Shown one piece after another: positions 1-64,000 of a stretch of 64,000 nucleotides of DNA. The position numbers and the translations under genes are program-made. The DNA lies in contig CAZNOH010000001.1 of NCBI GenBank assembly GCA_964574655.1, positions 535,020-599,019 on the forward strand. The letters run 5' to 3'. The stretch's first letter is position 1; the number at the start of each line of letters is the position of its first letter. Origin of the DNA: an uncultured Candidatus Saccharibacteria bacterium. Lineage in GTDB: Bacteria; Patescibacteriota; JABMPQ01; JAQVVF01. The notes beneath the pieces are model-generated. The model did no database searches. It saw nothing but the letters and a program-made list of their open reading frames with translations, and was not told the origin of the DNA.

Positions 1-141
1 TTAAAAGCACAGAGCAATATTGATCCAATAGCTGAATATGAAAATTGCGCTACTCTATATGACAAGGATAATGAATATTTAAAAGAAAAAAATCCTAAAA
101 AGAATTGGGTTAATTATGAATATGAAGATGTTAATAGCTTT

Positions 142-1134
142 ATGAATGATATTCCTAAAACTATGCAGAATGAAAAAATTTGCTATTTTAATATTGACGG
201 ACTTTACGATTTAGCTAAAGTGTGGGATTACTCTGCTGCTTCCGAAACAAATAGTTTTGATTATTCATTTAAAGGCTTTGCAGCGATCAAAACATATTTG
301 GCAGAAGAAGATCTAAATTTTAGTTTTGATTATCAAGACTTAAACAGCTTGCAAGAAAAGAGTGATTTTAATGTTTTTGTTTTTAAGGGCGATGAAAAGA
401 TTTTAGAAAAAAATATTTCTGATGATGGTAATGAAAATGGCGATGAAGTTTTTTCTGATATTAAAAATTTAAGTATTATAATTCCTAATTTGCAAGCAGG
501 TCTTTATAATATCTATCTTGACGCAAATGATGATGTTGAATTTAATTCTTTTACAACAAAACAAAAATATTGGGTTTTTGTTAATACATTGAATCTTTCT
601 GATCCTGAAAAAAGTGTCGATTTGTATTCTAATAGTGGAAATATGGCATTTACTGCTTTACATGATTCATCTCTGCAAACTATTTTAATTAATAAAGAAA
701 AAGGAATGGTTACTGAATCTGGTCCTGAATTTCAAAAAAAGGAATTGGATATCATAAAAATTGATAAGCCTTATATTTTTAGCAGAAATATTTATTCTAA
801 AATATCTTTGCCAAAAGCAGATTTAAATATTAATTTCAACAATTTAGTTTCGACAAACATTGAATCTTTACAAGCATTAAGTACAAATAATTTAGTTAAT
901 TTTTCTGATTTTGCAAAATTCAATGAAGAAAGTTGTAATTATATAATTTCAGATTATTTTGAAAAGCCTGATGAAAAAAACGGCACAATAACAGCTTCAG
1001 TTGATTTCGATGTTAAAGACTTGTTTCTTGATGAAAATAATAATTTTAATTTGTTGCTGGTATTTCCTCAATACAATCGCAATGATGCTGGTGATGTTAA
1101 AATTAGTAGAATTGATTTAAAATATAGCCGTTAA
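142..1134 (+). CDS. hypothetical protein, N/D/K-rich, host-like AT-rich codon usage
   Basis: Long ORF from the track; no recognisable motif; composition matches the host genes. Confidence 0.4.
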   Translation: MNDIPKTMQNEKICYFNIDGLYDLAKVWDYSAASETNSFDYSFKGFAAIKTYLAEEDLNFSFDYQDLNSLQEKSDFNVFVFKGDEKILEKNISDDGNENGDEVFSDIKNLSIIIPNLQAGLYNIYLDANDDVEFNSFTTKQKYWVFVNTLNLSDPEKSVDLYSNSGNMAFTALHDSSLQTILINKEKGMVTESGPEFQKKELDIIKIDKPYIFSRNIYSKISLPKADLNINFNNLVSTNIESLQALSTNNLVNFSDFAKFNEESCNYIISDYFEKPDEKNGTITASVDFDVKDLFLDENNNFNLLLVFPQYNRNDAGDVKISRIDLKYSR

Positions 1135-1138
1135 AATT

Positions 1139-1567
1139 ATGGAAAAATCTGCATCAAAGTCAAATAATTATTTTGAAATATCAAAAAATATTTGCGAACA
1201 GATATTTGGAATTTTTTTGATTGGTTATTTATTTTTCTTTTTAATTGATCAAATATTTGATGATTTTGTTAGCAATTTTATCAATTTGAATTATATTCTA
1301 GCAACTGTATTAGTTTTTGGAATTCTAACTGTTTTGCTAAAAGAAAATAATGAAGTTAAAAAAGATGTTTCTGATAATCAACAAAATTCTTGGAAATATT
1401 CTATTCTTTCTTTTTTCTTGGGTTTTATTGCTGCGATTGTAATATTTATTCAAATTTTGAGCCTAGGAATTTTACTGAGCTTATTTATTTCTATAATTTC
1501 AGGATTACTGATTGCCCTAATTTCTTTTCTGCTTCTTGATTTCAAGGAATCAAAAAACGAGCTTTAA
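1139..1567 (+). CDS. hypothetical small membrane protein
   Basis: ORF 4 nt after the previous one; several hydrophobic helices. Confidence 0.4.
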   Translation: MEKSASKSNNYFEISKNICEQIFGIFLIGYLFFFLIDQIFDDFVSNFINLNYILATVLVFGILTVLLKENNEVKKDVSDNQQNSWKYSILSFFLGFIAAIVIFIQILSLGILLSLFISIISGLLIALISFLLLDFKESKNEL

Positions 1568-1582
1568 AAGCTCGTAGTTTGT
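1557..1582 (+). terminator. Rho-independent terminator (ACGAGC-TTTAAAA-GCTCGT hairpin) overlapping the stop codon
   Basis: Perfect inverted repeat ACGAGCTTT/AAAGCTCGT followed by a T-rich tract; similar CGAG/CTCG hairpins recur after other host genes (e.g. 19915-19945). Confidence 0.45.
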
Positions 1583-1622
1583 ATTTGTGAAATTGGTGTT
1601 AAATTTGTGTAAATTAGCGATT

Positions 1623-2912
1623 CTATGCTCGGCCGATTCCAAAATATTGAAAGCCGAGTTTTTTAATTATAACAGAATTCAATAAGTTTCGCCCGTCAAT
1701 TATGATTGGCTTTTTTAATAAACTTTTAATTTTGTGAAAATCTAGATTGGCAAATTCCGGCCACTCTGTTGCGATTACTAACGCGTCAGCATTTTTCATT
1801 GCTTCATATGGATCATTTGTTATCTTAACGCCTGAATTTAAAATTTCCTTTGCATTATTATTTGCTTTTGGATCATAGGCTTTTACTCTTGCGCCGACAC
1901 CTGTCAACATTCTAATGATATCAATTGAAGCTGATTCTCTGACATCGTCAGTATTATTTTTAAAAGCAAGACCAAGAACAGCAATTCTTTTGTTTTTTAG
2001 ATTGCCAAAAATTTGTTCAAGCTTGTCAATTACTGATTGTCTCTGCCTCGTATTTACCTCAATAACTGCTTTTAACAATCTAAAATCATAGCCTTTTGTG
2101 CCGGCAATTTGATTCAGGGCTGATGTGTCTTTAGGAAAACATGATCCGCCGTAACCAATTCCAGCGCATAAAAAACTCTTGCCTATTCTCTTATCAAGAC
2201 CCATTCCATGAGAAACTTCTTTGACATCAGCATTAACTTTTTCACATAAGTTAGCAATTTCATTAATGAATGATATCTTTGTTGCTAAAAAAGCATTAGA
2301 TGCATATTTGATCATTTCTGCGCTTTGCACTGTTGTAAAAACTTTTTTACCTAAAACTTTCTTATATATTTCTTGCATTACTTTCTTAGCTTGCTTGTCA
2401 TCGCAACCCATTACAATGCGATCTGGCCTCATAAAATCAGAAACAGCATAACCTTCTTTTAAAAATTCTGGATTTGAAACTACAGCAAATTTTCCTTTGT
2501 ATGTTTTTAAAATAATATTTCTAACTTCGTTTGCTGTGCCAACTGGCACTGTACTTTTATTAATAATGACTTTGAAATCTTTAATGTTTTCACCAATTTC
2601 TTTAGCAACTGCATGGACATATTGTAAATCTGCTTTGCCGTCTTTTTTAGCTGGCGTGCCAACAGCAATAAATATCGCTTGAACATCTGGTAAAACTTTT
2701 TTTAAAGATAATTCAAAAGCTAGTTTGCCTTTCTTGACTACATCTTTAACAACTTTGTCTAGGCCTGGTTCATAGATTGGAATAATTCCCTTTTTTAATT
2801 TTGTAATTTTTTCTTTATCAATATCTACACAAGAAACTATGTGACCAACCTTTGCTAAGCAAGCGCCAGTAACAAGTCCTACATATCCTGTGCCGACAAC
2901 TGCTATTCTCAT
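1623..2912 (-). CDS. ugd: UDP-glucose 6-dehydrogenase / nucleotide-sugar dehydrogenase
   Basis: N-terminal Rossmann motif GTGYVGLVTGACLA and a central catalytic Cys region typical of the UDP-glucose/GDP-mannose dehydrogenase family. Confidence 0.8.
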   Translation of the reverse strand: MRIAVVGTGYVGLVTGACLAKVGHIVSCVDIDKEKITKLKKGIIPIYEPGLDKVVKDVVKKGKLAFELSLKKVLPDVQAIFIAVGTPAKKDGKADLQYVHAVAKEIGENIKDFKVIINKSTVPVGTANEVRNIILKTYKGKFAVVSNPEFLKEGYAVSDFMRPDRIVMGCDDKQAKKVMQEIYKKVLGKKVFTTVQSAEMIKYASNAFLATKISFINEIANLCEKVNADVKEVSHGMGLDKRIGKSFLCAGIGYGGSCFPKDTSALNQIAGTKGYDFRLLKAVIEVNTRQRQSVIDKLEQIFGNLKNKRIAVLGLAFKNNTDDVRESASIDIIRMLTGVGARVKAYDPKANNNAKEILNSGVKITNDPYEAMKNADALVIATEWPEFANLDFHKIKSLLKKPIIIDGRNLLNSVIIKKLGFQYFGIGRA

Positions 2913-3000
2913 ACAAGCGCTGATTTAACGCTGATTTCTAACGCTGATACAACGCTGACATGCGTTTTTATAATCAACAAGAAACAACGTTAATCAATAA

Positions 3001-4155
3001 TTATATTTTTGCTAATTTCTTAATGTCCTTAATTTTGTCTGTTTTTTCCCAAGTAAAATCCTTATCATTTCGACCAAAGTGTCCGTAAGCTGCTGTTTTT
3101 TTATAAATTGGTCGTTTTAATTTCAAAGTTTCGATTATTCCTTCTGGAGTTAAATCAAAAACTTGTCTGATTATTTTTTCAATTTGTTCGCTACTTATTT
3201 TGGAGGTTCCGTGAGTATTGACTAAAATACTGATTGGATCAGCTACTCCGATGACATAAGCAATCTGGATTTCGCAACGATCTGCCAAGCCAGATGCAAC
3301 AATATTTTTGGCAATATATCTGGCCATATAAGAACCTGAACGATCAACCTTTGATGGATCCTTGCCAGAGAAACAACCACCGCCATGGCTTCCATGACCG
3401 CCATATGTATCGACGATAATTTTTCTACCTGTCAAACCACAGTCTGCAGGAGGACCGCCTTTGATAAATTTACCTGTAGCATTGACAAAAAATTTAGTTT
3501 TTCTTGTAAGCCATTTTTCGCAAACTGGTTTAATTACTTTTTCAATGATATCTTTTCTAATTTGAGCAAGCTTGACTTCAGGATTGTGCTGAGCAGCAAT
3601 TACAACAGTATTAATTCTTTTTGGTTTTCCGTCTTCATATTCAATAGCTACTTCGGATTTGCCATCTGGCCTTAGATAGCTAAGTGTTTTATTTTTTCTA
3701 ACTTCTGCTAATTTTTGACTAAGTTTATGAGCTAGAATAATTGGAAGAGGCATTAATTCTGGCGTTTCGTTTGTAGCGTAACCGAACATTAATCCTTGAT
3801 CGCCTGCTCCTTGTTTTTTCTTTTTAGTTTTGTTGACACCAATTGCGATGTCAGGACTTTGTTCATCTATGCTAACAATGATACCGCAGTCATCATGATG
3901 AAAACCGTAATCATGTTTCGTATATCCAATCTCTTTAATTGTTTTTCTAGCAATTTTTGCAATGTCAACATAGGCTTTTGTTGTAATCTCGCCAGCAACA
4001 ACAACTAATCCTGTTGTGACTAAAGTTTCACAACCAACTCTTGAATCTGGATCTTGTTTTAATAATTCATCTAGAATTGAATCTGAAATTTGATCTGCTA
4101 CTTTGTCAGGATGACCCTCTGTTACTGATTCGGATGTAAAGATGTACTTGTTCAT
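3001..4155 (-). CDS. metK: S-adenosylmethionine synthetase
   Basis: N-terminus [20 protein letters not shown] and the [16 protein letters not shown] motif are diagnostic of MetK. Confidence 0.9.
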
Positions 4156-4175
4156 TATTTTAAGTTAATTTATTT

Positions 4176-5099
4176 TTATTTACTTTTAAACCATTCATAA
4201 GTCATTTTAAGCCCGTCTTCTAATTTTACTTTTGGCTCCCAATTTAATTCTTGTTTAATCTTTGTGTTGTCTATGGCACTTGTTTTTTGATCACCTAGTC
4301 TTGCCTCTCCATGTTTTTCAGAAATACTTTGACCTGAAATTTTGGTTAGATTCTGAAAGATAGCATTAATATCTGTTTGAATTCCTGTGCCGACATTATA
4401 AATATTTTGTGATTTTTCGCTTTTTAAAGCTAGCAGATTTGCGTTTGCAACATCTTTGACAAAAACATAGTCTCTTGTACATTTGCCATCGCCGTTGATT
4501 ATTGGTTGTTCATTATTCACAATCTTTTGGCAAAAAATTGCAACAACTCCTGCTTCACCAAAAGGATCTTGCTTTGGACCATAAACATTGGCATAACGTA
4601 GAATAGTATAGTTTAACTTATTTAGAAAATTGAAGCAATATAAATATTTTTCAACGGCTAATTTTGTGACACCATAAGGAGAGACAGGTTTTGCTTCGTA
4701 ATTCTCTGGAGTTGGTAAAACATCAGCATCGCCATAAAGAGCGCCGCCTGTTGAAGCGAAAATTAGCTTTTTGATATTATGTTTTATTGCTAATTTAAAA
4801 ATATTTATTGATCCTAAAATATTATTTTCAGCATCACTGATTGGATCTTTGACAGATTCTGGGACTGAGGCATGAGCTGCCTGATGGCAAATGTATTCTG
4901 GCTTTTCTTGTTCGAAAATCTTTTCTATTTCATCAAAATTCTTAATATCTGCTTGATAAAATTTTGCTTTTTCATTTAAGTTTTCTTTTTTGCCAGTTGA
5001 TAAATTATCAATAATAACTACCTCATTGTTTTCTTCAATTAGTTTATCAGCAATGTGCGAGCCAATAAACCCCGCACCACCTGTAATTAATATTTTCAT
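4176..5099 (-). CDS. NAD-dependent epimerase/dehydratase (GalE-like UDP-sugar 4-epimerase family)
   Basis: GGAGFIGSH Rossmann motif plus a YxxxK catalytic region (YGVTK); sits inside the sugar-nucleotide cluster. Confidence 0.7.
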   Translation of the reverse strand: MKILITGGAGFIGSHIADKLIEENNEVVIIDNLSTGKKENLNEKAKFYQADIKNFDEIEKIFEQEKPEYICHQAAHASVPESVKDPISDAENNILGSINIFKLAIKHNIKKLIFASTGGALYGDADVLPTPENYEAKPVSPYGVTKLAVEKYLYCFNFLNKLNYTILRYANVYGPKQDPFGEAGVVAIFCQKIVNNEQPIINGDGKCTRDYVFVKDVANANLLALKSEKSQNIYNVGTGIQTDINAIFQNLTKISGQSISEKHGEARLGDQKTSAIDNTKIKQELNWEPKVKLEDGLKMTYEWFKSK

Positions 5100-5140
5100 A
5101 GTTTTATTTTTATGGTTAAAGATTAAAGATAATAGTAATT

Positions 5141-6502
5141 TTATATTTTGACCTTTTTTCCTGTTTCATGCATTTTTCTAATCTTATAGGGCGCACCGAT
5201 TACGTTCTCATATTTATATCCCATTTTTTCAAACATTTCTTTTGAGATTGGCCTTTTCTTGCCATATTCAACGACGTATAAATTTTCAGCGCCATCTTTA
5301 ATTAGTGTTCCGTCTCTAAATAAAACTGGACTGCCTGTTTTTAATTTGTTTAATGTCTGTTGAGATACTGCAACTAAATTATTTGGATCAAATTGATTAT
5401 TATAAATTATATTACTAATGATCGACCTTTTTTGGCTATTTTCTAATAAATATTTTATATTAGATTTTTTTTCATAGACAACAGTACCATCGATTGGAAA
5501 AACTGTGATTTTTGTAATACGTGAGCCTTTTTTGTAGAATTTTTTTCCGTTGGCATCAATTGGTTGAGCGTTTTTTTTATGATATCCGAGTATTTTAAAT
5601 ACTTTTTCTGATTGAAAGCGCCTAATAGTTTGATGACTAATAATAAAATAATTATTGTTTTGATCATACAATAATGTGCCATCTGGAAAAATTGTTGGTT
5701 TGCCGGTTAAATACTTGTCTTGACCTGTTGAAATTGTTATTGCTTGGGTCTCTTTATATTTTGATGCAAACGTAATTCTGTCAGAAAGAAAAGGCTTTTT
5801 CTTTTCATTTTGCAAAATGTAAAGAGTATTGTCGCCTTCTACTTTTAATAAGGTTCCATTTGGATAGTAATTTGCAAACCAATTTGTCCAAATCTGCCAG
5901 AACAGAAAATTGCCGTTGCCTGAGTCATCAATAGTTGCACCTTTGCCTGCTCCAGCATGTGGAGTGTAATTATATAATCCGGCTGTTGCATCATTCTTCG
6001 GAGTGATAGTGTAGCCGTCTGAAGTTGTTTTTGTGACTCCTTTTTGATAGCCATAGTATTCTGGATGATCAATGTACTGTCTGAATTGCCAAGTAGCACT
6101 GTCAATTTGCTTGAAAACGCCTTGATATTTGTATTGGATAGGATTAAATCGATCAAATACAGCATAGCCCATTAAATATTTCTTTTGATAATCTGTTAAA
6201 CTTGAATCAGTGATTGCACTTTGTTCTTTTTGAGCTGTAGCAATTATTAATTTCGGATTTATTTCATATTTTTGCGCTGAATCATAAATAATTTTTGCAA
6301 CGCTTTTGCCATTATATTTTAGCACTGCCAATTCACTTCCTTTTTTAATCAAGAATTTTTGGATTGCTGATTTTGTAAGTGATTTGGAATTTGTATATTC
6401 TTCATCTGTTAAAACATTGTCTGGATTAAAATATGCAGCCATTGAATTATGGGCTGAGATAAAAAAAAGGAATAGTGCGACAATTATTGTTTTTGTTTTC
6501 AT
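5141..6502 (-). CDS. secreted hypothetical protein with repeated (F)PDGTLL beta-strand motifs
   Basis: N-terminal signal peptide (MKTKTIIVALFLFFISAHNSMA); PDGTLLKV / PDGTLLYD / RDGTLIKD repeats; no known catalytic motif. Confidence 0.4.
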   Translation of the reverse strand: MKTKTIIVALFLFFISAHNSMAAYFNPDNVLTDEEYTNSKSLTKSAIQKFLIKKGSELAVLKYNGKSVAKIIYDSAQKYEINPKLIIATAQKEQSAITDSSLTDYQKKYLMGYAVFDRFNPIQYKYQGVFKQIDSATWQFRQYIDHPEYYGYQKGVTKTTSDGYTITPKNDATAGLYNYTPHAGAGKGATIDDSGNGNFLFWQIWTNWFANYYPNGTLLKVEGDNTLYILQNEKKKPFLSDRITFASKYKETQAITISTGQDKYLTGKPTIFPDGTLLYDQNNNYFIISHQTIRRFQSEKVFKILGYHKKNAQPIDANGKKFYKKGSRITKITVFPIDGTVVYEKKSNIKYLLENSQKRSIISNIIYNNQFDPNNLVAVSQQTLNKLKTGSPVLFRDGTLIKDGAENLYVVEYGKKRPISKEMFEKMGYKYENVIGAPYKIRKMHETGKKVKI

Positions 6503-6520
6503 TTTTTATTTAATATAATA

Positions 6521-6616
6521 CAAATAAACGTACGAATAATGCAAATGATACGAATTACGAATCGACGAATTTGCAATTCGCAACATTCGCATTATTCGTA
6601 TTTTCATTCGTATTTT
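6521..6616. repeat. ACGAAT-word palindromic intergenic element
   Basis: Inverted arms built from acgaat/attcgt words around a tcGACGaattt centre; related blocks at about 12160-12200, 24925-24990 and 27995-28065. Confidence 0.5.
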
Positions 6617-6617
6617 G

Positions 6618-7496
6618 TTAAAATAATGTTTTTTCGTTGGCAATTTTTATCAAATACTGGCCATACTGATTTTTGCTAAGAGGTTCAGCTAATTTTAGCA
6701 ATTGTTTTTTATTAATATAGCCATTGCTGAAAGCAATTTCTTCAAGACATGAAACTTTTAGTCCTTGTCTTTTTTCAATAGTTTGAATGAAATTTGATGC
6801 ATCTAAAAGACTTTCATGAGTGCCGGTATCTAACCAAGCGAATCCACGTCCTAGCATTTCTAGTTTTAATTTTTTTTCATTCAAATATAATCTGTTTAAA
6901 TCTGTTATTTCCAACTCACCTCTTGGCGATGGTTTTAATGATTTAGCTTTTTTAACTACGCTATTATCGTAAAAATAAAGTCCGGTAATTGCATAATTTG
7001 ATTTTGGATGTTCTGGTTTTTCTTCAATGCTCAAAACTTTGCCTTTTTTATCAAATTCAGCGATACCATATCTTTCTGGATCGTTAACATAATAGCCAAA
7101 AATTACTGCACCTTTTTTTATGCGAGCTGCTTTTCTCAGCATATCTTGAAAACCGTGACCATAAAATACATTATCGCCTAAAATTAGACTGACACTATCT
7201 TTGCCGATGAATTTTTCACCAATTATAAATGCTTGCGCCAATCCATCTGGAGATGGTTGAATTGCATAAGAAATTTTTAGGCCAAACTTTTTTCCATTGC
7301 CTAATAAATCTTTATAAGTACTGATGTCTCTTGGAGTTGAAATGATTAAAATTTCGCGTATCCCTGACAGCATTAAAATAGACAAAGGGTAATAAATCAT
7401 CGGCTTGTCGTAAATCGGCATGATCTGTTTTGAGATGCTCTGGGTGAGCGGATATAATCTTGTTCCTGATCCTCCTGCTAGAATAATGCCTTTCAT
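6618..7496 (-). CDS. rmlA: glucose-1-phosphate thymidylyltransferase
   Basis: [17 protein letters not shown]-terminus characteristic of RmlA/RfbA. Confidence 0.85.
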
Positions 7497-7518
7497 ATAT
7501 TTAGTGTTATCGCTAAAA

Positions 7519-7650
7519 ATTCAAAACTCTAAATCCTAAATTCTAAATAAACTCAAATTTCCAAAATCAAAATGCTAAACTTGACGATGGTTTTCTTTAT
7601 TTTGAATTTAGAATTTATAATTTATTTAGAGTTTAGGATTTAGGATTTTC
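7519..7650. repeat. long imperfect palindromic element (CTAAAT/ATTTAG-word family) overlapping the rmlD 3' end
   Basis: Left arm aaactctaaatcctaaattctaaataaactcaaatt pairs with right arm aatttagaatttataatttatttagagtttaggatttagg; homologous copies at about 22134-22280 and 42086-42199. Confidence 0.55.
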
Positions 7651-8472
7651 TAGGTAGTCTGCTAATGCTTCTTTCCAATTCCTCATTGCTGGTAATTTTG
7701 TATTAATAAGTGCCGAATATTCTGGTCTTTTAGCAGGTCTTGGAAATTCAGAAGTTTTGCATGGCGTAACTTTTATTTTTATGCCTTTAATTTTAAATAT
7801 TTCGTTAGCAAAATCAAACCATGTAGCCTCGCCTTCATTAGTGACATGATAGATGCCTGGCGCTAACTTTTTATCTAGAATTTCTTTTGTTCTTTTGGCT
7901 AAATCAACAGTATATGTTGGTTTGCCATGCTGATCGTTTACTACCTTCAAAGTATCATTTTCTTTGGCTAATTGCAACATTGTATCAACAAAGTTTTTGC
8001 CATTTTTGCCATAAAGCCAGGCTGTTCTTAAAATATAATATTTCTTACAATTATTTTTAATTAATTTTTCTCCCAATGCTTTTGTTTTGCCATAAGCATT
8101 GATTGGATCTACTTTATTATAGTTTTCACGATAGCCATCTTTTTTTAGGCCATTAAAGATATAGTCAGTACTATAATGAAAAAAAGGAATTTTTAATTTA
8201 TTGCAAGCCTTGGCTAAATTACCTGGACCAATACCATTTACTTTTTTAGCAATTGCTTTTTTGTCTTTGTCTTCACAGCCGTCAACATCTGTAAAAGCAG
8301 CACAATTGATTATTGCATCTGGATTTAATTTAGCAACAATTTTGTTGACCATTTTGGCATTGGTAATGTCTAGTTCCTCGCGATCATATTTAATTAACTC
8401 GTTATCTTTTTCTAGTAAGACGCATAAATCTTTACCTAGCATGCCTCGAGCACCGGTTATTAATATTTTCAT
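7633..8472 (-). CDS. rmlD: dTDP-4-dehydrorhamnose reductase
   Basis: MKILITGARGMLG N-terminus, length and position between rmlA and rmlB. Confidence 0.8.
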   Translation of the reverse strand: MKILITGARGMLGKDLCVLLEKDNELIKYDREELDITNAKMVNKIVAKLNPDAIINCAAFTDVDGCEDKDKKAIAKKVNGIGPGNLAKACNKLKIPFFHYSTDYIFNGLKKDGYRENYNKVDPINAYGKTKALGEKLIKNNCKKYYILRTAWLYGKNGKNFVDTMLQLAKENDTLKVVNDQHGKPTYTVDLAKRTKEILDKKLAPGIYHVTNEGEATWFDFANEIFKIKGIKIKVTPCKTSEFPRPAKRPEYSALINTKLPAMRNWKEALADYLENPKS

Positions 8473-8488
8473 AGTTTTTAATTAATCG

Positions 8489-8603
8489 TAAAAAACAAAT
8501 TCCAAATTCCAAACAAATTGCAAACCACAAATTACAAAAATTTTAGTAAATAGTTTTGTGTTTTGTAATTTAGAATTTGTTTGGTATTTGTGATTTGTGA
8601 TTT
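8489..8603. repeat. long imperfect palindromic element (CAAATT/ACAAA-word family)
   Basis: Arms aaacaaattccaaattccaaacaaattgcaaacc... and ...ggtatttgtgatttgtgattt; a related copy at about 28960-29088 shares ccaaattacaaaa. Confidence 0.5.
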
Positions 8604-8609
8604 CGAAAA

Positions 8610-9626
8610 TTATCTTTGGACATATTGCTTTTTGTAATAATTCAAGTACTCACCAGTCTTAATTTTTTTCCACCAATCTAAATTATTTTTGTACCAAGAA
8701 ATAGTTTGAGCAATACCTGAATCAAAAGAATACATAGGCTCCCAGCCTAATTCTGCTTTTATTTTTGCAACATCAACTGCGTAACGGCGATCATGACCAG
8801 CGCGATCTTTGACATATTCAATTGATTTTTCGTCTTTATTGCAAGCGCTAACGATTCTTTTTGTTAAATCTAAATTTGGAATTTCTGGATTTTGATTTGC
8901 ACCAATATTATAAATCTCTCCGTCCTTGCCCTTATGCAAAACTAAATCAATCGCAAAACAATGATCATCAACGTGCAACCAATCACGAATTTGCTGACCA
9001 TCGCCATAGACAGGGACAGTCTTGCCTTCTAAAAGATTTGTAATAAATAATGGAATAATTTTTTCTGGATATTGGTAAGGTCCATAATTATTAGTGCATC
9101 TTGTAATCATTACTGGCAAGTTGTAAGTTCTGCTGAATGCTAAAACTTGCAAGTCTCCGCCAGCTTTTGAGGCAGCATATGGTGATGACGGCCTTAGAAG
9201 ATCTGTTTCTTTGGCAAATCCACCATTATCAAAATCACCATAAACTTCATCTGTTGAAATTTGAATATAGCGCTTTATATTATGATCTTTGACAGCATTA
9301 AGTAAAATGTGAGTGCCAAAAACATCCGTATTAATAAAATCACCAGGATTCATAATTGACCGGTCAACATGCGTCTCTGCGGCAAAGTTAATGATGCTAT
9401 CTGGCTTTTGGACTGAAATTAAACTATTGACTAATTTGTCATCAGCAATATCACCTTTGAAAAATTGATAACGAGGATCTTTATCAATGCCTTTTAAATT
9501 TTCAAAATTACCAGCATAAGTAACTTTGTCAAAATTTACAATTTGATAACTTTCATATTTTGCAAGCATGTAGCGAATAAAATTGCTACCGATAAAACCT
9601 AGACCTCCTGTAATTAGGATTTTCAT
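8610..9626 (-). CDS. rmlB: dTDP-glucose 4,6-dehydratase
   Basis: GGLGFIGSNF Rossmann motif, YAASKAGGD catalytic region, length about 340 aa. Confidence 0.85.
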   Translation of the reverse strand: MKILITGGLGFIGSNFIRYMLAKYESYQIVNFDKVTYAGNFENLKGIDKDPRYQFFKGDIADDKLVNSLISVQKPDSIINFAAETHVDRSIMNPGDFINTDVFGTHILLNAVKDHNIKRYIQISTDEVYGDFDNGGFAKETDLLRPSSPYAASKAGGDLQVLAFSRTYNLPVMITRCTNNYGPYQYPEKIIPLFITNLLEGKTVPVYGDGQQIRDWLHVDDHCFAIDLVLHKGKDGEIYNIGANQNPEIPNLDLTKRIVSACNKDEKSIEYVKDRAGHDRRYAVDVAKIKAELGWEPMYSFDSGIAQTISWYKNNLDWWKKIKTGEYLNYYKKQYVQR

Positions 9627-9648
9627 AATATTAAATTAGTTTTTGTTT

Positions 9649-9777
9649 AATAAATAATTACCAAGAAACAAGATACAAACAAATTAGAATATTCAATAAT
9701 CAAACCTTTTCGACGGACGAGTTTGGTTATTTTAATTTGAAATTTGTTTGTTTCTTGTCTCTTGGTTATTTATTTTA
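9649..9777. repeat. long palindromic element, CCAAGAAACAAG family
   Basis: ccaagaaacaagatacaaacaaatt ... aatttgaaatttgtttgtttcttgtctcttgg with a central caaac-cttttcgacggacgag-gtttgg mini-hairpin; a half copy lies at 52382-52465. Confidence 0.6.
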
Positions 9778-10185
9778 TAATACTTTTTTAATTTTCTTAA
9801 TAATTTTTTCAGCTTCTGTTGCTCGGTATCCTTGTCTTTGTGGCCAAAGCTTTAAACCATCTTTCGCTAATCTTGGAATAACATGAAAATGGACATGATT
9901 AATTTTTTGGCCAGCAACTTTGCCATTATTTATGCTCAAGTTAAATCCTTTAACTTTCAGGCTTTTCATAATTGCCTTGCCGACTTTTTTAGAAACTAAA
10001 ATCATTTCTGACAATACTTTGTCTTGAACATCAACCATTGTATCAAAATGCTTTTTAGTGACAACTAAAATATGTCCAGGATTTACTGGCATAATATCTA
10101 AAATTGCCATCAAATTTTTATTCTCAAAAATGATGTCTGATGGAATTTCCTTTTTTGCTATTTTACAAAAAATACAATCTTTCAT
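9775..10185 (-). CDS. HIT-family (histidine triad) nucleotide hydrolase/transferase
   Basis: HVHFHVIPR histidine-triad motif near the C-terminus. Confidence 0.7.
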   Translation of the reverse strand: MKDCIFCKIAKKEIPSDIIFENKNLMAILDIMPVNPGHILVVTKKHFDTMVDVQDKVLSEMILVSKKVGKAIMKSLKVKGFNLSINNGKVAGQKINHVHFHVIPRLAKDGLKLWPQRQGYRATEAEKIIKKIKKVL

Positions 10186-10188
10186 AAA

Positions 10189-10668
10189 TTATAATTTTGC
10201 CCAATTAAAACCAATCTTTGGATCATTGTGCGGGATTCTTTGTTCGTCTGGCTTTTTAGGATTATACGGTCTCGTTGTATGATAAAAAAGCAAAACTGGT
10301 TTTCTTCCTTGCGCTTTATAGCCATGAGCAACGCCGATTGGAATTAAAACTAGCTTTGGATCTTTTTCTGCATTGCATTCGATGATTTGAGTATTACCAA
10401 AAGTTTTTGATTTTTTGCGAGTGTCATATAAAACAATAGTTGCCTTACCTGTTGCAAAAAACCAAAGATCGTCTTGTTTTTTGTGCCAGTGAAAAGCTTT
10501 GATTGTGCCTGGGTGCGCAACTGTAAAAGTTGTTTGACCAAACTTGGTTAATAACTTTTCATCTGCTCGTAGAATTTCCATTAAATGCCCTGCCTTTACT
10601 TTTTTCTGATCTAAGTCTGGCTGATCTTTCCAAATTTTTATTTGTTTGATTCTCACTCCGCTTATCAT
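10189..10668 (-). CDS. rmlC: cupin, dTDP-4-dehydrorhamnose 3,5-epimerase-like
   Basis: Cupin core with FHWHKKQ, IPIGVAHGY and DPKIGFNW resembling RmlC GLHFQ / IPPGFAHGF / DPELGIDW; follows rmlABD in the same orientation. Confidence 0.55.
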   Translation of the reverse strand: MISGVRIKQIKIWKDQPDLDQKKVKAGHLMEILRADEKLLTKFGQTTFTVAHPGTIKAFHWHKKQDDLWFFATGKATIVLYDTRKKSKTFGNTQIIECNAEKDPKLVLIPIGVAHGYKAQGRKPVLLFYHTTRPYNPKKPDEQRIPHNDPKIGFNWAKL

Positions 10669-10982
10669 AACATTTGACAGTTAATAGTTGACAATTAACA
10701 ATTAAATAAACTGCTAATGTTGCTGTTAACCAAATTTTATTTTCTTATAACTTATTCAGCCATGTTTTAGCTTATTTAAAGTATAAAACATATTTATCAA
10801 CAGGGCTAGATTATTTTTCATTATTCTTCTTTTTTAATTCTCGTGTAATATAAAAGCAGGGTGACATAGAAGCGCCACACCTGCTTTAAGGAGATGAACT
10901 CGATTTTGGAGTTTATCTCCTGAAATATAATTTTAATACTTTAAACTTAAAATTAGCTTAAAATTACATTTCAGGAAATAAT

Positions 10983-12161
10983 CTAAATTTCTATTTTACG
11001 TAAATTAAAAGATAACTCTTCTCTATTTTGAAGAGTTTTTTCATATATAATTTCTGTTTCTAAACTTAGGATATCCCAATTATAATTCTCTAGAGCATAA
11101 GCTTTAGCTTTTTCGCCTTTTTCAATTATCAAATCTGTTCTTTTATTTAAGATTTCTAATTTTGAAGCAAGGTCAGAAATATTTTTGTTCATAAATAAGT
11201 AACCTAATCCTGCGAATGCTTCAATGTTTTCTGGAATATTAGAAACTAGAACACATCTTCCATGGCTCATTGCTTCTAAGACAGTAGTTGGCAAACCTTC
11301 AGCTTCTGAAGGCTGTACGTAAAGATAGGCTTTTTTATAAAGCATATGTAAATCTTTGCCAAATACAGCACCGGTTAAAATAATGTTTGGATTGCTTCTA
11401 GCTTTTTCTTTAATGAATTTTACATAATCATCTGTGCATGCTGAATCACCGACAATAACTAATTTTTTGTCAGTTTTAATTTTGTTGAATGCATCAATAA
11501 GATAGTGAATGCCTTTGTGTTTAACTAAACGGCCAACAGTCAAAATGTATTTGTTCTGTTCTAAATTTAATTTTTCTAAAACATCACTTTCTTGATTTTT
11601 AAGATCTAAAAAGTTAATTCCGTTTGGAATATAAACTGTCTTGGTGTTGTATCTTTCTTTGGCAATTTGCCTTAGAATTTTTGAGACAACAATTGTCTGA
11701 TGAGCAAATTTGCATATTGCCCATTCACCAAATTTTAAATATTTGCGAGCTACGAAGCCCCATTTTTGATGATATTGATCTTGGCAGTGAAATGTTGAGA
11801 TAATTTTTGATTTTGTAAATAATCTAGCAATAAAAGCTAGCGTTGATGGTCCAACACCTTGATAATGAATAATATCGTATTTTTGAAATAAAGCGTGAAA
11901 TGTAGAAATTATGGTATGCGAAATCGCGTCAAAATTTTTTGAGTTGATTGAAGGCAAGGAAATTAATCTGACGTTTTTGTAGAATTTAATGTTTGGGTCA
12001 GAATAATTTGGTCTTGAGTAAGCAAAAACTTCATGGCCTTGCTTGGCCAATCTAGTTGCTAAATCTTCTACGTGTCTTTCAACACCGCCCGATTTAGCTG
12101 GAAGTCCTTTTTGTCCGATAAATGCGATTTTCATAAATATAATACGAATATACGAATGCAT
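10983..12161 (-). CDS. glycosyltransferase family 4
   Basis: N-terminal GT4 fold (KGLPAKSGGVERHV) and a C-terminal EAEGLP-type motif. Confidence 0.7.
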   Translation of the reverse strand: MHSYIRIIFMKIAFIGQKGLPAKSGGVERHVEDLATRLAKQGHEVFAYSRPNYSDPNIKFYKNVRLISLPSINSKNFDAISHTIISTFHALFQKYDIIHYQGVGPSTLAFIARLFTKSKIISTFHCQDQYHQKWGFVARKYLKFGEWAICKFAHQTIVVSKILRQIAKERYNTKTVYIPNGINFLDLKNQESDVLEKLNLEQNKYILTVGRLVKHKGIHYLIDAFNKIKTDKKLVIVGDSACTDDYVKFIKEKARSNPNIILTGAVFGKDLHMLYKKAYLYVQPSEAEGLPTTVLEAMSHGRCVLVSNIPENIEAFAGLGYLFMNKNISDLASKLEILNKRTDLIIEKGEKAKAYALENYNWDILSLETEIIYEKTLQNREELSFNLRKIEI

Positions 12162-12503
12162 GCTAATCTACGAATATGCAAATATTCTGATACAAATTTA
12201 GCCCTGCATAACATATATTGAATTTTTGGGTTATTTTGTAAGTCTTATTACAGACCTATAAATATAGCACTTTTTGTATGTTCCGTCAAGGCTTTTTTGT
12301 AAATCTTTGTTTTTTTGGCTTGTTTAAGACATTTCCATTTGGACTGAATATCTTAGCAAATTGTAGTTCTAGTGTCAAGGTTTACTGTGGATAAAACACT
12401 TTAACTAATAAAAAAAGCGTACAAAAGTTGTACGCGATGAACAAGATTGTTATTCAGCAACATTTTTATATAACATATTTATATCTTGCTAATTTCATTT
12501 TGT

Positions 12504-12512
12504 TGGTATAAT
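12504..12512 (+). promoter_or_regulatory. extended -10 promoter element (TGgTATAAT) for the 12551 ORFan
   Basis: tggtataat lies 39-47 nt upstream of the ATG; a TTGCTA-like -35 sits 15 nt upstream. Confidence 0.4.
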
Positions 12513-12550
12513 ATAACTTGAAGTTTGCACCTTAAAGAAGGAGGGACAGA

Positions 12551-13054
12551 ATGACATTAAAAGTCGGGCAAGCTGTTATAATTCGAATATTGGAAGAAGG
12601 TGTTTGTCAGCGCCTGCTTGATGCTTTTGTAGAACGACTTGAGCCACTGACGTTCAGAGTTGCAACTACAGGTAGCTATTGGCACAAAAAATTTCAATTA
12701 TCTCAATGCGAATTTATTGCTCTAGGCCGTATGGAACCGAAGATCTACTGGTTCTGCAGACATACTATTCCTGATCCTCAAGGATTAGGTCAAAAACTAG
12801 ATCTTCGTCTTGTTGCCATTTCAGCATTGTGCGAGGTAACTGCTTGGGAAATTCTTTTCAGATCCCAGGGTGCCAAAATCGGTGATGCTGACTGTGACTT
12901 GCCTACTTTTAAGCAACATTTTCATATTGAAGCTACGACCAGCAACATGGACACTGAAGGAGTGTTGATCATCCACGATTGCTCCTTAGTCGCACCTTTT
13001 TGGATTGCTGATTCTGAGCCTTGCTATACGATTGAGAATATGAAACTGCGTTGA
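12551..13054 (+). CDS. ORFan protein (167 aa) in an intermediate-GC, strong-RBS cassette
   Basis: AAGGAGGG 6 nt before the ATG; G+C and codon usage clearly richer than neighbours; no recognisable domain. Confidence 0.5.
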   Translation: MTLKVGQAVIIRILEEGVCQRLLDAFVERLEPLTFRVATTGSYWHKKFQLSQCEFIALGRMEPKIYWFCRHTIPDPQGLGQKLDLRLVAISALCEVTAWEILFRSQGAKIGDADCDLPTFKQHFHIEATTSNMDTEGVLIIHDCSLVAPFWIADSEPCYTIENMKLR

Positions 13055-13083
13055 TATATTGCACAAGTTTTTTTAAAAAAAAT

Positions 13084-13108
13084 AATCAGCTTTCTAGGCT
13101 GATTTTTC
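13084..13108. terminator. bidirectional intrinsic terminator (ATCAGC-tttctagg-GCTGAT flanked by an A-run and a T-run)
   Basis: Perfect 6 bp stem followed by TTTTT on the plus strand with an A-run before it; lies between convergent genes. Confidence 0.55.
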
Positions 13109-13128
13109 TTGCTTGTTTTATTATATAA

Positions 13129-14343
13129 TTATTTTAATCCCCTGTAAATTTTGATTATTTGTTGATAATGGTCTTCTGAACTATATTTTTGTTCAACAAG
13201 CTTTTTGGCATTATCGCCCATTTTTTTAGCTAGTTCTCGATTGCTGGCTAAGTCGTTTATTTTGCTTGCTAAATCCTGACTATCACCTGTTTTGAATAAT
13301 AAGCCAGTTTGTTTATCTTTGACTATCTCTGGCAAGGCGCCTAAGTTAGATGCAATTACAGGTTTTGCTAAAGCGTAATTTTCTAGAATTGATAAACCAA
13401 AAGTTTCATAAACTTCTGAGGGATGAATTATGAATTGAGAATTGTTAATTTCTTGCTGTATTTTTTCTTGATCCAAAAAACCTAAATACTTAATGTTATT
13501 TAGATTCTCTTTTTTAGCTAAATTCTTAAATTCTTGTTCATCTAGTCCTGATCCTGCGATATGTAATTCAATATTTTTAACATTTTTCATGGCTTTGATC
13601 AAAGTCTTGATTCCTTTTTCTTTAATTAAACGGCCGAAATATAAAATATAGTTTTGCTGATTTTGTGGTTGAATCTCATTATACTCTGTAAAAATAAATT
13701 CAGGCAAAATAGTAATTTGATCAGGCTTAATGATGCCAAATTCTAGAATTTTGTCATAAACAAATTTGCTTGGAGCTAAAAATAAATTAACATTATTTTC
13801 ATAAATTCTGATTAGCTTGTGAAAATACATTTCTTTAGACGCAAGCGCGCTTTGCCAAAATTTGTTTTTAATGCATTTTCTAAATGTGCATTTGTAATAG
13901 CGATATTTTTTGCATTGCTCGCAAAGTTCATTCTTTGAATATAGCGTGTAATTTGGACAAATTAATTTAAAATCATGCAGAGTTTCAACAACTGGAATTT
14001 TGTATTTTTTCGCGACTGTCAAAATTGATGGCGAAATTTGATGGTAAATATTATGAATATGAATTAGATCTGGCTTGGTATCAATAATTAATTGCTCAAA
14101 CTTTTTCTTAGCTTCAAATGAATACAATACTCTTCTGGCTTTTTTAAAATTATAGCCTGGCTTTTCAAAATTAATGTTGCTTACAAAATATTTAGAATAT
14201 TTGCTTGGATAATTTTTTTCATCTTGCATTGAAAAAGGAATGACTTCATGACCCTTTGATTCAAGCAATTTTGTTAAATTAAAATAGTAGCGTTCTGCAC
14301 CGCCTTTTACATAATGAAACTTATTGGCTTGGATTATCTTCAT
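13129..14343 (-). CDS. glycosyltransferase family 4
   Basis: GT4-like N-terminal domain and a conserved C-terminal E-x7-E region (EVYETFGLSILE). Confidence 0.7.
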   Translation of the reverse strand: MKIIQANKFHYVKGGAERYYFNLTKLLESKGHEVIPFSMQDEKNYPSKYSKYFVSNINFEKPGYNFKKARRVLYSFEAKKKFEQLIIDTKPDLIHIHNIYHQISPSILTVAKKYKIPVVETLHDFKLICPNYTLYSKNELCEQCKKYRYYKCTFRKCIKNKFWQSALASKEMYFHKLIRIYENNVNLFLAPSKFVYDKILEFGIIKPDQITILPEFIFTEYNEIQPQNQQNYILYFGRLIKEKGIKTLIKAMKNVKNIELHIAGSGLDEQEFKNLAKKENLNNIKYLGFLDQEKIQQEINNSQFIIHPSEVYETFGLSILENYALAKPVIASNLGALPEIVKDKQTGLLFKTGDSQDLASKINDLASNRELAKKMGDNAKKLVEQKYSSEDHYQQIIKIYRGLK

Positions 14344-14360
14344 ATGTTACTTTTTATATC

Positions 14361-14432
14361 GTCATCTCGAGCGAAGCGAGAGATCCCGTAATTCTATAAA
14401 TTCACGGAATTCCTCACTTCGTTCGGAATGAC
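14361..14432. repeat. palindromic repeat GTCATCTCGAGCGAAGCGAG...CGTTCGGAATGAC (REP/MITE-like)
   Basis: Roughly 30 bp imperfect inverted arms; second copy at 19831-19907; partial cgaagcgaag motif also at about 38215-38235. Confidence 0.55.
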
Positions 14433-14437
14433 ATGTG

Positions 14438-15886
14438 CTATTTTTGGTCTAGCTGATACATTTTATACAAGCTGACAATTAACCCCATAGCTATCCAATA
14501 AAATATATTAAGCATATTTGTAACTAAATACAAGGAGAAAAGCAGGCCAACACAGGTTGCAACGTAAAATGCAAATAAAGCAATTAATTCAGGCATTTCT
14601 TCAATTTTGGTTTTGTAGAGCTTAATAAAATATTTTATTAAATAATAATTGATAAATAAAAATGGAATAAGACCGATGATTCCAGCTTGAATTAAGACTC
14701 CCAATAGCTCATTATGCAAAGCACGCATTTCTACAGTTGAAACAAATCCTTTGAATTCGACATTAAGCATTTTTCCAAAACCAATACCTAGAATTGGATT
14801 TTTGGCATATTGCACTAATCCTTCTTGCCAGGCTTTCAAACGCCAGCCAGCTGCTTCCTCGATGTTGCCAGATTTTAGAGTAAATAAAGACTGAACTCTT
14901 TCTGTAAATCTTTGCGCATAAGTAGAGGCTTTAATATTTATATCTGCATTTAACATGGCTGTAATCCAGATGAACAATGAAAAAACAATTAGGACAACGA
15001 GCAAAATTCCAAAAATATTTTTCAAAGCAACTTTTCTTTTTTCTTTGTCTGATAAGAGAAAAATTGTGGCAAGGCCGGATAAAAATCCAAGCCAAAGATG
15101 TCGATGCATACCAGCAACAATGCCAACTGATTGGACTAAAATGACTGCTTGAGTTTTGATGTGGCCATAAATTTCTTTGCCATATATTAAAAAGACTATT
15201 GCAATAAAGACTGGCAGTAAAAGATAATAGGTATGCGTCTGAGCTAAGAATCTTGTTCCTGGAGTAAATTCACTCCACAAACCATTTCCAGTAGCTAAGC
15301 CATAAATAACAAAGCCAATTAAAATAATACCGCCTGCAAGAAAAACTTTGATAATTCTTTTGAACTGAACTTTTGTTCTAATTATAAATATTGTTAAAAA
15401 TAAAATTAATAAATAGCTGTAGTTCTTAAATGTTGCTAAAGCTAATTCTTTGTCAGGATTTTTGATAATGCTATAAACTAGAGCTGCTATCAAGGCTAGA
15501 AAAAAGATGAATGTTGCTTTTTCTAATCTGGTGTATCTTATTTCTTTACTATTGAGATTTCCAAAATGATGAATCAAAAAACTGATAAAAGTAATAATTA
15601 GCAAAACGTCAATTGGATAAATCTTGTAGATATTAATGTCTAGAATAATTGGCTGCAAGGTAAAGAATCTTTCATAAATCATTGTACAAAGGATAATTGT
15701 GTACAAGCCAACTTCTGGGACTTTTAGAATAAATAACGAGGCAAATCCAATTCCGAAAAGATATAAATAAATATTAAAAGGTATAAAAAGGGTTGGTAGG
15801 ATAAAAATGCTGACATAAATAAAACAAAGCACAGTATAGATTGTGGATTTTGATAAATTCTGAATTTTGTTTTTGATTGATGCCAT
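14438..15886 (-). CDS. O-antigen ligase/polymerase-like polytopic membrane protein (Wzy_C-like)
   Basis: About 10-12 predicted TM helices with a large loop; context among GT4 genes. Confidence 0.5.
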   Translation of the reverse strand: MASIKNKIQNLSKSTIYTVLCFIYVSIFILPTLFIPFNIYLYLFGIGFASLFILKVPEVGLYTIILCTMIYERFFTLQPIILDINIYKIYPIDVLLIITFISFLIHHFGNLNSKEIRYTRLEKATFIFFLALIAALVYSIIKNPDKELALATFKNYSYLLILFLTIFIIRTKVQFKRIIKVFLAGGIILIGFVIYGLATGNGLWSEFTPGTRFLAQTHTYYLLLPVFIAIVFLIYGKEIYGHIKTQAVILVQSVGIVAGMHRHLWLGFLSGLATIFLLSDKEKRKVALKNIFGILLVVLIVFSLFIWITAMLNADINIKASTYAQRFTERVQSLFTLKSGNIEEAAGWRLKAWQEGLVQYAKNPILGIGFGKMLNVEFKGFVSTVEMRALHNELLGVLIQAGIIGLIPFLFINYYLIKYFIKLYKTKIEEMPELIALFAFYVATCVGLLFSLYLVTNMLNIFYWIAMGLIVSLYKMYQLDQK

Positions 15887-15957
15887 ATCAGTATATGTTT
15901 TTAGATTAACATAATTTTTGAATAAAAAAAAGCAGTATTAAATTGGTAACTGCTTGA

Positions 15958-16024
15958 TGGTGCCCGGAGCGGGATTCGCCCTGCCATGAAGGCAGGGCGC
16001 CCCGCCCTTGTGGCGGGGCGAACC
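15958..16024 (-). pseudogene. partial duplicate of the tRNA-Leu 3' end interrupted by two GC-rich mini-hairpins
   Basis: tggtgcccggagcgggattcg (identical to the tRNA 3' terminus), then ccctgccatgaaggcagggcg and ccccgcccttgtggcggggcg, then aacc. Confidence 0.5.
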
Positions 16025-16066
16025 CAAATTATAAGCAAAAAAAACAGCACATTACTATGCTGTTGA

Positions 16067-16150
16067 TGGTGCCCGGAGCGGGATTCGAACCCGCATGTCT
16101 TGCGACGGAGGATTTTAAGTCCCCTGCGGCTACCTTTTCGCCATCCGGGC
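16067..16150 (-). tRNA. tRNA-Leu (anticodon TAA), long variable arm, CCA encoded
   Basis: Reverse complement folds as a cloverleaf: acceptor GCCCGGA/TCCGGGC, anticodon loop CTTAAAA, long variable arm, T-arm GGTTCGAATCC. Confidence 0.8.
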
Positions 16151-16272
16151 TGAAGGAACAGAAGGTACGCGTTTTTTGTAACATTGCATTATACTACAAT
16201 GGCCAAATTTGTCAATGTTTTGTGCTTACAAATCTCACGAATGCCTTAAGCTCGAATAACACTAATATACGA

Positions 16273-16554
16273 AACTCGGTTTTTTCTTGTTTAAGGCTCG
16301 GCTTTTTACTTAAAGATTTAATGTATTTTTATATTATTTTTGCTAGATAATTATAATTTTGAAACATGTGCAAAGCCGAGCCTTTTAAATCAATGCTCTT
16401 ACTATAAATTAAAAGGTTCGGCCTTATCAAAAATCCATATCTAAATTGCTTAACAAAATTATTCTAAGATATGTATTGTTTTCTTCAATCAAAAGACCGA
16501 ACCTTGTACTAAAAAATTCATTCTTTAACTCTCATTCTTTGAACTCGGTTTTCG
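16273..16554. repeat. nested inverted-repeat pairs bounded by a direct repeat, between tRNA-Leu and the high-GC block
   Basis: AACTCGGTTTT at 16273 and 16542; AAGGCTCGGCTTT (16293) vs AAAGCCGAGCCTT (16372); AAGGTTCGGCCTT (16411) vs AAGaCCGAACCTT (16491). Confidence 0.45.
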
Positions 16555-16691
16555 AAAAAGCATTGGAGTGAGCACAAAAAAAGAGCCCACTGAAAGTGAA
16601 CTCTTGAAGGAACGAACGCTGAAAGAACTGGAATTGTTGGAGAGAAGCCGCACCCGACGCACTTGCGTTTGTCGGATGGGAACTGAAGATT

Positions 16692-17276
16692 CTAGGGGAG
16701 CTTGAGGTAGTGGCCGCCGGAGGGATCCGACATGATCTTGAGACCATCGTAGACGTTGCATCCGACGACGGTCAGCCAGTCTTCGCCACTCCGAGGCCAC
16801 GCGGAATCGACACCAGCAGGAATCATCGCGCAAGCACCGTTGTTCGCCGTCTGCAGAGCGCAGACCGGCTCGACCCCAGGAGGCATGCACCCGAAGGTCC
16901 ACGCACCGAGGCCGACGATGTTGCCGCAGATCTGGCCGTTGTCGATCCACACCTCGCATATATCGGTGTCGGGCGGATTGTTGGGCACGCACTGGGTCTG
17001 GCCCGCCTGGCACTCGTTGCCACCTTCGCCTTCGCCCTCGCAGCCGCAGTCGCACCCCTCGCCCTCGCCTTCGCCACCGTCCACCACGCCACTGTCCGTC
17101 TCACCCTCGCCCTCGTTGCCCTCACCTTCTCCTTCTCCCTCACCTTCACCCTCGCCCTCGACGCCCTCACCCTCGCCCTCGTTGCCGTTGTCCTCCATGT
17201 CCTTCTCGCGCAGGGCGCAGTTCGTGTTGATGATCGTCAGGCCGAACAGGATCCACATCGTCGCGCGCTTCATCAC
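16692..17276 (-). CDS. secreted protein with (EG)n repeat and Cys-rich C-terminal domain, in the high-GC island
   Basis: GGAGGAGG RBS; N-terminal signal peptide; GEGEGEGEG tract; 14 cysteines; GC-rich codon usage unlike the host. Confidence 0.5.
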   Translation of the reverse strand: MMKRATMWILFGLTIINTNCALREKDMEDNGNEGEGEGVEGEGEGEGEGEGEGNEGEGETDSGVVDGGEGEGEGCDCGCEGEGEGGNECQAGQTQCVPNNPPDTDICEVWIDNGQICGNIVGLGAWTFGCMPPGVEPVCALQTANNGACAMIPAGVDSAWPRSGEDWLTVVGCNVYDGLKIMSDPSGGHYLKLP

Positions 17277-17351
17277 AGCACCTCCTCCTCTCTCGTTGAC
17301 TCACCCGAACCGGGCGCTCGACTCCTTGCGAAGCCGAGCGCCCGGACGACT

Positions 17352-18416
17352 CTAGAACCGCACGCCGAAGTTACCGGCGCCGGACTTGATCATCTGCCAC
17401 CCACGCCGGTCCTCCACGTCACCCTTGAGCTCGCCACGCATCTCGTAGATGAACGACCAGCCCTCGAGCTTCGCGAGTTCTCCGACGAATCCCACGCCAC
17501 CACCGACCTCACCGCGACCGAAGTACATGTGGGTGTCGAGGTCGAACGTCCTGCCGATCAGACAGAAGTGTGGCTTGATCCACTGCTTCCAGTCGTACTC
17601 GGCGTTCAGCTCGAACCCGGCAGCACCGACCTCGTTGGCCTTGCCGTACTGCGCGCCCACCCCGATGGTCCAGCTCTCGCTGACCGGGAAGTTGACACGG
17701 AGCATGGCTCCGACGAAGTTGTCGCGCTCGGGGCTCCAGAGGTACTGTCCGACCAGGTCGTAGGTGATGTTCACCTTGGCCTCGCCGTCGTCACCCCTGC
17801 AATCCATCACGTCGCACTTCGTGTCCTTGTTCACGTCCTCATCACCATCACACTTGTAGTTTTCATTGCTGTCCCAGCACTGGACCGACGGCTTGGGCAG
17901 GCAGTCTTCCACGAGCCGGATGATAGCACCGCGCTGCCCTTCCTGGGCTCGCGTGAACATCGTCCCCTCGCGGATTCTGTTGCCGTTGACACCGATCTCC
18001 ATCAGCTTGTTCATCATGTAGCTCGCCCGCGCCCGCGCCCGAACAGCCCTGAGCGGATCCTGACCCCCAGCAGCGCGCACCTCTGCGGTGCCGCCGAACG
18101 GGGTCACGTCCTCCACCCCGCTGACTTCCAGGCATCCGAACTGAGCGGTATCCAGAGTAGCCTTGGCGCCGTTGAGGGCGTCGGTCCACTCCGTCTTCCA
18201 GCTCACGTTCTGCCCGGTCAGGTCGGCGTTGAGGAACGTCCAGATCTTCTTCTGCGCGGTTGCCCGGTCTTCCTCGGCCACGGGGGCCTCGGGAGCCGGC
18301 TGCGCGTAGGCGATCTGTCCCTCCTCGTCGTCCATCCAGAAGTAGTTGTAGGGGTTGATGTTGAAGAAACCGCAGATGAAAACCACCACCATCAGCCAGT
18401 TGATCTTGCGCTTCAT
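17352..18416 (-). CDS. outer-membrane-protein-like protein (OmpA-like segment, Asp-rich Ca-binding-like motif, C-terminal Phe), in the high-GC island
   Basis: RBS GAGGAGG; signal peptide; segment RAVRARARASYMMNKLMEIGVNGNRIR resembles the OmpA C-terminal domain; CDGDEDVNKDTKCDVMDCRGDDGE; alternating beta-strand-like C-terminal half ending GVRF. Confidence 0.45.
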   Translation of the reverse strand: MKRKINWLMVVVFICGFFNINPYNYFWMDDEEGQIAYAQPAPEAPVAEEDRATAQKKIWTFLNADLTGQNVSWKTEWTDALNGAKATLDTAQFGCLEVSGVEDVTPFGGTAEVRAAGGQDPLRAVRARARASYMMNKLMEIGVNGNRIREGTMFTRAQEGQRGAIIRLVEDCLPKPSVQCWDSNENYKCDGDEDVNKDTKCDVMDCRGDDGEAKVNITYDLVGQYLWSPERDNFVGAMLRVNFPVSESWTIGVGAQYGKANEVGAAGFELNAEYDWKQWIKPHFCLIGRTFDLDTHMYFGRGEVGGGVGFVGELAKLEGWSFIYEMRGELKGDVEDRRGWQMIKSGAGNFGVRF

Positions 18417-18674
18417 CGTCTTGCCCTCCTCATCCTCGTTCTCTCGTGTTGTAGGGTCCTAACCCTGTTGTCGGAATCTGTAGAAAGTAACATTGAATAC
18501 TAGCACAATTGAAAAAATTTGTCAACAGGATTTGATGGTTTTACCTTATATAAGCCAAAATTTAACTCTAATTTGTTATAATTATGTTTATTTGGTAAAA
18601 TAGAAGCATTAAGTTATAAGCTATAAGCTATATTTTCTTATTGCTTACAGCTTTTAGCTATAGCTCAAAAAAAC

Positions 18675-19829
18675 ATGAAAAAATCATTATTTCTCACCTT
18701 CTTTTTTCCGCCAGAACGAGGTGGAATTCAAAATTATCTGTATAATATTTGCAAAAGATTGCCTAAAGAATCAGTCGTTGTTTGGGCACCAATTAATTCG
18801 AATTCTTTCGATTTTGACAAAAAACAAGGCTTCAAAATTGTCCGAAAAAGTTATAATAGCGCATTGCGAATGTTTGGTTTGAGCAGTCTGGAATATTTTT
18901 TTACAGTCCGAAAATTAGTTAAACAAAATAAGATAAATATTATTCATTGCGGGCATATTCATCCAATGGGCATGACTGCTTATTTGATTAAAAAGATTTT
19001 GCATATCCCCTACATTGTTTATACTTATGGAACTGAGATGAAAGAAATAGAAAGCAAGTCTGGATTCACAAAGAAGATGATGAAAAAGGTATTAGATTCC
19101 GCGCAAAATATTGTTGTGACAACTGATTATATGCAAGATTATATAGTGTCCAAATTCAATTTTTCTAGAGACGAAAAAATTCTAGATAAAAAATTTATTA
19201 AAATTTGTCCTGGCGTTAATTCTGATCTTTTTCATCCTTTAGATTCTTTCAAAATTAAACAAAGATTTGGACTAGAAGATCAAAAGATTATCTTGACTTG
19301 CGGAAGATTGGTGCCTCGCAAGAATCATGAAATGGTAATCAAGGCAATGCCAAATGTTTTGAAGCGCGTGCCAAATGCAAAGTATTATATTGTCGGCAAT
19401 GGTCCGACTTTAGAAAAATTAAGGCTGTTAATTAGAAATTTAAGGCTTGATGATAAAGTAAAAATTTTTACTAAAGTTTCTGATAAGGATTTGAATTTTT
19501 ATTATAATGTTGCAGATGTATTCATAATGGCATCTAAAGAAATTGACAATAAAAAGGATATTGAAGGATTTGGGCTTGTTTACTTGGAGGCCAATGCATG
19601 CAAAAAGCCAGTTATTGCTGGCAATACTGGAGGCGTAGCTGAAGCTGTACTTGATGGTCAAACTGGGATTTTAGTCAATCCAGAAAACATAAAAGAAATT
19701 ACTGATGCGTTAGTTAAGATATTGCGAAATGATGAGCTGGCAAGAGACTTGGGTGAATTTGGATATGAACGAGCTGTAAATGAATTTAGTTGGGACAAAT
19801 TGGTGCAAAAATTAATGAGAATATTATAA
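18675..19829 (+). CDS. glycosyltransferase family 4
   Basis: GT4 architecture with a C-terminal EGFGLVYLEANACKKPVIAG motif. Confidence 0.7.
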   Translation: MKKSLFLTFFFPPERGGIQNYLYNICKRLPKESVVVWAPINSNSFDFDKKQGFKIVRKSYNSALRMFGLSSLEYFFTVRKLVKQNKINIIHCGHIHPMGMTAYLIKKILHIPYIVYTYGTEMKEIESKSGFTKKMMKKVLDSAQNIVVTTDYMQDYIVSKFNFSRDEKILDKKFIKICPGVNSDLFHPLDSFKIKQRFGLEDQKIILTCGRLVPRKNHEMVIKAMPNVLKRVPNAKYYIVGNGPTLEKLRLLIRNLRLDDKVKIFTKVSDKDLNFYYNVADVFIMASKEIDNKKDIEGFGLVYLEANACKKPVIAGNTGGVAEAVLDGQTGILVNPENIKEITDALVKILRNDELARDLGEFGYERAVNEFSWDKLVQKLMRIL

Positions 19830-19830
19830 C

Positions 19831-19907
19831 TGTCATCCCGAACCGCTGTGAGGGATCCCGTGTTTTTAGAACAATCACGGGATTCCTCGTTGCGACTCGG
19901 AATGACA
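19831..19907. repeat. palindromic repeat TGTCATCCCGAACCGCTGTGAGGGATCCCGTG...CACGGGATTCCTCGTTGCGACTCGGAATGACA
   Basis: Second copy of the family seen at 14361-14432. Confidence 0.55.
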
Positions 19908-19958
19908 ACAAAAAAAACGAGTCTCTTTTGAAACTCGTTTTTATATCAAAATATTATT

Positions 19959-20783
19959 CTATTTATTAAAACGTCCTGTCTTCACCCATTCATCAACTTT
20001 GCTTTCTGAATATTCTTCGCCAGTATAGCCCTTTTTTTCTTCTGCTTTTTCTGACTTTTTGGCTATTGGCAAGTTATTAGGAACTGTTGAAGTAATTTTT
20101 TTATATTGATGGCTAGATTTATTTTCTTTAGGTTTTACTTTTTTCTGCTCCTTTTTTTCAGGCAGCAAGAATATAATTCCGATAGAAGCGAATAAACCAG
20201 CAATAAATCCAAGTATAGTATTTAGATAAATATTTGGGCTAACAGGCTTTGTTGAAGTAATTGGTTTTTCAACCATTTTGACATCAACTTGCTGTCCGCC
20301 ACCATGGTATTCGCTGCCATTCGTGACTGAGATATAAGCAATACCATAAGCGATTTTTTCAGCTTGATCTCTATTTTTGTCTCTAACAATAATTTGAAAG
20401 TTTCCAGCTTCTAAAAGCCTTGCATTAATCTCTTTTTTCCAAGCTTTTTTTCTTTCCTTAAGATCTTTTGGAAAATTGTCAGCAATATCAAGCGGAGCGC
20501 TCAAAACCTGTCTCATAAATGAGCTTGTGTAAACAACACTTGATAATGTTTCAGCGACTGTTTCAGCTGATCTTTTAGCTGTAAAAGCATCAAATTGATC
20601 ACCATATTTTTGAATAACCAAAAGTTGAACAGTTGATTCATATTTTGGTGTTTGAACAATAGATGCAACAAAACCAATCACACTAAAAATTAGAGTGAAT
20701 GAGATCAAAATCAGCCAATATTTTTTTAGATTAAGTAAGTTTTTCATACAGGTCAATATAACATAACGATAATAATTTGTCAA
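19959..20783 (-). CDS. Wzz-like polysaccharide chain-length determinant protein
   Basis: N-terminal TM helix, periplasmic-type domain starting TPKYESTVQLLVIQ, second TM near the C-terminus; polysaccharide context. Confidence 0.5.
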   Translation of the reverse strand: MTNYYRYVILTCMKNLLNLKKYWLILISFTLIFSVIGFVASIVQTPKYESTVQLLVIQKYGDQFDAFTAKRSAETVAETLSSVVYTSSFMRQVLSAPLDIADNFPKDLKERKKAWKKEINARLLEAGNFQIIVRDKNRDQAEKIAYGIAYISVTNGSEYHGGGQQVDVKMVEKPITSTKPVSPNIYLNTILGFIAGLFASIGIIFLLPEKKEQKKVKPKENKSSHQYKKITSTVPNNLPIAKKSEKAEEKKGYTGEEYSESKVDEWVKTGRFNK

Positions 20784-20913
20784 CGTTTTTTAGCAGATAT
20801 CTAGTTATTTTGTTTGAATTAAGCCCTAATTGCTCAATTGCTAAATGGCTGAATTGTTAGCTATAATTAACGTTAAACAATTTAACAATGGGGCAATTTA
20901 GCAATTACGTGAT

Positions 20914-21669
20914 TTAGAATTCCCACTGCGTTGTTAGTAATGCTAGCAAAAGGATTATAATACTGATTATTACTATATTCCTAACAACCTTCTTGTTCAG
21001 AGTCTTATTGAAATTATGCTTGGAAAGATTAGTAAATGCGTAAAAAACCGTGAATAGAACCATTGCTCTTGGCATAAAACCTGTTGGCCAAAGTGTTAGA
21101 GCCCAGCTAATTTCTGAAATTACTAATGTCAGAATAATAGAATAAACAATATGCTTTTGCAGTAGCATATTATGCCAAAAAAATTCGTAAGTCAGAATGA
21201 ATGTGACAAATGCTAGAAGGATCAGAAATATCCAAGACGGCCATAACAAGAGAAGATAAAGTCCAAATATACTTGCATATAGCAAAAAAGCAGAAATTGT
21301 TATTATAAAATCGCAAGCTTGGAATGATTTTCGGCTATTGATATCCTTGCATATTTTGTCAACTAAATTTATTGTTGCAAGGAAAAGAATAACTATTATA
21401 GCAAGATAAATCTGCTGAAGATAATATAATTCTGGAATAAATAATAAAAAGACTGTTGCACTCAGAATGTATGATAAGGGTAAAATCGAAATATTTACTT
21501 GTCCCCAAAAACCAATTTTGTGCAGAACCTTTAGACGGACTGACGACAACAAAGAAAGCAGAAATAACGTGATAGAAGCAATAATAATAACAACGCTTGA
21601 TTTCTGGAAATAAATAATTGATTCCAATGAACCTAAAAATATGATGCCTAAAACTAATTTCTTGATCAT
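20914..21669 (-). CDS. polytopic membrane protein, hypothetical
   Basis: Multiple hydrophobic helices; no motif recognised. Confidence 0.4.
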   Translation of the reverse strand: MIKKLVLGIIFLGSLESIIYFQKSSVVIIIASITLFLLSLLSSVRLKVLHKIGFWGQVNISILPLSYILSATVFLLFIPELYYLQQIYLAIIVILFLATINLVDKICKDINSRKSFQACDFIITISAFLLYASIFGLYLLLLWPSWIFLILLAFVTFILTYEFFWHNMLLQKHIVYSIILTLVISEISWALTLWPTGFMPRAMVLFTVFYAFTNLSKHNFNKTLNKKVVRNIVIISIIILLLALLTTQWEF

Positions 21670-21849
21670 AATGTTTTTCTAATTTGATTATATCAGTATT
21701 TATCTGCATCCGTCTATAAATTTTTTAACGACGCAGAAAAACGCAAAAGCTAACGCAGAAAGACGCAGAAACCTATTTATATTATTTTATTGCAAATTAA
21801 AAAAGAGCTTTACGCTCTTTTTTATGATTACACAGAAATGGTGTTGAAA

Positions 21850-21993
21850 TTATTTAGCTTTTCCAATTCTGAACATCTTTGTTCCGCATTTTGGGCATTT
21901 GCCAGTTGTTGCTGGTCTGCCATTCTTCATCTTGATTTCTTTTGCTTCTAACATTTCTTGTTTCGCTTTACATTTTACACAATATGCTTCCAT
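21850..21993 (-). CDS. 47-aa zinc-ribbon protein (MEAYCVKCKAK...KCPKCGTKMFRIGKAK)
   Basis: Absent from the ORF track (<60 aa); AGGAGA RBS 6 nt upstream; two CxxC pairs; looks like a small conserved zinc-ribbon protein. Confidence 0.5.
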   Translation of the reverse strand: MEAYCVKCKAKQEMLEAKEIKMKNGRPATTGKCPKCGTKMFRIGKAK

Positions 21994-22133
21994 TGTTTTC
22001 TCCTGGTCCCCTTTTCGGATCTTAATTGATTCAAAAATTAGGGATGATTAAATATTAATAAATTAAACTCAAATTCAATTTCATTAGAATATTAGCAAAA
22101 TTAGGCTCAAAAGTAAATTAAGTTATACACAGA

Positions 22134-22280
22134 CGAAAACTCTAAATCCTAAACTCTAAACTCTAAACAAACTCAAAATTCCAATATCCAAATTTCAGGA
22201 AACTCCGAAGCCATGCTTTTGAATTTTATATTTTAGTAATTTGTATTTATTTAGAGTTTAGTATTTAGAGTTTAGGATTT
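22134..22280. repeat. long palindromic element, CTAAAT family copy
   Basis: aaactctaaatcctaaactctaaactctaaacaaactcaaaattcc ... atttagagtttagtatttagagtttaggattt. Confidence 0.5.
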
Positions 22281-23667
22281 ATTCGTGGATCACAACTGGA
22301 TTTCCAATATCTGCCCAATTGTAAAGTTGCTCTGCAAAAGGCGTTGGTAAATTTACACAACCATGGCTCATACGGTTGCCAAAATTATTATGCCAATAAG
22401 TGCCATGAATTGTATATGGACCTAGAAATGATAAAACATAAGGAACTCCTGGAAGATAATAGCCTGGTCCTGCCATTAACACTGAAACTCTTTTTGAAAA
22501 AACATTAAAGATACCCAGTGGCGTGTCTGTGCCATAATTACCAGTCGATGTTAATGAATAACCAATCTTGCGCGTGTTCTCAAAATATTTTAACCATTGT
22601 TCACTAATATCTACTTCAATATATTTTTGATAAGGATAGCCGCCTCTTTCACCTTTGTAGTTGGCAATTGATACTTCAATTTTATTTTTTCCTGTCTTTG
22701 TCAATTTGCCACTGGCAACATTAATTCCACCTTTATAATTTTGATCAAAAGCAAAAAAATCTTTTCCCAATGAACGGCCTGAGGCAGTAAAAATTTTGAC
22801 TTGCGGACCACCGCCATATCCTGCGCCAGTAATTATTTCGGCTTTCTTATCATTATTAACATCTATTGCTGAAACAGTTGTTCCGCCTTTGAAATTCGAG
22901 CTGTAGGCTAAAAAATTACCTAAAACAGTAACGTCTTTATTTGCTTTAAAAACCTTAACCCAAGCTTGGCCTTCTGATGCTTGGCTGGCAATTATTTCAT
23001 CTTTCAAATCTTTATCAACGTCTCCGACGGCAACATTAACTCCGCCATTAAACTCAGAATCAAATGGATAGGAAGAAAATAAGACATCGCCCTTTTTATT
23101 GAAAACCCTGACTTGCGGACCGCCACCATATCCTGCGCCAACAATTATTTCGTCTTTTAAATCACCATTGATGTCGCCAGAAGCAATATTTGCTCCACCC
23201 TTAAAGCCAGATGGAAAAGCTAGGAAATTTGATAAAACTTTTTTTCCTGTTTTATCATAAATTTTAATCCAAGCCTGACCAGAGCTTGCTTGAGAGCAAA
23301 TTATTTCATCATAGCCATCCTTGTTTAGATCTCCGGCAGCAACATTGACTCCACCTTTAAAACTTTCGGAAAAAGCGAAAAAAGAAAATTTTTCGTTGCC
23401 TAGTTTATCAAAAATTTTTACTTGCGGGCCACCGCCATATCCTGCGCCGGTAATGATAAAATTATTGTTGCTATCATCGAGCTTGGCAAATGCAACACTT
23501 GCACCGCCTTTGAAATTCTTGTCATAAGCATAAAACGCCTTATTTAATCTTAATGTTTTGGCATTATAGATTTTTACTTCTGGAGAGGAGGCATCATAAG
23601 CTAATGCTTGATTAAAACAGATGCACAAACTAATAAGCGCTAGAGCGCCGACAAGAATTTTTTTCAT
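22279..23667 (-). CDS. secreted FG-GAP-repeat protein with C-terminal L,D-transpeptidase (YkuD) domain
   Basis: Signal peptide; repeated D-x-N/D-x-D-G-x-x-E-I-I motifs with GAGYGGGPQV; C-terminal HGT...SHGCVNL catalytic motif. Confidence 0.65.
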   Translation of the reverse strand: MKKILVGALALISLCICFNQALAYDASSPEVKIYNAKTLRLNKAFYAYDKNFKGGASVAFAKLDDSNNNFIITGAGYGGGPQVKIFDKLGNEKFSFFAFSESFKGGVNVAAGDLNKDGYDEIICSQASSGQAWIKIYDKTGKKVLSNFLAFPSGFKGGANIASGDINGDLKDEIIVGAGYGGGPQVRVFNKKGDVLFSSYPFDSEFNGGVNVAVGDVDKDLKDEIIASQASEGQAWVKVFKANKDVTVLGNFLAYSSNFKGGTTVSAIDVNNDKKAEIITGAGYGGGPQVKIFTASGRSLGKDFFAFDQNYKGGINVASGKLTKTGKNKIEVSIANYKGERGGYPYQKYIEVDISEQWLKYFENTRKIGYSLTSTGNYGTDTPLGIFNVFSKRVSVLMAGPGYYLPGVPYVLSFLGPYTIHGTYWHNNFGNRMSHGCVNLPTPFAEQLYNWADIGNPVVIHE

Positions 23668-23700
23668 TATTATTTAAGTTATAATTAAATACAAAATACT

Positions 23701-24372
23701 CTACACCTGTTTTTTAGCAACCTGCCTAAGAATCAAATTAAATACTATTATCAACACCAAATAAATAATCCAAAAGAAATTATCATCATTTGCCTGCCAG
23801 ATATAGATAGAAGAAATTATAAAAGCTAATGCAATATTAAGTCCGCCAAAAGAATTATAAAGAAATATTTTTCTATCTATTCCAGGATGGTGCATTTCTT
23901 TATGAAAATAGAGATAGAGCCAAATAATAAAAGACATTATTGACACAAAACTGATGCTTAAAGCAAAAATTATTGTGGTTGTGATTTTATCAAAATGAGT
24001 ACTGAATAGATCTGACGGAAAAGGCAAAAAAGTGATTGATAACAACATTACGCAGATGAGATACAAAAAGGTCCTGTTAACTAGCTTTATATAACTAAAT
24101 AAATGGAGATGGCTAATCCAATACTTGATAATTACATAAAAACAAATTAGATAGCCAAGTATTTGAGGCCAAATAATTTGAAATTCGTCAACTAATGAAT
24201 TTTCAGTCCAGTCTATAGGAACTTCAATTTGAATAATTAATAAAGTTAGAGAGAAAGCAAAAATAGCGCTCGAAAAATCCATGATACGCTCAGTATTTTT
24301 AACATTTTTTATCCACAAATCACTTTCTTCTAAAACGTCTTTAAGCTTGTGAGGCTTGATTATTCCTTGCAT
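23701..24372 (-). CDS. polytopic membrane protein, hypothetical
   Basis: Hydrophobic helices throughout. Confidence 0.4.
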   Translation of the reverse strand: MQGIIKPHKLKDVLEESDLWIKNVKNTERIMDFSSAIFAFSLTLLIIQIEVPIDWTENSLVDEFQIIWPQILGYLICFYVIIKYWISHLHLFSYIKLVNRTFLYLICVMLLSITFLPFPSDLFSTHFDKITTTIIFALSISFVSIMSFIIWLYLYFHKEMHHPGIDRKIFLYNSFGGLNIALAFIISSIYIWQANDDNFFWIIYLVLIIVFNLILRQVAKKQV

Positions 24373-24375
24373 ATT

Positions 24376-24915
24376 TTATGAATCAATTTTTTTTATTTGT
24401 ACACCAAACATCATCAATAGAATACCAAATATCAAAGCATAAATTCCTAATAACCAAGACAGAACTAACAGACTTCCTGATGGATATAAATATATGAATA
24501 CACCTAAAATAATTGAAGCAAGTCCTGCTAAGCCAATTAATAATTTTGTTGGCTCATCCCAACCTGATGAAAAAACTGCAATGATTTCCATTAAGCCTGT
24601 AATCACTGCCCATGCAGCAATGACATAAAGCAAAACAAATAATGTTACTTCTGGTAAAATTAAAGCAAAAATACCAGCAGCAATTCCTAAAATACCTTCA
24701 AGCAAAAATGCCCACCATTGTTTGTGATGCTTGATTGAGCTGATGGCAGCGATGATTGCAATAATGCCGTCAAACAAAACGTAAAAAGCAAAAAGAAAAA
24801 CCAAAAGCTCTAAAGTTATGTCTGGCCAAAACAATGCCAAGACGCCGAATAGAATTGCAATGATACCTCTAATAATCATTGCCCATGAATAACGAGACAA
24901 TGCACCTGTTTTCAT
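24376..24915 (-). CDS. HdeD/DUF308-family membrane protein
   Basis: Repeated GxxxxxxG-rich TM pairs; N-terminus RGIIAILFGVLALFWP typical of the family. Confidence 0.55.
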   Translation of the reverse strand: MKTGALSRYSWAMIIRGIIAILFGVLALFWPDITLELLVFLFAFYVLFDGIIAIIAAISSIKHHKQWWAFLLEGILGIAAGIFALILPEVTLFVLLYVIAAWAVITGLMEIIAVFSSGWDEPTKLLIGLAGLASIILGVFIYLYPSGSLLVLSWLLGIYALIFGILLMMFGVQIKKIDS

Positions 24916-25063
24916 AAATTTTATTTTTTATTTTTAAATATATAATACGAATGACGATACAAATAATGCGAATGTTACGAATTACGAATACGTCAAATAT
25001 TTTTTGTTTAGTTTAGTATAGCATAATTTTTTGTTTTTGGGCAAATAAAAAAGTGAGAGTAAC

Positions 25064-25423
25064 TCACTTAGGATGAACTTCAATGTCAAAATCTTTTTGA
25101 GACGCAGAGAGCTTGCTTTCGAGACGATGTACACAACTATCAAGAATCCTGTGAATCCAATCCTCATACTCTACTAAAAATAGGGGCGCTCTTTCAGAGA
25201 AGAAATTTGTTCTATCGAGATCGTGTACTACCTTTCTCGCATGTTCAGGCTTTAGCGATGCATTTTCCAACATAAAACAAATCCTACGGATGATCTCAAG
25301 GTACACTTCTCTTGCTTCATTAGGATAATCGTCATCTTCACTAAAGATTCCTTGTATGAGAATCAGATTTCGAAGCTCATCAATCAAAAGTTCGTGCAAC
25401 AATTTTTCTTTTGAATCTGCCAT
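25064..25423 (-). CDS. ORFan protein (119 aa from MADSKEK), second gene of a self-contained cassette
   Basis: GGAGGAAAAC RBS before ATGGCAGAT; intermediate G+C; a terminator hairpin AAGTGAG-agtaa-CTCACTT plus T-run overlaps the stop. Confidence 0.45.
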   Translation of the reverse strand: MADSKEKLLHELLIDELRNLILIQGIFSEDDDYPNEAREVYLEIIRRICFMLENASLKPEHARKVVHDLDRTNFFSERAPLFLVEYEDWIHRILDSCVHRLESKLSASQKDFDIEVHPK

Positions 25424-25458
25424 GTTTTCCTCCTGTCTCAAGGTACGGCCAACTCTTT

Positions 25459-25713
25459 TTAGAGTCGGCAGCTAGGACAAATTTTCATTGTAGCATCATT
25501 GACAGTTTTACCGGCTGGAATGTCATCTGAATGGCAGAGAGCAACATGACTGATTTTGCCTCTTTTCCCGCATTTATCACATTTTTCAATATATCTTTGC
25601 AAAATCATGTCCCAAAGTCCTATCAGAGGCACAAAAAGAATGAGAACGAGGAATATAAACAGCGTTGCTAATAACATACAAATTACTATTAAGAAGTCTT
25701 TTACTGTTTTCAT
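25459..25713 (-). CDS. small membrane-anchored zinc-ribbon protein (84 aa), first gene of the cassette
   Basis: GGGAGG RBS; N-terminal TM helix; C-terminal CDKCGK...C...CPSC. Confidence 0.5.
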   Translation of the reverse strand: MKTVKDFLIVICMLLATLFIFLVLILFVPLIGLWDMILQRYIEKCDKCGKRGKISHVALCHSDDIPAGKTVNDATMKICPSCRL

Positions 25714-25766
25714 TCTTTTTCCTCCCTTTGAGTTGGTTGGTTACTGAAAAGAGCTTAACTGGATTA

Positions 25767-25795
25767 AATATATTCTTTTTTGCCTTGAAAGTCAA
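25767..25795 (-). promoter_or_regulatory. near-consensus sigma70 promoter TTGACT-17-TATATT driving the 25713 to 25064 operon
   Basis: Read on the minus strand: ttgactttcaaggcaaaaaagaatatatt; the RBS and ATG lie about 50 nt downstream. Confidence 0.5.
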
Positions 25796-25826
25796 CAAAA
25801 AAACCGCGTAAGGCGGTTTTTATTTT
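25796..25826. terminator. bidirectional terminator AAACCGC-gtaag-GCGGTTT flanked by A and T runs
   Basis: Hairpin with an A-run on one side and a T-run on the other, between the kamA-like gene end and the cassette promoter. Confidence 0.5.
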
Positions 25827-25858
25827 ATTAGTGAAGTATTCGTGATATTAGCGTGTTA

Positions 25859-26974
25859 TTAGTGTATAGTGTGTTTTTTCTTTTTGAAATCTATGAATGA
25901 ATCATAGTTTACTTTCCAAGCATTGCCTTCTGGAATTGGAATTTTGCCATAACCATGAGGAGTGTCAATTACGAATCTAGCTGTTGCAGCGATGCCTGAT
26001 AGTCTTGAACGAAGTTTTGACCAAATCGCGAGTGCTTTTTTAAATGGCACTGTAAAATGTTGAGCCCAATAGACTGGATCATTTTGATACATGTAGTAAG
26101 GTCTGATTCCTTCTTTGACCATTTTTATAAATAGTTGGTATAAAGTTTCAACATTATCATTTACGCCTTTTAACAATACTGTCTGACTGTAAATTGTTGC
26201 TAAGCTTTTTTTTCTAAAATTATATAAAACATCTGATGACTGTTCTGTAATCTCAGCAGGATTATTGATGTGTACCATTAAATTTAAGTTTCTGATTTTG
26301 GCTAACAATTCATAATGCCATTCTTGGATAGCCATTGGATTAACTATTGGCAATCTTGTACCTAATCTTACAACATCAATATAGCCTTGCTCTTGTAATT
26401 TTGCCAGGCTCGTAATTATTTTTATTAAATAATCTTTTGGAGCAATTAAAGGATCACCACCTGATAAAATAATTTCGTTGATTTCTTTGTGATCTTTGAT
26501 GAATTTAAAAACTTCATTAATTTGTTTGTCAGTCAAAAAAGCGTTGTTAGCAATTGTACCTTTTGTCTTGCCACAAGATCCAGCTGGAATACCGATTTCT
26601 CGGCCACGCGTACAAAAACGGCAATAAGTAGCGCAAAATCTAGTTACAGTCCACAAAACTCGGCCATAAGTTACAACTTTACCTTTTTTTAATTTACCTT
26701 CATATTTGTAAATTAAGCCAGGAGCAACTTCATGTTCATCTTCGGATAATGGATCAAGATTATTTGTCTTTGAAAATCTTTTTTCCTTTTCAGGCTGAGC
26801 AACAAATTGCTTGCCTAACGGTCCATCAATTCCGCCATTTTTGGAAATTAAATCAGCCATGTAAGGAGAGATGATTTCTGGCAAACCTCCATGTGGCAAC
26901 ATGACTTTCATTCCACGAGAAATAAGTTTTTGTTTTGGGAACAAAAACTTTTGTTCCCTACTATTTTTTTGCAT
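25859..26974 (-). CDS. KamA-family radical SAM aminomutase (lysine 2,3-aminomutase-like)
   Basis: CATYCRFCTR CxxxCxxC radical-SAM motif in the KamA context; length about 370 aa. Confidence 0.75.
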   Translation of the reverse strand: MQKNSREQKFLFPKQKLISRGMKVMLPHGGLPEIISPYMADLISKNGGIDGPLGKQFVAQPEKEKRFSKTNNLDPLSEDEHEVAPGLIYKYEGKLKKGKVVTYGRVLWTVTRFCATYCRFCTRGREIGIPAGSCGKTKGTIANNAFLTDKQINEVFKFIKDHKEINEIILSGGDPLIAPKDYLIKIITSLAKLQEQGYIDVVRLGTRLPIVNPMAIQEWHYELLAKIRNLNLMVHINNPAEITEQSSDVLYNFRKKSLATIYSQTVLLKGVNDNVETLYQLFIKMVKEGIRPYYMYQNDPVYWAQHFTVPFKKALAIWSKLRSRLSGIAATARFVIDTPHGYGKIPIPEGNAWKVNYDSFIDFKKKKHTIH

Positions 26975-27995
26975 ATCTTTGTAAGGATGTATTAATAATT
27001 TGTGTTAATAATTTTTCGTAATCGATTCCGGCTGTTCTTGCGGCTAATGAAAAATAGGATGTTGTTGATACTTCTGGCGGAATCATGCCGGCTGGAGAAT
27101 TAACTTCCAAAACATATGGATTATTTTTTGAATCACACCTGATATCAATTCGGCACCAATCTCTAAGGTTTAAGGCATTCCAGGTTTTTAGACAAAGTGA
27201 TTCAATTTTATTTTCAAATGATTTTGAAATTTTTGCTGGGCAAATTAAGTGTTCTGATGCGCCTTTTTGATCTTCTTGTTCTTCAAAAAACCATTTAACT
27301 TCTAATGAATCAATTGGCAAATAATTTTTTGGCAATTTGCTATGATCAGCTTCAATTATTGGTAAAATTCTTGGTGGATTGCCTAACAATGCAACTGAAA
27401 ATTCTCGGCCTGTCAAAAAAGGCTCAATGATTGCTTCTTGATGGTATGTTTTTACAACTTGGGTAATTTGTTTTTTAAGTTGTGTCTGATTAAAAACAAC
27501 ACTTTTGTTAGTGATTCCTCCAGACGAACCTTGTCCAATTGGTTTGACAATTAAAGGGAATTTTAAATTTTTATCTAATTTTTCTTTACCAGTTTTGAAT
27601 AACTGATGGATTGTTGTTGGTACTTTATTGGCGACTAAAATTTCTTTAGCCTTGGCTTTGTTCAAAGCTAATGCTTGAGTCAGAGGAGTTGAACCAGTGT
27701 ATGGAATTTGAAGCATCTCTAACATTGATGGCAAATGAGTTTCGCGATCATGGCCATTCTTTCCTTCAGAATAATTAAAAACTAAATCAATATTTTCTTT
27801 ATTTTTATATAATTTTAAATATGCTTTTTCATCAGCTTCTATTGGTAAAACTTCAAAACCAGCATTTTTAAAATGCTTAATCATTGTCTTGATAGTAATT
27901 GGGTCGTCAAAATCAATTTCAGCGTGAGTGCTCAAATCTTTTTGATCAAGATATTTGTGTCTTACGTTGTATAAAAACGCGATTCGTTTCTTCAT
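26961..27995 (-). CDS. ATP-grasp ligase, D-Ala-D-Ala ligase-like
   Basis: FNYSEGKNGHDRETHLPSMLEMLQIPYTGS resembles Ddl HGxxGEDG...GIPYVGS; ATP-grasp C-terminal half; overlaps the kamA-like start by 14 nt. Confidence 0.55.
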   Translation of the reverse strand: MKKRIAFLYNVRHKYLDQKDLSTHAEIDFDDPITIKTMIKHFKNAGFEVLPIEADEKAYLKLYKNKENIDLVFNYSEGKNGHDRETHLPSMLEMLQIPYTGSTPLTQALALNKAKAKEILVANKVPTTIHQLFKTGKEKLDKNLKFPLIVKPIGQGSSGGITNKSVVFNQTQLKKQITQVVKTYHQEAIIEPFLTGREFSVALLGNPPRILPIIEADHSKLPKNYLPIDSLEVKWFFEEQEDQKGASEHLICPAKISKSFENKIESLCLKTWNALNLRDWCRIDIRCDSKNNPYVLEVNSPAGMIPPEVSTTSYFSLAARTAGIDYEKLLTQIINTSLQRYAKK

Positions 27996-28507
27996 ATTTT
28001 CTTTGCTTACGAATATCTCGAATGGCTTAGGCCCTCGAATAAGACGAATAATTCTATTCGCGTAATTTGTGGCCGTAAGGCATTAGTGAGATTCGCAAGC
28101 ATTAAAAAAGAAGCCCAAAAACTAGTGACTTCTGTTAGTAGCTATTAAATTTGTTGAAACTCTGCTTACTTGATTAGCATCCTCGGGTAGAGGAACATCG
28201 TCGTTTTGCATCATTATTTTATTGGGACTGCTTTGTTAAAAATTAATTATTTTAGTATAGCAGTTACCTTGTTTTCTGTCAATAGATTATAATATTTTAC
28301 AAAAACTTGATTCGTAAAAAATTGATACATAGCTAAGTATAACAACATTTTTTCTAGTGTAAAGAAGATTTTATTGTGGATAAATAAAAAGACAAAATAA
28401 TATAAAGTTTCATGATTTTTTTCAACAATAAAACCGCCTTTTACAGCGGCTTTATTATCTTCAACCTTCGTTGAGACTTCGGTTGATAAAAAAGACTGAA
28501 GACTTAA

Positions 28508-28825
28508 TTAGAATCTTGCAGGTCTTTTTGCTTTCCAGCAATCCTTGCAATGTACTGGTCTATCACCTGAAGGTTGAAATGGCAATTCTGTGATTTCTTT
28601 GCCACATTCTGAACATGTCCAATTTCCTGACACCATTTGTCTAGGAGCTCTTTCTTGGAAATTTGATCTACCTTCTGATCTTTTCTTTGACCAACAATCT
28701 TTGCAATGTACTGGTCTGTCTCCTGAAGGCTGAAATGGCAATTCTGTGATTTCTTTGCCACATTCCGAGCATGCCCAATTACCTTGGAACATTTGTCTTG
28801 GAGCACCACTATCGTTATTAAACAT
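28508..28825 (-). CDS. tandem-duplicated zinc-ribbon protein (two CSECGKEITELPFQPSGDRPVHCKDCW units)
   Basis: Near-identical internal repeat of about 45 aa, each with a CxxC...CxxC pair; intermediate G+C. Confidence 0.5.
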   Translation of the reverse strand: MFNNDSGAPRQMFQGNWACSECGKEITELPFQPSGDRPVHCKDCWSKKRSEGRSNFQERAPRQMVSGNWTCSECGKEITELPFQPSGDRPVHCKDCWKAKRPARF

Positions 28826-28959
28826 CGTGTTTTGTAGTTACAATTTAATATAAACGGCCTACTCGACCTCAAGCCGTTCTATATAAAATATATACGACTT
28901 GTAAGCTTAAATATAGTATACAGTATAATTAATTTTTGTAAATAGATTTTCTTTTAAAA

Positions 28960-29088
28960 GAACAAAAACACAAAAAGACAAAAAAACAAACAAAAACCAA
29001 ATTACAAAATACAAAATCGACAGTTTGTTTTCTTTGTAATTTGGTTTTTGTAATTTGTTTGTTTTTTGTTTTTTTAGGTTTTTATTTT
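28960..29088. repeat. long palindromic element (ACAAA/CAAATT family) overlapping the typA 3' end
   Basis: caaacaaaaaccaaattacaaaatacaaaatcgacagtttgttttctttgtaatttggtttttgtaatttgtttg. Confidence 0.5.
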
Positions 29089-30887
29089 CTGATTTTTCTT
29101 CTTCTATCATTTTCATCAAGAAATTCTTTTCTAATCCTGATATTTTGTGGAGTAACTTCTACTAATTCATCATCGCTAATATATTCCAATGCATCTTCTA
29201 AATCCATGGTCATTGGCGCATTAAAATGGACAGCAACGCCTTCACCCTTGGAACGCATATTTGATAATTTTTTTTCTTTGCAGACATTAACAACTAAATC
29301 ATTTGATCTAGAATTTTGACCAACAACTTGGCCGACATAAACTGTAATGCCAGGTCCTAAAAACAAAGCGCCTCGGTCTTGGACATTAGACAAACCGTAT
29401 AAACATGTTTTACCTTGTTCGTTAGAAATTAATGATCCCTGATCTCTTTCCTTCCAAACGAAATTATCTGGCTGGTATTTGTAAAAACAAGAGTTAATAA
29501 TACCTAATCCACGCGTATCAGTTTTGAATTTGCTTCTATATCCAAACAAGCCTTTTGTTGGAATGGTAAATTCAAGATAAACTATGCCATTATCAATTCT
29601 CATATCAACTAATTCAGCGTGGCGACTGCCAAGCTTTTGAATAATTGTACCTTGATATGTTTCTGGCGCTTCAATGAATATTCTTTCATATGGAGCCATT
29701 TTTTGACCGTCAATTTCTTTGTAAATTACTTGCGGACGAGAGACTTGGAATTCGTAACCTTCTCTCCTCATTCTTTCAATTAAAATGGCCAAGTGAAGTT
29801 CACCGCGTCCTGATACAACCCAATCCCCCTCTGCAGTATCCACAACTCTTAGAGCCATGTCAGTTTTTAATTCTTTGTGTAAACGTTCGGCTATTTGACG
29901 AGAAGTGGTGTATTTTCCTTCATCTCCCGCAAAAGGAGAATCGTTAATGCTAAAAGTCATTTTGATTGTTGGCTCTTCAATATTCAAAACTGGCAATGCT
30001 TTTGGATTAATTGGATCAGCAATAGTTTCGCCAATTTTCACATTTGGAATTCCGCCAACTGCAACGATATCACCAACCTGAGCCTCTTCTGCTTCAACTC
30101 TTTCTAGGCCATCAAAAGTTAATAAAGAAGTAAGCCACGCTTTTTCCTGCTTTCCGTCTCTAGCGATATGCATTACTTCTTGCTTGTTTTTTAATGAACC
30201 ATTGCTAATTCTACCAACAGCAATTCTGCCCTTGAAATTGTCTTCGCTAACTGTTGTTACTAACATTTGCAACGGCGCTTTTTCATCGCCTGAAGGCTCT
30301 TTGATATATTTCAAAATTGCATCAAACAATGGCGTGATATTTTCCATTTTTTCTAGCTCTGGAGTATTGCCTGCCTTACCTTGTTTTGCAGATGCATAGA
30401 TAACTGGAAAATCAGCTGATTCATCATCAGCTCCCAATTCTAAAAATAACTCAAAAGTCTTGTCCAAAACATATGCTGGTCTAGCAAAAGGTTTATCAAT
30501 CTTATTTATAACAACAATGATTTTGTGTTTCATCTCTAATGCCTTTTTTAGCACAAATCTTGTTTGTGGCATCGGACCTTCTTGAGCATCAACTAGCAAC
30601 AAACAGCCATCAGCCATTTTTAAAACTCTTTCTACTTCACCGCCAAAATCAGCGTGTCCAGGAGTGTCAATAATATTAATCTTTGTATCGTTGTAATGAA
30701 TTGAAGCGTTTTTGGAGAAAATAGTAATACCTCTTTCGCGCTCTAGTTCGTTACTATCCATAATACAAGTTTTTTCGGAAACTTCTTTTTTTAGATGCGT
30801 TTTTGATTGACGCAAAAGAGCATCAACTAAAGTTGTTTTACCGTGATCTACGTGAGCAATAATCGCGATATTCCTGATATTTATCAT
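29082..30887 (-). CDS. typA: translational GTPase TypA/BipA
   Basis: IRNIAIIAHVDHGKTTLVD G1 motif, about 600 aa, EF-G-like domain order. Confidence 0.85.
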   Translation of the reverse strand: MINIRNIAIIAHVDHGKTTLVDALLRQSKTHLKKEVSEKTCIMDSNELERERGITIFSKNASIHYNDTKINIIDTPGHADFGGEVERVLKMADGCLLLVDAQEGPMPQTRFVLKKALEMKHKIIVVINKIDKPFARPAYVLDKTFELFLELGADDESADFPVIYASAKQGKAGNTPELEKMENITPLFDAILKYIKEPSGDEKAPLQMLVTTVSEDNFKGRIAVGRISNGSLKNKQEVMHIARDGKQEKAWLTSLLTFDGLERVEAEEAQVGDIVAVGGIPNVKIGETIADPINPKALPVLNIEEPTIKMTFSINDSPFAGDEGKYTTSRQIAERLHKELKTDMALRVVDTAEGDWVVSGRGELHLAILIERMRREGYEFQVSRPQVIYKEIDGQKMAPYERIFIEAPETYQGTIIQKLGSRHAELVDMRIDNGIVYLEFTIPTKGLFGYRSKFKTDTRGLGIINSCFYKYQPDNFVWKERDQGSLISNEQGKTCLYGLSNVQDRGALFLGPGITVYVGQVVGQNSRSNDLVVNVCKEKKLSNMRSKGEGVAVHFNAPMTMDLEDALEYISDDELVEVTPQNIRIRKEFLDENDRRRKIRK

Positions 30888-30928
30888 AAATATTTATTTT
30901 TTGTGGTCAAGGTTTTAGCCCCGAACTT

Positions 30929-30946
30929 CCCGGCCTAAAGGCCGGG
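30929..30946. other. GC-rich mini-hairpin CCCGGCC-taaa-GGCCGGG in the typA leader
   Basis: Same CCCNGCC-N-GGCNGGG architecture as the two hairpins at 15979-16018. Confidence 0.45.
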
Positions 30947-30983
30947 CCACGATTTAACTAGAATTATATTTTATTCAAATAAA

Positions 30984-31009
30984 AATTCTACTGAAAATTC
31001 AGTAGAATT
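30984..31009. terminator. 12-bp perfect hairpin AATTCTACTGAA-aa-TTCAGTAGAATT with an upstream A-run (terminator/insulator before the 31132 cassette)
   Basis: Read directly; the T-run follows on the minus strand. Confidence 0.45.
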
Positions 31010-31057
31010 TCTTAGAATAAGTATAACAAATAATTATAATTGTGTCAAACTTTTATA

Positions 31058-31086
31058 TTGACAGTTAGATGATTACATATTATATT
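31058..31086 (+). promoter_or_regulatory. consensus sigma70 promoter TTGACA-17-TATATT
   Basis: ttgacagttagatgattacatattatatt about 45 nt upstream of ATG 31132; 5'UTR hairpin TGCCAC-aaaaa-GTGGCA then AAGGAGGA. Confidence 0.5.
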
Positions 31087-31131
31087 TATTTGATCTGAAA
31101 GGTGCCACAAAAAGTGGCAAGGAGGAAGATA

Positions 31132-31548
31132 ATGGGAATGGTACGCGCATGCACTGGACAGCAATCTGAAAAAACAATCGGAAGTGTTCTAAAAAGTGTA
31201 ACTCCTTTTGTTGGATCTGATCGCGAAGGTGAAATTTCGCAATTGGGCATTGGATTGATTGATGGTACTTCTGCGTCTTTTTGGGGTTTGCTAGTACCAC
31301 ATCTGGTTATCAGATCATGGCGTGCAATGAAGATTTTGGAGCAACTGCAAACTATTCAGGCAGACTCTCTATGCGCATGCTACTATGCAGCAAGGCGTGA
31401 AATTGATGATACAAATAAAAACTTGATTGAGAGTCTTGCTAATCTTTTCGGCGGTATCAATAAATTCGAGGCAGTTCGCAGAACAGTTCTGGCAAGCGCT
31501 CCTAGCGCTGATGAACTGAATGAAATGCTAGCAATTTTCCATGCATAA
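31132..31548 (+). CDS. ORFan protein (138 aa), first gene of a two-gene intermediate-GC cassette
   Basis: Strong RBS AAGGAGGA 6 nt upstream; the track ORF begins at a GTG at 31102 inside the UTR hairpin, but ATG 31132 is better supported. Confidence 0.45.
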   Translation: MGMVRACTGQQSEKTIGSVLKSVTPFVGSDREGEISQLGIGLIDGTSASFWGLLVPHLVIRSWRAMKILEQLQTIQADSLCACYYAARREIDDTNKNLIESLANLFGGINKFEAVRRTVLASAPSADELNEMLAIFHA

Positions 31549-31551
31549 GGC

Positions 31552-32181
31552 GTGGATGTTAGCTGTCATGAACTGAAGGAAGAGATCGAGTCTAAAAGAA
31601 TTTCTACTTCTCCTCTGATTGAGTCCTTGATTCGCGAAGCAGAAGAACGCAGTGTCGCCTATCAACGTCAGGAAGAGGAAATTAACAGACCATTGCCTCG
31701 CGAGGAAAGTCTTGGCGCTTTTTTTGAAGATCTTCAGATTGGCAATTTCATCATTGGCAGTGGAATTGGCGGATATGGCATGGACTGGGGACATATCGAA
31801 TTGTCAAATCTGGATAAGATAGCCAAACAAGCTAGTTTAAGCAAACACTGTCCCGATGGACACAGGCTGGAGCATACTACTAAAGGTCCATATACGCGTA
31901 TTGTAAAGGGGTCTGGCATTACTATGTACACGACTTCGTTTGGTGAAATCGAACAGCCTTGGTTTGTTGCCAAAGACGGCACTCATTATACTTTCCTGTT
32001 TGCCAAATTCCGTGAAGGATATTTTCATGTCAGAGTGGCAATCACAAGACCTGGAAACGAGGAAGTTCTCAAAGAAGAACATACTCTTGTTGAACTGCGA
32101 GCCATGATTGGAGAACTACCGCCAAGGCCCGTGATGAAATCTGGCTTGCTATCTAGGTTTGCATCTTTGATTGGCCTGTAA
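31552..32181 (+). CDS. ORFan protein (209 aa), second gene of the cassette
   Basis: Starts 4 nt after the upstream stop; no recognised domain. Confidence 0.45.
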   Translation: MDVSCHELKEEIESKRISTSPLIESLIREAEERSVAYQRQEEEINRPLPREESLGAFFEDLQIGNFIIGSGIGGYGMDWGHIELSNLDKIAKQASLSKHCPDGHRLEHTTKGPYTRIVKGSGITMYTTSFGEIEQPWFVAKDGTHYTFLFAKFREGYFHVRVAITRPGNEEVLKEEHTLVELRAMIGELPPRPVMKSGLLSRFASLIGL

Positions 32182-32200
32182 ATCATTTTGTACTTTTTCT

Positions 32201-32232
32201 AATTCCTACTGATGTGGGAATTTTTTTATTTT
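32201..32232 (+). terminator. intrinsic terminator ATTCCTAC-tgat-GTGGGAAT plus T8
   Basis: Hairpin followed by tttttttatttt. Confidence 0.5.
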
Positions 32233-32759
32233 ATTTCTAGTAATTCAATTTCAAAAATCAACACTGCATTCGGAGGAATAACGTTGCCTGCTCCTCGCTC
32301 ACCATATCCTAAAGATGATGGTATAGTAAGTTTTCTTTTTTCTCCTACCTTCATGCCAACTAAACCTAAATCCCAGCCCTTGATAACTTCACCTGCGCCA
32401 ACTGTAAATTCAAATGGTTGATTATATTTGTAGCTAGAATCAAATTCTGTGCCATTTTCTAATATGCCTTTGTAATGTACAGAAACTAAATCGCCATTTT
32501 TAACTTGTTTGTCACTTGTTCCTTGTTTTAGAATTTCAGTTTTTAAGCCATTAGCATTTTCTTTTTTTACATCGCTATTTTTGTTAGTTACGTTAACTTT
32601 TTGAGATCCATTTACTTCATTATTTTCGACAACTGTTTGATTAACATCTTCTTGATTTTGATTTTCATTTGTTGTTTTGTTGTTGTTCATTTTTGTTGAA
32701 ATAAAAAATAAAATAATTGAGATAATAACGACTGCGATTGCGATGTAAATTTTTTTCAT
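32226..32759 (-). CDS. FKBP-type peptidyl-prolyl cis-trans isomerase with N-terminal membrane anchor and low-complexity linker
   Basis: C-terminal FKBP domain motifs GDLVSVHYKGILENGTEFDSS and LIFEIELL. Confidence 0.8.
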   Translation of the reverse strand: MKKIYIAIAVVIISIILFFISTKMNNNKTTNENQNQEDVNQTVVENNEVNGSQKVNVTNKNSDVKKENANGLKTEILKQGTSDKQVKNGDLVSVHYKGILENGTEFDSSYKYNQPFEFTVGAGEVIKGWDLGLVGMKVGEKRKLTIPSSLGYGERGAGNVIPPNAVLIFEIELLEIK

Positions 32760-32787
32760 AAATTTAAATTAAATTATTTTTAATTTT

Positions 32788-32879
32788 TTCTACTTGGCTT
32801 TAGCCAAAGGGTCAAAAAGCTTTAGCTTTCGTCGCCGAGAACTAAAGTTCTTTAACCCCTCAGCTAAAGCTGGGTAGAA
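32788..32879. repeat. REP/MITE-like palindromic element (TTCTACTTGGCTTTAGCCAAAGGG ... CCCTCAGCTAAAGCTGGGTAGAA), copy 1
   Basis: Terminal inverted repeats with GCTTTAGC/GCTAAAGC sub-hairpins; the right end supplies the last 5 codons and the TAG stop of the 32864..34108 gene. Confidence 0.6.
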
Positions 32880-34108
32880 ACGACACTTTCTCCAGCTAAA
32901 TATCCAGTACTCCAGCAAACCTGTAAATTATAGCCACCAGTTGGGCCGTCCAGATCTAATATTTCGCCAGCGAAATAAAGGTTGTCAATTATTTTTGACT
33001 TCATTGTTTTTGGATCTATTTCTTTCAAATCAATTCCGCCAGAAGTTACAATTGCTTTTTTGAAACCAGCAAGTCCCTGAATTTCTAGTTTAAATTCTTT
33101 TAATAAATGAACTAAGCTTTTTCTTTCATCTTTAGAGATTACATTCACCTTTTTATATGGATCAATATTTGAGAGTTTAATAATAACAGGAATTAATTTT
33201 TGAGGCAACAAATCATCTAAGCTATTCTTAAAGTATTTGCCATTAAATTTTTGAAAATCTCTGATAATCCTTAAATCTAATTTTTTGAAATCTAGAGCTG
33301 GCTTAAAATCAATTTGCATAGTAACTTTTTCGATCTTTAACAGTTCGCCAATTTTTTTACTCATGTCTAAAATTATTGGACCACTCACGCCTTCATGAGT
33401 AAACAAAGCCTCGCCGAATCTTTCATCCTGTTTTTTGTTATTTTGGTAAATGCTGATATTAACATTTTCTAAATTAAGACCTTGCAGATCTTTAATCCAT
33501 GATTCTCTAATTAAAACTGGAGTCAAGGCTGGCATTGGAGAAATGACGTTATGTCCTAGATCTTTAGCGAATTCAAAGCCCTCGCCTGTTGCGCCTGTTT
33601 CTGGATAAGACAAACCTCCGGTTGTTAATATGTAATTTTTGGCGTAAAAATCACCTTGCGATGTTTTTATTTTTACGATTTTATTTCCTTCTTTAATAAT
33701 TTTAGAAGCTTTTGCGTTTCCTAGAAATTTTACTTTATTTTTCATTAAATATTTTTCTAAAGCTTTTACAACACTTAATGCTGAATCAGTTGTTGGAAAA
33801 ATTCGGTTGCCATGCTCTACTTTTGTTTCAATTCCTAATTTCTTAAAAAAATCTAATGTGTCTTGAATGTTAAATCTGTTTAGCGCTTTATATAAAAATT
33901 TACCATTTTTTCCAAATTGATTAATAAAATTTTTAATATCTTCTTCTTGATGAGTGATGTTGCATCTGCCCTTGCCAGTTAATAGTAATTTGGCGCCAAC
34001 TTTTGGATTTTTTTCAATCAAAAGGACCTTGACACCAAGCTCAGCTGCTCTTCCTGCAGCCATGATGCCAGCGGGACCTGCACCGATTACTATTAGATCG
34101 TATATCAT
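32864..34108 (-). CDS. HI0933/BaiN-like FAD-dependent oxidoreductase (flavoprotein)
   Basis: N-terminal GAGPAG dinucleotide-binding motif, about 410 aa. Confidence 0.7.
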   Translation of the reverse strand: MIYDLIVIGAGPAGIMAAGRAAELGVKVLLIEKNPKVGAKLLLTGKGRCNITHQEEDIKNFINQFGKNGKFLYKALNRFNIQDTLDFFKKLGIETKVEHGNRIFPTTDSALSVVKALEKYLMKNKVKFLGNAKASKIIKEGNKIVKIKTSQGDFYAKNYILTTGGLSYPETGATGEGFEFAKDLGHNVISPMPALTPVLIRESWIKDLQGLNLENVNISIYQNNKKQDERFGEALFTHEGVSGPIILDMSKKIGELLKIEKVTMQIDFKPALDFKKLDLRIIRDFQKFNGKYFKNSLDDLLPQKLIPVIIKLSNIDPYKKVNVISKDERKSLVHLLKEFKLEIQGLAGFKKAIVTSGGIDLKEIDPKTMKSKIIDNLYFAGEILDLDGPTGGYNLQVCWSTGYLAGESVVSTQL

Positions 34109-34111
34109 AAA

Positions 34112-35059
34112 TTATTCAATTGAATCTTGAAACTCAAAAATTTGCTTAGAAATTTTAGCAATTGCAATTTCGGCAATATCTTGTTTTAATGTTTTCTTAG
34201 AATAAACACTTATAACGTACGGCCTTTGTTTCAAAAACACTATGCCAACATCACTGATTTTGTCCTCATACATTCCAATCTTGTGAGCAATGATAACATT
34301 AGCAGGAATTCCAGGTACTAAACGATTATCGCCAATTGAATTAATCATTAAATAAATCAGTTTGTCTGCTGATTCTTTGGAGATTATTTCGTTATTATAT
34401 ATTTTCTGTAGTAATGCTGACATAGCTCTTGGAGTAGTAGTATTGTTTAGAATATTCATGCCCGTTATTCCAGAATTATTAACGAAATTTTGAATGTTTG
34501 CCGTTCCCAAATAATTTAATAATATATTTGTAGCAATATTATCGCTTTTCTGAATCATCAGTTCATTCAGATAACTAATCTTGTATGACTTTCCTGCTTC
34601 TTTATATTGTAAAATACCGGTTCCTTCTTCAAAGAATTTTTTTTGATTAACTAGTTTTTTGTCTGGATTGATTTTACCTGAATCAATTTGATTATACAAA
34701 TAAGCAGAGACAGCAACTTTGAAAGTGCTGGCCATAAGGTAGCTACTGTATTCTCTCGCACCATATGTCTTACCACTACTTATATCAACAACAGAGTAGC
34801 CATATTTGCCTGACAAATTTGTTATATAATTCTCAAGAGTTGCCACTGTCTGGCTTGGATCGAATTCTACTAATTTTGCTGCTGGTTCTATCACAACTGA
34901 TTCTGCCTCAACTTCTTTTGTTACGCTTAGATCTTTTTTATTAATATAATTATTTTTTATTGAAAATGAACTTATTGCCAATATAAAAAGCGCCAAGAAG
35001 CATTGGATTATTTTTCGTCTGACAAGACTTGATTTTTTATTAGATTTATTTGAATTCAT
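34112..35059 (-). CDS. class A beta-lactamase-like serine hydrolase
   Basis: S-T-F-K (SxxK) and S-D-N motifs at the right spacing; N-terminal anchor/signal. Confidence 0.55.
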   Translation of the reverse strand: MNSNKSNKKSSLVRRKIIQCFLALFILAISSFSIKNNYINKKDLSVTKEVEAESVVIEPAAKLVEFDPSQTVATLENYITNLSGKYGYSVVDISSGKTYGAREYSSYLMASTFKVAVSAYLYNQIDSGKINPDKKLVNQKKFFEEGTGILQYKEAGKSYKISYLNELMIQKSDNIATNILLNYLGTANIQNFVNNSGITGMNILNNTTTPRAMSALLQKIYNNEIISKESADKLIYLMINSIGDNRLVPGIPANVIIAHKIGMYEDKISDVGIVFLKQRPYVISVYSKKTLKQDIAEIAIAKISKQIFEFQDSIE

Positions 35060-35218
35060 GGTTTTTATAATATGGATTCTTTCTGATAATAAGCTTAAAA
35101 TTTTAATAAATTATTATACCATATTATCTTGATTTGACAATGCTTTTTGGTAAATTAGTTTTGGGATTTAAAAAAAGACTAATATCTGAATACTAGCCTT
35201 TTAAAATTTTTTGTTAAT

Positions 35219-35371
35219 TTATTGATTGAATAATTCGAGAAGTGCTCTGCCGAATGTTGCTTTTTTTACACCGACAATTTTACCTCCAATCCAAAAGAAT
35301 AATGCGCTAATAATCGCTGTAATAGCAGCAACTGCCAGCATTATTCCAAGAATTGATGCTAAGATTTCCAT
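35219..35371 (-). CDS. 50-aa small membrane protein (not in track)
   Basis: ATG start and TAA stop read directly; single hydrophobic helix; 8 nt downstream of the 35379 gene in the same orientation. Confidence 0.35.
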   Translation of the reverse strand: MEILASILGIMLAVAAITAIISALFFWIGGKIVGVKKATFGRALLELFNQ

Positions 35372-35378
35372 TTTGTTT

Positions 35379-35675
35379 TTAATTAATTGTTAACTTTTTT
35401 TGATTTTTAAATTTTTGAATTAGTATTGCAATTAGCCATATTAAAATTACAGGAACTATCATTATTATTCCAAGCAAGGTGCCATTTTCTATCAACCCAT
35501 CAGTTTTTGTTTCAAAAAATATGCCGCCTTCATATCCTAGAACATGGTCAACTAATATCATTATGGTTGCACCCCAAAGCATTAAGCTTAATAGTCCTAA
35601 TTTATATTTCTTTTTAAAGATAAACCATAATGAAGTTGCCACTACCGCAGTAATAAAAGTAGTTAATAACCACAT
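35379..35675 (-). CDS. small two-TM membrane protein, paralog of the upstream gene
   Basis: Shares the L(S/T)MLWGxxxMxLV(D/E)H motif with 35680..36027. Confidence 0.45.
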   Translation of the reverse strand: MWLLTTFITAVVATSLWFIFKKKYKLGLLSLMLWGATIMILVDHVLGYEGGIFFETKTDGLIENGTLLGIIMIVPVILIWLIAILIQKFKNQKKLTIN

Positions 35676-35679
35676 ATAC

Positions 35680-36027
35680 TTAGGTTGTTAAATTCTTAAT
35701 TTTGTCTTTACGCATCTTTAATATCTTAGGCATATTATTTACAACTAAAACCATTAATGCCCAAACAAAAAAAATTGCGATTGTCATTCCTACGCCAATT
35801 GTTGTAATTTCTTGCAACATAACAGGAATATCAGCAGGATCTTTCATTGCCGTTAAAAATGGCGGATAAAATACAACTTCTTGATGAGCAATATGCTCTA
35901 CTATTAACATTGCAACGCCACCCCAGAGCATTGTAATCAACCAATCAATATGATATCTTGCTGGAACTCTTTTTCTCACAGAAGAAACAACAATTACTGC
36001 TGCTGTTGGTGCTAAAAAACATGCCAT
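35680..36027 (-). CDS. small two-TM membrane protein (paralog pair member)
   Basis: WLITMLWGGVAMLIVEHIAHQE vs LLSLMLWGATIMILVDHVLGYE in the neighbour. Confidence 0.45.
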   Translation of the reverse strand: MACFLAPTAAVIVVSSVRKRVPARYHIDWLITMLWGGVAMLIVEHIAHQEVVFYPPFLTAMKDPADIPVMLQEITTIGVGMTIAIFFVWALMVLVVNNMPKILKMRKDKIKNLTT

Positions 36028-36144
36028 AATATTTTGATTAATTTATTATAAATTTATTTTAATACATTTCATGCTTCTTGACAAACAAGCTTTTGCATAA
36101 TTCGCAGCTTTAATTCAGATTTTAATTATGCTAAAATATATTTT

Positions 36145-36798
36145 ATGATACAAAAAATATTTTCTGCTGATGATTTCGGAAAATTTAAAGATGGAGATAA
36201 CTTAATATTAAAGTCAGGAATTAATCGAATTTCGGTAATGGTAAATCGAGGCACTGATTTTTCTGGATTAAACGGAAAAACGCTAGGACTTCATGCTGAT
36301 TTTGGCGGAGAGAATCTGTCTGATTTTTTTGTACTAATGTTTAAAAGAAAATATGTTAAACAACAACTTGAACAGCAGATTGAAAAATTTGTTAAAATTT
36401 TTGGCAAAAAACCAAATCATTTAGATACACATCGCTATTTGCATTTGCATCCTTTTTTGTTTTCTCTTTTTTTGAATGCTTGCGATAAATACAAAATTCC
36501 ATATTTGCGAATAACTCGAAAAGGCGTTGTTAAAATTAGCAACATGACTTCTTTTATTGTACATAGCATGGTAAAAATGGATAACCTTTTTTATGGCAAG
36601 AGAATTGATAAGTTTGTTGAAGCTGATTACTTTTTATCTCTAGATTGGTATAAAAATTTAGACTTCAAAATTCCTGATGCCATTATTAAAGTCATTTATC
36701 ATCCAGAAAATGATATCAATTTGTTGAAACAATTACAAGATAAATCGCAGAATGACGCAGAAGCTAACGCAGAAAACGCAGAAGACTTTAATAAATAA
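36145..36798 (+). CDS. YdjC/ChbG-family carbohydrate deacetylase-like protein
   Basis: N-terminal SADDFG and HLDTHRYLHLHP (HxDxHxxxHxHP) motifs; the C-terminal 15 aa are encoded by ACGCAGAA repeat DNA. Confidence 0.55.
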   Translation: MIQKIFSADDFGKFKDGDNLILKSGINRISVMVNRGTDFSGLNGKTLGLHADFGGENLSDFFVLMFKRKYVKQQLEQQIEKFVKIFGKKPNHLDTHRYLHLHPFLFSLFLNACDKYKIPYLRITRKGVVKISNMTSFIVHSMVKMDNLFYGKRIDKFVEADYFLSLDWYKNLDFKIPDAIIKVIYHPENDINLLKQLQDKSQNDAEANAENAEDFNK

Positions 36799-36801
36799 AT
36801 T

Positions 36802-38124
36802 ATGATGAAGAAAAAAATTGATTGGATTATCGCTTTAGGTTTAGTGGCAATAACATTGTTAACAAGAATTCCATATGCTACAAAATTTCTATTTGCTTGG
36901 GATTCAGGAACCGTAGCATTAGGAACTCAACATTATAATTTGGCTTTGCATGAACCACATCCGCCTGGCTATGTTTTATATGTCTTGTTAGCAAAAATTG
37001 TTAATTATTTTGCTAACGATATTAATGCTGTCTTGGTTTGGATCAGCATTATCTCTTCTATCTTAGCAGTCGTATTCTTGTATTTACTTGGAAAAGAAAT
37101 GTTTGGCAGATCAGTTGGTTTGATTGCTGCTTTAGTTTTGATTTTTAGTAAAATATTTTGGGCTTATTCTGAAGTTGCTTTTAGCTATACTTTGCAATGT
37201 TTTTTAGCAACTCTGATTGCCTATCTTGGATATAAATATATTAAGAATACTGATCAAAAAAAATATTTATATCTTGGCAGTATTGCGCTTGGAATTGCTG
37301 GCGGTTTTAGACAGGATTTAATTGTTTTTATGATTCCGCTCTGGTTATTTGTAACTTGGAAATTTGCGAAAAATGAATTTTGGAAAAACTGGTTGATAAT
37401 AGGTGGAATTTGTGTTGCTTGGATGTTAGGAATGATTTTTTGGGATGGCGGTTTTAAGGCTTATTTTAGTGCCTTATTTAATCAGTTTGAATATGTTTCA
37501 GGATTCTCTGCTGAAAAAAGGGGCATGTTGGGCTTGATTGATAATTACAAAACAATGCTTTTGTTTTTGAATGAAGCAATTCAGCCTTTTACAGCTGTTA
37601 TCTTTTTTAGCGCCTATATGTTTTTGCCAAAGAAGATTAGAGATGATAATCGTTCTCAAGTTTTGTTGCTCTGGCTTTTGCCTTCATTAATATTTTATAT
37701 CTTTGTTCACATTGGTGAGCGCGGATATTTACTAACTTTTATTCCGGTCTTGATGTTGATTTTGGATTATGGATTGGTTTGGTTTGTAACTGAAATTTGC
37801 TTGCTTTTCAAATTTAATAGATTTGTTAAACCGATCGTTTTAACTATTTTAACTTTATTGCTTATTGCATTTAACGGATATTATTTTGTTAAAACTAAAG
37901 ACTTTTTATCTTTGTATCATTTGCAAACACAAGATAAAGCGACTGAAGAAAAGATAAATTTCATTGAACAACACAAAACAGGCGATAAAAATTTTGTTGA
38001 TCGAGAAAATTACAAGCAATTACATTATTATTTACCTGAGCAAAATATTTTTCCTGAAGCTGACAAAGTTCCAGATAATAGAAAAGAGACAATTGATTTG
38101 ATGAAGAAATTTCCAGTATTATAA
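36802..38124 (+). CDS. GT-C-fold polytopic membrane glycosyltransferase-like protein (PMT/ArnT-like)
   Basis: About 11 TM helices with an early loop containing an acidic motif (FAWDSG); family assignment tentative. Confidence 0.4.
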   Translation: MMKKKIDWIIALGLVAITLLTRIPYATKFLFAWDSGTVALGTQHYNLALHEPHPPGYVLYVLLAKIVNYFANDINAVLVWISIISSILAVVFLYLLGKEMFGRSVGLIAALVLIFSKIFWAYSEVAFSYTLQCFLATLIAYLGYKYIKNTDQKKYLYLGSIALGIAGGFRQDLIVFMIPLWLFVTWKFAKNEFWKNWLIIGGICVAWMLGMIFWDGGFKAYFSALFNQFEYVSGFSAEKRGMLGLIDNYKTMLLFLNEAIQPFTAVIFFSAYMFLPKKIRDDNRSQVLLLWLLPSLIFYIFVHIGERGYLLTFIPVLMLILDYGLVWFVTEICLLFKFNRFVKPIVLTILTLLLIAFNGYYFVKTKDFLSLYHLQTQDKATEEKINFIEQHKTGDKNFVDRENYKQLHYYLPEQNIFPEADKVPDNRKETIDLMKKFPVL

Positions 38125-38302
38125 AATTATTAAAATAAAAACGGAATTGATATCCGTTTTTTATTTAGTAAATATTTAAATTCTAATTTTTGTGAACAAA
38201 AACTCCGGAACACACCTTCGCTTCGCTCCGGTGGGTAAACTTGGATTTTCTTTTTATATTTTGCAAATGAAGAGAGCGTTTCTAAAATTTTGCCAACAAA
38301 AA

Positions 38303-38373
38303 CTCCGGGGCTTGGATTCGAACCAAGATAAGCAGCTTCAAAGGCTACTGTCCTACCATTAGACGACCCCGGA
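38303..38373 (-). tRNA. tRNA-Gln (anticodon TTG), CCA not encoded
   Basis: Reverse complement TCCGGGGTCGTCTAATGGTAGGACAGTAGCCTTTGAAGCTGCTTATCTTGGTTCGAATCCAAGCCCCGGAg: 7-bp acceptor stem, anticodon loop CTTTGAA; an 12-nt direct repeat of the 3' flank (caaaaactccgg) lies about 100 bp away at 38196. Confidence 0.7.
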
Positions 38374-38523
38374 ACATTGCGAATTATAAATTATAAATGA
38401 AAAATTCAAAATTTACTAGAAATTTAACATTACAAATATTTTATCCTTGCTTTAAAATATTGTCAAATATGCTATAATAAATATATTGATTTTTTTAAAA
38501 ATTTAAAAATTAAAAACAAAAAT

Positions 38524-39153
38524 ATGGCAATTGGAAAATATGAACTAAAAAAGGCAATGAAAGGCACAAAAACATCATGGTCGCAACGCGGAGGACAAAC
38601 TGCAAAAAATATTATGAAGCAAGCTCCGGGCCACAAAATGTCAACTTATGAAACCAAGCAATTTTTGAATGAATCAGGAATGAGTAAATCCGGTGTAAAA
38701 GAAGTAATGGGAACGTTGAATCAGCCTACTCAGCCAAAACAAGAATCTTTCCAGAAACCAGATGCGCCAAAAACAAGAGAAATAAAAGGACAGGAACCGC
38801 AAAAAGGCGGCGTGAAAACGCCAGGATGGGTGGAAAAAGTGGAAAAACAAGGCGAAATAGCACCGCAAAAAACTTTTGGCAAGCAAATACAAGAAGATGT
38901 TAGATTACAAAAAGCGGGACAGCCGCAGCAAGGCGGACAAAGACAACCAAGCTCTGATGTTGATCGCAGTCGATATACACAAGAAGAAGTTGATAGATTA
39001 GAGCAAAAAGGGCAAACAGAATATTATGATAAAGCTTCGCAATCAAGCAAATTTGATAAATTAGACGAAGCAGAAGATGCCAATGCTGCAAAGATTGATG
39101 CGATGCTAGGCGGAGGAGGCGGGGGCGAAAATTCTGGGAGTAGAGAAAAATAA
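38524..39153 (+). CDS. low-complexity Q/K/G-rich, probably disordered protein
   Basis: Long ORF without hydrophobic core; TTTAAA-16-TATAAT promoter-like sequence upstream; intermediate G+C. Confidence 0.4.
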   Translation: MAIGKYELKKAMKGTKTSWSQRGGQTAKNIMKQAPGHKMSTYETKQFLNESGMSKSGVKEVMGTLNQPTQPKQESFQKPDAPKTREIKGQEPQKGGVKTPGWVEKVEKQGEIAPQKTFGKQIQEDVRLQKAGQPQQGGQRQPSSDVDRSRYTQEEVDRLEQKGQTEYYDKASQSSKFDKLDEAEDANAAKIDAMLGGGGGGENSGSREK

Positions 39154-40749
39154 TTAGACATTTTCACCAAAAGCCGAAACAGCAGCATTATAAAGTTCTG
39201 CTGTTTTTTGTTTTTCTTTTTGTTTTTTTTCTTTATCAATATTTTCTTGTATTTCTTTGGGTAAGTCTTTTGTTAAAATAAGTTTTGTGGAAATTTTTGC
39301 TTGGCAAATTTTAGAAATTGCTTCTTCTAATAAAATTTTATTTTTCATTTCATGGATAATTTCTTGATGAAAAGGATATTGACAAGCAATAGTTAAGCAA
39401 TTATTTTCTAAGCTAATTAATTTCAGAGAATTTAGCATTCCGGCTAAAGAAAAATTTGCTTTTTTAATTTCTGAAAGTATAGTTTGCCATTGTAATTTGA
39501 TTTTAGAAATATTTAAATCAGCTGATATTTGATTTTGATTAGACAAATTTTCTTGAATAACTGGCTGTGCGATTTCTACTTTAGGTTGTGCGTTGATTAT
39601 TGGCTTTTGCATTGGCTGTTCTGCTGGATTCTGTAAACTAGGCTGAATATTATTTTGAACTGGTAAATTTTCAATAATAGCTAATTCTAAAGATAATTGT
39701 ATAAAAGGCGTGTCATTAATTTCCTTACTTCTTTTAATAACTGAATCAATAAACTTTAATAAGAAAATCTGGTCAATCTTTAAAGCTTGCTCTTGCATCT
39801 TTTTTGTTTGTTCATCTGAAAAACTGAAATTGTAGAGTTTTGATAATTCGTTGCTAACTTTTAGAAGCATTATCTTTCTTAAATAATCAATTAGATCTAA
39901 ACAGAATTGATTCATATTGACGCCATTTTCAACTAATTCGTTGACTTGCCTTATCGCTTGAGTCTGGTCCTTATTGATGATGTAATCGACGAACTTTGTT
40001 AAAGTAATTTGATCAGTAATTCCTAAAATTTCTTTTACTTTTTCATATGTGATATCAGAATCAGCAAAAGACGATAAACTGCCCAGCAAGCTTAAAGCAT
40101 CTCTAGATGAACCGCTGGAGTTAGCAGAAATTAGTTTTAGAGAATTGTCATCAATTTTAATATTTTCTTTTTGAGAAATAATTTTTAAATGCGGGATTAG
40201 GTCATTGATTGAAATTTTCTTTAAGTCAAAACGTTGGCAACGAGATTTTATTGTATCCGGCACTTTGTGATGTTCTGTTGTGGCTAAGATAAAAAGAATA
40301 TGGGCTGGTGGCTCTTCTAAAGTTTTAAGAAGCGCATTAAAGGCTTCTTTAGTCAGCATATGAACTTCGTCAATAATAAAGACTTTAAATTTTAATTTAG
40401 TTGGCGTGTATCTGGAGGAATCTCGAAGCTCTCTGATTTCATCAATGCCTCTATTTGATGCTGCATCAACTTCGATAATATCTAAACTATTTCTTTGAAT
40501 CTCCTTGCAATTTTCACATTCCAAACATGGCTCGCCTGTTTTTTTTAGGTTTTCTAAATCTAAGCAGTTGACTGCCTTGGCAATAATTCTAGCTAAGCTT
40601 GTTTTTCCAGTTCCTTTTGGACCACAAAAAAGATAGGCATGTTGCATTTTGCCCATCTTCAAAGAATTGATTAAAGTTTGAGTAATATGATCCTGACCAA
40701 TTACCTCCTTGAACTGATTAGGTCTGTATTTTCGGTAAAGCGCCAACAT
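39154..40749 (-). CDS. dnaX: DNA polymerase III subunit gamma/tau
   Basis: YRPNQFKEVIGQ, Walker A GPKGTGKTS and the zinc module CLECENCKE. Confidence 0.85.
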   Translation of the reverse strand: MLALYRKYRPNQFKEVIGQDHITQTLINSLKMGKMQHAYLFCGPKGTGKTSLARIIAKAVNCLDLENLKKTGEPCLECENCKEIQRNSLDIIEVDAASNRGIDEIRELRDSSRYTPTKLKFKVFIIDEVHMLTKEAFNALLKTLEEPPAHILFILATTEHHKVPDTIKSRCQRFDLKKISINDLIPHLKIISQKENIKIDDNSLKLISANSSGSSRDALSLLGSLSSFADSDITYEKVKEILGITDQITLTKFVDYIINKDQTQAIRQVNELVENGVNMNQFCLDLIDYLRKIMLLKVSNELSKLYNFSFSDEQTKKMQEQALKIDQIFLLKFIDSVIKRSKEINDTPFIQLSLELAIIENLPVQNNIQPSLQNPAEQPMQKPIINAQPKVEIAQPVIQENLSNQNQISADLNISKIKLQWQTILSEIKKANFSLAGMLNSLKLISLENNCLTIACQYPFHQEIIHEMKNKILLEEAISKICQAKISTKLILTKDLPKEIQENIDKEKKQKEKQKTAELYNAAVSAFGENV

Positions 40750-40813
40750 AATTAACAGTTAATGGCTAACAGCTAACAGAAATCTGCTAATTGCTAACTG
40801 CCAAGTGTTAATC
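40748..40813. repeat. TAACAG/GCTAAC-word palindromic intergenic element
   Basis: cataattaacagttaatggctaacagctaacagaaatctgctaattgctaactgccaagtgttaatcg; related copy at 10667-10732. Confidence 0.45.
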
Positions 40814-41263
40814 GTCTTTCTTGAATGCCCACAATTTGTAGCCCGTAAAATTCCAGATCCATGAAACCGCAGTTGCGGAAATTGCGCCAATATTTGCCCA
40901 TAAATGCTCACTGATACCAAATTGCGCGCCAATTATGTTTACAATCAATGAAGCGACTCCGACATTGACTCCAAAACCAACTAAACTGATTAGAATGAAT
41001 TTACCAAATTGAGCAGCTGGATTTTTTTCTTGTCTGTCTTTGAATGTCCAAAATCTATTGAAGAAATAGCTATTAATGACTGCTACAGTAAAGGACATTC
41101 CCTTGAAGATTGAAAAATATATTCCTGATGATTTATCAGTAGCAAAAATTAATAAATTCAGAACACCAAAATCTAATATTGTATTAATGAACCCGGTAAC
41201 AGCAAATTTGAAAAACTGATAAGCTGTTGGATATTTTTCGGTAATTTTATTTATGAAAGACAT
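40808..41263 (-). CDS. GtrA-family polysaccharide-synthesis membrane protein
   Basis: Four-TM, about 150 aa, N-terminus FKFAVTGFINTILDFGVLNLL. Confidence 0.7.
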   Translation of the reverse strand: MSFINKITEKYPTAYQFFKFAVTGFINTILDFGVLNLLIFATDKSSGIYFSIFKGMSFTVAVINSYFFNRFWTFKDRQEKNPAAQFGKFILISLVGFGVNVGVASLIVNIIGAQFGISEHLWANIGAISATAVSWIWNFTGYKLWAFKKDD

Positions 41264-41307
41264 AATTATTTTTATTTTTTGCGAAATACAGTATTCTATA
41301 GTTTTTT

Positions 41308-41410
41308 ATTTCTACTTGGCTTCAACGCAGAATTACGCGGAATTGAACGCGGAATGTGCGGAAAATGCTTCTGCGTTTTTCTGCGTTAGCTTCTGCGTTT
41401 TTTTGCGTAA
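41308..41410. repeat. ACGCAGAA/TTCTGCGTT tandem-word repeat block fused to a partial REP end (ttctacttggctt)
   Basis: ttctacttggcttcaacgcagaattacgcggaattgaacgcggaatgtgcgg...ttctgcgtttttctgcgttagcttctgcgtttttttgcg; related blocks at 21728-21772, 36747-36790 and 44796-44812. Confidence 0.5.
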
Positions 41411-41413
41411 GAG

Positions 41414-42004
41414 TTAGATATCTAAATCATCTCCCAATTTCGCAACATCGCCGTTTGATTTCTTAATAACGTTTTCAACTGCAGCCCATGTACTTTCTTT
41501 GTCTTTTGGAACGATGATTGTTACTTGATCGCTCTCTTCAGCCTTGAAATATGTCAAAGATGCAGTTAGGACTTTGTATTTTTTTCCTTCTGCTGAGACT
41601 TTTACTTCGCCATCTTCTTTTATAAGAGAACCAATAATTTTTTTGCGTTCAATCGGACCAATTTGCTTGTACATAAAAGTACCGTCAGCTGCAATTGTTA
41701 ATTTCAGAACATCGCCTTCAACAAGCTTTGATTTTGAGGCATAATTTGCTGGAATTGGATATTGTTTTTCGTCTGGACCAATCATATTCTGGCCATCAAA
41801 AATTCCTTCAATTATTTTATCTTTTTCCAATATTGAAAGTTTTTTAGCTTTTTTCTTAAAATCGCTGTCTCTTCTTTCCAATTGCTTCATTTCAGAAGAC
41901 GTCAGCTCTGTTTTATCCTCTAACAAACGCATTGCGCTCTGAATATTGCGTTCTGCGCTTGATAACATTTGTTTTAAAAAATCAATGTCTATTTGTTTTG
42001 GCAT
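41414..42004 (-). CDS. hypothetical protein
   Basis: Host-like composition; no motif recognised. Confidence 0.4.
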   Translation of the reverse strand: MPKQIDIDFLKQMLSSAERNIQSAMRLLEDKTELTSSEMKQLERRDSDFKKKAKKLSILEKDKIIEGIFDGQNMIGPDEKQYPIPANYASKSKLVEGDVLKLTIAADGTFMYKQIGPIERKKIIGSLIKEDGEVKVSAEGKKYKVLTASLTYFKAEESDQVTIIVPKDKESTWAAVENVIKKSNGDVAKLGDDLDI

Positions 42005-42085
42005 ATATTTGTTTTTGTTTTAATTAGTTAGATTAGTAAATATAATTTAACATTATTTATTAGAATAAGCAAGATTTTTTGTTAT

Positions 42086-42199
42086 AAAATCCTAAATCCA
42101 AAATTCTAAAACCAAATTTTAAGACAATGACGTCTGCTTTAGATTTTTTATTTTGAAATTTGAATTTATTTAGAATTTATAATTTGGGATTTAGAATTT
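42086..42199. repeat. long palindromic element, CTAAAT family copy with an aatGACGtctg centre
   Basis: aaaatcctaaatccaaaattctaaaaccaaatttt ... gaaatttgaatttatttagaatttataatttgggatttagaattt. Confidence 0.5.
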
Positions 42200-44721
42200 C
42201 ACAACGTCTTTACTCCTGCTACTTCTAATGCTTTTTTTTCAGATTCAGCAATTTGAGCTCTCTCCATTATCTCGCCTGCAACGATTGACTTACTGCGTCC
42301 ATATTGTAAGCGTGATAATTCTCTAACTGCATTCGCGATCTTCATGTTTGCACCTTCGGCTGGCGGATATGTTGCCATTGTAAATGCTTTTGATTTTGCG
42401 CTATCAATCATTAATCTAAGATAAGCGTGATATTTCTCAATATTAATAACATCATTTTCAGTGAAAACTGGCTCAAGCTCCTTGGCTACGATTTCTGCAT
42501 CTTCAACACCAACACGAAATGAGGTAAACGTACCGACGTTTCCAAAAACTGCATCTCTTATTTTTTCTTCAAGCTGTTTTATGTACTGGTGAGCGACGAT
42601 CAAATTGAGTTTGTATTTTCTAGCTTCAGACAAAATTGAAGCAAAGCTATCTGTAGCAAAATTTTGGAACTCATCAACGTATAAATAAAAATCCTTTCTT
42701 TCAGATTCTGGAATATCAGCGCGTGAATACGCTGCCATCTGAATCTTAGAAACAATAATCAAACCTAACAAAGACGAATTCGTCTCACCGATCTTGCCTT
42801 TAGAAAGATTTACAAGCAGAACTTTGCCTTCATCCATTATTTTTCTTAAATCAAACGACGAATGGCTCTGACCAATTATATTTCTCATCATTTCATTTTC
42901 CACAAAACGACCAACTTTAGAGATTATGTAACCCAACATTTCTGATTTATGAAAGTCTGAAGTTTTTGCCATTTCTTTTTCCCAGAAAGCTCGAACAACT
43001 GGATCTTTTAATTTTGCAATCCATTCTTTTGCATATTCAGTGTCTGTGAACATTCTCGGAATTTCTGCTAAAGTGCCTGGATTTTCTTTATCAGACATCA
43101 AAGTCAGCATAACATTTCTCATTTGGTGTTCGAACATCGGACCGATCATCTCTGGCGGAAATAATTTGAAGAAAATTTGCATCATCTCCTGTACAGCAAA
43201 ATCTTTTTGATCTTCTGTTTTAAATTCAAGCATATTTAAACCCATCGGACGATCAATATCAAAAGGTTCAAACAAAATAACATCGTCAACTCTTTCTTTT
43301 GGAATGAAAGGCAAAATACTTTCAACTAAATCACCATGCGGATCAACAACGCAGATGCCTTTGCCAGCTTTGATATCCTGGATAATCATATTTTGCAAAA
43401 GATTGGATTTACCAACACCGGTTTGACCAATAACATACATATGCCTTCTTCGATCATCATCTTTGATGTGAATAGGAGTTTCGATTCCACGATAGACATT
43501 TTTTCCTAATAGCAAGCCTTGTTTTGGAGTATTGTGCGGAGCTGGAGCATCACGAGCCAATAGCCAATGGACATTTGGAGTTTCGGTGAATTTTGTTGGA
43601 AGATGGAATATTGATGCTAACTCTTCAGTATTAAGAATACACTTTTTTTTATTGTCAAAACTGCGGAATATAAAATCCTGAATTAATTTTGATAAGCGAA
43701 CTTTGCGCTTAAAGAATTTGTTTGATGATGGGTCTGCATATTGCGAAAAAGCGCCAATAATGCTTTCTAAAGTTTCTTCTGCTTTAGTCTCTTGATCTGA
43801 GCAAGCGATGATTCTAATATTTGTGAAAAAGCCGAGCTTGTTTGATTTTATTTCTAAAGCTTTGATTCTTTCTTGGACCAAAGGTGACAAATTTGGCAGT
43901 CCTCCTGATTGTGATTGTTCTGGTCCAGACATAGGGTTGACTGCTTGTTCTAGAACACTTCTTTCTTCTTCTTTTTTTCGACGGAAAAGTTTGCCAATAA
44001 GATTTGCAGAGGCATGCTCATATGTTTCGCCACGTTGCATTTTTCTAGCAATGTGCGGTCCTTCTTTCATCCAAGACTTGCCTGCAGGACGAATTAGATA
44101 TTGAATTGCTGCACCTTCTGTTTTTTCATTTAATTTACTCAAAGCATTTGTAATGCCGTTCAATGGATCTGATTCAATGGTCTGATAGGTCTTGATTGGC
44201 AGAAAATCTTGGTTTTCAGTTGTTAACATGGCGCCTCTAATCTTGCACTTTGGAGTAAAAATATTATACTCACCCTCTTCAGAAATGAAAGCTTTAGGAA
44301 ATTGAGAGTGGATAACTTTTTCAACATATTGTTGCAATCTCCTTGGCACTGCAACATAAAAACGAATTTCTCCTTTTAACGAGACTATTTCAAAAGATAT
44401 ATATTCTTTTCCATAAAAACTTGCCAACAAACCCTTAGTAACTGATTCAATAGAATGAAGATTGGCAAACATAGTTTCAGCAACAGAAATCATTTCTTTT
44501 TCTTCTTTCTTGGCTTCTTCAGCAACTGGCTTGGTTTCTTTTGGAACAGAAATGAGCAAGGTAACCATATCAAGAGAATGCGGTATTATGTTTCTTTTTT
44601 TGAGAGCAGAAATTACTAAAAGATATAATAATATAGCCAAAGCTAAAAGAGTTATTACAAAAATAATGCTAACAAACGGTTCAGAACTAGAACTGAATAA
44701 ATTAATATAATTACTTATCAT
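42199..44721 (-). CDS. membrane-anchored VirD4/TraG/TrwB-like (type IV coupling protein / DUF87-type) P-loop ATPase
   Basis: N-terminal TM helix; Walker A VIGQTGVGKSN; Walker B region DEFQNF ... LIVAHQ. Confidence 0.55.
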   Translation of the reverse strand: MISNYINLFSSSSEPFVSIIFVITLLALAILLYLLVISALKKRNIIPHSLDMVTLLISVPKETKPVAEEAKKEEKEMISVAETMFANLHSIESVTKGLLASFYGKEYISFEIVSLKGEIRFYVAVPRRLQQYVEKVIHSQFPKAFISEEGEYNIFTPKCKIRGAMLTTENQDFLPIKTYQTIESDPLNGITNALSKLNEKTEGAAIQYLIRPAGKSWMKEGPHIARKMQRGETYEHASANLIGKLFRRKKEEERSVLEQAVNPMSGPEQSQSGGLPNLSPLVQERIKALEIKSNKLGFFTNIRIIACSDQETKAEETLESIIGAFSQYADPSSNKFFKRKVRLSKLIQDFIFRSFDNKKKCILNTEELASIFHLPTKFTETPNVHWLLARDAPAPHNTPKQGLLLGKNVYRGIETPIHIKDDDRRRHMYVIGQTGVGKSNLLQNMIIQDIKAGKGICVVDPHGDLVESILPFIPKERVDDVILFEPFDIDRPMGLNMLEFKTEDQKDFAVQEMMQIFFKLFPPEMIGPMFEHQMRNVMLTLMSDKENPGTLAEIPRMFTDTEYAKEWIAKLKDPVVRAFWEKEMAKTSDFHKSEMLGYIISKVGRFVENEMMRNIIGQSHSSFDLRKIMDEGKVLLVNLSKGKIGETNSSLLGLIIVSKIQMAAYSRADIPESERKDFYLYVDEFQNFATDSFASILSEARKYKLNLIVAHQYIKQLEEKIRDAVFGNVGTFTSFRVGVEDAEIVAKELEPVFTENDVINIEKYHAYLRLMIDSAKSKAFTMATYPPAEGANMKIANAVRELSRLQYGRSKSIVAGEIMERAQIAESEKKALEVAGVKTL

Positions 44722-44767
44722 ATGAATGTTGTCTTAAAAATTTACCTTGTTTTTTACGTTAAACTAT

Positions 44768-44790
44768 GCGAAACCTTACCTGCCTGCCGG
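44768..44790. promoter_or_regulatory. 22-bp perfect GC-rich palindrome ACCTGCCTGCCGGCAGGCAGGT about 50-70 nt upstream of the ATPase gene
   Basis: Read directly; same CCTGCC/GGCAGG arm type as the hairpins at 15979 and 53592. Confidence 0.45.
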
Positions 44791-44885
44791 CAGGCAGGTG
44801 CAAAAAAACGCAGAAAGTCGTATTTCTTTACTATGTCTGTGAATTATTGCAAGTTTTAAGGTTTGTTTTTTTAATCTCTGAAAAA

Positions 44886-45338
44886 TTAGAGTTTCTTTTT
44901 TTCTTTTAACTTTTCGTGAAGTTCACCTACCAGTATACCACGAAATTCTGCTAATGCAGACGGGTCGTTCATTTTTCTGGCAATTTCCATAGCATAAGGC
45001 ACTCCTTTTTCAAAAGCGCGATAAGCCAATTGAACGACTTGTGGTGATGCGCCTGATTCTATAACTCCTTTTAATTCTTTAAGAATTTCTGGATCGTTCA
45101 TGCTTTCAGACAATGCTGTTGGAACTTTTTCTTCTTTTTGTGTTTCAGCTTTAATTTCTTTTTTAGCTTCAGCAATTTCTTCTGGTTTTGATTTTTCTTC
45201 TTTTTTAGTAATTTCTGTTTTAGGCTTAACTTCTTTTTGCTCGCCAAGCATTTTTTCTTTTTCTGCTAGTTGAGCTTTTAATCTCTCGATTTCTGATTCA
45301 ACATTGGCTGGAGCCTTTTCTTGTGGGTTTTTTACCAT
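44886..45338 (-). CDS. hypothetical K/E-rich protein with structured C-terminal region
   Basis: ORF track only. Confidence 0.4.
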   Translation of the reverse strand: MVKNPQEKAPANVESEIERLKAQLAEKEKMLGEQKEVKPKTEITKKEEKSKPEEIAEAKKEIKAETQKEEKVPTALSESMNDPEILKELKGVIESGASPQVVQLAYRAFEKGVPYAMEIARKMNDPSALAEFRGILVGELHEKLKEKKKL

Positions 45339-45497
45339 AATATAAAATATTAACTTATAATTATATTAACATATTTTTATTATGCAACAAATATTTTATT
45401 TTTTTAATGTTTTGTTATATAATGTTTCTATGAATTAGTTTTCTAATAATTTTATAATTAAAAGATTTAAAAATCAAATTTAAAATCAAAAAATAAT

Positions 45498-46604
45498 ATG
45501 ACAACAAGTATTTGGGCTATCATTTTTTTAGTTGCAGTTGCTATTGCTTATTTGATTTGGCTGAATCGCGATCGCTTCAAAGGAGTTGGCAGAAAAACTT
45601 CTGGAGGCGGAAAAACTCCGATTCTTGATTCTTATTCTAGAGATGTAACTACAGATGCAAGAGAAAAAAGATTAGATCCTGTTATTGATCGCGAATCTGA
45701 AATTGAAAGAATTACGCAAATATTATCAAGAAGAACTAAAAATAATCCAATTCTATTAGGAAAGGCTGGCGTTGGCAAAACAGCAATTGTGGAAGGATTG
45801 GCGCAAAGAATTGTAGAAAAAAAAGTACCAGAAAGTTTGCAAAACAAAAGAGTGTTGGCATTGAATGTCAGCAGTTTAATTGCTGGCACAAAATACAGAG
45901 GCGAATTTGAACAGAGATTAAGAAAAGTAATGGATGAACTTAAAGCTTCAAATAGAACTATTATATTATTTATTGATGAAGTGCATTTGATCGTCCAATC
46001 AAAGGGCGCTGAAGGCGCTTTAGATCCATCTGATATTCTTAAACCGGCATTATCAAGAGGAGATTTGCAAGCTGTTGGCGCAACAACTTTAGATGAATAT
46101 AATCAATATATCAAGCCAGAAGCAAGTTTGGAAAGGCGTTTTCAACCTGTTATGGTTGAACCGCCAGACTTGGAAATGACAGTAAAAATTTTAGAGGGCT
46201 TAAAAAAAGTTTATGAAGACCATCATAAAGTAACTATTACTCCTGAAGCAATCTCTGCAGCAGTAAAATTATCTGACAAATATATTAAGAATAGATATTT
46301 GCCGGACAAAGCAATTGATTTGATTGATGAAGCTTCAGCAATGGTTAGATTGCAAATTATTGATGCGCCTGGAAAAATAAAGCAATTAGAAGCAAAGCTT
46401 TTAGAAGTTCAACAAAAAAGAGAAAAAACGACTAATGAAATAGAAATTAAAAATTTGTCACAGAAGGAATTAGAAATTAACGAAAAAATTGAGCGATTAC
46501 AATTATCCGCACAAGAAGAAAAATCTGGGACAAAAGTTCCTGAAGTTAAGGCAATTGATATTAAAGAAGTGCTGGAAGAATGGATTGGCAAAGATGTCGA
46601 ATAA
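45498..46604 (+). CDS. membrane-anchored Clp/Hsp100-like AAA+ ATPase consisting of a D1 module only
   Basis: N-terminal TM helix; ILLGKAGVGKTAIVEGLAQRIV Walker A, FIDEVH Walker B, and the sensor of ClpB/ClpC D1 plus the start of the coiled-coil M-domain; no D2. Confidence 0.6.
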   Translation: MTTSIWAIIFLVAVAIAYLIWLNRDRFKGVGRKTSGGGKTPILDSYSRDVTTDAREKRLDPVIDRESEIERITQILSRRTKNNPILLGKAGVGKTAIVEGLAQRIVEKKVPESLQNKRVLALNVSSLIAGTKYRGEFEQRLRKVMDELKASNRTIILFIDEVHLIVQSKGAEGALDPSDILKPALSRGDLQAVGATTLDEYNQYIKPEASLERRFQPVMVEPPDLEMTVKILEGLKKVYEDHHKVTITPEAISAAVKLSDKYIKNRYLPDKAIDLIDEASAMVRLQIIDAPGKIKQLEAKLLEVQQKREKTTNEIEIKNLSQKELEINEKIERLQLSAQEEKSGTKVPEVKAIDIKEVLEEWIGKDVE

Positions 46605-46636
46605 CTAAATTATAAATAACAAAATAACAAAATTAT

Positions 46637-48043
46637 ATGGCGGAAACACTAATAAAAACAACAACTAAAGTCCGCGTTGGCACATTGATTGGCGTCTTAT
46701 TTGCTGGCGCTGCAATGATGGCAGCAATGGGCTACACGGTTTATAAAGGCGCCTACAAAAATGAGTCAATTATTCCCCAATCAATTGTAGAGAAAAAAAG
46801 TACGGGTCCAAATATTCAGGATTTGTTCCCAGTTCTAGCTTATAAAGCTGGCTGGCCGAGAAGCATTAGCGGTGTTCCTTCAAGAACAACTGTTGGTGAT
46901 ATTGACAATGATAAAAAGCCAGAAATTATTTTTGGTACAAGCGAACATTTGATTTATGCTTTGAATGATGATGGATCTGAAGTTCCGAATTGGCCGATTA
47001 AAATTGATGAATATTTGGGAAAATCTGTTCCTTCTATTGCAGATCTGAATCTTGATGGCAAGCTTGAAGTTATTATTGGAACAAGCAATTCTGTTTATGC
47101 ATTTTCAGGCAATGCTGGAATTATGAATGGCTGGCCGAAAGCTTTGGAAAATTTAGGTAACGAAAATACGCCTGTGATAGCTGATATTACTTCTGATAAT
47201 AAAATGGAAATTATTGTTTATGGCGACAGAATTATTTATGCTTTATCTGATAATGGATCAATTATTTCTGGCTGGCCGAAAGAAACAAGCGAAAAAATCA
47301 CTTCTGCCGTAGCTTCAGGAGATTTAAATGGAGATTTTAAGTCTGAAATTGCTTATACTGTTTTAGAATCTGGCAAGACTAAATTATATGCTTTGAAAAA
47401 TGATGGTCAAGTTTTGGCTGGCTTTCCAAAAGAAATTGATTCTACTTCTCCTGAAATGGAAATTGTATTAGGAAATGTGATGAATGCAACTGACACAAAT
47501 ATTATTGTTAGCACAAAAGAAAAAGATATTTTAGTTTATGCTACAGACGGAAGACAGCTTTTATCTGTAAATTTTGAAGATGGCGTTTCTGATCTTGCAT
47601 TAGGCGATGTTGATAATGATGGAAAAGCAAATATTGCTTTTGCAAATAAATCTGGCGTTCATGTCTTAGGTAACTTGGGAGTTGATATTAGCGGCTGGCC
47701 AAAAAATTCTGAAAAAGGCATTAGGTTTGTTAATTTAGCTGATCTTGATAATGATGGCAATTGCGAGATTTTAGGAACTGCTGATGACAGAATTTACGCT
47801 TGGAAAAATAATGGCGAGATACTAAAAAATAACTGGCCTCTTGCTGTTGAATCTTCTGGCGGAAATTTTTTAACCTATCCAACATTATCTGATGTTGATA
47901 ATAATAAAGTTTTGGAAGTTATTTCAAGCCTAACTGATAATTCTGTTTACATTTGGAATCTCTCTGATTTTTATGATAAATCTGGAAAATCTTGGTGGCC
48001 GATGGAAAGAGCTGATGTGAGAAATTCTGGGAGCTTGAGATGA
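46637..48043 (+). CDS. FG-GAP/beta-propeller repeat protein with N-terminal anchor
   Basis: Seven repeats of the D-x-D/N-x-D-G-x-x-E-I-I type with adjacent NGWP motifs. Confidence 0.55.
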   Translation: MAETLIKTTTKVRVGTLIGVLFAGAAMMAAMGYTVYKGAYKNESIIPQSIVEKKSTGPNIQDLFPVLAYKAGWPRSISGVPSRTTVGDIDNDKKPEIIFGTSEHLIYALNDDGSEVPNWPIKIDEYLGKSVPSIADLNLDGKLEVIIGTSNSVYAFSGNAGIMNGWPKALENLGNENTPVIADITSDNKMEIIVYGDRIIYALSDNGSIISGWPKETSEKITSAVASGDLNGDFKSEIAYTVLESGKTKLYALKNDGQVLAGFPKEIDSTSPEMEIVLGNVMNATDTNIIVSTKEKDILVYATDGRQLLSVNFEDGVSDLALGDVDNDGKANIAFANKSGVHVLGNLGVDISGWPKNSEKGIRFVNLADLDNDGNCEILGTADDRIYAWKNNGEILKNNWPLAVESSGGNFLTYPTLSDVDNNKVLEVISSLTDNSVYIWNLSDFYDKSGKSWWPMERADVRNSGSLR

Positions 48044-48084
48044 TGGGAAATGTGATGCTAGAAATTGAATATTAAATATTAAAA

Positions 48085-48116
48085 TAAAAAAACCGGTAGA
48101 TTAAATGCCGGTTTTT
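48085..48116. terminator. bidirectional terminator AAAAAAACCGG-tagattaaatg-CCGGTTTTT
   Basis: Hairpin flanked by an A-run and a T-run between convergent genes. Confidence 0.5.
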
Positions 48117-48145
48117 GATTGAGCGAAATTTTTTAAGGTTCTTTT

Positions 48146-48496
48146 TTATGGACATTTTCCGTCTGATCTCCAAACTACTTCTCCGTCACAAACCATCGAT
48201 TTCGCAGGAAAAGGACTAATGGAATCTAAAACGCCATATGGAACATTATTGCATGCAACATATACATGATTGCAGGCTCCGGTTGAAAAGAAAAGGATAG
48301 TCAAAACCAGAGCAAAAATGCCAACGGTTGCGCGAATACTGCCCTCTTCAGCATTCGCAATAATAAATCCAGCGACTATCCAGATAAAAGCGACAACGCT
48401 GAGAACTCCTAGGATTCCGCCGATTGCAGCGCCAAGAACAAAAAGGACTCCAAAAAAAAGAATGATGACAACAATAATTCCAACTATCAGTCCCAT
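48146..48496 (-). CDS. small membrane protein (116 aa) with Cys-containing C-terminal tail, intermediate-GC
   Basis: GGAGGGAAAGAAG RBS before the ATG; three hydrophobic helices; divergent from the LOG-like gene. Confidence 0.45.
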   Translation of the reverse strand: MGLIVGIIVVIILFFGVLFVLGAAIGGILGVLSVVAFIWIVAGFIIANAEEGSIRATVGIFALVLTILFFSTGACNHVYVACNNVPYGVLDSISPFPAKSMVCDGEVVWRSDGKCP

Positions 48497-48584
48497 CTTC
48501 TTTCCCTCCTGCTTGGGTTTAAAAGAGCTATGAAATAGTTTAATCTTTTATCTAAAAAAACACAAGAGTATACGCTTTTTTTCT

Positions 48585-48613
48585 TTGACAAAAATTATTT
48601 ATTATGCTATGTT
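48585..48613 (+). promoter_or_regulatory. sigma70-like promoter TTGACA-17-TATGTT for the LOG-like gene
   Basis: ttgacaaaaattatttattatgctatgtt about 40 nt upstream of RBS AAGGAGGAGG. Confidence 0.5.
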
Positions 48614-48653
48614 TAAAAATTGAATTTGCACCTGAGAGAAGGAGGAGGAAAAG

Positions 48654-49184
48654 ATGGCGAGGATCGCAATCATCGGTGGCTCAGCAGATGAAAAGATTCG
48701 CGATGAATTGGTAGAAAAAATCACTCGCGAACTGGTTGCAAGAAAACATCAAGTATTCCATGGCGGATTGGATTTTGGAGTCATGCTTGCCTGTCATAAA
48801 GGTGGCGGTATTGGCATTACTCACCAAGATCAAATTGACGGTGGCTTTGCTTTAGCTGATGCCATGAACGTTAGCGTGTTGAAACATCAATTTCCTGGAT
48901 TCAATGAAATTGATTTTGGACGCGCAATTCGTCATCAGCTGTTGACACAAGAGTGCGATTTGGTAATTGCTTTCGGAGGTGGAATCAGAACTTTTGACGA
49001 GCTGATTGGAGCAATCATGACAAAGAGAAAGATTGTTCTTGTAGGACACGATTGGTCGCCTTTGCTATATGTTTTGTTTGGAAAAATCGAGATCGAGCAT
49101 GAAAAAACCTTGCTATGCAAAGTTTTACCTCACCATCCAATTGAAACCATTGTGTCTGCAATCGAAGCTCATTTGAAGAAATAG
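48654..49184 (+). CDS. LOG/TIGR00725-like (SLOG Rossmann) nucleotide-binding protein
   Basis: IAIIGGS ... GGLDFGVMLACHKGGGIGIT ... VIAFGGGIRTFDELIGA matches the GGGxGxM ... PGGxGTxxEL pattern of LOG-family proteins; strong RBS. Confidence 0.55.
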   Translation: MARIAIIGGSADEKIRDELVEKITRELVARKHQVFHGGLDFGVMLACHKGGGIGITHQDQIDGGFALADAMNVSVLKHQFPGFNEIDFGRAIRHQLLTQECDLVIAFGGGIRTFDELIGAIMTKRKIVLVGHDWSPLLYVLFGKIEIEHEKTLLCKVLPHHPIETIVSAIEAHLKK

Positions 49185-49206
49185 AGACTGTTAGTCTCTT
49201 TTTTAT
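49183..49206 (+). terminator. intrinsic terminator AGAGACT-gtt-AGTCTCT plus T7
   Basis: Perfect 7-bp stem then ttttttatt, overlapping the stop codon. Confidence 0.55.
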
Positions 49207-49300
49207 TGACTCACACTAATACCACACGAATTACACTAATGCTTTTTTCGAATAAGCTATTTGTAAATTTGGTTAAAAAATGATAATTTATAAATATAGT

Positions 49301-49412
49301 TTCTACTTGGCTTTAGCCAAAGGGTCGAAGAGCTTTAGCTCTTTTTATGGCTAAAGTTCATTAAAAATTTTGCAATCCAAAATTTTTAATCCCCAGCTAA
49401 AGCTGGGTAGAA
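49301..49412. repeat. REP/MITE-like element copy 2 (full length), immediately upstream of cysS
   Basis: ttctacttggctttagccaaagggtc ... ccccagctaaagctgggtagaa. Confidence 0.6.
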
Positions 49413-49425
49413 ATCTAAAAAGACT

Positions 49426-50850
49426 ATGCTAAAAATATACAATACATTATCAAGAAAAACTGAAGAATTTAAATCGTTGAAAGATAATCAAGTTGGGCTA
49501 TATACATGTGGTCCGACTGTTTATAATTATGCTCATATTGGAAATTTAAGAACTTATGTTTTTGAGGACGTTTTAAAACGTGTTTTAATTTATAATAATT
49601 TTGAAGTAAGGCATGTTATGAATATTACTGATGTTGATGACAAGACAATAAAAGCTGCTAACGGAAATAAAAATGAATTGGCTAAATTGACAAAAGATTA
49701 TGAAAATAAATTTTTTGAAGATTTGGATAAACTAAATATTATCAAGCCTGATGTTGTTACAAATGCCGTAAAATATATTGAAAAAATGGTTTTATTTATT
49801 CAGGAATTAATTGATAAAGACTTTGCCTATAAAACAGAAGATGGATCAGTTTATTTTAAAATTGAGAAATTTAAAGATTATGGAAAATTAGCCAAGCTAG
49901 ATAAATCAGGATTGAAAGTTGGAGCTCGAGTAAATAATGATGATTATGAAAAAGAGAATTTGTCTGATTTTGTTTTGTGGAAAAGTTATGACAGCGATGA
50001 TGGCGAAATTTATTGGGAAACAAAATTAGGAAAAGGCAGACCAGGCTGGCATATTGAATGTTCAACAATGGCGCAAGATATTCTTGGCGATACTTTAGAT
50101 ATTCATGCTGGTGCTGTTGATTTGATTTTTCCTCATCATGAGAATGAAATTGCTCAAGCTGAAAGCAAAACAGGAAAGCCATTTGCAAATTATTTTATTC
50201 ATGGTGAACATCTTTTGGTAGAAGGCAAGAAAATGTCAAAAAGCTTGAATAATTTTTACACGCTAAAAGATATTGTTGGCAAAGGCTTCTCCCCTCTTGA
50301 TTTTCGTTATTTGGTTTTAGGCTGTCATTATCGAACAAAATTGGATTTTAGTTTTGATAATTTGAAATCAGCTCAGAATGCTTTGAATAAACTTTATGAG
50401 AGAATTAGAGATTTTAAAGATTCAGGCGAAATTTCTGAAGAATTTAAGGTTAAATTTTTAGAAGCAATTAATAATGATTTAGACATGCCAAAAGCATTGG
50501 CTGTTGTTTGGGAAATGCTGAAGTCTGATTTAGATGATGGAATTAAAAAAGCAACACTAGAGGATTTCGATAAAGTACTTGGACTTGGATTATCTTACGT
50601 AGAAGTTGAAGGACCTGAAGGGTCTGAACAGCTTTTGACAAAGATTGATGAATTACGATCAGACAAAAAATTTAAGGAATCGGATAACTTAGCTAGGAAA
50701 ATTGAAGAACATGGTATTGAGCTTGAGGATTCTCGTACTGGAACGAAAATAAAGATTGCTGGAGGCAATAAAGTAAAATTTGGTGACGGAGTAAAAATAG
50801 TAATTGGAAAAAATGTTAAGATAAATTTTCCTGACAAAAAAGATAATTAG
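49426..50850 (+). CDS. cysS: cysteinyl-tRNA synthetase
   Basis: HIGN and KMSKS motifs plus the CysRS N-terminus YTCGPTVYNYAHIGN. Confidence 0.9.
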   Translation: MLKIYNTLSRKTEEFKSLKDNQVGLYTCGPTVYNYAHIGNLRTYVFEDVLKRVLIYNNFEVRHVMNITDVDDKTIKAANGNKNELAKLTKDYENKFFEDLDKLNIIKPDVVTNAVKYIEKMVLFIQELIDKDFAYKTEDGSVYFKIEKFKDYGKLAKLDKSGLKVGARVNNDDYEKENLSDFVLWKSYDSDDGEIYWETKLGKGRPGWHIECSTMAQDILGDTLDIHAGAVDLIFPHHENEIAQAESKTGKPFANYFIHGEHLLVEGKKMSKSLNNFYTLKDIVGKGFSPLDFRYLVLGCHYRTKLDFSFDNLKSAQNALNKLYERIRDFKDSGEISEEFKVKFLEAINNDLDMPKALAVVWEMLKSDLDDGIKKATLEDFDKVLGLGLSYVEVEGPEGSEQLLTKIDELRSDKKFKESDNLARKIEEHGIELEDSRTGTKIKIAGGNKVKFGDGVKIVIGKNVKINFPDKKDN

Positions 50851-51014
50851 TGTTTTTTAACTATTTGTTCTTGTCTAGCGTACAAATTATCATTAATATC
50901 TTGAAAGTTAATTTTAAAAGAGCTCGCATACACAGCTCTTTTATATTATCCTCAGCCTTGAGGATTGTTTTTTTATGTTAAAATGATATATTGATATGAC
51001 TACTAAAATTTGTC

Positions 51015-52367
51015 ATGGAAAACCAAAGCGAAAATTTTGAAAAATTACCGCCGAGAAATAAGGAAGCTGAACAATCAGTGTTGGGCTCTCTTTTGATTGA
51101 TAAAGATGCAATTATTAAAGTATCTGATTTTTTGCGATCAGAAGATTTTTATGAAGAAAAAAATAGCATTATCTTTTCTTCAATGCTGGAATTATACGAA
51201 AAGCGCGAGCCAATTGATGTCGTAAGCTTGGCTAATTCTTTGACTGACAAAGACCATTTGGATTTAATCGGCGGACGAAGTTATTTAGTTTCATTGGCTA
51301 ATATAGTACCAACTGCTGGAAATATTATTCATTATGCTAAGATTGTTCAGAAAAAATCGACTTTAAGAAAACTAATTTCTACGGCTGGCGATATATCAAG
51401 ATTAGGATATCAAGAAGGAAAAGATATTGAAAAATTGTTAGATGAAGCTGAGCAAAAATTGTTTGGCATTTCACAAAAATATTTAAAGCAAAATTTTATT
51501 GTTATTAAAGATGTTCTAACTGATGCTTTTGAAAGAATTGATGAATTGCACAGAGATGGCAGTAAACTTCGAGGAATTCCAACTGGCTTTCCTGCTTTAG
51601 ATAATGTTTTGGCTGGTTTCCAAAAATCTGATTTGATAATTTTAGCAGCTAGGCCATCTATGGGTAAAACATCTTTAGCGCTAGACTTTGCAAAAAATAT
51701 CGCAAAGCAAAAAATACCTGTTGGCATATTCAGCCTGGAAATGTCTAAAGAACAGCTAGTTGACAGAATCCTTTGCTCAGAAGCAAATGTTGACTTGTGG
51801 CGAATGAGAACAGGAAAATTGTCGGACCGCGAAGAGGATGATGACTTTCCGAGAATCGGTCATGCCATGGGCGTTCTTTCAGAGGCTCCAATATATATTG
51901 ATGACTCCCCTTCTTCAAACATCATGGAGATGAGAACAAAAGCGCGAAGATTACATTCTGAACATGGCTTAGGTTTTTTGGTTGTTGACTATTTGCAATT
52001 GATGGAAGGCCGTTCAACAGAAAATAGAGTGCAGGAAGTTTCAGAAATATCACGCGCATTAAAAGGAATTGCTCGCGAGCTTAATATTCCTGTTTTAGCT
52101 TTATCTCAGTTGTCACGTGCAGTAGAAAATAGATCTCCCCAGATTCCTCAATTGTCGGATTTAAGAGAAAGTGGTAGCATAGAACAGGATGCGGACGTGG
52201 TAATGTTTATCTATCGCGAAGAGGTTTATAAAAAAGATACGGAGAAAAAGAATATAGCAGAAATTCATATTAAAAAGCAACGAAATGGACCGACTGGTGT
52301 TATTGAATTGTTTTTTGAACAAAATGTTGCAAGCTTCCGTAATTTGGAAAAAAGAAGAGAAATTTAA
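51015..52367 (+). CDS. dnaB: replicative DNA helicase
   Basis: DnaB N-terminal domain (EQSVLGSLLID), Walker A AARPSMGKTS, RecA-fold C-terminal motifs. Confidence 0.9.
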   Translation: MENQSENFEKLPPRNKEAEQSVLGSLLIDKDAIIKVSDFLRSEDFYEEKNSIIFSSMLELYEKREPIDVVSLANSLTDKDHLDLIGGRSYLVSLANIVPTAGNIIHYAKIVQKKSTLRKLISTAGDISRLGYQEGKDIEKLLDEAEQKLFGISQKYLKQNFIVIKDVLTDAFERIDELHRDGSKLRGIPTGFPALDNVLAGFQKSDLIILAARPSMGKTSLALDFAKNIAKQKIPVGIFSLEMSKEQLVDRILCSEANVDLWRMRTGKLSDREEDDDFPRIGHAMGVLSEAPIYIDDSPSSNIMEMRTKARRLHSEHGLGFLVVDYLQLMEGRSTENRVQEVSEISRALKGIARELNIPVLALSQLSRAVENRSPQIPQLSDLRESGSIEQDADVVMFIYREEVYKKDTEKKNIAEIHIKKQRNGPTGVIELFFEQNVASFRNLEKRREI

Positions 52368-52381
52368 AAAATTGCTAATTA

Positions 52382-52465
52382 CCAAGAAACAAGAAACAAA
52401 CAAATTAAAAATTAAAATATTCAATAACCAAACTTGACGAGTTTGAATATTATAATTTGGTTATT
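52382..52465. repeat. half copy (left arm plus centre) of the CCAAGAAACAAG palindromic element
   Basis: ccaagaaacaagaaacaaacaaatt ... caaacttgacgagtttg; the matching right arm is absent. Confidence 0.5.
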
Positions 52466-52499
52466 AAATATTGTTTTAATCAATTATTAAACTAAAAAC

Positions 52500-52793
52500 A
52501 TGTTCGAACAATTAAAAAATTTGGCAAGTTTAAGAAAGCAAGCTAGTGAAATGAAAAAACAATTAGAATCTGAATTAATCACTGGCGAGGCATTAAATGG
52601 TCAAGTAAAAATTTCGATGGATGGCAGTCAGCAAATTAAGGAAGTTTTTATTGATGAATCATTATTGGTGTCTGGAAATCAAGACAAATTACAGAATGCA
52701 ATTAAAGATGCTTTTTCAAAAGCTAATAAAGAGTTGCAGATGATGATGGTTAGAAAAATGCAAGCTGGTGAAATCCAAATGCCGCAATTATAA
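52500..52793 (+). CDS. ybaB: YbaB/EbfC-family nucleoid-associated protein
   Basis: About 97 aa; MFEQLKNLASLRKQASEMKKQLE start typical of YbaB; lies upstream of recR as in the conserved dnaX-ybaB-recR arrangement. Confidence 0.8.
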   Translation: MFEQLKNLASLRKQASEMKKQLESELITGEALNGQVKISMDGSQQIKEVFIDESLLVSGNQDKLQNAIKDAFSKANKELQMMMVRKMQAGEIQMPQL

Positions 52794-52899
52794 ATATGAT
52801 GCCAATATGCGAATCTTATGCCAATTATGCTAATTGCTAATGCTATTATTCGCAATTTGTAGATTGGCATAAAATTAGTAGATTTGCATCATTTTTTTT

Positions 52900-53502
52900 A
52901 TGAATATTTTACCAATTCCCCTACAAAATTTAATTATAGAATTCTCAAAACTTCCTGGAATAGGTCCAAAAACTGCTTCTAGGTTGTCTTTTTATTTGTT
53001 AAAATCAAAATCTGTTGATGTTGAGGCTTTTGCCAGAGCTTTGTTTGAACTTAAAAAAACAGTAACTTTTTGTTTAAATTGCTATAATCTGACTGAAAAA
53101 AATCCTTGTCCAGTATGTTCTGATATGAGGCGAGATAAATCATTGATTTGCATTGTTGAAGAACCAATGGATATTGTTGCTATAAATTCTTCTGGTGAGT
53201 TTAATGGACTTTATCATGTTTTGCATGGTTCGATTTCTCCGATAAATAATGTTGGACCAGAAGATCTTAAAATAAATGAATTATTAGGACGCTTAAAACA
53301 AGATTCTGGAATTAAAGAAATTATATTGGCAACTAATCCAAACTTAGAAGGCGAGGCTACAGCAATGTATATTGCAAAATTAATTAAGCCTCTGGGCATA
53401 AAAACAACAAGAATTGCTCGCGGTCTTCCTTCTGGCGGAGATTTGGAATATGCTGATGAAGTAACATTAAGCAATGCAATGAAAGGCCGGAAAGAATACT
53501 AA
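52900..53502 (+). CDS. recR: recombination protein RecR
   Basis: C4 zinc finger CLNCYNLT..CPVC, Toprim domain, 200 aa. Confidence 0.9.
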   Translation: MNILPIPLQNLIIEFSKLPGIGPKTASRLSFYLLKSKSVDVEAFARALFELKKTVTFCLNCYNLTEKNPCPVCSDMRRDKSLICIVEEPMDIVAINSSGEFNGLYHVLHGSISPINNVGPEDLKINELLGRLKQDSGIKEIILATNPNLEGEATAMYIAKLIKPLGIKTTRIARGLPSGGDLEYADEVTLSNAMKGRKEY

Positions 53503-53539
53503 AGATATATATAAAGCCGAAAGGCTTTTTTTGTCAGGT

Positions 53540-53568
53540 TTGACTTTAAATTATAAATTTGCTAAATT
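53540..53568 (+). promoter_or_regulatory. sigma70-like promoter TTGACT-17-TAAATT for the 53623 ORFan
   Basis: Preceded by the recR terminator (aaagccgaaaggcttttttt); followed by 5'UTR hairpin CCTGCCG-agaa-CGGCAGG (53592-53609) and a GGAGG RBS. Confidence 0.45.
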
Positions 53569-53622
53569 AGATAATTGCACATTATATTTCACCTGCCGAG
53601 AACGGCAGGATTGGAGGTTAAA

Positions 53623-54189
53623 GTGAAACAGCCACTGATATTGAGAGTAGCGAAACAGCCATTGGAATGGGAGACAGGAGCTGTTTTTGAAGAATATCCG
53701 ATTGGCACAATGATCAGATTGCCGATAACAAAGCGATTTGGTCCTTTTTGGCTATTCAAGTATCATACTGATGTTACTGCAAAAGTTGTTGCTCAAGATG
53801 CTGAAATCGTGAAGAGAAAAAGCAATGGAAAAACAATTCCCTTTTTTCATAGTGTTGCGGAATTGTATATTGCACCATATGGCAAACGATGCTTGTTGGG
53901 AGTATTGGATAAGTTTATGATGGACGGATTTGCTGAAGTTCTTTCTGTACCAGATTGCGAGATGCATGATGAAGATGGGAAAAAAGTCTTCACGGAGCTT
54001 GCAGTTGGAGATTCTGTCAGAGCATACAGAGAAGACACTCGCATAGAAGGAAAGATTATTGCTATAACTGGATTGAATGTATATACAATTTCTGATCTTC
54101 GCGATCCAGACTGGACTCATTACCTTAATGTTTCGCTGAGAGATTTGCTTTGGTACAAGAGAGAGCCGAATAAGGGGCAACTGGTTTGA
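53623..54189 (+). CDS. ORFan protein (188 aa from GTG 53623; the track ORF starts at a TTG at 53575 inside the 5'UTR)
   Basis: GGAGG 5 nt before GTG; intermediate G+C; no recognised domain. Confidence 0.45.
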   Translation: MKQPLILRVAKQPLEWETGAVFEEYPIGTMIRLPITKRFGPFWLFKYHTDVTAKVVAQDAEIVKRKSNGKTIPFFHSVAELYIAPYGKRCLLGVLDKFMMDGFAEVLSVPDCEMHDEDGKKVFTELAVGDSVRAYREDTRIEGKIIAITGLNVYTISDLRDPDWTHYLNVSLRDLLWYKREPNKGQLV

Positions 54190-54203
54190 TTATCGTTCTT
54201 TTT

Positions 54204-54264
54204 TAGACATGAATTCATGTCTTTTTTTAATACAAAAAAAGACTGCATATCTTTGCAGTCTTTT
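54204..54264. terminator. two tandem bidirectional terminators (GACATGAATTCATGTC plus T-run; AAAAAAAGACTGC-atatcttt-GCAGTCTTTT)
   Basis: Perfect palindromes flanked by A and T runs between convergent genes. Confidence 0.55.
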
Positions 54265-54274
54265 AAAATATTAT

Positions 54275-54589
54275 TTAGGAAATTTTTGTGATTTTTACTT
54301 CAGTATATACTGGTCTGAAACCAACTGTTCTTTTGTATCTTTTTTTAGCCTTATATTTGACTGTTAGAACCTTGTCGCCTTTTACTTCTCCTCTTAGAAC
54401 TTCAGCTTCTACTTTTGTTCCAGAAATTCTTGGCGCGCCAATCTTAGTTGCTTTTTCATCTATGAACAAAAGCACTTCTTTAAACTCTATTGTCTTCTTT
54501 GGATCCATAATTTTGTCAATCAAAATAATGTCACCTTCAGAGACCTTGTATTGCTTACCGCCTGTTTTTATAATTGCAAATTTTGTCAT
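54275..54589 (-). CDS. rplU: 50S ribosomal protein L21
   Basis: MTKFAIIKTGGKQYKVSEGD N-terminus. Confidence 0.85.
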   Translation of the reverse strand: MTKFAIIKTGGKQYKVSEGDIILIDKIMDPKKTIEFKEVLLFIDEKATKIGAPRISGTKVEAEVLRGEVKGDKVLTVKYKAKKRYKRTVGFRPVYTEVKITKIS

Positions 54590-54596
54590 ATAAGTA

Positions 54597-54625
54597 AGTA
54601 TATGCTTGTTTTATGTTTTGGTCAA
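54597..54625 (-). promoter_or_regulatory. sigma70-like promoter TTGACC-17-TATACT for rplU (minus strand)
   Basis: Reverse complement reads ttgaccaaaacataaaacaagcatatact about 10 nt upstream of the start. Confidence 0.4.
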
Positions 54626-54743
54626 GTCTTTTCGTATTGACTTAATTTTATGTTTGTTGTTTGATTGTTAGAATATTTTTCGCTAGTAATTTGATAATAA
54701 AATAATTGAGTAACTACTTTTTGTTATCCCCAAAAAAATTATT

Positions 54744-54772
54744 TTGTGAAGTTATAAAAAATCTGGTAGACT
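54744..54772 (+). promoter_or_regulatory. promoter-like TTGTGA-17-TAGACT upstream of the 54807 gene
   Basis: Correct spacing to RBS GGAGGG at 54795-54800. Confidence 0.35.
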
Positions 54773-54806
54773 GAAATTGGGTAGCTAAGTGTCGGAGGGA
54801 AACAAC

Positions 54807-55208
54807 ATGCCAGCCAGAAAAGTCACCGAGAAGTCTGCTAGTAGCCAGGATCCTGGCAGTAAAAACGCAGGCTGCACTGACAAAAAAACGATGGTGCTGT
54901 TGATGGAGTGTGACGCGCAGAAATGTAGAGCCCTTTGTAAAGCATTGGAAGATGCGGGATTCGGTATTTTTGTTTGTAACGATTTGAGTTCCTGCATTCA
55001 CACAATTAGAGTTGGTTACGAAATTGGATTTGCTCTGATTGCTCCAACTATTGAAGGTCGCAATGGATACATGTTAACAGTTAGGAAGTTTTGCGCAGAA
55101 CAGAAAATCCCTCTTGAAGAAATTGATGACTATACTGTTGGCAAAATCAAAAGACACGGCATTCATTTCCAACAGCAAATTGCTCCACCGCAAATTATCA
55201 CACAATAG
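54807..55208 (+). CDS. small receiver(REC)-like protein lacking the canonical acid pocket (133 aa from ATG 54807)
   Basis: Alternating beta/alpha pattern MVLLMECD...GFGIFVCND...GFALIAPTIEGRNGYML resembling CheY-like receivers; GGAGGG RBS; intermediate G+C. Confidence 0.4.
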   Translation: MPARKVTEKSASSQDPGSKNAGCTDKKTMVLLMECDAQKCRALCKALEDAGFGIFVCNDLSSCIHTIRVGYEIGFALIAPTIEGRNGYMLTVRKFCAEQKIPLEEIDDYTVGKIKRHGIHFQQQIAPPQIITQ

Positions 55209-55218
55209 ATTGCTCATT

Positions 55219-55245
55219 AACAGACTATCCAGTCTGTTTTTTTTT
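55219..55245 (+). terminator. intrinsic terminator AACAGACT-atcc-AGTCTGTT plus T9, overlapping the convergent gene's stop
   Basis: Read directly. Confidence 0.55.
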
Positions 55246-56328
55246 GTAAAAAATTACTAGTAATATCGCAAGAATAGCCATCAATCCGATAAGGATAATG
55301 AAAGCTAGTATCTTTTCCTTTCCCTGAATAAATAGCGCAAAAAGCCCAAATAATGCCGAAATTGACCATAAGAAGATAACAGCACTCCGTTGCGAGAATC
55401 CTAAATCATAAAGACGAAAATGGAGATGCTGGCGATCAGCTTGAAAAGGAGATTTATGTTTAAATATTCTTCTCAAAATTACCCAGATTACATCAAGAAT
55501 TGGAATACCCATAATTAATAATGCTGTTGCTATTTTTCCGCCAGAAATTATGGCTAAAGCTCCTAGCATAAAACCGATAAAAGTACTGCCACCTTCTCCT
55601 AAAAATATTTTGGCAGGATGAAAATTAAAAATTAAAAATCCTAAAGATGCACCAGCTAAAATTATGCAAAGCAAGGCAGTTTCTGGTTGCATAACTTTTG
55701 TGCTTAAGCTTAAGAAAAATAAAATTATAGATGCAATTACTGATATTCCAGGAACAAGTCCGTCCATGCCATCTAAAAACTTTGTGGTATAGATCATGCC
55801 TAACAGCCAAATCATGGTGAAGATATCGGCAAAAACTGTAAAAAAGTAAGGAATATTATTAATCGTAAAAAGTCTGATTCTTATTTCATCTAAATTGATT
55901 GTATTACCAATTGGATTGCTGATAAAAGTAATACCAATGCCGGAAATTATAACAACAAGACAAGAAATAATTGGAAAAATAAATTGTTGTTTTGGACTTA
56001 AATTGTATTTGTCATCTATGATACCGCCAATAATTAAAATAAGTCCGCCAAGCGCTAAACCTAAAATATATTTTGGAAGCATATAACCGCTAAAGAAATC
56101 GCGATCAATTAAAATAAAATATCCTAGAGTAATAAAAAAGCCGATAAAAACGGCTAAACCTCCCATGAGCGGGATATTACTTTTGTGAATTTTTCTTTCC
56201 TTATTCGGGCGATCTACTATCTGGTATTGTAATGCTAATTTCCTGATTAAATATGTGAATAATAAAGTTATCAAAAAAGCCAAAGCAAAGGCTAAAATAA
56301 AATTAAATTTGGTGAATAAAATCTCCAT
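55225..56328 (-). CDS. MraY/WecA-family polyprenol-phosphate HexNAc-1-phosphate (or MurNAc-pentapeptide) transferase
   Basis: 10-11 TM helices; HKSNIPLMGG and DGMDGL motifs shared by the MraY/WecA family; adjacent to murI and alr. Confidence 0.65.
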   Translation of the reverse strand: MEILFTKFNFILAFALAFLITLLFTYLIRKLALQYQIVDRPNKERKIHKSNIPLMGGLAVFIGFFITLGYFILIDRDFFSGYMLPKYILGLALGGLILIIGGIIDDKYNLSPKQQFIFPIISCLVVIISGIGITFISNPIGNTINLDEIRIRLFTINNIPYFFTVFADIFTMIWLLGMIYTTKFLDGMDGLVPGISVIASIILFFLSLSTKVMQPETALLCIILAGASLGFLIFNFHPAKIFLGEGGSTFIGFMLGALAIISGGKIATALLIMGIPILDVIWVILRRIFKHKSPFQADRQHLHFRLYDLGFSQRSAVIFLWSISALFGLFALFIQGKEKILAFIILIGLMAILAILLVIFYKKKQTG

Positions 56329-57119
56329 TAATCAAGACTTACTTGTTTGACTTTTATTTTTTGATCTAATATCTTTTCCGAGAATTCTTGAAATTTGAAT
56401 GGAATGTCACTGACAAAAAATTTGTGCTTTTTACTTTTTACTAATCTTTTTTCAATTACTGGATGATTTTTTAAGAATAAATCAACTTCTTTTGCCACTT
56501 CTTCTCCTGGATCAATGATATTAATTTTTCTTTTGATCGCCTTTTTAATTGCTTCTTTTGCTAAAGGATAATGAGTGCAAGCTAAAACTAGAGTATCAAT
56601 TTTTTCTTTTCTAAAAGGCTTTAGATAAAACTTCACAATCTTTTTAGTTTCTGAACGATTGATCCAGTCCTCCTCAACTAAAGGCACAATCAATGGACAA
56701 GCCTCGGTATAAACTTTGATATCTTTGTTTAATTTCTTTAAATAGTTTTCATGGACCTGGCTTGCAATTGTCGCCCTTGTTCCGATAATGCCGACTTTCT
56801 TGTTTTTTGTTATTCTCTCTGCTTTGATTAAACCTGCTTTAACAACATCAAAAATTGGAGTTCCTGGAAACTTTTCACGCAATTCTTTTGAAGCAACTGC
56901 TGAAGCAGTATGGCAGGCAATAACAATTATCTTCGCGCCATTTCGCAATAAAAATTTTGTATCCTGGATAGCATACTTAATAATCGTTTCTTTGCTTTTG
57001 TTGCCATAAGGAGTCCTGGCAGTATCACCAAAATAAATAATTTGATATTCTGGTAGCTTTTTTATAATTTGGCGAGCAACTGTCAGTCCGCCGATGCCGG
57101 AATCGAAAATACCTATCAT
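56328..57119 (-). CDS. murI: glutamate racemase
   Basis: IGIFDSGIGGLTV N-terminus and the two catalytic Cys regions (ACHTAS, ACTHYP). Confidence 0.8.
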   Translation of the reverse strand: MIGIFDSGIGGLTVARQIIKKLPEYQIIYFGDTARTPYGNKSKETIIKYAIQDTKFLLRNGAKIIVIACHTASAVASKELREKFPGTPIFDVVKAGLIKAERITKNKKVGIIGTRATIASQVHENYLKKLNKDIKVYTEACPLIVPLVEEDWINRSETKKIVKFYLKPFRKEKIDTLVLACTHYPLAKEAIKKAIKRKINIIDPGEEVAKEVDLFLKNHPVIEKRLVKSKKHKFFVSDIPFKFQEFSEKILDQKIKVKQVSLD

Positions 57120-57120
57120 A

Positions 57121-57212
57121 GTTTAATTTTAAATTTTGAATTTAAAATTTTAAATTAATTTCGAAATTAGAATTTTAAAATTTATTTGAAATTTATAATT
57201 TAAAATTAGAGA
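57121..57212. repeat. AATTTTAAA-word palindromic intergenic element
   Basis: aattttgaatttaaaattttaaattaatttcgaaattagaattttaaaatttatttgaaatttataatttaaaatt. Confidence 0.45.
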
Positions 57213-58364
57213 TTATTCAACGACTACTCTTTTAATCAGCGGATTAATGCGTGTCACAATTTCATAATTAATTGTATTGATCTTTTTGGCAATTTCATCA
57301 GCTGTAATATATTCTTTGCCTTGCGTTCCTAATAAAACAACTTCATCTTCAGGCTTAATATTTTTAATGTGACTAACATCTACCACAATCATATTCATAC
57401 AAATACGGCCTAATATTTTGCATCTTCTGCCTTTTATTAAAACATTTCCAATACTTGATAATTTGCGATCAAAGCCATCATTATAACCAATTGGCAAAAT
57501 GGCGATTGTCGAATCTTTATGCAAAGTTTCTGTTAGTCCATAGCTAATTGGTGTTCCTGATTTAAGATTTTTAACTTGAGCGACAATTGTCTTCCAAGAT
57601 AATACAGGCTTGAGATCTAAATTAATCTTTTTGTGAGAAGCTGAAACTTTTGTTTCGCTAGATGACCAGAGACCATACATACTAATCCCAAGTCTTACTA
57701 AATCAAAATGTGTTTCTTGAAATAGTATGGTGGCAGCAGAACAAGCCGTGTGTTTTATTTCAATTTTTTGGCCATATTCTTTTTCTGCGATATTTATTAA
57801 TTGCTTAAAATTATTTAATTGTTTTTCAGCATAAGAATGATCAGTCGTATCTTCGATATTCGCAAAATGAGTAGATGCACCTTCTAAAACTAAATAAGGA
57901 TATTTCTTTATTAACTTTATAATTTTTGATAAATCTTTTTCTAGAACTCCTTGCCTTGATGTACCAGTTTCAAGTTTTATATGCAGATATGCTTTCTTTT
58001 TTAGCTTTGAAGAAAGCTCGCCAAGTTTTTTTATTGTCTCTAAATTATAAACTATTTGTCTAAATTCGTTCTTAACTACTTCAGCTAAACGGCTATAAAC
58101 AGTATATCCTAATATAATAATTTGTTTCTTTGTTTTTTTGCTTTCTTGCTTTATTGCGATTGCTTCATCAATTGAATCAACGCCAAACCAGTCAGCTTCA
58201 GAATTTTCTAAAATTTGGGCAGTTTCTAAAAGACCATGGCCATAGGCATTTGATTTAATTATGGCCGCTAGCTTTTTTTCTTGGCCAATTATTTTTCTGA
58301 ATTGCTTTAGATTAAAAATTAAAGCGCTCTGGCTTATTTCAACCCAGGTTTTGTGATTGATCAT
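57213..58364 (-). CDS. alr: alanine racemase
   Basis: PLP-lysine motif AIIKSNAYGHG; length about 380 aa. Confidence 0.8.
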   Translation of the reverse strand: MINHKTWVEISQSALIFNLKQFRKIIGQEKKLAAIIKSNAYGHGLLETAQILENSEADWFGVDSIDEAIAIKQESKKTKKQIIILGYTVYSRLAEVVKNEFRQIVYNLETIKKLGELSSKLKKKAYLHIKLETGTSRQGVLEKDLSKIIKLIKKYPYLVLEGASTHFANIEDTTDHSYAEKQLNNFKQLINIAEKEYGQKIEIKHTACSAATILFQETHFDLVRLGISMYGLWSSSETKVSASHKKINLDLKPVLSWKTIVAQVKNLKSGTPISYGLTETLHKDSTIAILPIGYNDGFDRKLSSIGNVLIKGRRCKILGRICMNMIVVDVSHIKNIKPEDEVVLLGTQGKEYITADEIAKKINTINYEIVTRINPLIKRVVVE

Positions 58365-59668
58365 CTTTTGATTTCTTTAATTCCGCAATATCCCCACAAA
58401 ACTTCTGGAATTTTTATAGAGCCGTCTTTTTGCTGATTATTTTCCATAATTGCAATCAGGATTCTGCCAATTGCAAAAGCAGTTGCGTCGTTTGTGTGAA
58501 CATATTTATACTCGCCTTTTTCATTTTGATATCTGGTGTTCAGACGGCGAGCTTGATAATCCGTCATTAAGTCTGACGTATGAGTTTCTCGGTATTTATT
58601 TTCACTCGGCAACCAACATTCGATATCAATTTGTCGAGCATCTGGATCTCCCATATCACCTGTGCAAATTTGGACAACCTGATAAGGAAGTTTTAATGAT
58701 TTTACTAAATATTCTTGGATTGCAACAAAAAAGTCTTGTTCTATTTTAGAATTCTCAGAAATCGAAAAACTTTCCATCTCGAGCTTGTCAAACTGGTGAA
58801 CTCTTAGGATGCCTTTTGTATCTTTGCCGTAGCTTCCGGCTTCTCGACGAAAGCTTGTTGAAAAGCCTAAATAACGAAGTGGCAAATTTTTCGCCTGCAA
58901 AACTTTATCTATGTGCATTGGACCAAGAGTATGTTCCGCACTGCCAATTAGGAAAACTTTATCTGAAGGAATATAATAGCGCTCTTCCTGTGGCTCAAGC
59001 CTGGCCATTTTTTCAAATATCTCAGGCCTAATCATGACTGGGGGGATAATCGGAATAAATGGCGTTGCACTATACCCTGGTTTTATACTATCAGCAATTT
59101 CTTTAAGTATTTTGGGGTCTGTAAGTGTTTTTATGGTATGTTGTATGATGGCAAATTCTAGAAGCACAGCTTCACTTTTTAGATAATTAAAACGCGTTCC
59201 AGAAATTTTTCCAGCTGTTTTGACATCAATAATGTCTAGTTTTTCACCAAGGTCAAGATGGTCTTTTGGTTTGAAATCAAATTTTGTCGGCTTGCCTATT
59301 TGGCGAATTGGTTTGTTTTCAGATTCATCTTTGCCAACAGGAACATCTGATAAAGGAATATTTGGAAACTTTAGTAGCATTGTTTTCCATTCTTTTTCCA
59401 TAATAGCAAGCTTGCTCTCGAGATCTTTTAGTCGTTCCGAAGTTCCTTTTATATCAAGAATTGCCTGCTGTTTTTCTAAATCAGATAATTTTGCGATTTT
59501 GTCAGAAGCTTGATTTTTTTTGGCTCTAAGCTCGTCAACTTTTAGTTGAAGACGCCTTTTTTTATTATCGAGATCAATAAAATAGTCCATGTCAAATTTT
59601 TTATTGCGATCTTTGATCGCTTTCATGACTATTTTTTTGTCTTTTCGAATTAAATTAATATCAAGCAT
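58361..59668 (-). CDS. serS: seryl-tRNA synthetase
   Basis: N-terminal coiled-coil (MLDINLIRKD...), class II motifs; overlaps alr by 4 nt. Confidence 0.9.
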   Translation of the reverse strand: MLDINLIRKDKKIVMKAIKDRNKKFDMDYFIDLDNKKRRLQLKVDELRAKKNQASDKIAKLSDLEKQQAILDIKGTSERLKDLESKLAIMEKEWKTMLLKFPNIPLSDVPVGKDESENKPIRQIGKPTKFDFKPKDHLDLGEKLDIIDVKTAGKISGTRFNYLKSEAVLLEFAIIQHTIKTLTDPKILKEIADSIKPGYSATPFIPIIPPVMIRPEIFEKMARLEPQEERYYIPSDKVFLIGSAEHTLGPMHIDKVLQAKNLPLRYLGFSTSFRREAGSYGKDTKGILRVHQFDKLEMESFSISENSKIEQDFFVAIQEYLVKSLKLPYQVVQICTGDMGDPDARQIDIECWLPSENKYRETHTSDLMTDYQARRLNTRYQNEKGEYKYVHTNDATAFAIGRILIAIMENNQQKDGSIKIPEVLWGYCGIKEIKR

Positions 59669-59769
59669 GTTTAAAAATTAAAAATTAAAAAGGAAAAAAC
59701 CTTTGTATCAGTTATAAGGTATAAGAAATTGCCGATTATGTCAAATATTAATTATCTCGCTAACAATCT

Positions 59770-60165
59770 TTATTCTTTTACTTCTTCCATTGCGGTATCT
59801 AATTTTAAGTCCGTAATCAGTCCTGGAAGTTCTTCTAAGAATTCTTTGTCCTCGCTATGAAAGACAATTCCGCCGGCTTTTTCTAATCTTTCTGTATTTG
59901 GATGTTTATAGTCCCATTCGATTCCCTCTAATTCAATATCTTTTGGAACCCAAAGTCGTCCTCTCCTTTCTCTGCCTTCAATCGATTTTAGTTCATCTTT
60001 TATATAGATAGGAACGCGTAACCATTCCTTTTTTGTTACTTGTGCCTGCTCATCTCCTGTAAGCCACCAAATCAGTAAGTTTTTTGGTAATTCTTTATCT
60101 TCTATGGAAAATCCTTCTTCTTCATCTAAGTTAGCTGGATTTTCTCCTTCTTGTTCTATATTCAT
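59770..60165 (-). CDS. hypothetical acidic protein
   Basis: ORF track only. Confidence 0.4.
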   Translation of the reverse strand: MNIEQEGENPANLDEEEGFSIEDKELPKNLLIWWLTGDEQAQVTKKEWLRVPIYIKDELKSIEGRERRGRLWVPKDIELEGIEWDYKHPNTERLEKAGGIVFHSEDKEFLEELPGLITDLKLDTAMEEVKE

Positions 60166-60175
60166 ACTGTGACTA

Positions 60176-60424
60176 TTAATTTAAAAGATTAATTATGCTT
60201 AATTCTTTGGAAATTAATTTAATTGCCTGATTAACTTTTTCTTTTTTTGTTTTTAATAATAACAAGGATTCTTTTTCATCAACAATCTTTCCATCCCACC
60301 AATAGATTGAATTGACCTTTTCTATTATATTAACACAAATTGCTAATTTTTGCTCGATCAATTTCCTGCCAATTTTTCTGGCTTCTTCTAAATTCTTGCA
60401 GGTTGTGTGGATATCGTAGAACAT
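60176..60424 (-). CDS. CutA1-like divalent-cation-tolerance protein, short (N-terminus possibly truncated by the adjacent repeat element)
   Basis: LAICVNIIEKVNSIYWWDGKIVDEKESLLLLKT matches the CutA core (ACvN...S.Y.W.G.i..e.E..L.lKT); the REP-like element abuts the start codon. Confidence 0.45.
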   Translation of the reverse strand: MFYDIHTTCKNLEEARKIGRKLIEQKLAICVNIIEKVNSIYWWDGKIVDEKESLLLLKTKKEKVNQAIKLISKELSIINLLN

Positions 60425-60434
60425 AGATTAGAGA

Positions 60435-60533
60435 TTCTACCTGGCTTTAGCCAGGGGGTTGGTGTGCTTTAGCTCTGGCCGTCGTCGACTTAGGACTAAA
60501 GTCCTTCGACCCTTTGGCTAAAGCCAAGTAGAA
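60435..60533. repeat. REP/MITE-like element copy 3 with left-type terminus at both ends
   Basis: ttctacctggctttagccaggggg ... gaccctttggctaaagccaagtagaa. Confidence 0.6.
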
Positions 60534-60536
60534 GTT

Positions 60537-61136
60537 CTACACGCCTTTAGGCAATGAGTTCGAAAATTTAGTGTTTGGTTTGATATTTGCAAGATCCTTA
60601 ATATTAATAAATCCTTTATTATCTTCTGATAAATCGATTACTGATCTAACTAATTCATGCATTTCTTTATCACTATATTTTTTTGCATAATAACCATAAC
60701 TTGAAAATTTGTTATTTTTTAATTCTTCAAAAGTGCTGACTTCTTTATGCTTTAATAAATTGCCAATAATATAACCAGTAACTCGCCAATCCATGATCTC
60801 GGATGCAATTTGTAAAAGTTTAGTACTCTGCCAAAGCTGTGTTTCTTTTATTACGTGCCAATATTTTTTCTTATACAAGAAAGATGTACCACCATGAAGA
60901 ATCTGTTTGATTTTTGGAATTAATAATCCATTCTTGAGATAAAATTTAATGTGAAAATGATTAATTGCGATGCTATAAGCGCTTATTTTAACATTATATT
61001 TAACTCTTAGTTTTTTGAATTGGTCATAAATGATTTGCTTTTGTTCTGGTTCGCTAAAATATGGAGTGTGTAAAAATGTGGAGGTTGTTAAAAAGTATAT
61101 GCAATCATTTGGCCAATATTGTTTTTGTTTGAACAT
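60537..61136 (-). CDS. putative HuH (Y1) transposase, RAYT-like, flanked by REP-like elements
   Basis: HuH-like motif AINHFHIKF, conserved downstream Tyr candidates, about 200 aa; flanked within 20 bp on both sides by the GCTTTAGC palindromic elements. Confidence 0.45.
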   Translation of the reverse strand: MFKQKQYWPNDCIYFLTTSTFLHTPYFSEPEQKQIIYDQFKKLRVKYNVKISAYSIAINHFHIKFYLKNGLLIPKIKQILHGGTSFLYKKKYWHVIKETQLWQSTKLLQIASEIMDWRVTGYIIGNLLKHKEVSTFEELKNNKFSSYGYYAKKYSDKEMHELVRSVIDLSEDNKGFINIKDLANIKPNTKFSNSLPKGV

Positions 61137-61151
61137 CTTTATAGAGAACTA

Positions 61152-61263
61152 GTGCTAAAGCCCATTAAAAATTTTGTAATCCAAAATTTTTAATCCCCTC
61201 AGCTAAAGCTGGGTAGAATATTTCTACCTGGCTTTAGCCAAGGGGTGTTGGAGCTTTAGCTCC
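61152..61263. repeat. REP/MITE-like element copy 4, circularly permuted (right half - tat - left half)
   Basis: gtgctaaagccc...cagctaaagctgggtagaa + tat + ttctacctggctttagccaaggggtgttggagctttagctcc. Confidence 0.55.
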
Positions 61264-61269
61264 ACGTTG

Positions 61270-61677
61270 TTAAAGCCGAAGTTTCAATTTTGATGATTTA
61301 TATTTTTCTGGTTTAAATGATTTTAATCTAACGGTTTTAGTTTTAAAGCCAAATTCTTTAATCTTGTCCTCTAATTCTTCTGTGTATGAATTTTGATCAT
61401 AGCCTAAAGCGATAATATCTGGTTTTTCCTGCTTAACTATCTTGTACGGATCATCTAAATTGCCTAGCTTTGCTTCATCAACAATTTTCTGATTTTTAAC
61501 ATTTGCTAATCTTTCTTTTTCATTAAATAATGTGCGATGTTTTTTGATCGCGCTAACTGTTTGATCTCGAGCAACGATTACTGTTAGATTATCGCCTAAT
61601 TTCTTTGCTTGCTTGAAAAAATCCAGATGGCCTGGATGCAAAAGATCAAATGTGCCGAAAATTAAAACTTTTTTCAT
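61270..61677 (-). CDS. cytidylyltransferase-like nucleotidyltransferase (HIGH-type; FAD synthetase RibL / GCT-like)
   Basis: IFGTFDLLHPGHLDFF (HxGH nucleotidyltransferase motif), about 135 aa. Confidence 0.6.
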   Translation of the reverse strand: MKKVLIFGTFDLLHPGHLDFFKQAKKLGDNLTVIVARDQTVSAIKKHRTLFNEKERLANVKNQKIVDEAKLGNLDDPYKIVKQEKPDIIALGYDQNSYTEELEDKIKEFGFKTKTVRLKSFKPEKYKSSKLKLRL

Positions 61678-61687
61678 AAATTTATTA

Positions 61688-62872
61688 TTAAGGCTTCATC
61701 CACATTACTAATCTTCTTTTTGTTTTTTCAGCGAAAATTTCTTCAACTTCTTTTGGAGTACCAGGAAGCTTCGGCAACCATAAAACATCTTCGTCTGTAT
61801 GTGTTGCAAGTGCTGTTGCTACTTCTGGAGTCAATTCTTTTAAGCCCTGTAAATTTAGAGCGCCTTTAACTTTTGCCAATTTTTTCGCCATATCAACCGA
61901 TATCGAAGTAAGTCCTGATAAAACTAAAGTACCTTCAATATGAGATAGCCCCTCAGCAACTTCTAATGAAATTTCAGTCAAAGATTCAAGATGCAAATCA
62001 CCTTTTAATTTGCCTAGATGTTCAGCAACTTCATCAGAAATATTTTTTAGCCCTAAACTAAGTTTTTTGTAGGGATTATAAACTAATTTTTTTGCGCTTT
62101 CAGCCGAAAGATCTTCTACTCCCGACAGATATAAAATATGAGTGTTATATTTATAACCGCCAAAACGACCTAATCCTTCAGCAACATCTTCGGGAAGAGT
62201 AGCTAATTTTTCTAAATAAAGATCAGACTCATGTGCTGATAATCTTGCGGCTGCTACTCCAGAAAGAGTGGTTACCCCGTTAAAAAATAGCCTGCTATTT
62301 CTGTTCATTCCAAACCATCTTGCAGCTTCATCAGAAATTTCGGTTAAGCCAGATAACCCTAAGGCACTCATATTACCCTTGTGTCTGGCAAGTCCTCTAG
62401 CAGCGCTGTCAGATAACGAGGTCAAACCCATGAGATTTAAATCTCGATCATGACGACCTAATATGCTCGCTGTCTCATCTGAAATTTCTGTAACTTTTGG
62501 AAATGCAAACCAACGATGGCTGTCAGCAATTATTTGCGCCATTTCTGGCGTAAGAATTGTTAATTCTTCATGATGTTCAAAATTTCTTTGTAGAAATTCA
62601 ATATATAATTTTCCTTTTGCTTTTGCTTCTTCAAGTGTCATTTCAATTCCAACGACATTAATTTTTATTTTGCCTAAAGCTTCATCTAAATTTAAGACAT
62701 CTTGTCCTGTAACTTTTTCATCTCGTTCAATTTTTCCAGTTAAATTGTTTGCAGACTCAATAACTCTTTCTGATTCAGGATTTTTTACAATTTCAAGACC
62801 TTCAACTTTATCTTGTTGAGGTTCTTTGACGTCGGCTAGTTTTTCATCAATTGGTTGTTCTGAATTTGGCAT
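61688..62872 (-). CDS. repeat-containing hypothetical protein (about 24-aa L-x-G-L-x-x-I-S-x-E-x-A repeats)
   Basis: Repeated LSGLTSIS../LQGLKELTPEVA.. units visible in the translation. Confidence 0.4.
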   Translation of the reverse strand: MPNSEQPIDEKLADVKEPQQDKVEGLEIVKNPESERVIESANNLTGKIERDEKVTGQDVLNLDEALGKIKINVVGIEMTLEEAKAKGKLYIEFLQRNFEHHEELTILTPEMAQIIADSHRWFAFPKVTEISDETASILGRHDRDLNLMGLTSLSDSAARGLARHKGNMSALGLSGLTEISDEAARWFGMNRNSRLFFNGVTTLSGVAAARLSAHESDLYLEKLATLPEDVAEGLGRFGGYKYNTHILYLSGVEDLSAESAKKLVYNPYKKLSLGLKNISDEVAEHLGKLKGDLHLESLTEISLEVAEGLSHIEGTLVLSGLTSISVDMAKKLAKVKGALNLQGLKELTPEVATALATHTDEDVLWLPKLPGTPKEVEEIFAEKTKRRLVMWMKP

Positions 62873-62986
62873 CTTTTTAAATTATTATATTTATATTCGC
62901 GTAGGTGACAAATCTTGTTTGTCACCTACCGCCCGCAAACAAGATTTGCGGGGCTACGCGAAAATTGATTACACAAAAATATTATA

Positions 62987-64000
62987 TTATAATACTAAAT
63001 CATCATTAATTTCTTGCATTGCTTTGATAGCTAAAGCAACAAAATCATTTAAACTAATTCCTAATTTCTCTACATCCTGAATATCTTGTCTGCTGATATT
63101 TCTGGCAAAAGATTTTTCTTTCATTTTTTTAATAACTGATTCTGGTTTTAATGATGATAATTTTTTGTCTGGCAAAACTAAAGTTGCAGAGACGATAAGA
63201 CCGCTAAGCTGTTCTGATGCTGACAAAGCAAAATCTAAATCTGTTTTTTTAGTTATTCCTGTATTTTCATAATTATGAGATTTAATAGCATCAATCATAT
63301 CTTCCGGTACATCATATTCGTCTAAAATATCTGCAGTCATCAAAGCATGCTTTTCTGGAATATTTTTTGTTTGATCAAAATCTAAATCATGAACTAGTCC
63401 AGTAATTCCCCAAGCTTCTTCTGGTTTATTTAATTTCTTGGCTAGTCCTTTCATGATTGCCTCTGATGCCAAACAATGTTTTATTAAATTTTCTGTTTTG
63501 ATATTTTGCTTTAACAACTCCCAAGCTGTTTTTCGGTCAATGACTGAATCTAAATTTTTGACTTCTTCAACATCAGAAGATTTTTTTGATTCTGCTTTAA
63601 CCTCTTGTCCTTTTTTTTCAGGACGCATTAATGGGAAGAAAATTACATCCCTAATATTTTCTGAATTTGTTAAAATTGCAAATAAACGATCAATACCAAC
63701 TCCAAATCCAGCTGTTGGAGGCATGCCATATTCCAAAGATTCTACAAAATCCTCATCCATCATTTGTGCTTCTGTATCGCCTTCTCTGCGTAATTTTGCT
63801 TGCTCTTCGAATCGCTGTCGTTGATCTAATGGATCATTTAATTCTGAAAAACCATTGCCTAATTCTGATCCGGCGATTAAAACTTGGAGACGTTGAGTTG
63901 TATTTTGATTTTCTTCATTCTTTTTGGCAAGTGGTGAAATCGCAACTGGCTGGTTGATTAAAAAGCATGGCTGTATTAATGATGGCCTGACTGTTTTTTT
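62987..64000 (-). CDS. lysS: lysyl-tRNA synthetase (5' end outside the window) with a C-terminal HD-domain extension
   Basis: Frame stays open to the window edge and reads ...GSELGNGFSELNDP...EYGMPPTAGFGVGIDRLFAILT (class II motif 2/3 region of LysRS), followed by about 170 aa containing H...HD-type motifs (LIKHCLASEAIMKGLA...GLVHDLDF). Confidence 0.75.
   Translation of the reverse strand, partial: KKTVRPSLIQPCFLINQPVAISPLAKKNEENQNTTQRLQVLIAGSELGNGFSELNDPLDQRQRFEEQAKLRREGDTEAQMMDEDFVESLEYGMPPTAGFGVGIDRLFAILTNSENIRDVIFFPLMRPEKKGQEVKAESKKSSDVEEVKNLDSVIDRKTAWELLKQNIKTENLIKHCLASEAIMKGLAKKLNKPEEAWGITGLVHDLDFDQTKNIPEKHALMTADILDEYDVPEDMIDAIKSHNYENTGITKKTDLDFALSASEQLSGLIVSATLVLPDKKLSSLKPESVIKKMKEKSFARNISRQDIQDVEKLGISLNDFVALAIKAMQEINDDLVL

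What the first reader, a model, noticed from the sequence alone, without database searches (positions are those of the whole stretch)
62987..64000. Lysyl-tRNA synthetase fused to a C-terminal HD-type phosphohydrolase domain
The LysRS catalytic core runs in frame to the window edge. After the class II motif 3 (GIDRLFAILT...FPLMRPE) the same frame continues for about 170 aa with H..., HD and D motifs typical of HD/HDIG hydrolases. LysRS is the main cellular source of Ap4A, and HD-domain enzymes (YqeK-type) hydrolyse Ap4A. A covalent fusion would couple synthesis and turnover of this alarmone, or provide a proofreading or nucleotide-hydrolysis activity on the synthetase.
Basis: partly seen in the sequence, partly recalled or inferred. 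Interest (0 to 1): 0.55.

Follow-up and report, generated by a model that had tools for sequence, protein, structure and literature searches.

The report
Lysyl-tRNA synthetase fused to HD hydrolase
The gene at the window edge really encodes a lysyl-tRNA synthetase joined in one reading frame to an apparently active metal-dependent HD phosphohydrolase; the fusion recurs in many uncultured Patescibacteria and in cultured Atopobiaceae, and it probably destroys nucleotide by-products of the synthetase such as Ap4A, but that activity is untested.

Summary
On the minus strand, 62987-64000 is one open frame: the last 128 aa of a class II LysRS, a 24-aa variable linker, and a 185-aa HD/HDIG domain, then a stop.

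It is not an assembly artefact.
- A Patescibacteria relative has the same 692-aa gene. Between the two, dN/dS is 0.04 for LysRS, 0.08 for HD and 0.85 for the linker.
- At least 51 protein clusters (at 50% identity) carry LysRS plus this HD. They include one with the HD at the N-terminus and RefSeq proteins of Parafannyhessea umbonata; a separate metagenome locus has a split lysS/HD pair overlapping by ATGA.
- All 48 fused HD domains keep the dinuclear metal motif H..HD..H..H..D/E.

The HD belongs to a large uncharacterised family of stand-alone ~184-aa HDIG proteins. It is not a YqeK family member: it falls below the TIGR00488 cut-off and lacks the Arg before the first His and the HDxxK lysine. 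YqeK Ap4A hydrolases are nevertheless the only solved structures its sequence profile finds.

Best reading, about 45%: a tethered hydrolase for Ap4A/Np4N made by LysRS. The main rival is a tRNA- or RNA-end phosphoesterase, because sister fusions insert PTH2-like, PheT-like B3/4, NUDIX or HAD domains.

I found no paper describing this fusion. Interest is moderate.

The parts
63617..64000 (-). C-terminal 128 aa of the class II lysyl-tRNA synthetase catalytic core. The gene continues beyond the window edge; by comparison with the 692-aa orthologue, about 355 aa are missing.
   Evidence: PF00152 E 9e-32; NCBIfam PRK00484 1e-55 and TIGR00499 2e-54, both aligned to the model end. Gapless alignment to aa 356-483 of the L002 protein. 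dN/dS 0.04 against L002.
63668..63709 (-). Class II motif 3 (GFGVGIDRLFAILT), followed at 63617-63640 by FFPLMRPE, the normal C-terminal end of bacterial LysRS.
   Evidence: Read directly from the translation. The LysRS models end here.
63545..63616 (-). Linker of 24 aa (KKGQEVKAESKKSSDVEEVKNLDS): charged, low complexity, with no plausible internal start codon for a separate HD protein.
   Evidence: dN/dS 0.85 against L002, with no indel, frameshift or stop. Linker length is 19-91 aa in other direct fusions. The only in-frame start-like codons between aa 116 and 170 are ATG at aa 125 (inside LysRS) and TTG at aa 162 (inside the HD domain).
62990..63544 (-). HD/HDIG metal-dependent phosphohydrolase domain (185 aa). 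It belongs to a large family of otherwise stand-alone ~184-aa proteins.
   Evidence: PF01966 28-30 bits (cut-off 22) and TIGR00277 41-42 bits (cut-off 27.6). 246 homologues found, nearly all 180-195 aa and stand-alone. AF2 model is all-helical with pLDDT 95.6. dN/dS 0.08 against L002.
63212..63478 (-). Metal-ligand motif region: His175, His204-Asp205 (63386-63391), Asp207, His218, His242-Asn243 and Glu263 (numbering of the visible 337 aa). This is the extended dinuclear pattern H..HD..H..H..D/E.
   Evidence: Invariant columns of alignment A1. H, HD, H and H are 100% conserved, and the last ligand is always D or E, across 48 fused and 58 stand-alone domains.
62987..62989 (-). Stop codon of the fused gene.
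62893..62965 (-). Structured element just downstream of the stop: two hairpins closed by an outer stem, with no T-run. It may be a transcript-end or REP-like element. Whether it belongs to the gene is uncertain.
   Evidence: Inverted repeats I3, I8 and I11. RNA fold -34.8 kcal/mol, z = -6.05. No Rfam match.

Best explanation
The window ends inside the housekeeping lysS gene of a Patescibacteria (CPR) bacterium. Its product is a bifunctional polypeptide: a complete class II LysRS tethered by a short flexible linker to a catalytically competent HD/HDIG domain with a two-metal site.

Proposed mechanism (inferred): when lysyl-adenylate on LysRS reacts with ATP or another NTP instead of tRNA-Lys, it makes Ap4A/Ap4N, and possibly Np4-capped RNA ends. 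The tethered HD domain hydrolyses these phosphoanhydride products next to their source. This keeps their level low in an organism with a very small genome.

Shown here: the fusion, its recurrence, purifying selection on both halves, and conservation of the metal ligands.

Inferred only: the substrate. I put about 0.95 on 'real, selected fusion with an active HD hydrolase' and about 0.45 on 'the substrate is Ap4A/Np4N or a closely related LysRS by-product'. The confidence given for this explanation (0.45) is that of the full statement, substrate included.
For: Evidence for the fusion:
- One uninterrupted frame, with both domains above curated cut-offs.
- The orthologue in L002 (Patescibacteria STF1_73, 692 aa) is collinear with no gaps.
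- dN/dS is 0.04 for LysRS and 0.08 for HD, against 0.85 for the linker.
- 51 of the best 150 representative clusters at 50% identity carry LysRS plus HD. In 50 the HD is C-terminal; in one (P0154) it is N-terminal.
- L056 has separate lysS and HD genes overlapping by ATGA. L092 and L005 have the HD 0.6 kb and 3.5 kb downstream of lysS.
- Fused and stand-alone HDs intermix in a rough NJ tree, with at least 10 state changes. The window's HD is nearest to stand-alone proteins. This fits repeated fusion or fission.

Evidence for an active enzyme:
- H, HD, H, H and D/E, plus F298 and R304, are invariant in 48 fused domains.
- This contrasts with the GlyRS-beta HD domain, where HD is replaced by SK (PMC8464048).

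Evidence for the substrate:
- The family profile finds only YqeK Ap4A hydrolases in the PDB: 8jja at E 6e-5, then 2ogi, 8wmy, 2o08 and 3ccg.
- The six-residue dinuclear motif is the one described for YqeK (PMC8177086; PMC13627108).
- aaRSs, classically LysRS, make Np4A (PMC13627108; PMC13010140).
- One sister fusion inserts a NUDIX domain (P0164) and another a HAD domain (P0136). In L002 the next gene encodes a Ham1/RdgB nucleotide house-cleaning enzyme.
Against: - No biochemical data exist for any member of this HD family that I could find.
- The family is not YqeK. It scores below the TIGR00488 cut-off and is equally similar to the RNase Y, Trm56-HD and DVU_1551 HD domains.
- It lacks the Arg before the first His that is strictly conserved in HD phosphatases, and it has HD-L-D-F where YqeK has HDxxK.
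- By fold, the best match is the c-di-AMP phosphodiesterase PgpH, and nothing matches closely.
- Other sister fusions insert tRNA-directed modules: PTH2-like DUF2000, and PheT-like tRNA_bind plus B3/4. These point to tRNA rather than to free nucleotides.
- Most stand-alone family members are not near lysS and show no conserved neighbourhood.
- One homologue sits in a Rhodanobacteraceae genome. From general knowledge that lineage is expected to have ApaH, so the family is not a simple replacement for known Ap4A hydrolases.
Confidence: 0.45

Rival explanations
1. The HD domain is a tRNA- or RNA-directed phosphoesterase. One possibility is a 2',3'-cyclic phosphodiesterase/3'-phosphatase that heals damaged tRNA-Lys 3' ends before aminoacylation, as the HD domain of the bacterial CCA-adding enzyme does. 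Another is an RNA-end or Np4-cap processing enzyme.
For: - HDIG-class, two-metal HD domains include RNA and cyclic-nucleotide phosphodiesterases. The best fold match is PgpH, and GlyRS-beta HD domains are among the top hits.
- The best specific NCBIfam similarities are to the HD part of an archaeal Trm56-HD fusion (32/38 members, best E 2e-10) and to RNase Y (31/38).
- Sister LysRS fusions insert tRNA-directed modules in front of the HD: tRNA_bind plus B3/4, like the PheRS-beta N-terminus (P0140, P0145), and PTH2-like DUF2000 (P0143, P0150, P0172, and the L005 LysRS).
- The Arg typical of HD phosphatases is absent.
Against: - There is no detectable similarity to CCA-enzyme HD models at E<=1.
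- The domain sits on a flexible linker of variable length and is once N-terminal. That is an odd geometry for a site that must meet the acceptor end held by LysRS.
- Most family members are stand-alone, with no tRNA-related neighbours.
- Nothing explains why only LysRS, among aaRSs, would need end-healing.
Confidence: 0.2
2. The HD domain hydrolyses an aminoacyl-adenylate or a related LysRS intermediate. This would be a pre-transfer quality-control role against non-cognate adenylates such as ornithyl- or homocysteinyl-AMP, or a Hint-like removal of lysyl-AMP.
For: - The HD is physically tethered to the adenylate-forming site.
- An invariant extra acidic residue (Asp207, in HD-x-D) replaces the region that contacts phosphate in YqeK. 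It could bind an amino group; this is speculation.
- Editing-type modules occur in sister fusions.
Against: - To my knowledge, no HD-superfamily enzyme is known to hydrolyse acyl-adenylates.
- Stand-alone homologues are widespread and not linked to aaRS genes.
- From general knowledge, LysRS disposes of non-cognate adenylates by cyclisation without an extra domain.
Confidence: 0.08
3. The HD domain is non-catalytic. It would be a tRNA-binding or nucleotide-sensing regulatory module, like the degenerate HD domain of the bacterial GlyRS beta subunit.
For: - GlyRS-beta HD domains are among the fold matches.
- In E. coli GlyRS that domain affects the tRNA-charging step without any hydrolase activity (PMC8464048).
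Against: - All metal ligands are invariant across 48 fused and 58 stand-alone members, whereas GlyRS-beta has lost the HD dyad.
- dN/dS is 0.08.
- Only one degenerate case was seen (P0163).
Confidence: 0.07
4. The fusion is an artefact: a sequencing or assembly frameshift or a lost stop codon has joined two adjacent genes.
For: - A genuinely split arrangement exists elsewhere (L056, with an ATGA overlap), so a single-base error could create a false fusion.
- Reads were not available.
- One related short contig (L001) has an in-frame TAA in its LysRS part, near the contig end.
Against: - The same frame, with the same linker length, is present in an independent MAG at 85% identity in the HD region.
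- 30 essentially full-length fused clusters come from many sources, including isolate genomes of Parafannyhessea umbonata.
- The linker encodes 24 aa with no stop in frame, and the HD has no start codon of its own.
Confidence: 0.02

Closest known systems
YqeK (COG1713, TIGR00488), the symmetrical Ap4A/Np4N hydrolase and Np4-decapping enzyme of Firmicutes
   Same: - A small (~190 aa) all-helical HD domain with the extended dinuclear motif H..HD..H..H..D.
- The only solved structures found by the family's sequence profile.
- YqeK also occurs fused to another enzyme, NadD (model PRK07152), which the window's HD hits weakly.
- Its substrate is the known by-product of LysRS.
   Different: - The window's HD scores below the TIGR00488 cut-off, with no hit at E<=1.
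- There is no Arg three residues before the first His (L-I-K-H here).
- HD-L-D-F replaces HDxxK.
- TM-score is only about 0.5.
- The C-terminal subdomain is different, with a conserved K-rich ...K.K.FA....R motif.
- Activity is untested.
PgpH HD domain (c-di-AMP phosphodiesterase) and other HDIG phosphodiesterases such as RNase Y
   Same: - HDIG class with a two-metal site.
- Best Foldseek match (4s1c, TM 0.56).
- RNase Y models are hit by 31 of 38 family members.
   Different: - Similarity is weak (E 6e-3, 16% identity).
- There is no 7TM or KH domain context.
- No link between those enzymes and aaRSs is known.
HD domain of the bacterial GlyRS beta subunit
   Same: An HD-fold domain that is part of a class II aminoacyl-tRNA synthetase. 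It is among the top fold matches (7eiv, 7xjy, 8ie2). Some LysRS fusions also carry PheT/B3-4-like modules next to the HD.
   Different: GlyRS-beta has lost the catalytic HD dyad (Ser-Lys) and acts in tRNA charging (PMC8464048). Here every metal ligand is conserved.
Other LysRS fusion proteins, for example LysX (lysyl-phosphatidylglycerol synthase MprF fused to LysRS, NCBIfam PRK02983)
   Same: A class II LysRS core fused to a second enzyme that uses or handles a LysRS product. The LysRS part of the window protein hits this model at 2e-39.
   Different: In LysX the partner is an N-terminal membrane transferase that consumes Lys-tRNA. Here it is a C-terminal soluble metallo-phosphohydrolase.
Archaeal Trm56-HD fusion (NCBIfam PRK12703)
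   Same: A related HD domain fused to a tRNA-modifying enzyme. It is the best specific NCBIfam similarity for the family (32/38 members, best E 2e-10).
   Different: The score is far below that model's cut-off (28 against 434 bits), the partner enzyme is different, and the role of that HD domain is also unknown to me.

Membership tests
Class II lysyl-tRNA synthetase (LysS) | Class II D/K/N catalytic core (PF00152) above the gathering score, ending with motif 3 | tested here: met
   110.8 bits against a cut-off of 25, model positions 190-307 of 308. Motif 3 GFGVGIDRLFAILT is read in the translation.
Class II lysyl-tRNA synthetase (LysS) | Full-length equivalog score (TIGR00499 >= 427.6 bits), N-terminal OB anticodon-binding domain, motifs 1 and 2 | tested here: inconclusive
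   Only the last 128 aa lie in the window, giving 185 bits aligned to model positions 372-496 of 496. The collinear 692-aa orthologue L002 supplies the missing N-terminal part, which matches the LysRS of other loci by tblastn but was not scanned against Pfam. Full-length fused homologues have tRNA_anti-codon plus tRNA-synt_2.
HD superfamily (PF01966) / HDIG (TIGR00277) | Profile match above curated cut-offs | tested here: met
   PF01966 28.3-29.8 bits (cut-off 22); TIGR00277 40.7-42.2 bits (cut-off 27.6). All 38 members of A1 match HDIG.
HD superfamily (PF01966) / HDIG (TIGR00277) | Conserved metal ligands H...HD...D on an all-alpha fold | tested here: met
   His175, His204-Asp205 and Glu263 (D or E in all members) are invariant. 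The AF2 model is all-helical, pLDDT 95.6. Top Foldseek hits are HD-domain proteins at probability 1.0, but with weak E-values.
YqeK Ap4A hydrolase family (COG1713 / TIGR00488) | Match to the family model at or near its cut-off | tested here: not met
   The window protein has no TIGR00488 hit at E<=1. 25 of 38 family members hit it weakly (best E 8e-8), no better than RNase Y, Trm56-HD or DVU_1551 models.
YqeK Ap4A hydrolase family (COG1713 / TIGR00488) | Extended dinuclear motif H..HD..H..H..D (H21, H50, D51, H83, H109, D127 in YqeK) | tested here: met
   His175, His204, Asp205, His218, His242 and Glu263. YqeK ligands are taken from PMC13627108 and PMC8177086.
YqeK Ap4A hydrolase family (COG1713 / TIGR00488) | Strictly conserved Arg about 3 residues before the first His (R18), and the phosphate-binding Lys of HDxxK (K54) | tested here: not met
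   The sequence is N-L-I-K-H, with Lys at -1 and Leu at -3. It has HD-L-D-F with an invariant Asp at +2 and an aromatic residue where YqeK has Lys. Features are from PMC8177086 and PMC13627108.
YqeK Ap4A hydrolase family (COG1713 / TIGR00488) | Symmetrical hydrolysis of Ap4A to 2 ADP | not testable with these tools
   Needs an enzyme assay.
Non-catalytic aaRS-associated HD domain (GlyRS beta type) | Loss of the HD dyad (Ser-Lys in E. coli GlyRS beta) | tested here: not met
   The HD dyad and all other ligands are retained in the window and in 48 of 48 scored fused domains. The GlyRS feature is from PMC8464048.

The most novel reading that the evidence does not exclude
The ~184-aa HDIG family defined here is a third, non-orthologous class of bacterial Ap4A/Np4N (and possibly Np4-cap) hydrolases, beside ApaH and YqeK. 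In Patescibacteria and Atopobiaceae it has been repeatedly welded to the enzyme that makes these nucleotides.

More broadly, LysRS in CPR bacteria would be a hub carrying interchangeable C-terminal clean-up modules: HD, NUDIX, HAD, PTH2-like DUF2000 and PheT-like B3/4. Together these would recycle tRNA-Lys and remove adenylate-derived by-products.
Probability: 0.3. Interest if true: 0.7.

Novelty: new variant of a known kind. Interest (0 to 1): 0.5.

Why it matters
If the HD domain degrades Ap4A/Np4N, the fusion would be the first case of the main Ap4A source and an Ap4A sink sharing one polypeptide. That bears on a long-running question: is Ap4A a signal, or a damage metabolite that cells work to remove?

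It would also assign a function, by Rosetta-stone logic, to a widespread uncharacterised HDIG family with hundreds of stand-alone members across many phyla.

The fusion occurs in a cultured genus (Parafannyhessea), so the idea can be tested directly.

Independently of the substrate, the range of hydrolase modules appended to LysRS in CPR genomes is an under-described feature of their translation apparatus. These proteins are all annotated simply as 'lysine--tRNA ligase'.

Tried and rejected
- A single-sequence PDB search with the HD domain gave only chance hits. The profile search was needed.
- Foldseek of a confident model found no close structure (all E > 1e-3), so the fold does not settle the substrate.
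- Contexts of nine stand-alone homologues (L003, L004, L006-L009, L011, L013-L015) and clustering of neighbours over about 80 loci with a called HD ORF showed no conserved partner. The exceptions were occasional lysS and serS in CPR-like loci and an SbcC-like gene in 8 loci, so guilt by association beyond lysS failed.
- PADLOC gave no defence-system hit, and Rfam found nothing near the gene.
- Six literature searches and targeted reading of YqeK, HD-superfamily and GlyRS papers found no description of a LysRS-HD fusion. One search was rejected for syntax, and Minazzato et al. 2020 is not held.
- I considered a separately translated HD from an internal start. I rejected it because there is no suitable start codon in or near the linker.
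- I considered a pseudogene or artefact. I rejected it on dN/dS and on recurrence.
Full report
**What is in the sequence.**
The feature lies on the minus strand. Translating window:62987-64000:- gives 337 sense codons followed by a stop at 62987-62989, and the frame runs off the window at 64000.
- Residues 1-128 are the C-terminal end of a class II lysyl-tRNA synthetase. PF00152 gives E 9e-32. NCBIfam PRK00484 and TIGR00499 give 1e-55 and 2e-54, each aligned up to the last model position. Motif 3 (GFGVGIDRLFAILT) and the usual C-terminal FFPLMRPE are present.
- Residues 129-152 are a charged linker.
- Residues 153-337 match HD (PF01966, 28-30 bits, cut-off 22) and HDIG (TIGR00277, 41-42 bits, cut-off 27.6).

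The appended part is 24 aa of linker plus about 185 aa of domain, not about 170 aa.

**Is the fusion real?**
- A GTDB scan found a close relative, the Patescibacteria group bacterium MAG STF1_73 (L002; 85% identity in the linker plus HD region). Its 692-aa LysRS-HD gene aligns to all 337 visible residues without a gap. About 355 N-terminal residues are therefore missing from the window.
- Between the two genes, dN/dS is 0.04 for the LysRS part, 0.08 for the HD domain and 0.85 for the linker. The linker has no indel, stop or frameshift. Both halves are under strong purifying selection, and the linker drifts freely but stays in frame.
- There is no start codon from which the HD could be made separately.
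- An exhaustive search of 1.84 billion representatives returned 51 clusters with both domains among the best 150. Of these, 30 are essentially full length. Fifty have the HD C-terminal and one (P0154) has it N-terminal.
- Source names place them in Candidatus Parcubacteria, Candidatus Peregrinibacteria and 'Patescibacteria group'. Cultured Atopobiaceae also carry the fusion (Parafannyhessea umbonata, WP_078687421.1 and WP_091008991.1). All are annotated simply as lysine--tRNA ligase.
- An artefact is therefore very unlikely for the architecture. For this assembly, only reads could give formal proof.

**What the HD domain is.**
- It belongs to a large family of stand-alone proteins of about 184 aa, labelled 'HDIG domain-containing metalloprotein'. 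The search gave 246 hits, with up to 59% identity to the window's domain.
- In an alignment of 38 members the invariant residues are H, HD, D, H, HN, G, P, F and R.
- Across 48 fused and 58 free domains, the pattern H..HD..H..H..(D/E) is fully conserved, and so are a Phe and an Arg in a Lys-rich C-terminal subdomain.
- This is the six-ligand pattern regarded as diagnostic of a two-metal site. It is seen in YqeK and in HD phosphodiesterases (PMC8177086; PMC13627108).
- The domain therefore looks like an active enzyme. The HD domain of GlyRS beta, by contrast, has lost the HD dyad (PMC8464048).

**Is it YqeK-type?** Only loosely.
- For: a profile of the family finds five sequences in the PDB, and all five are YqeK proteins (8jja at E 6e-5, then 2ogi, 8wmy, 2o08, 3ccg).
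- Against:
  - The window protein does not hit the YqeK model TIGR00488 at E<=1. Family members hit it no better than they hit the HD parts of RNase Y, an archaeal Trm56-HD fusion or DVU_1551.
  - The Arg that precedes the first His in all HD phosphatases is absent (N-L-I-K-H here).
  - YqeK's phosphate-binding HDxxK is HD-L-D-F here.
  - A confident AF2 model (pLDDT 95.6) has no close structural neighbour. PgpH (TM 0.56), YqeK/SP1746 (about 0.49) and GlyRS-beta HD (about 0.51) are all distant.
- I therefore file it as a distinct, uncharacterised HDIG family, not as a YqeK family member.

**Evidence for a functional link with LysRS.** Besides the many C-terminal fusions:
- One cluster has the permuted order, HD then LysRS (P0154).
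- L056 has separate lysS and HD genes whose stop and start overlap as ATGA.
- L092 has lysS, a small membrane ORF, then the HD.
- L005 (Candidatus Dojkabacteria) has the HD 3.5 kb downstream of lysS on the same strand.
- In a rough NJ tree, fused and free HD domains are interleaved, with at least 10 changes of state. The window's domain groups with free proteins. This suggests repeated fusion or fission, although the tree has no support values.
- Most free members, however, are not near lysS and share no conserved neighbours.

**Sister architectures.** Seven clusters carry an extra domain between LysRS and the HD.
- HAD in P0136.
- NUDIX in P0164.
- tRNA_bind plus B3/4, resembling the N-terminus of PheRS beta, in P0140. 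B3/4 alone in P0145.
- DUF2000 in P0143, P0150 and P0172.

A modest-confidence model of the DUF2000 insert (pLDDT 62.7, pTM 0.62) matches Atu0240 (2gax, E 2e-8, TM 0.70) and then PTH2-type peptidyl-tRNA hydrolases. The L005 LysRS carries DUF2000 at its own C-terminus, with a HAD gene next to it. In L002 the gene after lysS-HD encodes a Ham1/RdgB house-cleaning NTPase.

LysRS in these lineages therefore collects hydrolases of two kinds. Some are nucleotide-directed (HD, NUDIX, HAD, and Ham1 nearby). Others are tRNA-ester-directed (PTH2-like, B3/4).

**Most likely mechanism.**
- LysRS is the classical producer of Ap4A, and aaRSs in general produce Np4A (PMC13627108; PMC13010140).
- A tethered two-metal HD hydrolase whose nearest characterised sequence relatives are Ap4A hydrolases is most simply read as a local sink for these by-products, and possibly for Np4-capped RNA ends.
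- I give this about 0.45.
- The main rival, at about 0.2, is a tRNA- or RNA-end phosphoesterase. It is favoured by the tRNA-directed sister modules, the phosphodiesterase-like features and the Trm56-HD similarity.
- Smaller rivals are aminoacyl-adenylate hydrolysis (0.08), a non-catalytic regulatory or tRNA-binding role (0.07) and an artefact (0.02).

**Novelty.**
- I found no paper describing this fusion in six searches and targeted reading.
- The proteins are already in public databases under a generic name.
- It is best described as a new variant of a known kind: an aaRS with an appended accessory hydrolase, using an uncharacterised branch of the HD superfamily.
- Interest is moderate (0.5). 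The finding is real, recurrent and testable in a cultured organism, and it bears on Ap4A biology, but its function is still inferred.

Noticed in passing
window 16700-18500: A 1.8-kb island of 56-66% G+C sits in a genome of about 31% G+C, some 550 bases from tRNA-Leu(taa) at 16067-16150 (-). Minus-strand ORFs inside it are 17352-18416 (354 aa, with a signal-peptide-like start) and 16692-17276 (194 aa, with GEGEGE repeats and a Cys-rich tail). It may be a foreign insertion at a tRNA gene or an assembly chimera.
   Followed up: partly
window 62893-62965: A strongly structured element lies between the lysS-HD stop and the next gene. Two perfect hairpins are closed by an outer stem. The RNA fold is -34.8 kcal/mol with z = -6.05. 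There is no T-run and no Rfam match.
   Followed up: partly
window 60537-61136 (-) and 61154-61277: A 199-aa ORF matches the IS200-like Y1 transposase family (PF01797, 24 bits). It sits next to a cluster of G+C-rich palindromes (for example CCCCTCAGCTAAAGCTGGGTAG / CTACCTGGCTTTAGCCAAGGGG). This may be a REP/RAYT-like pair. The ORF interrupts the gene order seen in the relative L002.
   Followed up: partly
window 61688-62872 (-): A 394-aa internally repetitive ORF lies directly downstream of lysS-HD. It has no credible Pfam, NCBIfam or PADLOC match. At the same position the relative L002 has a Ham1/RdgB gene instead.
   Followed up: partly
L005:943-2949 and neighbours (Candidatus Dojkabacteria JACPFP010000003.1): The LysRS here carries a C-terminal DUF2000 domain instead of an HD. 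It is followed by a HAD hydrolase gene, and further on by a free HD gene and then serS. A model of DUF2000 inserts from related fusions resembles PTH2 peptidyl-tRNA hydrolases.
   Followed up: yes
proteins P0160, P0164, P0197 (fused LysRS-HD representatives): These sequences have Trp where LysRS has invariant Gly (for example EHWFPPMTWNGMGIDR). This suggests genomes that read UGA as Gly (code 25, Gracilibacteria/Absconditabacteria) but were translated with UGA as Trp. It would extend the fusion to those lineages.
   Followed up: no
L056:330-520: A split version of the fusion: lysS ends ...FPTMRPKK-TGA and the HD gene starts at the overlapping ATG (ATGA). One base separates this arrangement from a fused frame.
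   Followed up: yes
L001:48-50: The only other fused hit in the word-indexed search (P0001, 64% identity) has an in-frame TAA in its LysRS part, 16 codons from the end of a 1029-bp contig. It is either a sequencing error at the contig end or a decaying copy.
   Followed up: partly
window 58361-59668 (-); L005:7256-8524; L092:6438-7769: serS lies within a few kb of the lysS/HD genes in the window and in several CPR-like loci. SerRS-like proteins were a recurrent neighbour family of the HD gene (5 of about 80 loci with a called HD ORF). This may simply be lineage synteny.
   Followed up: partly
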